This document shows positions 1 to 37,261 of a stretch of 37,261 bases of DNA, piece after piece. Made by a program: the position numbers and the translations under genes. Source of the DNA: a virus (lineage: Duplodnaviria; Caudoviricetes); the IMG/VR virus record IMGVR_UViG_3300031999_002039, positions 1 through 37,261 of that record; one strand, 5' to 3'. The notes beneath the pieces are model-generated. The model ran no database searches. It had not been told where the DNA came from and saw only the letters and a list, made by a program, of their open reading frames with translations. Numbering within the stretch: position 1 is the first letter of the stretch; each line of letters starts with the position of its first letter.

Positions 1-155
1 GCATTCGTTAATACCACAAATTAGGAGCAACTCAAACAGGACAAAGGGTAGTGCTTCCCGTTGTAAAAGTCCGGGTTGAGGCATCCCGTGAGGGGCTTAC
101 CGAAAGGTATGAGATAAATGTAAAGATAGAACAGAACCGCGGCTACGGCTGTGTC
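1..155 (+). ncRNA. rnpB: RNase P RNA, bacterial type A-like (3' part; 5' end outside window)
   Basis: Landmarks in canonical order: GGAGCAA (24-30); P15 CTC/GAG (31-33/78-80) with L15 GGGTT (73-77); P16 GGAC/GTCC (39-42/69-72); GNRA-capped hairpins (GTGA, GAAA); CR-IV-like AGATAAATG (112-120); CR-V-like ACAGAACCGCGGCTA (131-145). Ends just before a tRNA. Confidence 0.65.
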
Positions 156-161
156 GAATAT

Positions 162-237
162 GGGGTCTTAGCTCAGTTGGTAGAGCGTCTCAATGGCATT
201 GAGAAGGTCAGGGGTTCGACTCCCCTAGGCTCCACCA
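162..237 (+). tRNA. tRNA-Ala(GGC)
   Basis: Full cloverleaf; acceptor GGGGTCT/AGGCTCC with G3:U70; anticodon loop ATGGCAT (A32-U38 as in bacterial Ala-GGC); TTCGA T-loop; ACCA end. Confidence 0.96.
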
Positions 238-239
238 TT

Positions 240-640
240 TTTGGCTGACTGCAAGAGAGCAGTTGCGGAATGATAACCGTCATTCTTAGAGAATCGTATT
301 CTCGACCAAACTTTAGTCTAACTATTATTGATTAGTTGAGATTTCTTGGTAAGAAATCAAGAGAGTCATACTCTCTCAGGCTAATACAGGAGGTATTCAT
401 CTTTAATCGGATGATATCTCCGACAATTTAGATGTAGTTACAGCAATAACTATATTACATGAAAAAAACCAAACAGGTAAAAAATCCCGACCAAAATCGG
501 GTCGTGGCGATGGCCACGTAAAAAACGTTCAACATGGATACGTTGTAAAAAATGTCACGGAGAAAACCGTAAATCTTACATCTAGTCATCTTCTTCTTCG
601 TGAAGAGGATAAAGTCTCTCTCTTGTGAGGAAGACTTTAT
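240..640 (+). ncRNA. Candidate large structured non-coding RNA(s) in tRNA spacer
   Basis: No credible ORF; nearly continuous hairpins; two four-way junctions (240-310, 313-384), hairpin 389-421, multibranch domain closed by TAGATGTA/TACATCTA (429-436/577-584), hairpins 588-610 and 609-640. Strand assumed from the flanking tRNAs. Confidence 0.55.
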
Positions 641-714
641 GGGGTCATCGTTCAACGGTAGGACAGTTCGTTCGCAACGAATAGATTCGGGTTCGATTCC
701 CGGTGGCTCCACCA
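641..714 (+). tRNA. tRNA-Ala(CGC)
   Basis: Acceptor GGGGTCA/TGGCTCC with G3:U70; anticodon arm GTTCG-TTCGCAA-CGAAT; TTCGATT T-loop; ACCA end. Confidence 0.93.
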
Positions 715-736
715 ATTTTTAGATAGACAGTTTTGT

Positions 737-810
737 TGATGTGTGGTGTAGTGGCCGCACGAGGCTCTCTGAAAGCTCAGGACTTGGTTCGATTCCAAGC
801 ACATCAGCCA
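737..810 (+). tRNA. tRNA-Gln(CUG)
   Basis: Acceptor TGATGTG/CACATCA (U1-A72), discriminator G73, loop CTCTGAA, T arm CTTGG-TTCGATT-CCAAG, CCA end; A27:C43 mismatch in the anticodon stem. Confidence 0.88.
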
Positions 811-814
811 ATTT

Positions 815-971
815 ACAACGGGTACCTTAATCAATCCCTGACGTATTTTATACTCAGGATAATCACGGGCAATAAGTAGGTTGTTAATTTCAACCGAAGA
901 CCGTGTTAGGTCGCCACAATCATAAGTCGTGGCTTTGAAGTCAAGCAAGACCTTGACGGGTTATTCGTTGT
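815..971 (+). ncRNA. Candidate ~157-nt multibranch structured RNA
   Basis: Closing stem ACAACG/CGTTGT (815-820/966-971) extended by G-U pairs; internal helices CCTGA/TCAGG, CACGG/CCGTG, GGTTG/CAACC, GCCAC/GTGGC, GTCAAG/CTTGAC; fills the Gln-Ser tRNA spacer almost exactly. Confidence 0.55.
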
Positions 972-975
972 TTTC

Positions 976-1067
976 GGATGGGTGGTAGAGTGGTCTATTG
1001 CACTTGCTTGGAAAGCAAGAGGTCGGCGAAAGTCGGCCCGGAGGTTCGAATCCTCCCTCATCCGCCA
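976..1067 (+). tRNA. tRNA-Ser(GGA)
   Basis: Acceptor GGATGGG/CTCATCC, anticodon arm CTTGC-TTGGAAA-GCAAG, long variable arm with GAAA loop, G73, CCA end. Confidence 0.95.
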
Positions 1068-1080
1068 ATTTTCAAAAATT

Positions 1081-1260
1081 ATGATTGAACATTTAAGTGT
1101 GTTTCCAGAAGGCGTAGAAGTAATTACATGGCCAAAACATGAGGTTGAGGCATTGAATGAACGCATTTTGGTTGCTTTAGAAAAAGCAGATTCAGAAAGA
1201 CGTGAGGCTCGGGCAAGATACAATGCAACATTGCCTACTCACCTTAGACGACTTGGATAG
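1081..1260 (+). CDS. Small hypothetical protein (59 aa) between two tRNA-Ser genes
   Basis: ATG at 1081; protein-like, helical sequence (MIEHLSVFPEG...); the longer track start at 982 lies inside a tRNA; the TAG stop overlaps the next tRNA. Confidence 0.55.
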   Translation: MIEHLSVFPEGVEVITWPKHEVEALNERILVALEKADSERREARARYNATLPTHLRRLG

Positions 1261-1344
1261 TAGGCAAATGTTGGTTTGTTGCGTTAGTTTCGAAAACTAA
1301 TCCGGTGAAAGCCGGCGGGGGTTCAATTCCCTCACTATCCGCCA
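1255..1344 (+). tRNA. tRNA-Ser(CGA)
   Basis: Acceptor GGATAGT/ACTATCC, anticodon arm TTAGT-TTCGAAA-ACTAA, long variable arm CCGGT-GAAA-GCCGG, G73, CCA end. Confidence 0.93.
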
Positions 1345-1361
1345 CCTTCAAATAAAATAAG

Positions 1362-1393
1362 TTGATTGTTAATTCTCTTCATGGTAGTATAAT
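1362..1393 (+). promoter_or_regulatory. Sigma70-type promoter
   Basis: TTGATT-17 bp-TAGTAT with extended -10 TG; overlapping TATAAT at 1388-1393; upstream of the HD gene. Confidence 0.6.
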
Positions 1394-1414
1394 TCCTCAA
1401 ATTGAAACTATCAT

Positions 1415-2098
1415 ATGATTACAAAACCAAACTTAACCGATGCTGAAATTCAAGAGAACTATCAAGAATTTATCAAGTTCGTAGGTGACGTGTTCACCGG
1501 CGAAAGAAAAGAAAAACTTCTAAAGATGTATTCCGATAACGATGGTTCGTTGGGATTATCTCTAGCCACAGCACCCGCTTCAATGTGCCAACACTTCCAT
1601 CTATGTCATCCGGGTGGATATCTACAACATATCATGGGCGTCATTAAAATGTCGTTCGCTTCAAAGAAACTCTTTGAACTTGCTGGTTGTAACATTGACT
1701 TCACAGATGAACAAATGATTTTTGCAGCGATGCATCACGACTTGGGTAAATTGGGCGACCCTGAGTTTGGCGAATACTACGCTCCACAAGACCAAGACTG
1801 GAAGTATAAGAAGGGTGAGTTCTATAAAATGAACGGCAATCTTCCTTATATGGAAGTCACTGACCGAGCAATTTTCCTACTTCAAAAGTATGGCGTTGTA
1901 TATGATTGGAAGGAATACCTTGGTATCAAATTGGCAGACGGTTTGTTTAACGAAGCCACGGAAAAATACCTGAAACAATACAATCAGGACCTTTATCTTA
2001 AAACAAATCTTCCACGCGTCATTCACTCCGCAGACTATACAGCTTGTCGAGCTGAATACGATTCGTGGTATTATGCTAAGAGTGAAGAACGGCTCTAA
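1415..2098 (+). CDS. HD-domain phosphohydrolase (YhaM-like HD domain)
   Basis: PAS..FH...PGGYLQH, MHHDLGK and IHSAD metal-binding motifs. Confidence 0.85.
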   Translation: MITKPNLTDAEIQENYQEFIKFVGDVFTGERKEKLLKMYSDNDGSLGLSLATAPASMCQHFHLCHPGGYLQHIMGVIKMSFASKKLFELAGCNIDFTDEQMIFAAMHHDLGKLGDPEFGEYYAPQDQDWKYKKGEFYKMNGNLPYMEVTDRAIFLLQKYGVVYDWKEYLGIKLADGLFNEATEKYLKQYNQDLYLKTNLPRVIHSADYTACRAEYDSWYYAKSEERL

Positions 2099-2112
2099 TA
2101 ATCCCTTTGATG

Positions 2113-2156
2113 AAAAATATCCCTCGTCTGAAATACTCAGCGGGGGATATTTTTTT
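2113..2156 (+). terminator. Intrinsic terminator, probably bidirectional
   Basis: AAAAATATCCCTCG...CGGGGGATATTTTTTT hairpin with A-tract before and T-tract after. Confidence 0.8.
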
Positions 2157-2270
2157 GTACACGAAGAGTCCACTGATGCGGATTAAGCACCTTACATGAA
2201 ACTTTATATGGTCAAGGCGCGAATATCCACTTTCCATACATTATAAATATCATTCAATAACACAACATCA

Positions 2271-2299
2271 TTGACATTTGTGTGAAGTTGTGGGATACT
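2271..2299 (+). promoter_or_regulatory. Sigma70-type promoter
   Basis: TTGACA-17 bp-GATACT with extended -10 TG; AGGAGA Shine-Dalgarno before the ATG at 2361. Confidence 0.7.
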
Positions 2300-2360
2300 T
2301 GACTTGTGTTAGAGTAAATAAACCGTAATAAATTCCTAAATAAAATAGGAGAACCACATA

Positions 2361-2657
2361 ATGGGAAACAAAAAAAGAACAAATCAGGTAATTCCGGACG
2401 CAGTTCCTACTCCAGAAATATCTTCAATCGAACTCGGGGAACAAGAATCATATTGTTGGTCGTCGAATGATGAAGCTACAACACGTTATGTTGTAATTCG
2501 TGGTGGGTTAAGAGTCTCTGATAAAGACTATACATCAACCACCGAACCCCGAGCTATTGCTGAAAAGGAATTTTGGCAAAGAGTTGTTACCAAGTGGCCG
2601 GATGGAACGAAGGTGGAAATCGTTCAGTATGATAAGAAGAAACATCGTATTTGGTAA
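2361..2657 (+). CDS. Hypothetical protein
   Basis: 98-aa ORF with SD and promoter upstream. Confidence 0.8.
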   Translation: MGNKKRTNQVIPDAVPTPEISSIELGEQESYCWSSNDEATTRYVVIRGGLRVSDKDYTSTTEPRAIAEKEFWQRVVTKWPDGTKVEIVQYDKKKHRIW

Positions 2658-2660
2658 TCT

Positions 2661-3002
2661 ATGAATATGAACGAAGAATTAAAATCTTTGTCTGATATTC
2701 CAGAGTCGGATATTGTTTCAAGAATGACTAAGGCAAGTCTATTGGCAGAAAATCCGGAGGTAATTAGAGAAATTACCAAATATGGAAATGTGCCTGTCAT
2801 ATATCAACCACACAAGTCAGTTCTCAAAGACGCACAAAGACAAGACCCCGGACTCGGTGTTCTTATTGAGAACGCAATGACTCCCCAAGAAGTCACGAAT
2901 CTTCTAACCAAAGGAAAGTTAGATTATAAATACGCACAACCCAAGACCATCAAAAAATGGGAAACGATAGCTAAGAACAGAATAAAAGAACTTAGCAAGT
3001 AA
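2661..3002 (+). CDS. Hypothetical protein
   Basis: 113-aa ORF, 3 nt after the previous stop, followed by a terminator. Confidence 0.8.
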   Translation: MNMNEELKSLSDIPESDIVSRMTKASLLAENPEVIREITKYGNVPVIYQPHKSVLKDAQRQDPGLGVLIENAMTPQEVTNLLTKGKLDYKYAQPKTIKKWETIAKNRIKELSK

Positions 3003-3023
3003 TATTCACACAAGTTCATACGT

Positions 3024-3053
3024 AACGTGGCAGAGAAATCTGCCACGTTTTTT
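3024..3053 (+). terminator. Intrinsic terminator
   Basis: Perfect stem AACGTGGCAGA-GAAA-TCTGCCACGTT followed by a T-run. Confidence 0.88.
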
Positions 3054-3074
3054 CTTTTTGTACTTCTGACTTGA

Positions 3075-3082
3075 TATTTATG
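3075..3082 (+). promoter_or_regulatory. Candidate phage late-promoter motif TATTTATG
   Basis: Recurrent motif, here 9 nt before the ATG at 3092. Confidence 0.5.
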
Positions 3083-3091
3083 TCATGAAGT

Positions 3092-3448
3092 ATGGCAACA
3101 AAAAAGAATACAAATAGTTTACCAACTCTCTACGTCCTTCCATCGGAAAGTAAGGATTTACAATCCTTCTCCCAGAAATATAAAGTTGATATGATGGAGC
3201 AAGTTGTGGGCATCATAGAATTTGCTATCGAACATCACCTGCCAATGATAGAAGTATTTCAGTTTAAAAATTCTGATTTTGTTATTACATTATCAGAAAA
3301 AGATTATTTGACTAATCTTAACAATATCTACTCTTATTACATGAAAGAAGAAGAGTATGAATATTGTCCAAGAGTAGTTAGGTTACAAAAAACATTGCAG
3401 TCCACACCAAAAAACACTGATGAAAAACAAACGCATCGACAAAAATGA
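3092..3448 (+). CDS. Hypothetical protein
   Basis: 118-aa ORF overlapping the phoH start. Confidence 0.78.
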   Translation: MATKKNTNSLPTLYVLPSESKDLQSFSQKYKVDMMEQVVGIIEFAIEHHLPMIEVFQFKNSDFVITLSEKDYLTNLNNIYSYYMKEEEYEYCPRVVRLQKTLQSTPKNTDEKQTHRQK

Positions 3449-4151
3449 AGTCAAGGACACAAGCCCTATTATCCCACAACGCAACAAAATAAAGAATCAC
3501 CTTTCGATTTATCAAAGGAATCTAAATGAAAAACAAAAACAATTTTTGGAACTTGCTACAGACAAGACTACAAAAGTTATATTCGTATCTGGACCGGCAG
3601 GAACTTCTAAAACGTACATGGCAGTATATGCTGCACTTACATTACTCAATGAACGTAGAGTAAGCGATTTAATCTACATCCGTTCAGCAGTAGAATCATC
3701 AGAGGCCAAACTTGGCTTCTTGCCCGGAGAAGCTGACGACAAAATGGCACCATATTTGGCACCATTGGTAGATAAATTGATGGAGTTATTGCCTAAAGGT
3801 GATGTAGATACTCTTAAAAAAGAAGAGAGAATTTCTTCCATTCCTGTTGGATTTCTAAGAGGATTGAATTGGAACGCTAAAGTTATAATTTCGGATGAAG
3901 CGCAGAATATGACCTTCAAAGAACTCTTTACACTAATTACCAGAACCGGCGAATTTAGTAAGGTTTTCATTTGTGGCGACCCAGAACAGTCAGATATCAA
4001 TGGCAAAAGTGGATTTCTCAAAATGATGTCCTTTTTTGATGATGAAGAATCAAAGGCCAACGGTATTCAAGTGTTCAAATTCACCGATGATGACATTGTT
4101 AGAAGCGGATTGGTTCAATTCATCATCAAAAAAGTTAAAAAAACGATTTAA
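3420..4151 (+). CDS. phoH: PhoH family ATPase
   Basis: Walker A GPAGTSKT, LGFLPG, FLRG, DEAQN, TRTGE, GDPEQSD and DIVRS motifs. Confidence 0.93.
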   Translation: MKNKRIDKNEVKDTSPIIPQRNKIKNHLSIYQRNLNEKQKQFLELATDKTTKVIFVSGPAGTSKTYMAVYAALTLLNERRVSDLIYIRSAVESSEAKLGFLPGEADDKMAPYLAPLVDKLMELLPKGDVDTLKKEERISSIPVGFLRGLNWNAKVIISDEAQNMTFKELFTLITRTGEFSKVFICGDPEQSDINGKSGFLKMMSFFDDEESKANGIQVFKFTDDDIVRSGLVQFIIKKVKKTI

Positions 4152-4156
4152 TCGTC

Positions 4157-4164
4157 TATTTATA
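4157..4164 (+). promoter_or_regulatory. Candidate phage late-promoter motif TATTTATA
   Basis: In the 26-nt gap before the first tail-fibre-like gene. Confidence 0.55.
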
Positions 4165-4177
4165 GGTTATACATTTT

Positions 4178-5212
4178 ATGGCTAATAACGAAAGAGTATC
4201 ACAACTGATAGAATTATTTGCGGCTGACCTCCATTCGGAGGATGTTTTTCTATTGACTGATATGAGTCAGAGAGAATCTAAGAAGCTGGAAATGGGACAA
4301 TTACTTCTTTTTATTGAAAGTAGTGGTAGTTTCTCCGCGTATAATTCTGCATTTGCTGATACTGCTTCGTTTGTTGCTGCCGGAAATATTTATGGTAATG
4401 TAGCTGTAGCAAATGTAGCTTCACAATCTATATCCTCAAGTTGGGCGGCCCGAGCAGTCACAAGTTCATATTCAGACTTAGCAGCAACATCATCATACTC
4501 ATCATTTTGTAATATAACTAGTACATCTACCGATACCGCTTCTTTTCTTAAATATTTGGGTACTCACAATGGTACAGCTTCATATGCAATTAACGCAGCG
4601 GCAGCAGACTCATCAACTACAGCCTTTAATTTGTTTTACAATGGACAACCAAATGGAACTGCTTCTTGGGCAATAAATTCTATTACTACATCTGGAACAG
4701 CATCTTTTGCTTCACGGTCATTTGTATCTACAACTTCATCTTTTGCCTCATCATCATTTGCAGCCACCAGTGCTTCATTTGCTAGTAGTTCAACCAGCTC
4801 AAGTTTTGCTGTTACTTCAAGTTATTTGATAGGTGCCTATACAAATCCAGTTAAGGCTTGGGCACAAGTAACGTGGAGTGCTGGTAGAGCCACCAACGCA
4901 TTGTTTAAGAGTTTCAATATTAGTAGCATGACATTCTTAAACTTTTTTACGAATACTGATACTTGGGCACAATTTGGTCTTGTTTTTACTACTCCATTAA
5001 CAAGCACTAATTACATATTAATTGGAACGGGCGACCAACCATACGCTAATAGAGAGCCTGCTACGGTTATTCTCCATCCGGTCTATGCTAACAGAACAAC
5101 AACGTCATGCACAATGTCTGTAGGAACAGATAATTCGGCATTTTATACATCTACTGGTGGAACATATCCAAATACGGAATATGGATTTATTCAGTTTCAA
5201 ATAATAGAATAA
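4178..5212 (+). CDS. Tail fibre-like protein with ASYA/ASFA repeats
   Basis: N-terminal RVSQLIEL...D.S.RESKK module shared with the next gene; S/A/T-rich repeats; C-terminal VKAWAQV...FNISS...FTTPL..NY domain typical of phage fibre termini. Confidence 0.65.
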   Translation: MANNERVSQLIELFAADLHSEDVFLLTDMSQRESKKLEMGQLLLFIESSGSFSAYNSAFADTASFVAAGNIYGNVAVANVASQSISSSWAARAVTSSYSDLAATSSYSSFCNITSTSTDTASFLKYLGTHNGTASYAINAAAADSSTTAFNLFYNGQPNGTASWAINSITTSGTASFASRSFVSTTSSFASSSFAATSASFASSSTSSSFAVTSSYLIGAYTNPVKAWAQVTWSAGRATNALFKSFNISSMTFLNFFTNTDTWAQFGLVFTTPLTSTNYILIGTGDQPYANREPATVILHPVYANRTTTSCTMSVGTDNSAFYTSTGGTYPNTEYGFIQFQIIE

Positions 5213-5215
5213 TTT

Positions 5216-7201
5216 ATGCCAATCATAGGAAATAAAAGAGTAACACAATTGGTAGAACTTACAGCAGGTGAGATTTCATTTGATGATTTGTTTTATATCG
5301 TTGATGTTTCTGCTAGAGAATCGAAGAGGATTAAAACATCAGAATTATCTGCGTGGTTAAATGGTAGTGGTAGTATTTATGCTTTTTACGCTGTGACTGC
5401 TGGCACAGCATCGTGGGCTACAAATGTTGTTGGTAATACCGTAGGTTCTTCTAGTACATCAAATTTTGCGGTGAGTGCATTGTCAGCTTCTTGGGCCAGT
5501 CAATCTTTTAGAGCTGTCAGTTCATCATATGCTTTAACAGCGTCATATGCATTAAATGGAAATAATACAGGTTCACCTTCCGCATCATTCTTGGTTTATA
5601 CAGGAACTCCAAATGGTACAGCATCATATGCCTTAAATGCGTTGACTTCTGATACATCTACCGCTACACAATTCTTGTTGTATTTTGGTGGAAACAATGG
5701 AACGGCATCATATGCGATGCAAGCAGAAGACTCTTTTCACGCAGTCACAGCAGATACAGCATCATACTTTAATAATCTCTTGGGGACGGTTGCCAGCGCA
5801 TCTTATGCGTTAAATGCTGATACGGCTAGTTCGGTTTTTAATGACACAGTTCCATCGGCGTCGTTCTTGGTATATTCACCGGATAATGGAACAGCGTCAT
5901 ATGCGATTCAAGCTGGTTCAGTTGCAGGAATCATGGGTAACTTTGGGTTATTTCCGGCAGAATTTCAAACGATAAGTGCCTCAGGAATTAATAATATATC
6001 AGTACTTTCATCTTTAGCAATAGAACAAGAAACCATGATTCAGGCGTTTGGAAATGTTATTGTAAACTTTACAGCATCAACACCAGATACAGATTATAAA
6101 CTTAGATTGGTTGGCGTTGACCGAAAGACGGGAGAAAGGTCGGTTCTTGATTCGTCTAAAATGAATTTCAATATAACACCATTAATCAACGTATGGTCAA
6201 TGGTTGGAAGTGGTTCGATGGCTATGCCTTTTAATTTAATAACTCAACAACCATTATATGGAGAGTATTATCTGGCGGTATCATCATCATCGCCATATCT
6301 ACAAATAGATGAAGATAGGGATGTGGTATTTAGCGTTTCAAGTTATAGTGATGTTGTGACGGCTGGGTTTGATGTACCTATGGAATTTTATGTTAGTCCC
6401 TCATCGTCAGTAACGATTAGTTTTTCTTCAAGTGCTCTTCCGGGACAAGTAGTAAGAGACTATTTACCGGGATTCTTACAAACATCTTCATTACTCATTA
6501 CAGAAGTAAATGTGTATAGTCAATCGGTAAATTCGGTTCTTTTTACTTGGACTCTTCCAAATTTAAGAAAATTTTATTGTGGAACAAATCCATCCCTAAC
6601 AGATTTGAGTTATACTTTTTCAAACGCACTAGAAGTGTTGTCGTGTGATGATTGTTCAATAACTACAATTTCATCTTTAGGTGATACAACCGCGTCGGTA
6701 TTAACTTGTAGAAATAATATGATAATGTCACTACCGACTTTATCACCGTCAATGTCTTACATAGATTGTGCTAATAATCCATTGGTAGTATTACCTGCAT
6801 TTTTACCAATTACACTACAAACGTTAAGAGCTAGTGATACAGCATTGACAGGAACAGTTCCAAATCTTCCTAACGGATTTGTTCGTGGTGAGTTTCATAA
6901 TACTATTATTTCAGTTTTACCTAATCCGTTACCACTATCATTGTCATACTTTGACATACACCAAACGTTGGTAGCCACAATGTCAGCCGCACCGGTTTCA
7001 TTGTCATATTTGGATGTAAGTAGTGCTTCATTTGATGATGTAGCATTAGATAATGTTAGCACTTATCTAGTAAACAATGGACAGAACTCTGGAACGTTCT
7101 TATTGAGAGGGTACGGGCCACCAGCATCATTGACATTACAAACTAACATAGCAACATTGACAGCTAGTGCAACTCGTCATTGGACTGTTGCGCACGATTA
7201 A
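5216..7201 (+). CDS. Tail fibre-like protein with C-terminal leucine-rich repeats
   Basis: Paralogous N-terminus (RVTQLVEL...DVSARESKR); NGTASYA repeats; LxxLxCxxN / LPxLP type LRRs in roughly the last 220 aa. Confidence 0.65.
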   Translation: MPIIGNKRVTQLVELTAGEISFDDLFYIVDVSARESKRIKTSELSAWLNGSGSIYAFYAVTAGTASWATNVVGNTVGSSSTSNFAVSALSASWASQSFRAVSSSYALTASYALNGNNTGSPSASFLVYTGTPNGTASYALNALTSDTSTATQFLLYFGGNNGTASYAMQAEDSFHAVTADTASYFNNLLGTVASASYALNADTASSVFNDTVPSASFLVYSPDNGTASYAIQAGSVAGIMGNFGLFPAEFQTISASGINNISVLSSLAIEQETMIQAFGNVIVNFTASTPDTDYKLRLVGVDRKTGERSVLDSSKMNFNITPLINVWSMVGSGSMAMPFNLITQQPLYGEYYLAVSSSSPYLQIDEDRDVVFSVSSYSDVVTAGFDVPMEFYVSPSSSVTISFSSSALPGQVVRDYLPGFLQTSSLLITEVNVYSQSVNSVLFTWTLPNLRKFYCGTNPSLTDLSYTFSNALEVLSCDDCSITTISSLGDTTASVLTCRNNMIMSLPTLSPSMSYIDCANNPLVVLPAFLPITLQTLRASDTALTGTVPNLPNGFVRGEFHNTIISVLPNPLPLSLSYFDIHQTLVATMSAAPVSLSYLDVSSASFDDVALDNVSTYLVNNGQNSGTFLLRGYGPPASLTLQTNIATLTASATRHWTVAHD

Positions 7202-7203
7202 TT

Positions 7204-8607
7204 ATGCCAACAAACCCGAGCATACCAATTAGCTTTCTAAATGACCATCTTTACGTCACTAAAGATGATTTTGTACCTGTCGTTGATAGTAGTTCTTTGA
7301 CCACGTATAAATCCAAAATTGAAACGTTGGATAAATACTTTTCTACTTCTGGTTCATCTTTGGTTGTATATTTTACTTCTAGGTCAATAAGTTCTTCATA
7401 TTCTGTTGATACTAATACAGCAAGTTATGTATATCCTGTAAGTTATTTCATGACGGCAAGTTGGACTCAAAATGTTGTGTGGAGCACAGTTGTTCAAACT
7501 GCAAGTTTAGCTTACAATTCTAATACATCCAGTAGATTACAAGGCATTGGCAATTCATATGAAAACGTTTTCGTTGTTAATACTATCGCTGCAACCACAG
7601 GCTCAGGGTATATTGCTATTGTAAGTAAAAACAATTTAACATCATCAATATCATTACCAGCCGTCAAAGCTAATAGTGTGTTTTTTAACAAGGATTATAC
7701 ACCGGGAACAAACGGATATGGCAAATTATTCTTCTTTGAAGACAATCAAACAAATACAGGAAAACTTGTTTTAGAAATAGGAGATGAATTTTCAGTTGTA
7801 AATGGTATTGGTCCTGATATTGAAACCATAGCCAGAACCAATGCGGGTATTCTTTTTCAGACAAGTGAAGCTGGTAATCTAAATGGATTTAATAGAACAG
7901 GAAGTTTGTTGTTCATTAAACCATATGACGGAAGAACTTATGCGAGAATTATTGAAGCTCAGGAATTTTCTTCAAGTATTACCTCCATACCAACGGTTGG
8001 TTTCTATGGAACGGCTAGTTATGCTATTAATTGTAGCACAAGTTTAGTATCGGCTCAGACTTTTCCTGTTGGTTGTATTGTTGGTATGGCTAGAGGCACA
8101 TCATCTATTGCCACATGGGCAACTTGTAGTGGAGAAATATACAGCACAGCTTCTTATTCGGCCTTGGGATTATTAACCGGAAAAGGTTTTGGTGAAACTA
8201 TGAGTATTGCTACATATAGTAAACCAAGAGATACTATCGCACCTACCGCATTGGGTGAGTTTACAATAACCGCGTCGGCGGGTGGTTCTGGTCTTTTTAA
8301 ATTAATATGGAATGGAACGGACATATATTTTATCAATGGCAGAACATCAAATTTTGTAAAAATAAGCGGATTAACCAACGGAACATACACGTATAACATT
8401 ACCGATTATGGATTTACACCGACAGAATCTATTAATTTTACAGCAAAAATAGGATTGAATGGACCTGATACTGGTAGCACATTTGTAACAGGAAGTTCAA
8501 ATTACAGATATCCAAACATGAGTCAAAATACATTTGTTCCAACAAGTAGTTATTTTTACACTACGTCTAGTTTAAGTCCTTTGACGTGGATGATTCAGAC
8601 GGGATAA
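7204..8607 (+). CDS. Tail fibre protein with tail-collar domain
   Basis: Likely start MPTNPSIPIS at 7204; FPVGCIVG...WATCSG.IYS..SY.AL...G..FG collar motif; paralogue of the next gene. Confidence 0.72.
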   Translation: MPTNPSIPISFLNDHLYVTKDDFVPVVDSSSLTTYKSKIETLDKYFSTSGSSLVVYFTSRSISSSYSVDTNTASYVYPVSYFMTASWTQNVVWSTVVQTASLAYNSNTSSRLQGIGNSYENVFVVNTIAATTGSGYIAIVSKNNLTSSISLPAVKANSVFFNKDYTPGTNGYGKLFFFEDNQTNTGKLVLEIGDEFSVVNGIGPDIETIARTNAGILFQTSEAGNLNGFNRTGSLLFIKPYDGRTYARIIEAQEFSSSITSIPTVGFYGTASYAINCSTSLVSAQTFPVGCIVGMARGTSSIATWATCSGEIYSTASYSALGLLTGKGFGETMSIATYSKPRDTIAPTALGEFTITASAGGSGLFKLIWNGTDIYFINGRTSNFVKISGLTNGTYTYNITDYGFTPTESINFTAKIGLNGPDTGSTFVTGSSNYRYPNMSQNTFVPTSSYFYTTSSLSPLTWMIQTG

Positions 8608-8610
8608 TTA

Positions 8611-8618
8611 TACTTATA
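8611..8618 (+). promoter_or_regulatory. Candidate phage late-promoter motif TACTTATA
   Basis: In the 19-nt gap before the ATG at 8627. Confidence 0.5.
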
Positions 8619-8626
8619 CATAGAAT

Positions 8627-10006
8627 ATGCCAAACAGTATTACAATTAGCGGGTTAAATGAACTAACTTACGTAACAGGAGATGATTTCTTAGCGTTTGT
8701 TGATAGTGGTTCTTTGACCACATTTAGAGTAAGCGTAAATACGTTGAAGAATTACTTTGCTTCATCAGGTTCAGTATTATCCGCATCTTTTGCCAGTCAA
8801 TCAATTAGCGCTTCATATACAGTCAATGCTGATACTGCTAGTTATCTATATCCAAGATTATATCTAATGACGGCAAGTTGGGCAAGCAATGTTGACCCAA
8901 CAACCGTAGTCGGAACGGCTAGTTTAGCTTATAATGCCAGAACTTCTAGTCATCTTGAAGGTGTAGGCAGTTCTTATGAAAATACTTTCATAGTAAATAC
9001 GTGGTTGGCTCCAACGGGGTCAGCGTATATTGCTATTCCAAGAAGAGTTAGAATGTTCTCCGTTGCTGGAAATTTAACATCAGTAAAGAGTGGCAGTCTA
9101 TTCCTCAACAAAGATTATGTTCCGGGTACTAATGGATATGGTAAGGCTTATTTCTTTGATGATAATTTACAAAGAGGAAAATTTGTTTTTGAAGTCGGTG
9201 ATTCTTACACAGCCGTAAATACCATAGGACCAAATATTGATGCTATAACATCCAACTCCAAGGGATTTTTATTTCAATCAAACGAAGCTGGCAATGTAAA
9301 CAACTTAGGTAGAACCGGTAGTTTATTGTTTATATCAGGTAGTGGAAGAACATACGGAAGAATTTTTGAAGCAAAAGAATTTTCTTCAAGTCTTACTACT
9401 ACAGGACAAGTAGGTTTCTATGGAACTGCCAGCTATGCTATTGGTGCAGATTTCAGTCTTGGTTCTGCCAATGTTATCCCAACAGGAATGATAGTAGGTT
9501 TTGCTGCTTCAGCTTCACAGACTCCTATGGGATGGTTGAATTGTGATGGGTCTGTCTATAATACATCAAGTTATTCTAATTTGACAGCATTAATAGGAAC
9601 TAATTATGGACCCGCATTAACTATCAATAGATACATAGTAGCTGAAACGATTACTACATATCACAATGCAGCAAACGGGTCGGTTAAAATTACTTGGGTG
9701 TCTGGTGGCTCTGGACTTTTCAGCCTTGCGTGGGGAGCAAGTACATATTACATCAATGCGACCACAGATACGAATGTAACTATTAGTGGATTGTCGGGAC
9801 CAGTAAATTACAACTATACCTTTACTGACCTTGGATTTACTCCTGTTGTAGCATACCCTCTTGTAGCTACAGTTCCTTATGGTGGCGCCGCATCTAGCAC
9901 CAATTTGGTTCTCAGTGCTGCTTCATATAGATTACCAAGAATATCAACGTCATATTTTCAAACTTATACTACACTTAATCCGTTGATTTGGATTATAAAA
10001 ACCTAA
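8627..10006 (+). CDS. Tail fibre protein with tail-collar domain
   Basis: IPTGMIVGFA...PMGWLNCDGS.Y....Y..L...IGTNYG collar motif; C-terminal LIWIIKT. Confidence 0.78.
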   Translation: MPNSITISGLNELTYVTGDDFLAFVDSGSLTTFRVSVNTLKNYFASSGSVLSASFASQSISASYTVNADTASYLYPRLYLMTASWASNVDPTTVVGTASLAYNARTSSHLEGVGSSYENTFIVNTWLAPTGSAYIAIPRRVRMFSVAGNLTSVKSGSLFLNKDYVPGTNGYGKAYFFDDNLQRGKFVFEVGDSYTAVNTIGPNIDAITSNSKGFLFQSNEAGNVNNLGRTGSLLFISGSGRTYGRIFEAKEFSSSLTTTGQVGFYGTASYAIGADFSLGSANVIPTGMIVGFAASASQTPMGWLNCDGSVYNTSSYSNLTALIGTNYGPALTINRYIVAETITTYHNAANGSVKITWVSGGSGLFSLAWGASTYYINATTDTNVTISGLSGPVNYNYTFTDLGFTPVVAYPLVATVPYGGAASSTNLVLSAASYRLPRISTSYFQTYTTLNPLIWIIKT

Positions 10007-10020
10007 GTATTGGTTATACT

Positions 10021-10728
10021 ATGAATGAGTTATACAAGTCTCTTTTCATTGAAAAGATATCAAATTTCGTTTGTTTCATCAAATATAGAAGTCACATCTA
10101 TTCATTTGAAAAACCATTTTTGTTAGATAAAAGTTCCGTCCCGCCAATGTTACAAGATTCGGTGATAAGTTTGATTGATTGCACAACTAATAAACAATAT
10201 TTCATGCACTTCGATGATATTCTTATGTTTCATACTAAACATGAAAATGATATATCAAAATCCGACGAAGAACTTTCAAAGTTGCTTGTGAATAATCAGA
10301 AAATCTTTTCACGATTAAAATTTCTAAAAGGAAGAAATCTATACGATTTGTTTTTTCGGTCTGATTTTGATGAAAGTAGATTTGAAAAAATAAAAAACAT
10401 TCAGTTGTTAGACGCATTACAATTAGATGATTTAGATGATTATACCAAATTAATCAAAAACGATAAATCAATAATCGAAGTGATAAGAGTTTTTTGGTAT
10501 TCAAAAATAATGGAACGGTATGATTCTGTAGTAAAATCATTGAATGAGGAATTTTCCGTTGCGGCGGATGATAATATAGCCGTAGAATTGAATGACATAA
10601 AAAACATCATTACAATAATTCCAAAAGAGGCTGAAAAAGAATTGTCTAATAGACACACTAGGGATGAAATATTGAGTTACTGGCCATTATTATTGTTACC
10701 ACGACCCGACATATTTGATATAAAATGA
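10021..10728 (+). CDS. Hypothetical protein with C-terminal tail-fibre-chaperone-like region
   Basis: Likely start MNELYK at 10021; ends ILSYWPLLLLPRPD; C-terminal half similar to 12013-12441. Confidence 0.55.
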   Translation: MNELYKSLFIEKISNFVCFIKYRSHIYSFEKPFLLDKSSVPPMLQDSVISLIDCTTNKQYFMHFDDILMFHTKHENDISKSDEELSKLLVNNQKIFSRLKFLKGRNLYDLFFRSDFDESRFEKIKNIQLLDALQLDDLDDYTKLIKNDKSIIEVIRVFWYSKIMERYDSVVKSLNEEFSVAADDNIAVELNDIKNIITIIPKEAEKELSNRHTRDEILSYWPLLLLPRPDIFDIK

Positions 10729-11366
10729 CGGTTTTTTTGATAAATATACCACCTAACACAGAGACACACGAATACAAATTGTGTTATGATGTGTTGAAAG
10801 ATTATTTCAAGAAATACAACATACAAACATTCACACTGGATAAGAATGAGTTTGACGTTCATCCATCTTGGCTCAAATTAAAATGTTTTGACTATGTGGA
10901 TGATGATTTTATATTGTGTTGGGATGTAGATTTGTTACCTAAAAAGAAGTGTCCTTCCATAACCAACGACCTAAACTTTGATAAAATCAACGCGGTTGTA
11001 GATACAATCCTCCACACAAACTCAACGACACCCCTATTCGATGCAAGCCAGTTTCGTTTTAACTGTGGTTTGGTGGGTATTCCACGAAAGTATAGGGGAT
11101 TGTTGGATAAGGTCTTTTTAGAAGCCAAAACGTCAACGTTACCCTCATATGAACAATATCCAATGAATAGTGAGTTGGCTAAAAATGAATTCAAAGACGT
11201 TCACGAATTGGATAAAAAATGGAACTGTATATTTCACCTTCCTACAGTTCCGAACAGTTTTTTAACTACATCTAACGTGGTTCATTACACCAGCATAGGA
11301 AGTAATGATATTAGAAGAAGTCTTATTGATTCTCACCACAAGTCATATTTCTTAAATAAGAATTAA
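10725..11366 (+). CDS. GT8-like (GT-A fold) glycosyltransferase
   Basis: SWLKL, ILCWDVD (DxD), FNCGLV, YEQ..MN, WN and VVHY motifs. Confidence 0.75.
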   Translation: MTVFLINIPPNTETHEYKLCYDVLKDYFKKYNIQTFTLDKNEFDVHPSWLKLKCFDYVDDDFILCWDVDLLPKKKCPSITNDLNFDKINAVVDTILHTNSTTPLFDASQFRFNCGLVGIPRKYRGLLDKVFLEAKTSTLPSYEQYPMNSELAKNEFKDVHELDKKWNCIFHLPTVPNSFLTTSNVVHYTSIGSNDIRRSLIDSHHKSYFLNKN

Positions 11367-11975
11367 CGTTTTTGATTTTATCATTTCGTTTAACTTTTTA
11401 CACTCAATTAACCACGGGTGTCCATCTGTAAAATTTTCGGTTCTCTGGATATTATTTGTCAATCCATAAACATCCCAATACCATCCACTTTTCATAAAAC
11501 TATCAAAGCCGGTGATGTATATTTTTTCATTTTTGAAATGATGTAAACAATACAGTATGGTTCTAAATCCTGTGCTGTAATCCATATCAACATCGAAATC
11601 TAACACCTTAATTTTGTCATAGAACGAACATTCTTTGAGTATTTTATCATCTTTGTTTTTCGTCCATAAAAACAATACAGACTTCAACCTATCAAAATCA
11701 ACGTCATTGGGAGCAAAGACCTTCTCAAAATTTTCAGTTATTGGTTCTGCAATTGTCTGTTTCCACAGACTGTATCTCTGTTCCTTTGATAACTTACAAC
11801 ACTCTAATATTTTAGACCAACACGAATATATGTCAATTTTTGTTCCAACATATTTCTCAAACCCATCTATTTTGAAATTATTCAATCGTATGACAATATC
11901 GGATTCATCTATAAATTTACCATTTTCGTTGGTCAGCGCTTTTGACCCATTGCCTATTATTATAATTCTGTTCAT
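11352..11975 (-). CDS. GT29 (sialyltransferase-like) protein
   Basis: Start MNRIIIIGNG at 11975; G.FID..DIVIRLN...VGTKID (sialylmotif-L-like); STGF...IYITGFD (motif-S-like); late H..E. Confidence 0.78.
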   Translation of the reverse strand: MNRIIIIGNGSKALTNENGKFIDESDIVIRLNNFKIDGFEKYVGTKIDIYSCWSKILECCKLSKEQRYSLWKQTIAEPITENFEKVFAPNDVDFDRLKSVLFLWTKNKDDKILKECSFYDKIKVLDFDVDMDYSTGFRTILYCLHHFKNEKIYITGFDSFMKSGWYWDVYGLTNNIQRTENFTDGHPWLIECKKLNEMIKSKTLILI

Positions 11976-12012
11976 AAACCAATTTGATGTTATCATAGAT
12001 ATGTATGTTATC

Positions 12013-12441
12013 ATGACAAAGAAACTGATATGGAAGTTGTTTTTTAATACTGGATTCACAGACCCTACAAAATTAATAGGGGAGGAAAGAACAAAGTATC
12101 TAGCATTCAAAGTTTTTGAATTTATGAATTCGGATAATGTAGAGGATTTTTTTGGGTTGATAAATAACAACAAAGAAACTCTCAATAGATTGAAGAGTGT
12201 GTGGTTGAAAAGGATTGATGAATCTAAGCAAAAGATATTAGCATATTTGGAGTCTGAACGATTACAAGCTACCGAAGAATCAGAAATCGCTGCTATAAAT
12301 GAAGTAAAACAACTTGTTATCGACTACGATTACGAATCGGATTACTCTGGGGTCAATACTTACAAGGATATTATATCGAAATGGCCCAATATTTTGTTGC
12401 CTGTTCCGACAGATGTTAATATACTCAATAAACTATTATGA
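12013..12441 (+). CDS. Tail-fibre-chaperone-like hypothetical protein
   Basis: Likely start MTKKLIW at 12013 (the upstream extension is antisense to the GT29 gene); ends IISKWPNILLPVPTD. Confidence 0.55.
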   Translation: MTKKLIWKLFFNTGFTDPTKLIGEERTKYLAFKVFEFMNSDNVEDFFGLINNNKETLNRLKSVWLKRIDESKQKILAYLESERLQATEESEIAAINEVKQLVIDYDYESDYSGVNTYKDIISKWPNILLPVPTDVNILNKLL

Positions 12442-13361
12442 ATTTTGCCGTAAAGAGAATGTCGTGGAAAGATGTGAAATTTTCCACAGGCCTCACATCT
12501 TCAAAAAATGAAAATTCTAACCAACTTTTCATTGATATGTTGTCATCTAAAGGTCTTGGTGGATTAGAAAAATACCCAAACATCGCTCAGTGTTACAATC
12601 AATTGATACACTATTTTCAGATAGAACCGGACTCAATCATCTTAGGTTTCGGAGGCGACCAACTGTTGAAAGATTTATTTGTGGTGTTAGACTACAATTC
12701 TATTCAGATTTTTAACCACAGTTATGAATTAGCCACGGTTTACAACCAAATACTGAATAAGAGTGTTTTATTGAATGATTACATCTTCGATGGAGAATTC
12801 AAAGTAAAGACGCCTATTGAGTTTGTAGGAGGCGACGTATTGTATTTGGTGAACCCACACTGTCCAACAGGTATAGAACTCTACGTGGAAGAGATAGAAA
12901 TACTGGCCACAAAGTTCAAATACATCATCATTGACGAAGCCTATAAAAATCCACTCAATATAGACCACAGACTTTTGAAGATTGATAACGTCATCGTTGT
13001 CAAAAGTTTTTCAAAGATTGGAGGGGTTCCCGGCTTACGATTTGGATATTGTCTGGCCAATAAATCAATCATTGAAAAGCTCAGAACGATAAAACCGTTG
13101 TATGAAATGAACAGTATTTCTGTAAAATACTTGAACTACATTCTCCACAACCCACAAGTTTTAGACGACCATCTGATGGAAATGGGCAAGACCTACGACA
13201 TATTGAAGGTCATAAACGGTGGGTTTAGTGTCCGTGTAGGAAATTTTGCTACATTTGAATGCTTTGGAAAATTATCAGGTAAATTCTATTCTATTGATGG
13301 AAAAACTTTCGTAAGAACAACACTGACAGATGTTGACAACTATAAGAGGTTATTGTTATGA
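12438..13361 (+). CDS. PLP-dependent class I/II aminotransferase or decarboxylase (HisC/CobD-like)
   Basis: GFGGD, NPHCPTG, DEAY and SFSKIGGVPGLRFGY (PLP lysine) motifs. Confidence 0.88.
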   Translation: MNFAVKRMSWKDVKFSTGLTSSKNENSNQLFIDMLSSKGLGGLEKYPNIAQCYNQLIHYFQIEPDSIILGFGGDQLLKDLFVVLDYNSIQIFNHSYELATVYNQILNKSVLLNDYIFDGEFKVKTPIEFVGGDVLYLVNPHCPTGIELYVEEIEILATKFKYIIIDEAYKNPLNIDHRLLKIDNVIVVKSFSKIGGVPGLRFGYCLANKSIIEKLRTIKPLYEMNSISVKYLNYILHNPQVLDDHLMEMGKTYDILKVINGGFSVRVGNFATFECFGKLSGKFYSIDGKTFVRTTLTDVDNYKRLLL

Positions 13362-14053
13362 AAGTAGTAATTGTAGGAAATGGTAAATGTGCTCTTAACA
13401 ATAAGAATGGAAAATTCATTGATGGGTGTGATGTAGTTGTCCGAATCAAGAACTTTCAGACGATTGGTTTTGAAGAGTTTGTAGGTGAAAAGATAACCCT
13501 CTTTTCAAGCAAATGGTTTTCTTGGTTTGATAGACATACCAACGAACCATTAAAATTTGATTTCTTGGATAGAGTTAATGACTATCTGTTCATGTTTTAT
13601 GACCCATTCAAAAGGCACAATTTCAGTGAAATTGCTTATAGGAAACTTTATGAGGAATTACAGTTGAAAAACGAATTCCACGACAGCATAATTGGAACTC
13701 CTGAATTGCATAGTAGATATTTGAAAGAATTTGGAATAGACAATAAGACGATTCATTATATGTCTCCAGAAGAAATTGAAGAGTTGGTGATTAGACAACT
13801 GAAATTCAACCCTGACAAATATCTGACCCCATCAGGCAAATTAGTAGAACCTACATGTGGCATAAGAACCATACACAAGATGTTAAATCTCTATAAGAAC
13901 GATGAAATCTTTATCACAGGCTTTGATGGGTTTATGACTACTTGGTATTGGAATGAGTCTCATAAAAAGAATCCGGCACATGCTTACATCAATGAGATTT
14001 TGTATTTGAAGAGACTTGCCAAGAGTGGTAGAGTGAAAAATTTGGATGAATAA
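13358..14053 (+). CDS. GT29 (sialyltransferase-like) protein
   Basis: VVIVGNG..G.FIDGCDVVVRIKN..VG.K; PTCG; FITGFD; HAYINE. Confidence 0.78.
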   Translation: MKVVIVGNGKCALNNKNGKFIDGCDVVVRIKNFQTIGFEEFVGEKITLFSSKWFSWFDRHTNEPLKFDFLDRVNDYLFMFYDPFKRHNFSEIAYRKLYEELQLKNEFHDSIIGTPELHSRYLKEFGIDNKTIHYMSPEEIEELVIRQLKFNPDKYLTPSGKLVEPTCGIRTIHKMLNLYKNDEIFITGFDGFMTTWYWNESHKKNPAHAYINEILYLKRLAKSGRVKNLDE

Positions 14054-14672
14054 TTCTCCGTCAGTTATTATTGTTGGAAAAGGAACTTCTCTTCTTGGGA
14101 AAGAATTGGGTAGTGTCATAGATGCGTTTGATATAGTCATTCGTGTCAATCATATGCCTACGGATACGAATGTACAAAAACACATAGGAGCAAAAACTAC
14201 CATATTTTCTTCCATACCTGTTAGGAAAATTACAGAATATTGGAATGATATAGTGGCCATTAAAAAATTGTGGATAGGTAAATCGTGGGAAATAGAACGA
14301 AATAATGTAAAATACCAAGGTTACTACAAAATTATTGATGATGCTAATAAAGAAGGAGTGGATGTGAAATTTTTAAGTAAAGAAGAATACACACATCTTG
14401 TAGAGGAATTTTCTGGGTTTGGGGAAGTGTTTTGTTCATCGGATGGTGAGTGGGGCCTTTGTATTCCTGATACAGGAGTAACTACCATTCTCAGTGCGAT
14501 ACATAGATTTGAAGGCAGCAAAATCTGTGTTTGTGGATTTGATTTCTATGTAGATAAAACGAATGTATTTGACTATGAATACAATCTCCGTCTTATTGGA
14601 ACAGAACCGATAATGAAACAAATTTTGTATTACAAGAAGTTATTATACAGTGGAAAAATCTATGAGTTATGA
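14046..14672 (+). CDS. GT29 (sialyltransferase-like) protein
   Basis: IIVGKG..LGSVIDAFDIVIRVN..HIGAKTT; PDTG; VCGFD. Confidence 0.75.
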   Translation: MNNSPSVIIVGKGTSLLGKELGSVIDAFDIVIRVNHMPTDTNVQKHIGAKTTIFSSIPVRKITEYWNDIVAIKKLWIGKSWEIERNNVKYQGYYKIIDDANKEGVDVKFLSKEEYTHLVEEFSGFGEVFCSSDGEWGLCIPDTGVTTILSAIHRFEGSKICVCGFDFYVDKTNVFDYEYNLRLIGTEPIMKQILYYKKLLYSGKIYEL

Positions 14673-15546
14673 GAATGAACATCTGAATAAGAGGATTAGT
14701 AGGTATGATATAAATACTAAGGCTGCATCCTTTACCACGACATTGAAAGGATTGGCCATCATTGTTCTTAACATTACGGAACTATGCACACGAAAATGTT
14801 CGTTCTGTCCCAGAACCAATCCTGAGATATATCCAAACCAAAATATTCACATGACAAAGGAAACGGCGTTTCTGATATCTGAGAAGTGTAAATTGGACGG
14901 ATATACTGGAGATATCCATATTTCAGGCTTTGGAGAACCATTACTCAACAGAAACATATTGGAACTTTTGACAAATATCCGTGTCAATCTTCCAAACAAT
15001 CATATCATCCTTACATCCAATGGTGATAGGATGACGATTGATTACATGAAATCTCTGTATTCCTCAGGTGTCAATTACATTTCTATTAGTTGTTACGAAG
15101 AACCATTGTATGCAAAGTTTGAAAAGATGTTTGCTGATTGTGATGTTCCACAGGAAAATTTCAAGATAAGAAAGTTGTGGTTCATTGAGAATGAAAATAC
15201 AAGTGAATTTGTAGAACGAAACACTTTTCACAATGCTGGTGGAACTTTACCGGGCGACAACGATAAAGTAAAGAATAATCCATGTTATTTTCCATTCTAC
15301 AAGATGATGGTTGACTGGAATGGGGATGTATTGTTATGTTGTGAGGATTGGTTACGAAAGGCCGGCACATTCGGTAATCTTACAAGAGATAGTCTGAGTG
15401 AGGTATGGCATGGTCAAAAATTCAATGAGATTAGAATGGGATTATTGAACAAGAACAGGGCATGTAACAATGCCTGTAAGAATTGTAGTATCAATGGTCT
15501 TTTGATGGGGTATGATAGTGTCAAAGTTCTTGAGTCAATTTTATGA
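14662..15546 (+). CDS. Radical SAM enzyme with SPASM/twitch domain
   Basis: CTRKCSFC, GFGEP, TSNG; C-terminal PCYFPF..DWNGDVLLCC..GN..W..CKNC. Confidence 0.9.
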   Translation: MSYENEHLNKRISRYDINTKAASFTTTLKGLAIIVLNITELCTRKCSFCPRTNPEIYPNQNIHMTKETAFLISEKCKLDGYTGDIHISGFGEPLLNRNILELLTNIRVNLPNNHIILTSNGDRMTIDYMKSLYSSGVNYISISCYEEPLYAKFEKMFADCDVPQENFKIRKLWFIENENTSEFVERNTFHNAGGTLPGDNDKVKNNPCYFPFYKMMVDWNGDVLLCCEDWLRKAGTFGNLTRDSLSEVWHGQKFNEIRMGLLNKNRACNNACKNCSINGLLMGYDSVKVLESIL

Positions 15547-16475
15547 GTTCCAAAAGAATAGCATTTGTCTGTGATGAAGATTTACCAAACTATTTGGTGA
15601 ATCCGAAACGTTATGATTATCTCCAAGGTAAACATAGTGCCACAGGCTATTACTATTGGATACTCAAAAACCACGGAATTGAGAACATAGAATTGGTAGG
15701 ATTGGATGCCAACCTCAATGATTATGACGTAGTAGTAATTTACTATGACAACAAGGATATTTTACAACCGAATCGAAAGTATAAGGTAATCCAATCAGTT
15801 TCAGACCGACCACAGATAGAGGGGTGTGACTTGTATATTTGCTGCAATTACAGCACTATCAAGCCAATTTTGGATGTGGAATTGGTGAAAAGATGTGGGG
15901 TGGGGTTAAAACACGTCTTAAAGGGGTCGTGGCACTATATTCACTACCCCATGGCGTTAAATTACAAGAAGTGTAATCCGGTATGGCCACCGTCAATATA
16001 CCACTTTACAGGGCGACAAAACACCTTGATTGAAGAACTGTATTCGGATGTGTTTATAGACCACATGAAATCGAAAGGCATTAATCTACGATTTGATTTT
16101 CTTACCGACCACAATAACGGTGATGAAGACGTGTATTTTTGTGTCAGAAACAATAAGACATATTACTCAGAGATTTGTGGTGGAAACAACGTGGACACAG
16201 CATTGGGACAGAAAACAGCCAACAGACTTTATCAGGCGTGGAAGATGGGTACACCATCAATTTTCCATTCTAATTCGGCAATGTTTTCAATCAGAAAATC
16301 GGAGTATGATTTCTTGATTGCTGATACCGTTGATGAATTTGAAGATGCTTGTATTCGTTTGAAGACGAATGAAATCCTATTTAAGAACATGGTTGATGTG
16401 TGTAATAAAAGACAAAATGAACACACCAACGAAGACATAGTGAAACAGTGGATGAAAGGTTTTAGTTTGATATGA
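15543..16475 (+). CDS. Putative GT-B fold glycosyltransferase
   Basis: C-terminal KTANRLYQAWKMGTPSI resembles the K..RL...W..G.P.I donor-binding segment of GT-B enzymes; gene context agrees. Confidence 0.55.
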   Translation: MSSKRIAFVCDEDLPNYLVNPKRYDYLQGKHSATGYYYWILKNHGIENIELVGLDANLNDYDVVVIYYDNKDILQPNRKYKVIQSVSDRPQIEGCDLYICCNYSTIKPILDVELVKRCGVGLKHVLKGSWHYIHYPMALNYKKCNPVWPPSIYHFTGRQNTLIEELYSDVFIDHMKSKGINLRFDFLTDHNNGDEDVYFCVRNNKTYYSEICGGNNVDTALGQKTANRLYQAWKMGTPSIFHSNSAMFSIRKSEYDFLIADTVDEFEDACIRLKTNEILFKNMVDVCNKRQNEHTNEDIVKQWMKGFSLI

Positions 16476-17263
16476 GTGACGATAAAGTAATACAATATTC
16501 ACTGACAGGAGCGGCGCCTACAATTTACTACATGTATGCTTCTAAAATACAGAAATATTGTGAAGAGAATGGAATTAATTTCAGTCTAAAAAATTCTGAA
16601 AATAACCTAAAAGAAACACTGTGTAAGGACAATCGCCATACTATTTCTTTTTGTCCGATAGACTTTTATATCAAGTTGGTAGATTTTTGTAAGGAGGCCA
16701 AAAAAATCAAAAAAGAGTTTGATTGTTTTATGGGATGTAATTTGTCAATGGGGTCACATATAGGCACGTTTGATTCTAACAATCCACATTTGTATTTATC
16801 CATAACGTTTTTCTTTATTATGGACAAGAAAGTGGTTATGAAATGGAAATTGATTCCACACATTGAAGATGAAAAAAAAGTCATAAATGAAGGAATTGTT
16901 ATTAGAAATGGTAAAGTTTCTGTATTTTCATATAAACGAATCAATAAAATGGCATGGAAAATATATGATGGTTATTATGACCATCTTATTTTAGCTCCCG
17001 GAACACTTTTCATTCACGGTCTTATTACAGGATTAAAACTTGGTAAATTTGACCATGACCATATAGATTATGTAAAAGACCGAGCAGCAATTATAAAACA
17101 TATCGACCAATTTAATTCAAAATATGGTACAACCATGTATTTGTCAGATGATGATAAAGTATTGAATACTCCGGGCGGTCTAAATGTTATGTGTGAACAG
17201 GCAGTAAAAGACGGTGTGAAGTATCCATATACAACCAGTTGTATAAAAAGAATGTCAGAGTAA
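16472..17263 (+). CDS. Hypothetical protein
   Basis: 263-aa ORF coupled to the previous gene by an ATGA overlap; no motif recognised. Confidence 0.75.
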   Translation: MSDDKVIQYSLTGAAPTIYYMYASKIQKYCEENGINFSLKNSENNLKETLCKDNRHTISFCPIDFYIKLVDFCKEAKKIKKEFDCFMGCNLSMGSHIGTFDSNNPHLYLSITFFFIMDKKVVMKWKLIPHIEDEKKVINEGIVIRNGKVSVFSYKRINKMAWKIYDGYYDHLILAPGTLFIHGLITGLKLGKFDHDHIDYVKDRAAIIKHIDQFNSKYGTTMYLSDDDKVLNTPGGLNVMCEQAVKDGVKYPYTTSCIKRMSE

Positions 17264-18136
17264 AATATCTACACTCTCTTTGCCTATCAATGTTCCTGTT
17301 ATGTTACAGTGTTTACATGCTGGATTGTTAGTTCTGTCTCCAGTGATAAGTGATTTACGAACTTTGGTAAATTCTTCACCAAACCAAATCTCTCTGAGAC
17401 TTTGTTCATTGATATTACCAAATCCCTTATGCCTTCTAAGCCAATCATTACAACACAATAATACATCACCATTCCAATCAATAACCAGTTTGTAAAATGG
17501 CAAATAACACTGGCCACTGTAGGTCTTGTCTTCTTTTATGGATGATACTGCACCTGAACGATTGTTGAACTTATTCTTTTCAACGAACGTCTTTATGTCT
17601 TCGTCTGGATTACGCCACAGTTTACGTATCTCATATGATGATTGTGGTATATTCGACTCTTGAAAGAGTAAATCAAATTTCTCTTTACTTTCGGGACCAT
17701 CGTAACAACTTATTATCATGAAATCCAAACCACACTCATAGATTTCTTTCAAATTCATCTTATTCAAACAATCACCGTTGTTGGTTATTGTTACACGGTT
17801 GTTTGGTAAGTGTATCTTCAACGTCTTTACGATATCAAAGATTTTTTTGTGTAAAAATGGTTCACCAAAACCTGAAATATGAATGTCTCCGGTGTATTTT
17901 TCTTCCTTACATTTTCGGGCGAAATTGTCCACGGTTTCTATGGACATGTGGAGATTTCTATTCTTATAGACGGTTGCATCGCCTCTTGGACAAAACTTAC
18001 ACGTCCTAGTACAAAGTTCGGTAATGCATAATTCAACTACTGCCAACCCCTTTAGATGTTCTTTGAACGATTCCGTCTGTGAGTTGATGTAGTATCTGTC
18101 AAATCTTTTTTCAAGATGTTCTGTTGAATTTACCAT
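17255..18136 (-). CDS. Radical SAM enzyme with SPASM/twitch domain (paralogue of 14662-15546)
   Basis: Likely start MVNSTE at 18136; CTRTCKFC, GFGEP, CYLPFYK..DWNGDVLLCC..CKHC. Confidence 0.9.
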   Translation of the reverse strand: MVNSTEHLEKRFDRYYINSQTESFKEHLKGLAVVELCITELCTRTCKFCPRGDATVYKNRNLHMSIETVDNFARKCKEEKYTGDIHISGFGEPFLHKKIFDIVKTLKIHLPNNRVTITNNGDCLNKMNLKEIYECGLDFMIISCYDGPESKEKFDLLFQESNIPQSSYEIRKLWRNPDEDIKTFVEKNKFNNRSGAVSSIKEDKTYSGQCYLPFYKLVIDWNGDVLLCCNDWLRRHKGFGNINEQSLREIWFGEEFTKVRKSLITGDRTNNPACKHCNITGTLIGKESVDILL

Positions 18137-19104
18137 TATTTCAATTTGGTAGCATGGGCGTAGGCGATACATGATTCACATGCGGTGCCAGTAACATCCT
18201 TTTTCAAATGGGCAGCCCTAAACTTCTGAAATCCTTCTGAATTCCAAGCATCCATGAATGATTCTTTGTTCAAATCACCGACTTGGAATTTGCCTGAACC
18301 ATCGAAACAACAGACAGTAAGACCACCATCCGCCCTTACATGACCTTCGGTAAATACCGACCAACAAGGAAGTGGGTCCACCAAAGCACCTATGCGGCCC
18401 TGATTACCCGCGGTGGGCCTATAACCAAGTTCTTCTTCTCGTGTGGTTGCAAAACTTGCCATCGAATACAAAGGAAGCCAATAATGTTTATCCACATAAG
18501 GTCTGATATTCTCATTCAGGAAATTTTCCATTTTACCTTCTTGAGTTTTGTCATATTGAATGGAACTGGCTGATAACTTGGTTTTATATCCTTTTTCATT
18601 TCGGATTTTAAATGCTTCTTGGATGTTCTTAATTGTATTTCTAAACATCTTTGGTGATACAGCCATGATGGTAGCAAATTGGGCTTCGTCACAAGCATTA
18701 ACCGACCATTTCAGAGAATCCAAGCCGGCCTTCATGACACGTTCTACTATGGCCGGAGTCGCCAGTGACCCGTTGGAAGTCAGGAAGACATAAGGCATAC
18801 CAATCTCTTTCAGATAGAGGATGGCTGCTTCAAGTAAATCAGGATTGATGGTGGATTCACCAATGTAGAATACGCCTATTTCTTCAACGCCCGCATCCAA
18901 CATTTCTTTGGTGATTCGTTTGAACAAGTTCAAATCCATGTCGGTTTTGGGTTGAACCACACGGGCGGATAGAGAACAGAATCCACAACGGAAGTTGCAT
19001 CGAGGAGATAATTCTATCTTAACTGAGCGGGGCGCGGGAATGATGGTTTTAAGCCTATCAACCGGAATCTTTGTTATACTGTCAATTCTTTGTGTGATAT
19101 CCAT
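18136..19104 (-). CDS. Radical SAM enzyme with SPASM/twitch domain
   Basis: CNFRCGFC, IGE, TSNG; PCWSVF..DGGLTVCCFD..GDL..W..CESC. Confidence 0.9.
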   Translation of the reverse strand: MDITQRIDSITKIPVDRLKTIIPAPRSVKIELSPRCNFRCGFCSLSARVVQPKTDMDLNLFKRITKEMLDAGVEEIGVFYIGESTINPDLLEAAILYLKEIGMPYVFLTSNGSLATPAIVERVMKAGLDSLKWSVNACDEAQFATIMAVSPKMFRNTIKNIQEAFKIRNEKGYKTKLSASSIQYDKTQEGKMENFLNENIRPYVDKHYWLPLYSMASFATTREEELGYRPTAGNQGRIGALVDPLPCWSVFTEGHVRADGGLTVCCFDGSGKFQVGDLNKESFMDAWNSEGFQKFRAAHLKKDVTGTACESCIAYAHATKLK

Positions 19105-19126
19105 AATACACGATACATATAGCAGA

Positions 19127-19786
19127 ATGAATTACATCATACATCAAACTTGGAAAAATGGCAACTTAGATGAAGAACAGAGTTTATGGGTTGATTCTAT
19201 AAAAAAAGCATATCCAAATTACAAATATAAGTTCTGGTCCGACGATGACAATTTGTGGTTGATTAGAATTAGACATCCTGAGTTTCTAAAGTTTTATGAA
19301 ACTCTTAATGCTGTAGAAAAGATTGATTTCGTAAGACACCTATACATCTACAACTATGGAGGTATTTATTTGGACATAGATGTTAAAATGAACAAACCTT
19401 TGGTATTGGAAGGTGCCGATGTATTTCTTTGCGATCAAACTGAGGAAGTAAATACTGAAAAAGTAGAATTTCTTGTGGACCCGTTCTTTTTAGCTGGTGA
19501 GGAAAAGTGTTCATTTTTCTACTCAATGTGCGAATCAATGATGCGAGGAACTATCTATAATATCCTATCATCCAAAACCGACAAGAAATACCACGAAACT
19601 TTGTATAAAACTGGCCCCTATATGTTCACAAAGTTTTACTTGATAAACAAACACAAATACAACATCAAAGTTCTAAAAGATGTGTTTACCACTAAGTATT
19701 ATGAAACCGACACTCCAAAAGAACAGTTTTATGGTATCCACATGCAATTTAATTCGTGGTTAAACCCGGAAGACCGTCGCCGCTAA
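19127..19786 (+). CDS. GT32-like (DxD) glycosyltransferase
   Basis: Start MNYIIHQTWK at 19127; FWSD, DFVR..Y.YGGIYLDID, TGP and H..NSW motifs. Confidence 0.85.
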   Translation: MNYIIHQTWKNGNLDEEQSLWVDSIKKAYPNYKYKFWSDDDNLWLIRIRHPEFLKFYETLNAVEKIDFVRHLYIYNYGGIYLDIDVKMNKPLVLEGADVFLCDQTEEVNTEKVEFLVDPFFLAGEEKCSFFYSMCESMMRGTIYNILSSKTDKKYHETLYKTGPYMFTKFYLINKHKYNIKVLKDVFTTKYYETDTPKEQFYGIHMQFNSWLNPEDRRR

Positions 19787-19859
19787 TTAAGTTTTTTGAT
19801 GTTTACTTTGATATTTATGTAAATGAAGAAGTATGCGTTTAAGCTGCTTCAATATACCA

Positions 19860-20846
19860 ATGAAAGATAAATTATTTTCAAAATCCAAGTTTCCTTGGAT
19901 ATTAGGTGGGTCGGCGTTACTTGTAGCGTTGTGTGCAGCATTTTTTAGCGTTTATGGTATTGCAACGTTGTTTGCTGGTGCTTCCATATCTGCCATGATA
20001 ATGGCATCATCACTTGAAATAGGTAAATTGGTAGGTACTACCTTTCTTTATCGTTATTGGACAAAATGCAAATGGTTATTGAAATCGTATTTAACTGCTT
20101 CTATTCTAGTATTGATGGTTATTACATCATTGGGTATTTTTGGTTTCTTATCCGCTGCCTATCAAAAATCCGCAATCGAATTTGGAGTAACACAGGAGAA
20201 AATAACATCTATGCAAGACCAAAAAACATATTACAAAGACAAGATTGTGGCGGCCAAGAAACGTATAGATGACCTCACTAAACTTAGAGCCACCCAAGAA
20301 TCACGAATGGGAGAGGCTTACACAAATGAATTCATATCAAGAAATCCTATACAGTTAAGACAGATTCAACAACAGACGGTGGATTTGATAACTGATACAG
20401 ATAAGAACATAAAAGAAGAAAACCAAAAGATTCAGTCATCCATAGAAGATGTTCGTAAAGTGGATGAACAGGTAAATGAATTGAAGTTGGGAACGGCTGT
20501 CAAAAAAGACGTTCAAACATTTAAATTCGTAGCCGATGCTTTGGGTGTATCGTTGGATACTGTTGCTCGATGGTTTATTTTATCCATTATCTTTGTATTT
20601 GACCCTCTTGCTATTAGTCTAATTTTAGCATATAACGTAGCAGTCTATAAAAAGGAAGATGAATCTGTATATGATAATACACCATCTACTCCTATTAAAA
20701 CCACAGTAGAACCAATCCCCGTGACACCAGAACCAATCCCCGTGACACCAGAACCAATATCACAAGAATCTCCAACTGTAGAGAAAGTATTAGAAAAAGA
20801 TAACGTGCCAGTGTCAGAGTGGTTTAGACAAATGTTTAAACTTTAA
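19860..20846 (+). CDS. Multi-pass membrane protein with coiled-coil loop
   Basis: Three N-terminal hydrophobic segments (SLEIGKLV), long coiled coil, FVFDPLA TM segment, Pro/Thr/Glu tail; start 19860 or 19833. Confidence 0.78.
   Translation: MKDKLFSKSKFPWILGGSALLVALCAAFFSVYGIATLFAGASISAMIMASSLEIGKLVGTTFLYRYWTKCKWLLKSYLTASILVLMVITSLGIFGFLSAAYQKSAIEFGVTQEKITSMQDQKTYYKDKIVAAKKRIDDLTKLRATQESRMGEAYTNEFISRNPIQLRQIQQQTVDLITDTDKNIKEENQKIQSSIEDVRKVDEQVNELKLGTAVKKDVQTFKFVADALGVSLDTVARWFILSIIFVFDPLAISLILAYNVAVYKKEDESVYDNTPSTPIKTTVEPIPVTPEPIPVTPEPISQESPTVEKVLEKDNVPVSEWFRQMFKL
20708..20758 (+). repeat. In-frame 21-bp tandem repeat (about 2.4 copies; EPIPVTP)
   Basis: AGAACCAATCCCCGTGACACC x2 plus AGAACCAAT. 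Confidence 0.9.
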
Positions 20847-20849
20847 CAC

Positions 20850-20878
20850 TTGCCAAATCTTATGATATGGACTAAACT
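20850..20878 (+). promoter_or_regulatory. Sigma70-type promoter
   Basis: TTGCCA-17 bp-TAAACT upstream of the operon containing the sigma-like gene. Confidence 0.55.
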
Positions 20879-20953
20879 GTGAACGTTAAAATTTTTGGCA
20901 TTTGAATAATTGTTCAACTATGTATGTCGCTGATTACCCTAGCGTAATCTACG

Positions 20954-21088
20954 ATGAATCAAACTGATATAAACTACATAGTGGAGCTGTTAAACAAAGC
21001 CGTAAAAAGACAAGACTGGGATTTCGTAACTGAGGCTCTTGAGTATTCTCAAGAATTTCAGGACGACCCTCAGTATGAAGAAGAATAG
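20954..21088 (+). CDS. Small acidic hypothetical protein (44 aa), absent from ORF track
   Basis: MNQTDINYIVELLNKAVKRQDWDFVTEALEYSQEFQDDPQYEEE; stops 3 nt before the next ATG. Confidence 0.65.
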   Translation: MNQTDINYIVELLNKAVKRQDWDFVTEALEYSQEFQDDPQYEEE

Positions 21089-21091
21089 CAT

Positions 21092-21382
21092 ATGCTAATC
21101 ACAGTTATATTACTATCGGTATTGTTAACAGCATCTATCGTCGCTAACTTCCTTCTTTGGAGAGCCGGAGAACGCCTACTCATAATAAGTGAACTTTATG
21201 AAGATTGGATATCCGAATGGAGATCCGAAGTCCTTAAGACTTGGATGCACATGAAATTGCTTGATGAAAAGCAAATGTTCGAAAAGGATGATGAAGTTGG
21301 AGTTGTCTTTCAAGACATGATGGCTCTTATCCAGAGTCTCAATGATAGAACCGAAGAAACTACGGAAAAAGAAGGAGAATAA
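21092..21382 (+). CDS. Small protein with N-terminal TM helix
   Basis: Hydrophobic N-terminus; FEKDDEVGVVF segment. Confidence 0.78.
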   Translation: MLITVILLSVLLTASIVANFLLWRAGERLLIISELYEDWISEWRSEVLKTWMHMKLLDEKQMFEKDDEVGVVFQDMMALIQSLNDRTEETTEKEGE

Positions 21383-21390
21383 ACTTTTCT

Positions 21391-22320
21391 ATGAAGAAGA
21401 AAAAAGTCCTAGCGAATCGTCGTGTCCAAAAATCCACTAAAAAGATTAAGAACAACAAAGTCAAAAAGATTGTTGTTCGTCGTAAGTATAAAAAGCGAGC
21501 CGAAAAAATTCCAGTAGTAACAATAACTACTCCTGTCGTTGAAGTTCCTATAGTGACTGCACCAGTGACCACGGAAGAACCACCAAAAAAAGGAAGGCGT
21601 GGTAGAAGAGGAAAAGGAACGGGGTCTGATAAAATGTATTTCACCAAAGAAACTGAGGATTACATTATAGCATATAACTCAACCGAAGATACTCAAATCC
21701 GAGAAGACCTTTACAATAACAAAATCAAATATCCATTTGAGAAGTTGGTGGAAAACATATTCAACACATTCAAGTTTAGTTATTTTGAAACCGGTCCATT
21801 GGATGTTCAGAAAGAAACGGTTGCTCATTTGGTATCAAACATGCATAAGTTTGAGGCTGGAAAGGGTAAAGCATTTTCATATTTTTCCATCATTGCTAAA
21901 CATTATCTCATTGCATTGAACAATACTACCTACAAGAGACGTAATCAACACGTTGAGATAGGCGAAGAACACGACGAACATACAGTTCAACTTCAAACCG
22001 AAGATAAACATTACAAGGAAGCTGAGATGCGTGACTTTATGCGTCTTATGATTGAATTTTGGGAAAACAATGTAGGTAAGATATTTACAAAACAACGTGA
22101 CTTGGATATTGCCAATGCGGTTATTGAACTTTTTAGGAGTTCGGAGAGAATAGATGCTTTCAATAAAAAGGCTTTGTATCTTTACATCAGAGAAATTTCA
22201 TCTTGTAAAACCCAACAAATTACAAAAGTCATTAATAAAATGAAACAGTATCAATCTAACATTTCTAAATCTTATATGAATAGAGGGTCTATAAATACGG
22301 AAAATCATATCAAAATGTGA
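21391..22320 (+). CDS. Phage sigma factor-like protein (T4 gp55-like, late transcription)
   Basis: KFEAGKGKAFSYFSIIAKHYLI resembles sigma region 2 (gp55 F.P.K..F.YFT.I); basic low-complexity N-terminal extension. Confidence 0.62.
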   Translation: MKKKKVLANRRVQKSTKKIKNNKVKKIVVRRKYKKRAEKIPVVTITTPVVEVPIVTAPVTTEEPPKKGRRGRRGKGTGSDKMYFTKETEDYIIAYNSTEDTQIREDLYNNKIKYPFEKLVENIFNTFKFSYFETGPLDVQKETVAHLVSNMHKFEAGKGKAFSYFSIIAKHYLIALNNTTYKRRNQHVEIGEEHDEHTVQLQTEDKHYKEAEMRDFMRLMIEFWENNVGKIFTKQRDLDIANAVIELFRSSERIDAFNKKALYLYIREISSCKTQQITKVINKMKQYQSNISKSYMNRGSINTENHIKM

Positions 22321-22366
22321 TTTATAAAAATCAAGATAAAAAGTGGTGTACATGTGATAAAAAATT

Positions 22367-22636
22367 ATGATTGATGCAAAAATTGTTAAAAATAGTTTGT
22401 TTAAACAACGAATTCCTATAAAAATAGATATTAAAAAAGAATTAGAATCTATTGAATCGGATATTATCAAACGAACTGAATTGGGATTTGATTATTATTA
22501 TTGGCATATAAAATCATCAGATATATTTATTCCTCATAATCAAATCTTTGAAATTTTAGATATTTTATTATTAAATAATTATAAAATAGAATATTATAAT
22601 GGTTTAACAATGAAATGTTATGTAATACGTTGGTGA
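22367..22636 (+). CDS. Hypothetical protein (very AT-rich)
   Basis: 89-aa ORF converging on the ART-like gene. Confidence 0.6.
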   Translation: MIDAKIVKNSLFKQRIPIKIDIKKELESIESDIIKRTELGFDYYYWHIKSSDIFIPHNQIFEILDILLLNNYKIEYYNGLTMKCYVIRW

Positions 22637-22642
22637 TCTATA

Positions 22643-23125
22643 TTATTTAGTTATATCAGTATTATTTAAATTAAATTGACCATTATTTCCGATTGCAGAT
22701 TTGACTTGGTTTGATTTAAAGACAACCCAACTATCGCCGGCTCCTTCATATTCATTTTCATAAACTATCCCATCATATTTTTCTTTTTTAGCTTTTTCTA
22801 TTTCCAAATCCCAATTATCAAGTACATCTTTAATTCTTTTTGGATTTTCTATTTTTAAATAAACAGGATAAATTGCAACTTTTTGATTTCTTACAGGAAG
22901 GCCACTAGCATCGTAGTAAAATCCTTCTATAGTTTTATTATTTGCTTGATTAAATGTACCAAAGTGAGATTTAGACCTAAAAACATTAAAACCAGCTTTT
23001 GGTGTTGCGTGATACATAATTAAAGGATTTCCATCACCATCAACAACTTTACTATTACCAAACCACCTTTTAAATTCGGGAGTGTCGGTTATAGATTCTA
23101 ACAAAATTGATTTTAATTTTATCAT
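22643..23125 (-). CDS. ADP-ribosyltransferase-like protein (ART-PolyVal-like)
   Basis: FKRWFGNSKVVD.DG.PL.MYHAT, HFGT, YPVYLKIENP, YDGIVYEN..EG, WVVF..NQVKSAIGNNGQF. Confidence 0.65.
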   Translation of the reverse strand: MIKLKSILLESITDTPEFKRWFGNSKVVDGDGNPLIMYHATPKAGFNVFRSKSHFGTFNQANNKTIEGFYYDASGLPVRNQKVAIYPVYLKIENPKRIKDVLDNWDLEIEKAKKEKYDGIVYENEYEGAGDSWVVFKSNQVKSAIGNNGQFNLNNTDITK

Positions 23126-23131
23126 ATTGTT

Positions 23132-23178
23132 TATAAATAGATAATAAGTTAGTAAATCGTGATACGTTTCTATTTATA
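23132..23178. promoter_or_regulatory. Back-to-back TATTTATA motifs for the divergent genes
   Basis: TATAAATA at 23132-23139 (TATTTATA on minus, before the 23125 start) and TATTTATA at 23171-23178 (before the 23186 start). Confidence 0.6.
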
Positions 23179-23185
23179 GTCATAT

Positions 23186-23566
23186 ATGGATACCGATTTT
23201 GAATTATTTGATGGCAAGTCCTTTAAGGGCTTGTGTAAAGATATTGTCTCTAATCAATCGAACCGTAAGGAACAGATTGAGATTTTCATTGCAGATTTGC
23301 GTCCAATGATTAAGACAATTAATGACGCCATGCAAGTCGTCCCACTCATAAAACAATACATTGACGCTGGTATTTCAAACGACGAACATCTAGTAAAACT
23401 AGCACAGATTTGTCAAAGAATCATGGCACTTCAAGCCAGTGCTGAAAGTAATGGTGGGTCTTATGGTCTTACTGAGGAAGAAAAGAAAGACTTGATGAGT
23501 ACCATAAACGATATTCAAAAATCCGATTCGATAGTTGTAAAGACAATCTCTAAAGCAAAAGAATAA
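23186..23566 (+). CDS. Hypothetical phage protein
   Basis: 126-aa helical ORF leading the baseplate operon. Confidence 0.8.
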   Translation: MDTDFELFDGKSFKGLCKDIVSNQSNRKEQIEIFIADLRPMIKTINDAMQVVPLIKQYIDAGISNDEHLVKLAQICQRIMALQASAESNGGSYGLTEEEKKDLMSTINDIQKSDSIVVKTISKAKE

Positions 23567-23569
23567 GGT

Positions 23570-25669
23570 ATGTCGTATTGGAATAAATCATTAAACAGTT
23601 CTAATAATACATTGGATAATGTATCATTATCCGCGCTGGGTAGAACGGTAAAATCTACATCGGATGAATTCTATGAAATAGAGCCAGCAATAGTGTTGGA
23701 TATAATTTTAGACATAGACCATCCATATCTTAGAGATAAACAAAGCACATTGGTTCCCGGTCAATGGCCTGTAGATGTAAATGGCAAAGCACCATTAAAA
23801 ACTGACCAAGACTATACTTGGATTGGCAGAGCTCTGATAAGACTCATTCAAACCAACAGTAATGTAGAAAAGGAAGATTTGATATGGGCAACGCCTTTAG
23901 AATCCAACATATCAGAATATCCTGTATTGAATGAAATCGTTGGAGTTGTATCTTACTTGGGACAATATTACTATACCAGAAAAATCAACAAGTTCAACAC
24001 GCCTAATGCTAATGCTGATTTCAATATGGAATTGGTATATGGAGGATTTACTAAATTTGGTTCTACAAACCCAGCTCAAGGAAATAGAGAACTTTTAGTA
24101 AAAACATCCGACCCAAGAGTTCCATACATAGGACCACAATCAAAGTTGAACATATATGGTGGTGTAGGATTCATTGGCGCCTTAGGTAGATATTTTTACT
24201 ACAATCCAAGAATTCGTTCTCTCAAGAGAAGAGAGGGGGATTTGATATTTGAAAGTAGATTTGGTCAGTCTATCCGATTTGCTACTTACGATGATAACAG
24301 AGATAATGATAAAAGTAGTGTTGATTACACGGACTATAAAGGTAATGGTATAACTAATCCATACTCCAAGAAAGAAGCCGGTGGTGGTAATCCAATGATT
24401 ATCATTCGTAACCGTCAAAGACCCATAAGTAATACTATTGTCAATGAAAAAAATGTCGGTGGCTACATGTTGGAAGATGTTAATGAAGACGGAACATCCA
24501 TACATCTTACATCAGGCATAACTTTGAGCCTTTTTAATACTACCAAATGGTTAAAGAAAAAAATGTGGGGAAATGGTTCAGAAGAACAACCATTATTTAA
24601 TGGAATAACCAACTTCAAATTCCCCAAACTAATAGGCGACCAACTCGTTATAAACAGTGATAGAGTGACCATTTCTGCTAAAAAGAACGAATTATTTCAA
24701 TATTCTAAGAAGAGAATGGCGTTCGTAACTGATGATGAATGTACAATAGACGCTCAAAATCAGATTATTATTACCACAAATAACAAAACGGTCTTGAATT
24801 CCCCGGCTATTTATTTAGGAGAATACAATCAGACGAATGAACCAGTTCTACTTGGACAAACATCGGTGAATTGGTTGTTTGATTTGTGTAATTGGCTGTT
24901 GGCACATACGCATTGGTATAACCACAAGCATCCAGATGCTCAAGGTGGAACTACAGGTAATGCCAACCCAACACAGACACAAACGACGGTTCAGGCCGCA
25001 TCGTTGACTGTATTGAGGAATAATTTGAACTTATTGATGAGTAGAAGGGTGTTTACTGTGGGTGGTGGTTTAGCGCCGGGAGCGAATGGTGGAACTATTC
25101 CAAGCGGTGAACCTGCTGTAACGATTACTACACCCGCAGGAAGTGGTGTTCCGGGCGGATGGAGTGGGTCTAATAGAAAATATAGTACAACAGAAAAGCA
25201 AAAAATACAGACACAAATAGAAGAATCTAAGGCAATAGCAATGTCGGTGTCTTCTACATCAGATAAGACTAAGGCAAGTGTTGCTGCAGTGAAAGAAGAC
25301 CTAGCATCGGTGCAGTCTTCTGTTAGAAAATATCATAATGGTGTGACGGTAACAGCCTTAAAAACTGTTCAACAACAGTTAAAATTGGCTAATACAAATG
25401 CACTATTATCTAAACAATATTCTGATCAAGTTCAGACTTTGACAGAAACGGCAGCTACAACTGATAATGAAGCTGTTAGAATAGAAGCTAATATAGCAGC
25501 CAAAGATGCGGCTGATAAGTCAAAACATTATGCAAATTTAGCAGAAGAAAACAAAAAAGCAGCAAATTCTGCTGCCGCCGTGGCCGCTAAAGAGGTAAGT
25601 AATCATGAAGCGGCTGTAGCGGCAAATAATGCTGCTAAAAATACAAAACTTCATGGTGGAAGACAATAA
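23570..25669 (+). CDS. Baseplate central spike/hub (gp5/VgrG-like)
   Basis: EYPVLNEIV OB-like segment, EGD..FESRFGQSIRF, beta-helix-like QLVINSDRV.., HTH/HKH tip motif; upstream of the gp25-like gene. Confidence 0.65.
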   Translation: MSYWNKSLNSSNNTLDNVSLSALGRTVKSTSDEFYEIEPAIVLDIILDIDHPYLRDKQSTLVPGQWPVDVNGKAPLKTDQDYTWIGRALIRLIQTNSNVEKEDLIWATPLESNISEYPVLNEIVGVVSYLGQYYYTRKINKFNTPNANADFNMELVYGGFTKFGSTNPAQGNRELLVKTSDPRVPYIGPQSKLNIYGGVGFIGALGRYFYYNPRIRSLKRREGDLIFESRFGQSIRFATYDDNRDNDKSSVDYTDYKGNGITNPYSKKEAGGGNPMIIIRNRQRPISNTIVNEKNVGGYMLEDVNEDGTSIHLTSGITLSLFNTTKWLKKKMWGNGSEEQPLFNGITNFKFPKLIGDQLVINSDRVTISAKKNELFQYSKKRMAFVTDDECTIDAQNQIIITTNNKTVLNSPAIYLGEYNQTNEPVLLGQTSVNWLFDLCNWLLAHTHWYNHKHPDAQGGTTGNANPTQTQTTVQAASLTVLRNNLNLLMSRRVFTVGGGLAPGANGGTIPSGEPAVTITTPAGSGVPGGWSGSNRKYSTTEKQKIQTQIEESKAIAMSVSSTSDKTKASVAAVKEDLASVQSSVRKYHNGVTVTALKTVQQQLKLANTNALLSKQYSDQVQTLTETAATTDNEAVRIEANIAAKDAADKSKHYANLAEENKKAANSAAAVAAKEVSNHEAAVAANNAAKNTKLHGGRQ

Positions 25670-25681
25670 CACACACAACAT

Positions 25682-26239
25682 ATGAAAATAGACGAACTAA
25701 AAAAAGCAATTAGAGGTATCGTAAGAGACGAAGTAAAACGTGCCGTAGCAGAAGAAGTAAGCAAGGCTATGGGAAAGGTATTGGTTGAAATGGTCAAGGA
25801 GATAAAATCCAATCCAAATCAACCAAGAATAGTAGAAGAATCCACAGAGGAAGATATCACAACCGACGCTCCGGTACTAAGAACCAATAATCCAAAACTT
25901 AATGGCGTTTTAGCCGAAACTGCTAGGAAATTTAGACCAATTCCGAGAGAGGCTGGTGCCGGATTAGCAGAGTTGATGGATGGTGGGTTTGATAAAATTG
26001 GTCATGGTGATATGGGTATAGAATCCCAACCAGCAGCACCAGCAACTAAATTGGATTTCTTGAGAGAAATAGTCGGACAAACGGCAGCACCGCCTCAAAC
26101 ATCCGTTTTAGATGGCGGCGCAGAAATACCTGATTCTCTTAAAAAGGTATTCAAAAAAGATTTCAGAGCTGTCATGAAAAAAATGGATGAACAAAAAAAG
26201 GGATTCGGCGGCGGATTTAATCCGCTTATGAACGGATAA
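25682..26239 (+). CDS. Hypothetical virion-associated protein
   Basis: 185 aa; MKIDELKKAIRGIVRDEV amphipathic N-terminus; inside the baseplate operon. Confidence 0.72.
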   Translation: MKIDELKKAIRGIVRDEVKRAVAEEVSKAMGKVLVEMVKEIKSNPNQPRIVEESTEEDITTDAPVLRTNNPKLNGVLAETARKFRPIPREAGAGLAELMDGGFDKIGHGDMGIESQPAAPATKLDFLREIVGQTAAPPQTSVLDGGAEIPDSLKKVFKKDFRAVMKKMDEQKKGFGGGFNPLMNG

Positions 26240-26240
26240 T

Positions 26241-26675
26241 ATGGCAACAACTTTAATAAATCCTACTCTTGCTACTCCGATAGGAATGACTCTTCCTATT
26301 CAGGGCGGTAATAGTGGGTATTTTGCACAATCTTTTGATACTCTTACACAGGTAAAATCTAATATCACAAATCTTCTAAATACTCGACAAGGAGAAAGAA
26401 GAATGCAACCTACATTTGGAACAAGGTTGTGGAATTTGCTGTTTGAACAGAACGTAGATACGTTGAAAGACCAAGCAGTTCAAATAGTGAATGAAGACAT
26501 TGCTTCTTGGATACCAAACGTCACAGTTGTAGATATAACAACTAACCTTTTAAAAAGTGACGAAGTAACTGCTGACAAAGATATTTATATGTTAAGAATC
26601 GCTGTTACTTTCATGGTGAATTTGACAAAACAAATAGATTTGGTAGTCGTCACGATAAATAACGCGACACAGTAA
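26241..26675 (+). CDS. Baseplate wedge subunit, gp25-like
   Basis: QVKSNITNLLNTRQGERRMQPTFGTRL...W.P.V motif. Confidence 0.88.
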   Translation: MATTLINPTLATPIGMTLPIQGGNSGYFAQSFDTLTQVKSNITNLLNTRQGERRMQPTFGTRLWNLLFEQNVDTLKDQAVQIVNEDIASWIPNVTVVDITTNLLKSDEVTADKDIYMLRIAVTFMVNLTKQIDLVVVTINNATQ

Positions 26676-26676
26676 T

Positions 26677-28665
26677 ATGGCAAATACAATACAAAAATCA
26701 TTTCTACCGGGTAGTAAAGAGGTAAGATATCTTAACAAAGATTTCTCACAGTTTCGTGAAAATCTAGTTAACTTTGCTAAGTATTACTACCCAAATACAT
26801 ACAAGGATTTTACCGACGCTGCGCCCGGTATGATGTTCATTGATATGGCGTCGTATGTCGGTGACGTTCTATCATATTACACAGATTACACGTTTAAAGA
26901 AGGTCTTCTCTACAATACAACGGAGAGAAAGAACATCATTGCTTTATCTAAATATTTGGGTTATACAACAAAACCAGCAAGAGGAGCAACAGGTAAAATA
27001 GACATATTTCAAATTTGTCCATCTACCACGGATGCAGACGGAAATTATGTTCCTGACCAAAAATTTGCATTGAATCTTAAAGAAAACATGCAAGTATCCA
27101 ACAATGTTGGAGCATCTTTTTTAACTGCTGAGCCTGTAAATTTTGCTGTAAATACATTTTTATCTAAGAGAATTACGACGGTTTATGAACGAGATGATAC
27201 AGGAGTTCCTACATTTTTCTTGTTGCAAAAGACGGCAAATATTCGTTCAGGAAAGGTTATAACCAAGACTTTTACAGTCAATGCTATGCAATCATTTTTG
27301 AATCTTTATCTCGATGAGACTAATGTTTTAGAGATTATTAGTGTAGTTGATTCGGATAATAATGAGTGGCATCAAGTTGATTTTCTTGCTCAAGAAATGG
27401 TTTTAAATGATGTTCCTAATAGTGATGCTTTTGAGGGAAGTCTTGCCGCATATAGAGGTACAGTTCCTTACATTCTAAACTATTTAAAAACCTCACGAAG
27501 ATTTACCGTAAATGTTGATGAAAATAGTAGAACATTTATTCAATTTGGAGCTGGAACTGATGGATTTGCTGATGAAATTATCAACTTAAGTTCACAACAA
27601 ATTGGTGTTGGGTTGTCAAATTTGGGCAATCTAAATCTATCATTAGACCCATCCAATTTCCTTCAAAATGACACGTATGGACTGGCACCACAGAACACGA
27701 ATTTAACTGTAACATACACCGTCGGCGGTGGATTTGAGTCAAATTCACCATCAAACTCCGTCATTAACATTGACGCGGTAACGATGGATAATTCAAGTAA
27801 CGGATTATTGCCGGAAGAATCAGCACTACTCAATACAGTTAAAACGTCATTGAGAGTAAACAATGCTGATGCTACGGTTGGTGGGTCTGGACCTGAAAGT
27901 AATGAAGATATTAGACTAAATGCTATTGCTTCATTTGCTGCTCAAAATCGTATAGTAACTCAACAAGATTACTTGGCGAGGGTGTATTCAATACCTCCAA
28001 AATATGGTTCTATAGCTAAAGCACAAGTCATAACCTATAACAGTTTGGATGTAAACCAAGACCAGATTTTGACAGGAACAGTCAATGAAAAGAATGTGGC
28101 AACAGTAATTAACAAGGATACACAGAACTATTTTAGAAAGATTTCTTTTGATAGAAGTAACCCATTTGCTGTAAATTTGTATGTTTTGTCTTATGATGAA
28201 AACAGACAACTTACACAAGTGAATGATGCTTTAACTTCTAATCTTCTAACTTACCTACGACGTTATAGAATGTTGACGGATGGTATTAACATTGTTGATG
28301 GTTACATAATCAATATTGGTGTCGAATTTGTAATTACAGTATTCAAAGGTAACAACAAAAAAGACGTATTGAAAAACGTAATTGCTGCCGTTCAAAATTT
28401 CTTTAATATAGACAGATGGGAGTTTTCACAATCCATCAGTCTTAGTAGTTTGAGACTAGAAATGGCCAAAGTTGACGGTGTTCAGACGATTGTATCATTG
28501 AATATCACCAATCTTACACCACTAACAACCAACGGCGAAACTTACTCTTCGATAGAATACGATATTGATGCAGCAACAAAAAATGACACAATTTATCCTT
28601 CTTTAGACCCTTCTATTTTTGAAGTAAAGTATCCTGATAAGGATATTAAAGGAACTGTACTATAA
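26677..28665 (+). CDS. Baseplate wedge subunit, gp6-like
   Basis: KDFSQFRENL..F, DF..A.PGMMFIDMASYVGDVLSYY.D, FGAG, GG...ES.EDIR, QNRIVT.QDY. Confidence 0.88.
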   Translation: MANTIQKSFLPGSKEVRYLNKDFSQFRENLVNFAKYYYPNTYKDFTDAAPGMMFIDMASYVGDVLSYYTDYTFKEGLLYNTTERKNIIALSKYLGYTTKPARGATGKIDIFQICPSTTDADGNYVPDQKFALNLKENMQVSNNVGASFLTAEPVNFAVNTFLSKRITTVYERDDTGVPTFFLLQKTANIRSGKVITKTFTVNAMQSFLNLYLDETNVLEIISVVDSDNNEWHQVDFLAQEMVLNDVPNSDAFEGSLAAYRGTVPYILNYLKTSRRFTVNVDENSRTFIQFGAGTDGFADEIINLSSQQIGVGLSNLGNLNLSLDPSNFLQNDTYGLAPQNTNLTVTYTVGGGFESNSPSNSVINIDAVTMDNSSNGLLPEESALLNTVKTSLRVNNADATVGGSGPESNEDIRLNAIASFAAQNRIVTQQDYLARVYSIPPKYGSIAKAQVITYNSLDVNQDQILTGTVNEKNVATVINKDTQNYFRKISFDRSNPFAVNLYVLSYDENRQLTQVNDALTSNLLTYLRRYRMLTDGINIVDGYIINIGVEFVITVFKGNNKKDVLKNVIAAVQNFFNIDRWEFSQSISLSSLRLEMAKVDGVQTIVSLNITNLTPLTTNGETYSSIEYDIDAATKNDTIYPSLDPSIFEVKYPDKDIKGTVL

Positions 28666-28666
28666 T

Positions 28667-31147
28667 ATGCATCATTTCATTTATCCATCACAAGACACTT
28701 TCATAACCAACACTATAGGATATGATGACCTAAACTTTGGGTTGGATGAAGTTTTGCGTGTAGGTACTCAGGACATTACTTCAAAAGTAACACAACCGAC
28801 CACAATTTATCAAATAGCCCCATCCGGGTCATTTGTAACAAATCTATGCGTCCAAGGATTCTCAGGCTCGCTTTCTACAGCATCCTTCTATGGTTCTGCA
28901 TCAACTGCGGTTGGTCGTATATTCAATACCAGCGTTGACCCTGTTTCCTTTAGTACAAGTTATTTCTCAGGAAGTTTCGTTGGTAGTGCCATAGGTTGGA
29001 ATAACGGAACTTATATTAGTGCATCAAATGCTACAGGAAGTTTGACTAATTTTAGCGGAACAATCGTAGTTCATACAATATCTTCTGGGTCAACTTGGGA
29101 CGGATTAATTTTTGAATACAACAATTGGTTCACTACATGGGATTCTGTGATTTCAGGTAGTGGAGTAATCAATGGTGTAATATCAGGAAGTCTATCAGGT
29201 AGCTTTATTGGTATATTTAATGGTTATCTTATTGGATTTACAGGTAAAATATTGGTTGGAAATATTGATGGTGTGGATGTTAAAAACGTGCCACATACAG
29301 AAGTTATTATCGGCGACTATAAAAATCGAGCCTTGGTTCAATTTGATATCACATCCATTTCTAAATCTATTGCTAATGGAGATATTGTAAATCCACAATT
29401 TAATCTCAAACTTAACATTGCCAGAGAATTTAATTTACCTATAGGGTATAACGTTTACGCATTTCCAATTTCTCAAAGTTGGGTAATGGGCGACGGATAC
29501 GTGTCAGATAATGGTTCTACGGATGGTGCTAGTTGGATTTATAGAGATTATCAGAATGGAACTCCTTGGGCAGTTACAGGGTCATCTTACATTCAGTCTT
29601 TGTCTGTTACTCAATCTTTTAACTATCAAGTCGGAGATATTAACATGAATGTTACTCCGATAGTAAATGCTTGGTTGAATGGAACAATTAAAAATAATGG
29701 TATTGTATTGATTAGTAGTGATGAATTTTCATCTAATCCTATTGGTATGTGTCTATTTTTCTTTAGTAAAGATACGAATACCATTTACGAACCAATTTTG
29801 GACGTTGGGTGGAGTTCTGGTTCCGGCGGTTGGTCTTGGTCAACTGGAAGTGTTGTAACAGCAAGTGCAAACATTTCTACAGTTCCAGCAGGATTGTATG
29901 GAAGTCTTATTACAGGAAGTGCTATTAGTGGTTCTCTGTATGGTGGATTTACTGGCATCGGTAACATGAATTTTTCGTCAAGTGTATCTTATAGTTACAC
30001 CACGTCATCAATAACCGGGTCTATTATTGATACCGCATCATTTACGAGTTATTTTGCTAATGGACTTGCATCGTTGACAGGTGTTAATGGTCTAATCATT
30101 AGTATGTCTATCATAGGCAATTTTTCAGGTTCACTTAGTCATTCTATAGTTCCTTTGATAAACAAATGTGGAACCTGTGAGCCTGTGTTTAATGTTGGTG
30201 CAGGTCTGCCGGGCGGACAAAACCAGACTCAATATCAGGGATTGGACATTTATGGATGGGGAAATCCATTCAACACATTTAATCAATATAATTGGCCAGC
30301 GGATACAACTTATGACGCAGCATTATCAGGTTCTTGTAGTGGTAGCATGGTAACAATGTCATATGTAATGGGAACATTCATTGATGGAACAATGCCGGGA
30401 GCAACGTTCACGTCAAGTCTTATCCACGGATATATTTTTGGTTATGGTTACTTGGTCGGTAGTTGGAATGAGTCTTTGATTATAGGTTCTCATATCAGTG
30501 CTAGTTACCCATTCCTACCACTATGGCCAGTTGCCATGAACGTATTATTTACTGGTTCATATGTCAATGGTCCAGCATTTGGTTCAATAACCAATTTCTC
30601 AACGGGTAGTGATTTTGGTTCTGATTATGGTATTTTTGATGGTGTATTTACCGGCGGCCCACTTGTTGGTATCCACATTCATGCTCCATTTAGTGGAAGT
30701 ATATTGAATGCTCCATTACTTTACACAAGTAGTATCAACCTAACATCATCTAGTCTGTCTCCTGTGAATGTAAATTCCCCATTCGTAGCCGTTGTTCAAA
30801 ACGTTCCAGATTCCGTGAACGCGGGTGATATAATTAGAATAAACGTCTTTGGTCGTCAACAGTTCCCACTCAAGAACTTTAATCGCCAAACGCAATTTAC
30901 ACAATTCCTTACTCCACAATATTTACCATCATCGTCATACTATTCGATTAAAGATAACGAAACCGAGCAAATTATACTTGATTTCGATAATTATACCCAG
31001 ATAAGTTGTGATTCAAACGGAAATTATTTCTACTTGGACACCACAGCTTATCCACAAGAAAGGTATTTTAGACTTTTAATCAGAGTTGAAGCTAGTGGGT
31101 CCATATATACCTTTGATAAAGGTAACATATTTAAGATTGTGAGATAA
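28667..31147 (+). CDS. Virion structural protein (baseplate region, S/G-rich, DNRLRE-like core)
   Basis: RALVQFD, W.MG.G, V.AWL.G...NNG, TIYEPILDVGW, C-terminal ERYFRLLIR; SGS/TGS-rich inserts. Confidence 0.62.
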   Translation: MHHFIYPSQDTFITNTIGYDDLNFGLDEVLRVGTQDITSKVTQPTTIYQIAPSGSFVTNLCVQGFSGSLSTASFYGSASTAVGRIFNTSVDPVSFSTSYFSGSFVGSAIGWNNGTYISASNATGSLTNFSGTIVVHTISSGSTWDGLIFEYNNWFTTWDSVISGSGVINGVISGSLSGSFIGIFNGYLIGFTGKILVGNIDGVDVKNVPHTEVIIGDYKNRALVQFDITSISKSIANGDIVNPQFNLKLNIAREFNLPIGYNVYAFPISQSWVMGDGYVSDNGSTDGASWIYRDYQNGTPWAVTGSSYIQSLSVTQSFNYQVGDINMNVTPIVNAWLNGTIKNNGIVLISSDEFSSNPIGMCLFFFSKDTNTIYEPILDVGWSSGSGGWSWSTGSVVTASANISTVPAGLYGSLITGSAISGSLYGGFTGIGNMNFSSSVSYSYTTSSITGSIIDTASFTSYFANGLASLTGVNGLIISMSIIGNFSGSLSHSIVPLINKCGTCEPVFNVGAGLPGGQNQTQYQGLDIYGWGNPFNTFNQYNWPADTTYDAALSGSCSGSMVTMSYVMGTFIDGTMPGATFTSSLIHGYIFGYGYLVGSWNESLIIGSHISASYPFLPLWPVAMNVLFTGSYVNGPAFGSITNFSTGSDFGSDYGIFDGVFTGGPLVGIHIHAPFSGSILNAPLLYTSSINLTSSSLSPVNVNSPFVAVVQNVPDSVNAGDIIRINVFGRQQFPLKNFNRQTQFTQFLTPQYLPSSSYYSIKDNETEQIILDFDNYTQISCDSNGNYFYLDTTAYPQERYFRLLIRVEASGSIYTFDKGNIFKIVR

Positions 31148-31151
31148 GACA

Positions 31152-31628
31152 ATGGAATTCACCAAACAAATAGCAAATTTTACAAATTACGGTATCTACA
31201 ATTACAAATTTGATGAAGTGGGTAACGAAATTTTAAACCCAATGTCTGCGGTATTCCAAGAGGTTTACTTTAGCCTTCCTATATCAAGATTGGTGTATAA
31301 TAATGATAAAATATCCTTATTTTATAATCCTACATTCACAGAATTTATTCCGGCTCCGCCTACAGCATCATCAGCGACTGTATTTCCACAAGAAGCAATT
31401 GATGAGATTAATGCTATCATTTATCAAAATGTTCAACTACAAAATCAATTGGATTCTCTAGTTTCCGATAGTACCAAAGACAGTGGTTCGGCGGACATAC
31501 AATCTATTAAGAATACTATCATTAACCTAAGAACACAACTTGGACAGGGTTCTGTAGATGGAGATTTTCAATCTTCATATCCATATCTTCCGTTGTCATT
31601 AGAAGAACAAAATCCTCCAACACAATAA
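31152..31628 (+). CDS. Hypothetical structural protein
   Basis: 158-aa ORF in the operon; coiled-coil segment. Confidence 0.72.
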   Translation: MEFTKQIANFTNYGIYNYKFDEVGNEILNPMSAVFQEVYFSLPISRLVYNNDKISLFYNPTFTEFIPAPPTASSATVFPQEAIDEINAIIYQNVQLQNQLDSLVSDSTKDSGSADIQSIKNTIINLRTQLGQGSVDGDFQSSYPYLPLSLEEQNPPTQ

Positions 31629-31631
31629 AAT

Positions 31632-34600
31632 ATGTCATTACCATATACAGTTTTAGGTGAATTCACAGGTAGTGTAAAATCCGGCTCATTATTGAGTGTA
31701 AAGGATACGGGGTTATTTTATGTTTCTCAAAGTTCGGATGTGTGGTTTGGAGTTTCGCAGAATGATGTAATAGAAGTTGCTTCATATTCTACAAACGACA
31801 ATACACTTCAAAGTTGGGGTACATTATACACCGATGATAAATTTCAAACCGTCGCACTAACATATTTGGACAATTTGAATGTCCCTCACAGTTACACGTA
31901 TAATGAACTTGTAAAACCATTCACAATTTACAAAAATAATGAAATTCTTCTTAAACCAACAGAAGATTTAAATGCGATAAATGTAACAGAGGGAAGCCAA
32001 TTAATTTCCTATAATTTCGTAAGAGAAATGGCAGGCAGCCCAACATCAACTCTTACAATCAAAGAAATTTCTCCATCAAGAACAGAAATAAAACTCATAC
32101 CATCAGGAGAATCTGACGTTCAATATGATTCATTTTGTATAAAGAAATTTCCAATTAGAGATGTAGCGCCTATTCTTTTGTCAATAATCAAGGACTTACC
32201 TTATGATAAAATTTATAGGGTAATGAGCGACCAACCTCAATATCAGACAGGCATAAGTTTTCTTAAATTTATGTTCTTCCTTCCTGATGATGGTTCGGTT
32301 GTAACATTTTTGAGAAATTTGTATGAAGATTTAATAAAATACACATCCATTGCTCCTACGGCTGTTACAAGCGGCGTTCAACCGGCTGTTATAACAAGAA
32401 TTCAAGGTATCAAGACATACTATAACAATTTCTTGTTGCAAAGTTACGACCTTATTGCTGATTTTGATGGAATCTCACAGAAATATGTTGACTTTGTAAA
32501 TCTAAGATTAGATGAAAGATTTGGTCCATTTTCAAATGCACAAGAACAAGGATATCAAGATGCACGGCAGTTTTGTTATGATTTTTTCGTAACTTATTTT
32601 TACGACAATAACATCAAACCATTACAACTAAGTTATCAAGACAAATATTTTGGATACCTAAAAAACGTATTAAACTTTGGAAATAATAGATACTTTTCGA
32701 TATTAAACAATGGATATCTTGATGAAAGAGTGTCACCAAAAGACCCTATTACTCTTATAGTAAAGTTGTCAGAAGAACTTCCTTCGGATATTTCTGAAAA
32801 GGATACTTGTTGGGTTTCAAACTTTGGTATGCCTCCTTATGTATTCACTTCGATTCTTAGAAATCCGGTGAAATACAAAACGATAAAAATTTCACAGGCA
32901 AATTTTGGTTCTCCACAACATTTCATCAATACTGATAGTACAAACACTTTGTATTCATCGGAAGACCTTGATAATTCGTCGGTCATGACAAATGATATCA
33001 GAGTCAACAAAAATATTGCCGAACTGAATACCGATTATTCCGACTTTTCTAATTTCATAGTATTTTCATCTGCCACGAACCGACTTAACATTTTCAAGAA
33101 CAAGATGGTTAGTTGGACATCTTTAAGTGCATCAATGGTAGAATTGGATAGAAGATATAATCTTTCATTGTCTGCCTCAGCACCATATCCGTATTATTTT
33201 ACAGAAAAGGCAAACTTACAATCACAAACTACAGAGATTATAGACTCATTTGATGGTTATGAATCCTCTCTGTTCTCTGGTGGAAAATACACATATGTTA
33301 TATCATCAGGGTCGTTTTATAGTTCGAGTTATGTAGAAGACCAAGATACGTCTGCTAATGATTATGATTTAAGTAATAGAGACAGTCTATTATCGAACGT
33401 TCCTCAATTCATTGCAACCAATTCAAACTACGATGAGTATTTGACTTTCCTTAACATGGTGGGTCATCATTTTGATAACATCTACACATACATTGCTGCA
33501 ATGCCAATCGAAAGGCAAGTAAAGAACGAACTCACATCTAGTATCCCAACGAATACACTAAAAGAAATGTTGTATTCTTTTGGTTGGAGTGTTGATGATA
33601 TCATAGGCCCATTGGATATCAATGAGGTATATCTAAACAGCATGAATTCGGCGTCTTTTGATGCCTTGTCAGGTGAACAAAGACTTCAAACCATATGGAA
33701 TCGTATTCTTGTAAATTTGCCGGGCATTTATAAGACCAAAGGAACAGAAGAGTGTGTAAACTTTCTAATGTCATGTTATGGTTTGCCATCATCATTGATT
33801 ACAATAAGAGAATACGGTGGTACAGATTATGCTAATGACCCAGCACCAACATATAGGTTGGATGAAAAAACCTATATGCTTAAGTTCTCAGGTATAGGCG
33901 ATTATGTTGAAGGTCCGTTGCCATACTCAACAAGAACGGTAGAATTTAAGTTTTCAATTGATGCAGACCCATACGCAACAACTTATCCAGAATATGCGTA
34001 TTTTCCACTATTTACAAGTTTTCCTGCACCATACACAAGTTCAATTAATTCCAATTGGACTGTAGGATTTTACAGAGTTCCGGGAGATTTGACAGGCAGA
34101 GTGATATTTCAAATGGGGTCAGGCTCAAGTGGAATAGCTATATCAAGTAGTGTATTACCTATTTTTAACGGTGAAATTTTCAGTGTAATGTTGAGAAGAA
34201 ATGAGCCTGATAATTTCTTTGAATCAAGTATAGACCCGGACGTTGTTCCGTTGAATTACGATTTGACGGTTCAGAGAAATGAAAATGGAAGACAGATTTT
34301 CTATTCTACATCTAGTGCAATATTCTATGAGTCTGATAATTCTGTATTTTCTCAATTCGGAAAATTCAGAATGACAAACGGAACGTTCAAAGGAACTTTG
34401 GATAAATTATCCATTTGGGATATTCCAATAAATGATAATGATTTTCAAGAACATGTCAACGATTTAAATTCTTATGGTTCTAGTGGTTCAATTCCTTATC
34501 AAAATCTATGGGTTCAACTAAGTTGGCAATATCCACAGACCATGTATGCAGGCGGTTATCCTGTATGGATTACTAATGCTTCGGATTATTACACAATTCC

Positions 34601-36893
34601 AAATTATTACACCGATACTACGTTGACAGCCGTTGACCCGGCCTTGTATTCTGCGTCGCTAGCCATTATTGAACAACGTTGGCAGACCTATTACCCAACA
34701 GGTTCTATAAACATTTTTGCTTATAACTTTCCACCGGCAATCGGAAGTGCCTTTTCTGCTTCTTGGGAGGGATATCCTACATGTTCGTGGGTTTCTCAAT
34801 CATCATACCCATATCATTTCAAAGAATTGACGTATCAGCAAGATATTGACGCATCCAAGTATGGGCCTAACAAATATAAGAACAGAAAAATTCGTAAGGT
34901 AAATTACGAAGTGGATGCTAGATTTGATTCTTTCAATAGGTCAACAAGTGAACCTGACCTTACAGTTTCAGGAGAATCAAATCAACTTGGGTTCTTCATT
35001 GACCCACAGGATTCCAAGAACAAAGACATTTTAAGATATGTTGGTAGAAGTGGTATTATGGAATTGATTGGTGACCCTGCCAACCTTTACAGCGATAAAT
35101 ACTATGATTTGATAAACAAGAACGATGAGTATAATTCTCAAGGTGAAAAGAGAACATACTTTAACGAAATGTTGACAGTTTACAAATTTTACTTTGATAA
35201 ATCAATCTTTAAAGCGATTAGAAACGTTTTGCCTGCGAGAGCAAATGTTTATACGGGTGTCATAATCGAACCTACCATCCTTGAAAGACCAAAATATCCT
35301 AACAAACCATTAACGTCAAGTGTTCAAATTTCATATCAGTATCCGGGCGTTGTCAATAACATCTATGAATTTGATATGAGCTTGATATCAGCCAATTTCA
35401 ATACTGATTGGAATTTGGTAAGTAGTGGGTCAGCCACCGCACAGGAGAGAATGACGCTTTCGTTGCCTGCAAATTATGATGCATTGTTGGACATGACATA
35501 CTTGACTGAGCCTGTTCGTTCAAGACCGAATAATTTGGAGGGAGGATACATTCCTGATTATATGGATACGGTTCAACATGATTTTTATCCTGACTTTACC
35601 CTTCCTAGAAATTGGGAAACGTCTTCTACAGGACCATTGCCTGCCTCATATACCGTTCCAATCAATGGGTCGGTTACGTCTCAGAATGGTAACAACCCAG
35701 TCAATAGGTTCGTGATTGGACCGGACCACGGCGTAGATTATGCTAGAAGTTTCTTTTCAGGTTCAAATCAAGGCAATCATCCAATCCTTTACTACATGAT
35801 GAAAGTATGGGATAGATATTATTACTATGCCAAGACAGGAGAATATGTTCGTTCTACTAATTTGAACAACAACCCAACGTTTAAATTCAACTTCAATCAA
35901 AACGGTTCATATTTTTACAGTGGTAGTGTTGATATCAATGGATATTTCACAGGGTCCATACTTCACGCAGACCCTAATACGGATGCTTATGATTCTGCAT
36001 CAATTTATCTTTACAAATATGTAATATTTGATGAAAGATATATGAGGAATCTCATATATTTTACTGATTTAGTATCCCTATTTGTGTATGACTCTTCAAG
36101 TCTATCTTACACATACAATAGTGGAATAAACTCATATCTTCACAAAGCAAATACGTTCCTTGGAACTCCGGACCAAACCGTGAGTAACATCAGTGCATCT
36201 GCAAACGCGTTTACTCCTGTTGCTAAGACCTTATTTGATTTGAATATTAGTCCTGTTTCTCAGTATTTTGAAATGGTTTCTGGATATCCAAGGAATCACT
36301 ATACACATAAACTACAACAATTTTCAAAATCAAAATATGGGACATATACCCACCAAATTTTTGTTAAAGGTAAAAATACGACCAGTACAACGGTTGATAT
36401 AAATGGTATTAATGATGGAACTTATCCAGTAACTCAATTTAATACCAGTAACATGAATGTTGTCAATTCAAGTAACGTTATTCAAAATATTCCATCATCT
36501 ACGGCTGGTACAATAACACCAAATCCAGTAAACGTAAATGTTGGTGGAACTATTCCTGTCGGAGTTGGTGGAACGCCGCCAATAACAAATGTAACTTGTG
36601 TTCCATTATTAGGACAAAAATATACCAATCCAAATAAGAAAACAAAGAAGGTTTTCAATTTGAAGCTTGGAAGCAAAACCGGAACAGTAAAACTAGCATG
36701 GGATGCTAGAGGCGCAAAAGATAGATTTGTATTAAATTGGAATGGACAAGATGTTATAGACACCAAGTGCGTCAAACACAAGGGTTCAGCGACTTTTTAT
36801 AAGTCAACGGCAACACCAACCTCAGCAACGTTAACAATAACGTCATGTGATGGTAGTTCTTCTGGATTTGTTTCAGTTCATTGTCCAGAATAA
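31632..36893 (+). CDS. Large baseplate wedge protein (gp7-like / P2 gpI-like region)
   Basis: 1753 aa; EISPSRTE, MVGHHFDNIY, NLPGIYKTKGT..C..YGLP...IREYGG, LamG-like middle, GVIIEPTILER. Confidence 0.68.
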   Translation: MSLPYTVLGEFTGSVKSGSLLSVKDTGLFYVSQSSDVWFGVSQNDVIEVASYSTNDNTLQSWGTLYTDDKFQTVALTYLDNLNVPHSYTYNELVKPFTIYKNNEILLKPTEDLNAINVTEGSQLISYNFVREMAGSPTSTLTIKEISPSRTEIKLIPSGESDVQYDSFCIKKFPIRDVAPILLSIIKDLPYDKIYRVMSDQPQYQTGISFLKFMFFLPDDGSVVTFLRNLYEDLIKYTSIAPTAVTSGVQPAVITRIQGIKTYYNNFLLQSYDLIADFDGISQKYVDFVNLRLDERFGPFSNAQEQGYQDARQFCYDFFVTYFYDNNIKPLQLSYQDKYFGYLKNVLNFGNNRYFSILNNGYLDERVSPKDPITLIVKLSEELPSDISEKDTCWVSNFGMPPYVFTSILRNPVKYKTIKISQANFGSPQHFINTDSTNTLYSSEDLDNSSVMTNDIRVNKNIAELNTDYSDFSNFIVFSSATNRLNIFKNKMVSWTSLSASMVELDRRYNLSLSASAPYPYYFTEKANLQSQTTEIIDSFDGYESSLFSGGKYTYVISSGSFYSSSYVEDQDTSANDYDLSNRDSLLSNVPQFIATNSNYDEYLTFLNMVGHHFDNIYTYIAAMPIERQVKNELTSSIPTNTLKEMLYSFGWSVDDIIGPLDINEVYLNSMNSASFDALSGEQRLQTIWNRILVNLPGIYKTKGTEECVNFLMSCYGLPSSLITIREYGGTDYANDPAPTYRLDEKTYMLKFSGIGDYVEGPLPYSTRTVEFKFSIDADPYATTYPEYAYFPLFTSFPAPYTSSINSNWTVGFYRVPGDLTGRVIFQMGSGSSGIAISSSVLPIFNGEIFSVMLRRNEPDNFFESSIDPDVVPLNYDLTVQRNENGRQIFYSTSSAIFYESDNSVFSQFGKFRMTNGTFKGTLDKLSIWDIPINDNDFQEHVNDLNSYGSSGSIPYQNLWVQLSWQYPQTMYAGGYPVWITNASDYYTIPNYYTDTTLTAVDPALYSASLAIIEQRWQTYYPTGSINIFAYNFPPAIGSAFSASWEGYPTCSWVSQSSYPYHFKELTYQQDIDASKYGPNKYKNRKIRKVNYEVDARFDSFNRSTSEPDLTVSGESNQLGFFIDPQDSKNKDILRYVGRSGIMELIGDPANLYSDKYYDLINKNDEYNSQGEKRTYFNEMLTVYKFYFDKSIFKAIRNVLPARANVYTGVIIEPTILERPKYPNKPLTSSVQISYQYPGVVNNIYEFDMSLISANFNTDWNLVSSGSATAQERMTLSLPANYDALLDMTYLTEPVRSRPNNLEGGYIPDYMDTVQHDFYPDFTLPRNWETSSTGPLPASYTVPINGSVTSQNGNNPVNRFVIGPDHGVDYARSFFSGSNQGNHPILYYMMKVWDRYYYYAKTGEYVRSTNLNNNPTFKFNFNQNGSYFYSGSVDINGYFTGSILHADPNTDAYDSASIYLYKYVIFDERYMRNLIYFTDLVSLFVYDSSSLSYTYNSGINSYLHKANTFLGTPDQTVSNISASANAFTPVAKTLFDLNISPVSQYFEMVSGYPRNHYTHKLQQFSKSKYGTYTHQIFVKGKNTTSTTVDINGINDGTYPVTQFNTSNMNVVNSSNVIQNIPSSTAGTITPNPVNVNVGGTIPVGVGGTPPITNVTCVPLLGQKYTNPNKKTKKVFNLKLGSKTGTVKLAWDARGAKDRFVLNWNGQDVIDTKCVKHKGSATFYKSTATPTSATLTITSCDGSSSGFVSVHCPE

Positions 36894-36958
36894 TCAAAAA
36901 AGGTACAAAAATAATAAGTTAATAAGTTAAAAGATAAGAAAAAACCGTTTTAGTGGGA

Positions 36959-36966
36959 TACTTATA
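36959..36966 (+). promoter_or_regulatory. Candidate phage late-promoter motif TACTTATA
   Basis: Upstream of the ATG at 36985. Confidence 0.5.
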
Positions 36967-36984
36967 CAGGAAGAGAGATAAAAT

Positions 36985-37261
36985 ATGGCATACATCGACA
37001 ATCAAACAATTACAGTAGATGCTATTCTTACCAAAAAGGGTCGTGAACTTTTGGCACAGGATGGAAATCTGAACATTACGTCCTTTGCTTTGGCAGACGA
37101 CGAAATTGACTATACGCTTTACCAACCAAACCACCCAAACGGTAGTGCATTTTATGATATTGCTATCAGAAATACGCCCGTCTTTGAACCGGTTTCTGAT
37201 GAAACGCAGGTAATGAAATACAAATTGGTAAGTTTGAACCAAGGCGTAACTTCAATTCCTG
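36985..37261 (+). CDS. Large-phage structural protein (5' partial, runs off window)
   Basis: Open frame MAYIDNQTITVDAILTKKGRELLAQDG..ITSFALADDEIDY.., resembling N-termini seen in large-phage baseplate/tail operons; not in the ORF track because it has no stop in the window. Confidence 0.78.
   Translation, partial: MAYIDNQTITVDAILTKKGRELLAQDGNLNITSFALADDEIDYTLYQPNHPNGSAFYDIAIRNTPVFEPVSDETQVMKYKLVSLNQGVTSIP

Follow-up and report, generated by a model that had tools for sequence, protein, structure and literature searches.

A putative reduced RNase P RNA with a type A-like core, encoded within the tRNA arrays of large phages

The window, i.e., the whole stretch of DNA analyzed here, is an entire viral contig of 37,261 bases (IMG/VR record IMGVR_UViG_3300031999_002039), classed as linear, with a completeness of about 11%. 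Among its encoded proteins are PhoH, tail-fibre-like proteins, and baseplate wedge proteins. Five tRNA genes and nothing else were recognized by Rfam at gathering level. Ahead of them, bases 1 to 158 were confirmed by comparison with related loci to be the 3' portion of a predicted phage RNase P RNA, truncated by the contig start. The features are listed below, with pairing percentages and double changes taken from an alignment of relatives.

1 to 158, plus strand: phage RNase P RNA, 3' 158 nt (whole gene 251 nt in locus L005 and 355 nt in locus L002)
2 to 6, plus strand: stem at the P12 position, 3' strand (hypervariable; short and long forms rejoin where the contig begins)
7 to 16, plus strand: conserved single strand at the CR-III position, possibly the remnant of a putative T-loop
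14 to 22, plus strand: P7/P10-like stem, 3' strand (helix 6, 94% paired)
24 to 27, plus strand: P5, 3' strand (100% paired, double changes in 4/4 pairs)
28 to 30, plus strand: J5/15, with A at the position predicted to read substrate base -1
31 to 33 with 78 to 80, plus strand: P15 (90% paired, double changes)
39 to 42 with 69 to 72, plus strand: P16 (85% paired, double changes)
46 to 48 with 57 to 59, plus strand: P17 (98% paired, double changes)
52 to 56, plus strand: P6 pseudoknot, 3' strand (95% paired, double changes)
74 to 76, plus strand: L15 GGU, predicted to pair with tRNA RCCA
84 to 95 (GUGA) and 98 to 109 (GAAA), plus strand: GNRA-capped hairpins at the P18 position, missing from some relatives
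112 to 120, plus strand: CR-IV
120 to 125, plus strand: P2, 3' strand (96% paired, double changes)
131 to 136, plus strand: CR-V
137 to 144, plus strand: P4, 3' strand (8 bp with the CR-I strand upstream, bulged U)
148 to 158, plus strand: P1, 3' strand (83% paired, double changes in 9/9 pairs)
162 to 237, plus strand: tRNA Ala-GGC
641 to 714, plus strand: tRNA Ala-CGC
737 to 810, plus strand: tRNA Gln-CUG
976 to 1067, plus strand: tRNA Ser-GGA
1255 to 1344, plus strand: tRNA Ser-CGA

Each of the five tRNA genes has U at position -1 and an encoded purine-CCA. Two non-coding segments of the plus strand lie between them, both with zero Rfam matches at gathering level. The segment 410 to 640, between the two tRNA-Ala genes, is likely a further structured RNA, with a folding z of -5.9 against shuffles and 69-77% conservation in related phages. 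The segment 811 to 975, between tRNA-Gln and tRNA-Ser, gave a closed multi-hairpin fold (z -3.95) and shows 73-85% identity in several related phages. A glycan-modifying gene cluster, with some genes on the opposite strand, was found at 10725 to 19786. It includes GT29 sialyltransferase-like proteins (13358 to 14053, 14046 to 14672, and a match in the minus-strand ORF 11352 to 12185), a class I/II aminotransferase, a DXD glycosyltransferase, and three radical SAM proteins.

The original prediction, made from the sequence alone, had described P15/L15/P16, P18, CR-IV, and CR-V motifs at 1 to 155, and all of them were located in the window in the claimed order. The end of the segment did not hold; because the 3' strand of P1 occupies 148 to 158, the RNA would end near 158. 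The CR-IV/CR-V pattern occurred once in the window and in none of 200 dinucleotide shuffles. When Rfam was searched at E up to 10 with the first 170 bases, RF00010 was the sole match, 5'-truncated, at 8 bits and E 0.92, so Rfam by itself is no proof of an RNase P RNA. Single-strand folding of 1 to 161 was nothing unusual (z -0.76), as is expected for half of a pseudoknotted RNA. In blastn of bases 1 to 240 against cultured phages, only tRNA matches were among the best 20 listed. However, a covariance model of the 3' halves of 21 relatives, with L002 and L005 omitted and one 82%-identical locus included, matched the window significantly at 4 to 162 with 136.7 bits, the next best match being 10.9 bits.

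Because the window is the entire contig, the 5' part could be obtained only from relatives. A first pattern scan of viral contigs gave seven loci. L002 is 99.8% identical to window 2 to 2462 and L005 is 98.8% identical to 1 to 3148, and the first 240 window bases have zero mismatches in both, save base 1 in L002. The gene spans 1484 to 1838 in L002 and 2987 to 3237, minus strand, in L005; by the L005 length, the window is without 93 nt of the gene. The 5' strands of P1, P2, P3, CR-I, P5, P6, and P7 in these two loci are each complementary to a window strand, with P3 judged by eye only. Thus, the CR-I/P4 and P1 partners that were sought upstream are both present.

Over 131 upstream bases, L002 and L005 are identical; what separates the two is an insertion in the P12-position stem, which is also found in metagenome contig L057. 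This insertion of 104 nt (L002 1560 to 1690 versus L005 about 3140 to 3160) splits near-identical genomes and gave a branched-extension fold (z -1.8). By eye, similar P12 inserts seem to recur in further relatives, in the pair L667 and L647 and in the pair L696 and L705. DNA run X1 may represent the source sample. There, a contig of depth 20.5 ends near window base 5, and the depths were 10.5 for a 73-base piece of the short form and 18.2 for the piece upstream. These depths of the short form and its flanks suggest that the contig broke at a two-form P12 bubble. Window base 1 agrees with the short form, an agreement of one base.

By three stricter scans of viral contigs, 238 loci with 189 distinct cores and a common P4 signature were collected. 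The four P4 pairs left free by the search pattern were all formed in 175 of the 189 distinct cores, against a mean of 27 and a maximum of 42 in a strand-shuffle control. Two other searches gave mostly chance matches and were discarded, i.e., loose two-motif viral scans (8/8 P4 pairs at 25/360 loci) and a 15-base CR-I scan of metagenomes (matching CR-V at 2/119 loci). The reduced layout of the window is common to 33 cores under a looser pattern. The alignment of 21 rows comprises 18 of these 33, L626, L125, and the window; most long-insert members and the more distant ones are outside it, and its structure was taken from one member, L013. With this structure, 93.1% of cells were paired, compared with 70.7% in shuffled and 34-43% in slid controls, although motif-based choice, relatedness, and the single-member structure inflate these pairing controls. 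Double changes were found in 37 of 50 pairs, with every helix represented, and in 20 rows the pairing of P4 reached 100%. Of 190 cores, 20 could be parsed strictly, with the P6 partner picked by best fit; P4, P5, P6, and P7 were fully paired in 20/20 of these and P2 in 17/20. Without a structure, it would be difficult to account for the independent types of pairs in P2, P5, P6, and P7.

The low or nil Rfam scores and the widely varying length could be expected if the gene were a captured host rnpB in decay, or host DNA misfiled as viral. This explanation is very improbable, since covariation, with compensatory changes in all helices, largely refutes it. The 189 distinct viral versions also speak against it, as do the tail and baseplate proteins of the window, which share 71-79% identity with those of large phage records carrying the same RNA. 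Furthermore, a copy is present in a cultured phage. At about 105774 to 106022 of KU682439.2, the Stenotrophomonas phage DLP6 has a relative with the P4 signature of the 189 cores directly before a tRNA-Arg gene, scoring 54.7 bits on RF00010, which is unannotated in GenBank; the main text of the DLP6 paper (PMC5349666) does not mention RNase P.

The claim of a phage-borne, divergent type A-like RNase P RNA was thereby supported, with P4, L15 GGU, CR-IV, and CR-V intact. The predicted order and pairing of P1-P6 and P15-P17, CR-I, and the bulged U of P4 are also shared with the bacterial type A RNA (RF00010; rnpB/M1 RNA), which is the best Rfam match of the window and most relatives. P4 with its bulged U, CR-V, and the AA of J5/15 are invariant or nearly so, L15 GGU is kept in most members, and the P2-P4/CR-IV region is strictly conserved. 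Over the whole model, RF00010 gave 45.3 bits for L001 and L003, 44.1 for G003, and 45.9 for L125. The gathering cut-off of 100 bits is missed by the window (8), by the close relatives (44-55), and by L005, whose full gene had zero Rfam matches at E up to 10. It is passed by a distant viral member, L649, at 102 bits. The tRNA array of L649, in which this RNA lies, also shows a weak match to YrlA, a Y RNA-like RNA, at 242 to 342 (32.7 bits).

The phage RNA diverges mainly in that its specificity domain is predicted to be almost lost, a change that is not visible within the window. A standard specificity domain has about 140 nt. Between the P5 strands of L005 there are only 51 nt, leaving no room for P8, P9, P13, and P14, which are absent, and the gene has 251 nt against the 367 positions of the type A model. 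Across the 20 parsed cores, the domain has 44-169 nt, with length variation confined to P12 (9-134 nt). The P18 position holds two hairpins or none, unlike the single P18 of type A that docks on P8. Standard CR-II and CR-III motifs were not found in L005 and L002, and by a simple pattern the two were recognizable together in just 7 of the 189 viral cores, so reading of the tRNA elbow may be lost and activity may be low. Two short conserved strands beside P12 may be CR-II/CR-III remnants. The missing motifs are compatible with RNase P function because the domain is degenerate in type T RNAs as well. By score and specificity domain, then, the phage RNA is outside type A membership, with a core that is type A-like.

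Divergence had originally been claimed from an odd P4 strand and the two P18 hairpins. The RNA is indeed divergent; however, the P4 change is a compensated substitution that is common in archaea. CR-I and CR-V have the lengths of the Rfam pattern, with substitutions at the two pairs adjoining the bulge, and an indel reading, i.e., two pairs before the bulge and six after, was rejected because of these lengths. In a relative from LR756508, the first of these two U positions is instead a C that pairs with G, so that the second U is the bulge. In cellular genomes, scanned with the gap between CR-I and CR-V limited to about 200-260 nt, the signature was found at no fewer than 120 loci, with 101 archaeal and 19 bacterial titles among the matches listed; bacteria are under-sampled in this set. 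Eleven bacterial-titled loci were tested, of which five matched the archaeal model, two matched RF00010 above the cut-off, and four matched neither. One of the two RF00010 matches is a Limnocylindria contig, whose rnpB has the same P4 form and scores 197.6 bits, and the other lies between tRNA genes and may be phage DNA. The P4 variant is thus known chemistry in archaea and bacteria and does not settle the origin.

An archaeal origin, suggested by the P4 form, was not adopted in view of the Limnocylindria P4, the bacterial-looking L15, the promoter, and the tRNAs. Among single loci from the scans, L799, a contig in an Alphaproteobacteria bin, carries a full-length type A RNase P RNA (170 bits). 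This RNA is flanked by a tRNA gene on either side, has the phage-type P4, and could resemble an unreduced ancestor. L749, from a Gammaproteobacteria bin, resembles the reduced form of the phages. Both loci may be phage DNA that was binned with bacteria. Archaeal RNase P RNA was also seen on five contigs of genomes titled as gut bacteria (L737, L746, L764, L786, and L791), likely misbinned archaeal DNA.

The archaeal type T of Thermoproteaceae resembles the phage RNA in its degenerate specificity domain and in a predicted P6, as passages of PMC5839562 describe type T. One relative, L546, scores best on the archaeal type A model (RF00373; 47.1 bits), whereas the window matched neither RF00373 nor the type T models. 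The phage RNAs differ from the archaeal types in a bacterial-style P15/L15, frequent hairpins at the P18 position, a sigma-70-like promoter, and bacterial-type tRNAs with encoded CCA; the archaeal protein Pop5 was found in 0/5 carriers. Reduced cellular RNase P RNAs are already known, i.e., those of CPR bacteria and of type T archaea. According to passages of PMC8172020, the CPR/Patescibacteria RNAs also score below Rfam cut-offs and are without P13, P14, and other peripheral helices. They differ in being cellular and in that the L15 UGG motif, which the phage RNA keeps, is missing from 23 of 35; the phage RNA is additionally without P8 and P9.

RNase P RNA is seen as a housekeeping ribozyme of cells. 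Full-text literature searches, with most subscription papers outside their scope, gave no publication on an RNase P RNA of a phage, and term searches of the main texts of PMC7162821, PMC10747093, PMC12851939, PMC10941002, and PMC12636597 found no mention of one. The sole viral precedent found is an RNA of camelpox virus, an animal virus. As passages of PMC3001073 describe it, this RNA has some structural similarity to RNase P RNA, was inactive in vitro, and slightly lowered the host activity. Together with the almost lost specificity domain, this precedent would agree with a decoy, i.e., an RNA of little catalysis that captures host RnpA or host tRNA precursors and shifts the tRNA supply toward the phage. 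Such a role is quite unlikely, considering that the active-site positions are conserved as described, that a protein decoy would not require a substrate-binding loop, and that the phage tRNAs themselves require 5' trimming. Unlike the camelpox RNA, the phage RNA retains the full conserved core with covariation.

The phage RNA is probably an active RNase P RNA with a whole catalytic domain that, assisted by host RnpA, trims the 5' leaders of phage pre-tRNAs. The five tRNAs downstream in the window are its likely substrates. The gene had been placed at the head of the tRNA array, which proved wrong; with five tRNA genes upstream in L002 and seven in L001, it lies inside the array. In the complete 365-kb phage G003, whose baseplate protein is 78% identical to that of the window, the RNA gene is within a 15-kb run of tRNA genes. 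A tRNA gene was near 123 of 156 distinct loci with flanks of at least 2.5 kb, and none was on the opposite strand. Among 882 nearby tRNA genes, 628 have U at -1 (background 34%) and 634 encode CCA, features that suit the host enzyme equally well.

A sigma-70-like promoter-like site was found at L002 1434 to 1461, 23 nt upstream of the gene. The motif after this site, which we take to be boxA-like, is present in 10 of 19 close relatives. No part of the gene was covered by the RNA contigs of two metatranscriptome runs, X21 and X23, a result that weighs neither way. RnpA (PF00825) was found in 0/8 carrier records, four of them complete, whereby host RnpA would be the likely partner. The head domain of a CCA-adding/poly(A) polymerase was found in 5/5 carriers. 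The nearest cultured baseplate matches, at 34-42% identity, are Microcystis phage Mel-JY01 and Flavobacterium immuto phages. Two of these cultured distant relatives, Mel-JY01 and immuto, had zero matches to the RNA model built from the carriers' relatives of the window RNA, so the RNA would be dispensable across the wider phage group.

The lack of RnpA in the carriers would also fit an RNA that acts protein-free or chiefly on its own transcript, specialized for a polycistronic array or for unusual substrates that the host handles poorly. In 7 of 19 close relatives examined, a tRNA gene follows CR-V after 17-23 nt, which favors this reading, as do the further structured RNAs of the same array. 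However, the neighboring tRNAs look ordinary. In the bacterial holoenzyme structure, the P2-P4/CR-IV region binds the protein, and the strict conservation of this region in the phage RNAs argues for a protein partner. Catalytic domains alone can cleave model hairpins, but RNA-alone cleavage is slow and needs high Mg2+, as passages of PMC5839562 report. A protein-free array processor is therefore unlikely.

For the RnpA-assisted enzyme, the following course is proposed. The RNA would be transcribed from the promoter-like site just 5' of the gene, fold, and then bind the host RNase P protein. Metal-ion catalysis would take place at P4, whose bulged U binds a catalytic metal according to passages of PMC3488217. 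Because the P8/P9/P13/P14 parts are lost, the substrate would be gripped mainly by L15 GGU-RCCA pairing and by J5/15 at base -1. P6 would hold the catalytic domain folded, host RnpA would compensate for weak substrate binding, and 5' leaders would be removed from the precursors of phage tRNAs. Passages of PMC5839562 report that a type A catalytic domain without its specificity domain cleaves about 120-fold slower, dependent on P6 and with P18 not needed. The strictly kept P6 and freely variable P18 of the phage RNA fit these results. During infection, the phage would likely gain the capacity to process a large tRNA array, or independence from a host enzyme that becomes limiting or damaged.

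It is conceivable, though doubtful at present, that large phages own a minimal RNase P class, with a core of about 35 nt and a plug-in P12 of 9-134 nt, for host-independent tRNA maturation that sustains translation. If so, the reader of the tRNA elbow would have been replaced by the core and a P12 module that occurs in two forms among near-identical genomes. Such a class would keep translation running once host defenses or shut-off disable tRNA processing. The DLP6 copy, being in a cultured phage, makes expression and function directly testable. As natural minimal ribozymes, the phage RNAs would also bear on an old question, namely how large a specificity domain RNase P requires. Large phages bring tRNAs and a CCA-adding enzyme for translation, and a phage version that is widespread and conserved would extend this set to the maturation of tRNA 5' ends.

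Follow-up and report, generated by a model that had tools for sequence, protein, structure and literature searches.

A family of predicted non-decoding tRNA-like RNAs with an unusual arm layout in phage tRNA arrays

The tRNA array and the two modules

The stretch of DNA analysed here (the window) is a whole virus record of 37,261 bases in which genes for PhoH, baseplate and tail-collar proteins are present. Positions 1-1344, the end part of a tRNA array, carry five tRNA genes. Just behind the array, as is always the case, lies the gene for a highly conserved protein of 227 amino acids with an HD-like motif, HHDLGK (1415-2098), whose sole match is a PHROG of unknown function. Relatives of this protein were found at 26 viral loci. 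One of them sits in a record of 365,299 bases that is rated complete, and we therefore infer that the window is a fragment of a jumbo-type phage. The stretch comes mainly from sediment metagenomes (19 of 20 among the DNA runs listed, one of which is possibly its source). Further along the window, at 12438-19786 and 22643-23125, the tail genes are interspersed with genes for two GT29 (sialyltransferase-family) proteins, three radical SAM/SPASM proteins, an aminotransferase and a DXD glycosyltransferase, with an ART-PolyVal ADP-ribosyltransferase gene on the opposite strand.

The features surrounding the two modules under study are listed in Table 1. The RNase P-like RNA upstream of tRNA-Ala(GGC) is a candidate processing enzyme for the array. 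A full copy is found in L001 at about 1500-1832, and the RF00010 score in Table 1 applies only to the cut copy. The start motif GAGGAAGTTCGCGG and the end motif ACAGAACCGCGGCTAC of this RNA are kept in eight aligned loci; the middle part between them varies greatly in length.

Table 1. Features of the array segment that contains the modules
Feature	Position in window	Strand	Remarks
RNase P-like RNA, 3' part	1..152	+	cut by contig end; weak RF00010 match, 8 bits
tRNA-Ala(GGC)	162..237	+	encoded CCA; module 1 begins 4 bases after
Module 1, family-defined unit	242..309	+	score with model R3 70 bits (R3 trained on it)
Module 1 P1	242-245/305-308	+	3 pairs and a C-A mismatch
Module 1 P2	246-252/259-265	+	loop AAGAGA
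Module 1 P3	267-286	+	
Module 1 P4	289-293/299-303	+	loop TCGTA 294-298
Module 2, family-defined unit	315..383	+	
Module 2 P1	315-318/379-382	+	
Module 2 P2	319-326/331-338	+	loop ATTG
Module 2 P3	340-345/353-358	+	7-base loop TTGGTAA 346-352
Module 2 P4	360-365/371-376	+	loop TCATA 366-370
Long hairpin directly 3' of module 2	389..421	+	z -4.5; outside the family at other loci
Conserved non-coding element TTAGATG...CAGCAA...CATCTAG	428..585	+	in 8/8 aligned relatives, with or without modules

Two further spacer elements are conserved in these arrays. Relatives of the element at 428-585, which has no Rfam match, also begin at L019:828, L007:997, L188:1426 and L001:565. Members of this element family start with TTAGATG or AAGATAC...CAGCAA, are closed by a long-range stem, occur in several copies per array and carry compensatory-looking changes, with internal tandem duplications in L005 and L018. 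A second conserved structured spacer, between tRNA-Gln and tRNA-Ser at 811-975, is closed by ACAACGGGTA/TATTCGTTGT; it was found in 17 of the 26 loci by nhmmer and has no Rfam match.

A sequence-only reading of the window had proposed two tandem four-way-junction RNAs at 240-310 and 313-384, and all of the stems that it claimed are present. The four-way junction is the RNAfold centroid for module 1 (-21.4 kcal/mol, z -2.82, equalled by 2 of 200 shuffles) and the RNAfold minimum-energy fold for module 2 (-21.0 kcal/mol, z -3.14, equalled by 0 of 200). Both modules thus fold better than shuffled controls, the comparison that the reading had suggested. For the pair taken together z is -3.95, with better folding of the + strand than of the - strand. 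A structure-only scan for such junctions in 213,080 bases of the window and its relatives returned 14 folds, of which the two modules are the most stable when tRNA genes and one 83-nt fold in L019 are set aside. The same scan of 1000 dinucleotide shuffles of 238-640 found one junction in three shuffles, two in none, and no junction at -20 kcal/mol or better in any.

Some details of the proposed modules were revised by comparison with the wider family described below. The closing stems are present as originally named, but only the four base pairs of P1 hold family-wide; the outer T-A pairs probably come from the spacer, since they are not kept in other members. Similarly, the ACT...AGT sequence at the first hairpin is shared by both modules, but four of the seven family members have ATG...CAT instead. 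The third hairpin does show the compensatory change from A-T to G-C, which relates the 292-293 region to 364-365 (alignment column 54:60). The likeness between the two modules is modest: they are 52% identical, 38 of 73 columns are invariant, and 11 of 2000 shuffles score equally. Their homology therefore rests on the wider family.

In module 1 the interval between P4 and P1 is two bases shorter than in other members. Module 2 has a T-T mismatch in P2 and a 2-base linker at 377-378. The discriminator position is occupied by A309 and A383, respectively, and CCA is encoded in neither module. The middle loop of module 2, TTGGTAA, is the loop of both of the two tRNA-Thr(GGT) genes in related arrays.

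Contigs from three of four metatranscriptome runs (three studies) cover the modules, which attests presence in an RNA library with transcription unproven, as such contigs show neither strand nor ends and DNA may occur in such libraries. The X21 contig covers 262-412 and the X23 contig 180-378, both with no differences from the window. The X24 contig covers 265-585 with 20 differences and two gaps; its sole substitution inside module 2, A356G, keeps the pair as U-G. An extra base in P4 of module 2 is a strain variant present in L251 and run X24. The contigs run through the predicted cut site at 242 or the one at 315 and so come from uncut RNA or from DNA, not from mature RNAs. Across the RNA runs, phage-matching contigs lie over 180-585 and hardly over other non-tRNA spacers, although absent contig cover proves nothing.

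Members, architecture and distribution of the family

A covariance model built from the two window copies alone (R1) was searched against 23 sources comprising 239,073 bases. Matches outside the window were L019:750-822 (30 bits, E 5e-5) and L007:835-907 (25 bits, E 9e-4); the next non-self match scored 11.9 bits. Both members lie within tRNA arrays, about 8-9 kb upstream of the shared protein gene. A fixed-spacing pattern derived from these two members and the two modules was then scanned over metagenome contigs, giving 29 loci. Nine of these score 60-89 bits with model R2, and tRNA genes are present at all nine and at none of the remaining 20. The nine comprise four window copies, a variant of the window in L251, one L007 repeat and three new sequences, in L231, L244 and L252, that were absent from R2 when found. 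The R2 matches were confirmed with model R3, whose training included them.

The family has seven distinct members in about five lineages, 41-99% identical to one another. The five members from outside the window are 41-61% identical to the window copies, and all lie in phage tRNA arrays. L244 is intermediate between the window and L007 types, with 59-64% identity to each. The most stable members are the two window copies, L244 and L252.

Other searches added no member. Pattern scans of viral contigs using letters shared by the modules gave 33, 119 (100 scored), 28 (24 scored) and 9 loci, which were solely window copies and chance matches. A scan of prokaryote genomes gave 14 loci; together with the 9-locus viral scan these amount to 21 new loci, none better than E 0.93. 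Twenty further phage loci reached by protein alignment contained no member, and a match of E 0.38 among five further records was rejected because it reads as coding sequence. In BLAST searches of phage and plasmid records one homologue returned nothing and the window modules returned just short pieces inside protein genes. A tRNA-Ile(AAT) call in L278 is an ordinary cloverleaf and was not counted. In related phages some tRNA genes have anticodons with A34 (Ile-AAT, Leu-AAG), and one tRNA has a CTA anticodon (L278:1271-1341 and 6385-6468; L294:4979-5054). An origin of the modules from the neighbouring tRNA-Ala, or from antisense tRNA, is unsupported, the alignment scores being within the shuffle range in both cases.

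The members have a common architecture. P1 is 4 bp long with an invariant G-C at pair 2, and passes with no linker into P2, which has 8 bp and the loop A-N-N-G. A single base separates P2 from P3 (5-6 bp, with an invariant U in the loop) and another separates P3 from P4 (6 bp, loop U-C-R-U-A). A 2-base linker then leads to the 3' strand of P1, which is followed by an A at the discriminator position in 7/7 members. In the five members from outside the window P1 and P2 together form 12 pairs, and P1 with P4 amounts to 10 bp with a 2-base interruption. The bases after the A are CCA in L007, L231 and L244, CCT in L252, CAA in L019, and ACT and ATA in the window copies; CCA is therefore encoded in three of the seven members, compared with 151 of the 155 canonical tRNAs of these arrays. 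The first base of P1 is preceded by short ATTT-type spacers like those of real tRNA genes in the same arrays. Indeed, in L244 and L252 a nearly identical spacer stands ahead of the module and ahead of real tRNA genes. Judged by these ends, with their A/CCA and tRNA-like spacers, the unit would be a gene of tRNA-like type whose acceptor has 4 bp.

Within the unit, the tRNA-like features that vary least are the acceptor end and both loops at elbow positions. The last arm of L007 and L019 reads GGGTTCRTAACC, close to a T arm. However, the A58 position holds U in 7/7 members and A in all 155 canonical array tRNAs, a set obtained from 163 called tRNAs by dropping eight without the loop pattern, and 54:60 is a covarying Watson-Crick pair in the family. 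The invariant A15, G18 and A19 of the P2 loop are complementary to the invariant U58, C56 and U55 of the P4 loop, respectively. The putative loop-loop helix would comprise these three pairs and one more that varies on one side only, and has no covariation support; as the invariant pairs never vary, the contact stays a proposal.

The middle arm can be read as an anticodon-like arm with a 7-base loop, which places a U at position 33 in 7/7 members and a purine at position 37 in 6/7 (module 1 has C). Such a loop is clear only in module 2, where 6 bp close TTGGTAA. In the other members the same register gives AAT or AAC after the invariant U, and the reading requires a bulge. The anticodon-like 7-base loop is the lowest-energy reading in 0/7 members.

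RNAalifold predicted 24 pairs for the seven members and a covariation term of -5.3 kcal/mol; 14 of these pairs show two-sided changes. When the loop-loop helix is left out, two-sided changes are seen in 14 of the 23 stem pairs. The named structure with the addition of the P3 pair 33:41 pairs in 96% of cells, compared with 38-46% in slid controls; the alignment puts the module 1 gap inside P1, so that two P1 cells count as gaps. The covariation score was reached by none of 500 shuffles, a test that is inflated by the relatedness of the sequences and that uses a structure derived from those same sequences. Since the seven members represent about five lineages, fewer independent events have occurred than the pair counts suggest. 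A covariance model of the two copies, the search that had been proposed at the outset, has thus led to homologues with covariation, and we regard the family as very probably a real, selected RNA fold.

The modules themselves are patchily distributed. By nhmmer they are present at two of the 26 relative loci, both copies of the window, and they are not found in the same slot of any of eight aligned relatives. In five of these eight there is no insert behind tRNA-Ala(GGC), which the downstream element follows directly; two have an unrelated insert of around 190 bases, and one has a different gene order. The ~190-base insert, at L012:4965-5160 and in the same slot of L025, has a closing stem and folds no better than shuffles (z -0.6). 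No family match was found with R3 among 67 candidates in the complete 365-kb relative, with a positive-control record matched. A CCA-ending sequence in a similar slot of this relative (L188:1298-1366; 15 bits, E 1) is equalled by 25 of 1000 shuffles and was not counted. The same relative carries a gene of PF01743, the CCA-adding/poly-A polymerase family (G001:C1:8900-9346, - strand); a PF01743 protein is encoded in one of four related records.

The neighbours of the members differ between phages. The next gene after the member is an ordinary tRNA in L007 and L252, and in the window, L019 and L231 the member is closely followed by the TTAGATG...CAGCAA element. In the window the copies stand in tandem, and differ in acceptor pairs and middle loop. 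The suggestion that the modules are domains of a larger non-coding RNA finds no support in these observations, as neighbours change from locus to locus and single copies stand alone between tRNA genes.

Comparison with known RNA classes

The modules (240-384) match no Rfam 15 family at E<=10, with tmRNA, self-cleaving ribozymes, YrlA, GOLLD and ROOL among those covered, and are not called as tRNA by ARAGORN or by RF00005. The members in L231, L244 and L252 match no Rfam family at E<=1. The Rfam scan that had been recommended therefore assigns no family to the modules or to the homologues tested. Together with the covarying homologues and a fold that beats shuffles, this bears out the original description of a repeated, unannotated RNA motif.

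GOLLD and ROOL are RNAs associated with phage tRNA arrays, and YrlA (RF02553) has a tRNA-like domain. The present family resembles all three in being non-coding RNA found with phage tRNA genes, but none of them matches the modules in Rfam. A weak match to YrlA (Y RNA-like) in L231 (1511-1618, - strand; 24.8 bits, far under the family cut-off) is a separate element about 280 bases away from the member. CRISPR-like repeats, type III antitoxin repeats and theta (HDV-like) ribozymes were dropped on anatomy as generally understood: the family has no fixed repeat and no pseudoknot.

The closest comparison is with canonical tRNA (RF00005; PMC7609411). Shared features are a length of ~70 nt before a CCA that three of the seven members encode, four helices arranged as in a cloverleaf, the discriminator, U55-C56-R57 in the last loop, and a location in arrays behind the same kind of spacer; module 2 shares in addition the sequence of the Thr(GGU) anticodon loop. 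Nevertheless, the arm layout is different. A canonical tRNA has a 7-bp acceptor contiguous with a 5-bp T stem, whereas the family has a 4-bp P1, a 2-base linker and a 6-bp P4. Two linker bases precede the second stem in tRNA and none follow the last stem; in the family these numbers are zero and two. In place of a D arm of 3-5 bp with U8, A14 and G18-G19 there is an 8-bp stem with no linker and a 4-base A-N-N-G loop that does not contain G18-G19, and the variable region is reduced to one base. The canonical T loop U54-U55-C56-R57-A58 is replaced by N-T-C-R-T-A-N.

The long second stem closed by a tetraloop (8 bp and a 4-base loop in the family) and the use of non-standard arms recall allo-tRNAs and irregular polycistronic tRNAs of the 8/4 and 9/3 types, as well as tRNA-Sec (PMC5389517). 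Some of these RNAs are reported to be charged yet unused in translation, or to be tied to toxin-antitoxin loci. However, allo-tRNAs have an acceptor of 8-9 bp, a contiguous acceptor/T branch of 12-13 bp and a long variable arm. Specifically, in place of the 8/4, 9/3, 8/5 or 9/4 branch of allo-tRNA and tRNA-Sec the family has an acceptor shortened to 4 bp and a 6-bp stem, interrupted by two bases, and a single base rather than a variable arm between P3 and P4.

In the open literature searched, titles and abstract openings describe no tRNA-like family with a 4-bp acceptor in phage arrays. The portions of PMC8172020 and PMC10085705 covered hold nothing on the family. Its motifs are unmatched in supplementary files 3-6 of PMC10690425, a study of 10,000 candidate viral RNAs among which the motif may nonetheless occur. 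By these comparisons the family falls outside canonical tRNA, the allo-tRNA and tRNA-Sec-like RNAs and the Rfam 15 families, and its members are predicted to be small, uncatalogued, non-decoding tRNA-like RNAs with an unusual arm layout. The earlier suggestion of a tRNA mimic agrees well with the invariant discriminator A, the encoded CCA of three of the seven members, the spacers like those of tRNA genes and the T-arm-like last arm.

Possible roles of the tRNA-like modules

We tentatively propose, with a probability of roughly 0.4, that the modules are accessory decoys: they would engage host enzymes that act against phages by targeting the ends or loops of tRNAs. The sequence-only reading had put forward host anticodon nucleases as possible targets. 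The modules would be co-transcribed with the tRNA array and trimmed by RNase P, either that of the host or the RNase P-like RNA upstream of tRNA-Ala, with the first base of P1 becoming the 5' end. CCA would be added after transcription where it is not encoded, and a PF01743 protein could supply this activity. In the folded RNA, A15, G18 and A19 of the P2 loop would contact U58, C56 and U55 of the P4 loop, replacing the tRNA elbow. The RNA would be excluded from decoding on the ribosome because 4+6 bp, with a 2-base bulge between the acceptor and the T-like stem, replace the unbroken 7+5 bp of tRNA, and because the T loop is not normal. Such tRNA-like RNAs would then compete for host enzymes that attack tRNA. 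Competition is the best reading of an RNA that has a tRNA-like end and corner, is predicted not to decode, is optional within its clade and has been duplicated in the window with changed acceptor pairs and loop.

Two enzymes of this kind accept shortened substrates, so mimics that are less than a full tRNA can be acted upon. The toxin FaRel2 modifies minihelices, reading acceptor pairs 1, 2, 4 and 5 (10.1101/2024.07.05.602228), and Cas12a3 cuts the CCA tails of truncated tRNAs (PMC12851939). Against a decoy role, neither window copy encodes CCA, and pair 5, which FaRel2 also reads, is absent from a 4-bp acceptor. Moreover, the tRNA-Tyr of T5-family phages, which like the present family is phage-encoded, located in tRNA-rich accessory regions and patchy among relatives, beat retron Ec78 by working in translation and not as a decoy (10.1101/2023.03.15.532788). 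That tRNA replaces a lost host tRNA, whereas the family is predicted not to decode; any protection would therefore have to be by competition.

Four other readings of the family or its window copies were weighed against the decoy role. The fold might guide RNase P or RNase Z to the cuts that release the ends of adjoining RNAs, with no later job, in the manner of the t-elements of plant mitochondria, which are tRNA-like cis-signals for RNase Z/P (PMC1920247). We consider this unlikely. It would account for the optional CCA, members always lie within tRNA arrays, and in the window's clade they are near the RNase P-like RNA; in the window, L019 and L231 the TTAGATG...CAGCAA element is closely 3'. 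The t-elements likewise have a tRNA-like fold without a decoding role, in a precursor handled by tRNA-processing enzymes. However, t-elements are found at mRNA ends, whereas the family lies between tRNA genes that mark their own ends, keeps fixed loop sequences and often encodes CCA. The ordinary tRNA that comes next in L007 and L252 marks its own ends, in five of the eight aligned relatives the downstream element adjoins tRNA-Ala without any module, and tandem copies behind an intact tRNA supply no needed cut. It is rather unlikely that the members are instead chargeable or protein-bound tRNAs working off the ribosome, with P1 stacked on P2 (4+8) as a 12-bp branch on which a synthetase, an editing factor or another binder acts, leading to sequestration or to non-translational donation of the amino acid. 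EF-Tu reads a 7+5 branch of the same twelve-pair length, and charged irregular tRNAs unused in translation are on record (both PMC5389517). U33 and the purine at 37 also fit an anticodon-like loop, and five of the seven members end in C-G-A like tRNA-Pro, which makes up 7 of the 11 canonical tRNAs with this ending. Yet the identities disagree, a Pro-like end being combined with AAU or AAC loops and the window copies having U1-A72 and A1-U72; the stacking of P1 on P2 is only putative; and in the five members from outside the window the loop reading is unfavourable in energy.

The window copies could also be duplicated relics under weak selection, with the family functional in other phages, although we find this improbable. 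Module 1 has lost two bases and one pair, now a C-A mismatch, and module 2 exists with an inserted base in P4, so the window copies may be decaying; the T-T mismatch in P2 of module 2 and the lack of CCA in both copies point the same way. On the other hand, both keep the four stems through many two-sided changes at a mutual identity of just 52%, they belong, with L244 and L252, to the most stable members, the A356G change in run X24 preserves its pair as U-G, and the missing CCA could be supplied by the PF01743 protein encoded in one of four related records. It appears very improbable that the modules are unrelated to tRNA and act in cutting the array, either as a small self-cleaving ribozyme or as part of a longer non-coding RNA. 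The compact four-way junction, the invariant loop bases and the RNA-run contigs spanning both the modules and the downstream element would suit it, but no ribozyme family matches at E<=10, and the invariant A with CCA-like bases behind it, the last arm GGGTTCRTAACC in L007 and L019 and the changing neighbours argue for a stand-alone tRNA-like unit.

A more specific and quite improbable version of events is an arm-swapped tRNA. In such a molecule the acceptor would stack on the stem at the D position (4+8 = 12 bp) and the arm at the anticodon position on the stem at the T position, with an elbow formed by A15-U58, G18-C56 and A19-U55. Host tRNA enzymes would accept this molecule, which would have the size of a tRNA and a CCA end, and phages would duplicate it with new identities of acceptor and loop against tRNA-targeting immunity.

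A phage tRNA array is commonly taken to be a set of decoding tRNAs, and the present family indicates that such arrays also hold selected tRNA-shaped genes missed by tRNA finders. If the preferred decoy reading is correct and the modules protect by competition, they would act as decoys made of RNA and not as substitutes for a tRNA. With members of ~70 bases and seven natural variants the family is cheap to test, and it would offer natural tools for learning which features of a tRNA are measured by RNase P, by the CCA-adding enzyme and by acceptor-reading toxins.

Other unusual small RNA genes were observed in these arrays. A minihelix-like fold right behind the L244 member (L244:2432-2485, - strand) consists of a short stem and a GGG-TGTAAGT-CCC hairpin and is no more stable than shuffles. 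Further odd-bodied tRNA-like genes occur in the same arrays at L019:353-426, 535-617 and 627-748, L007:558-633 and L188:1038-1121; these keep the T arm and the acceptor or CCA.
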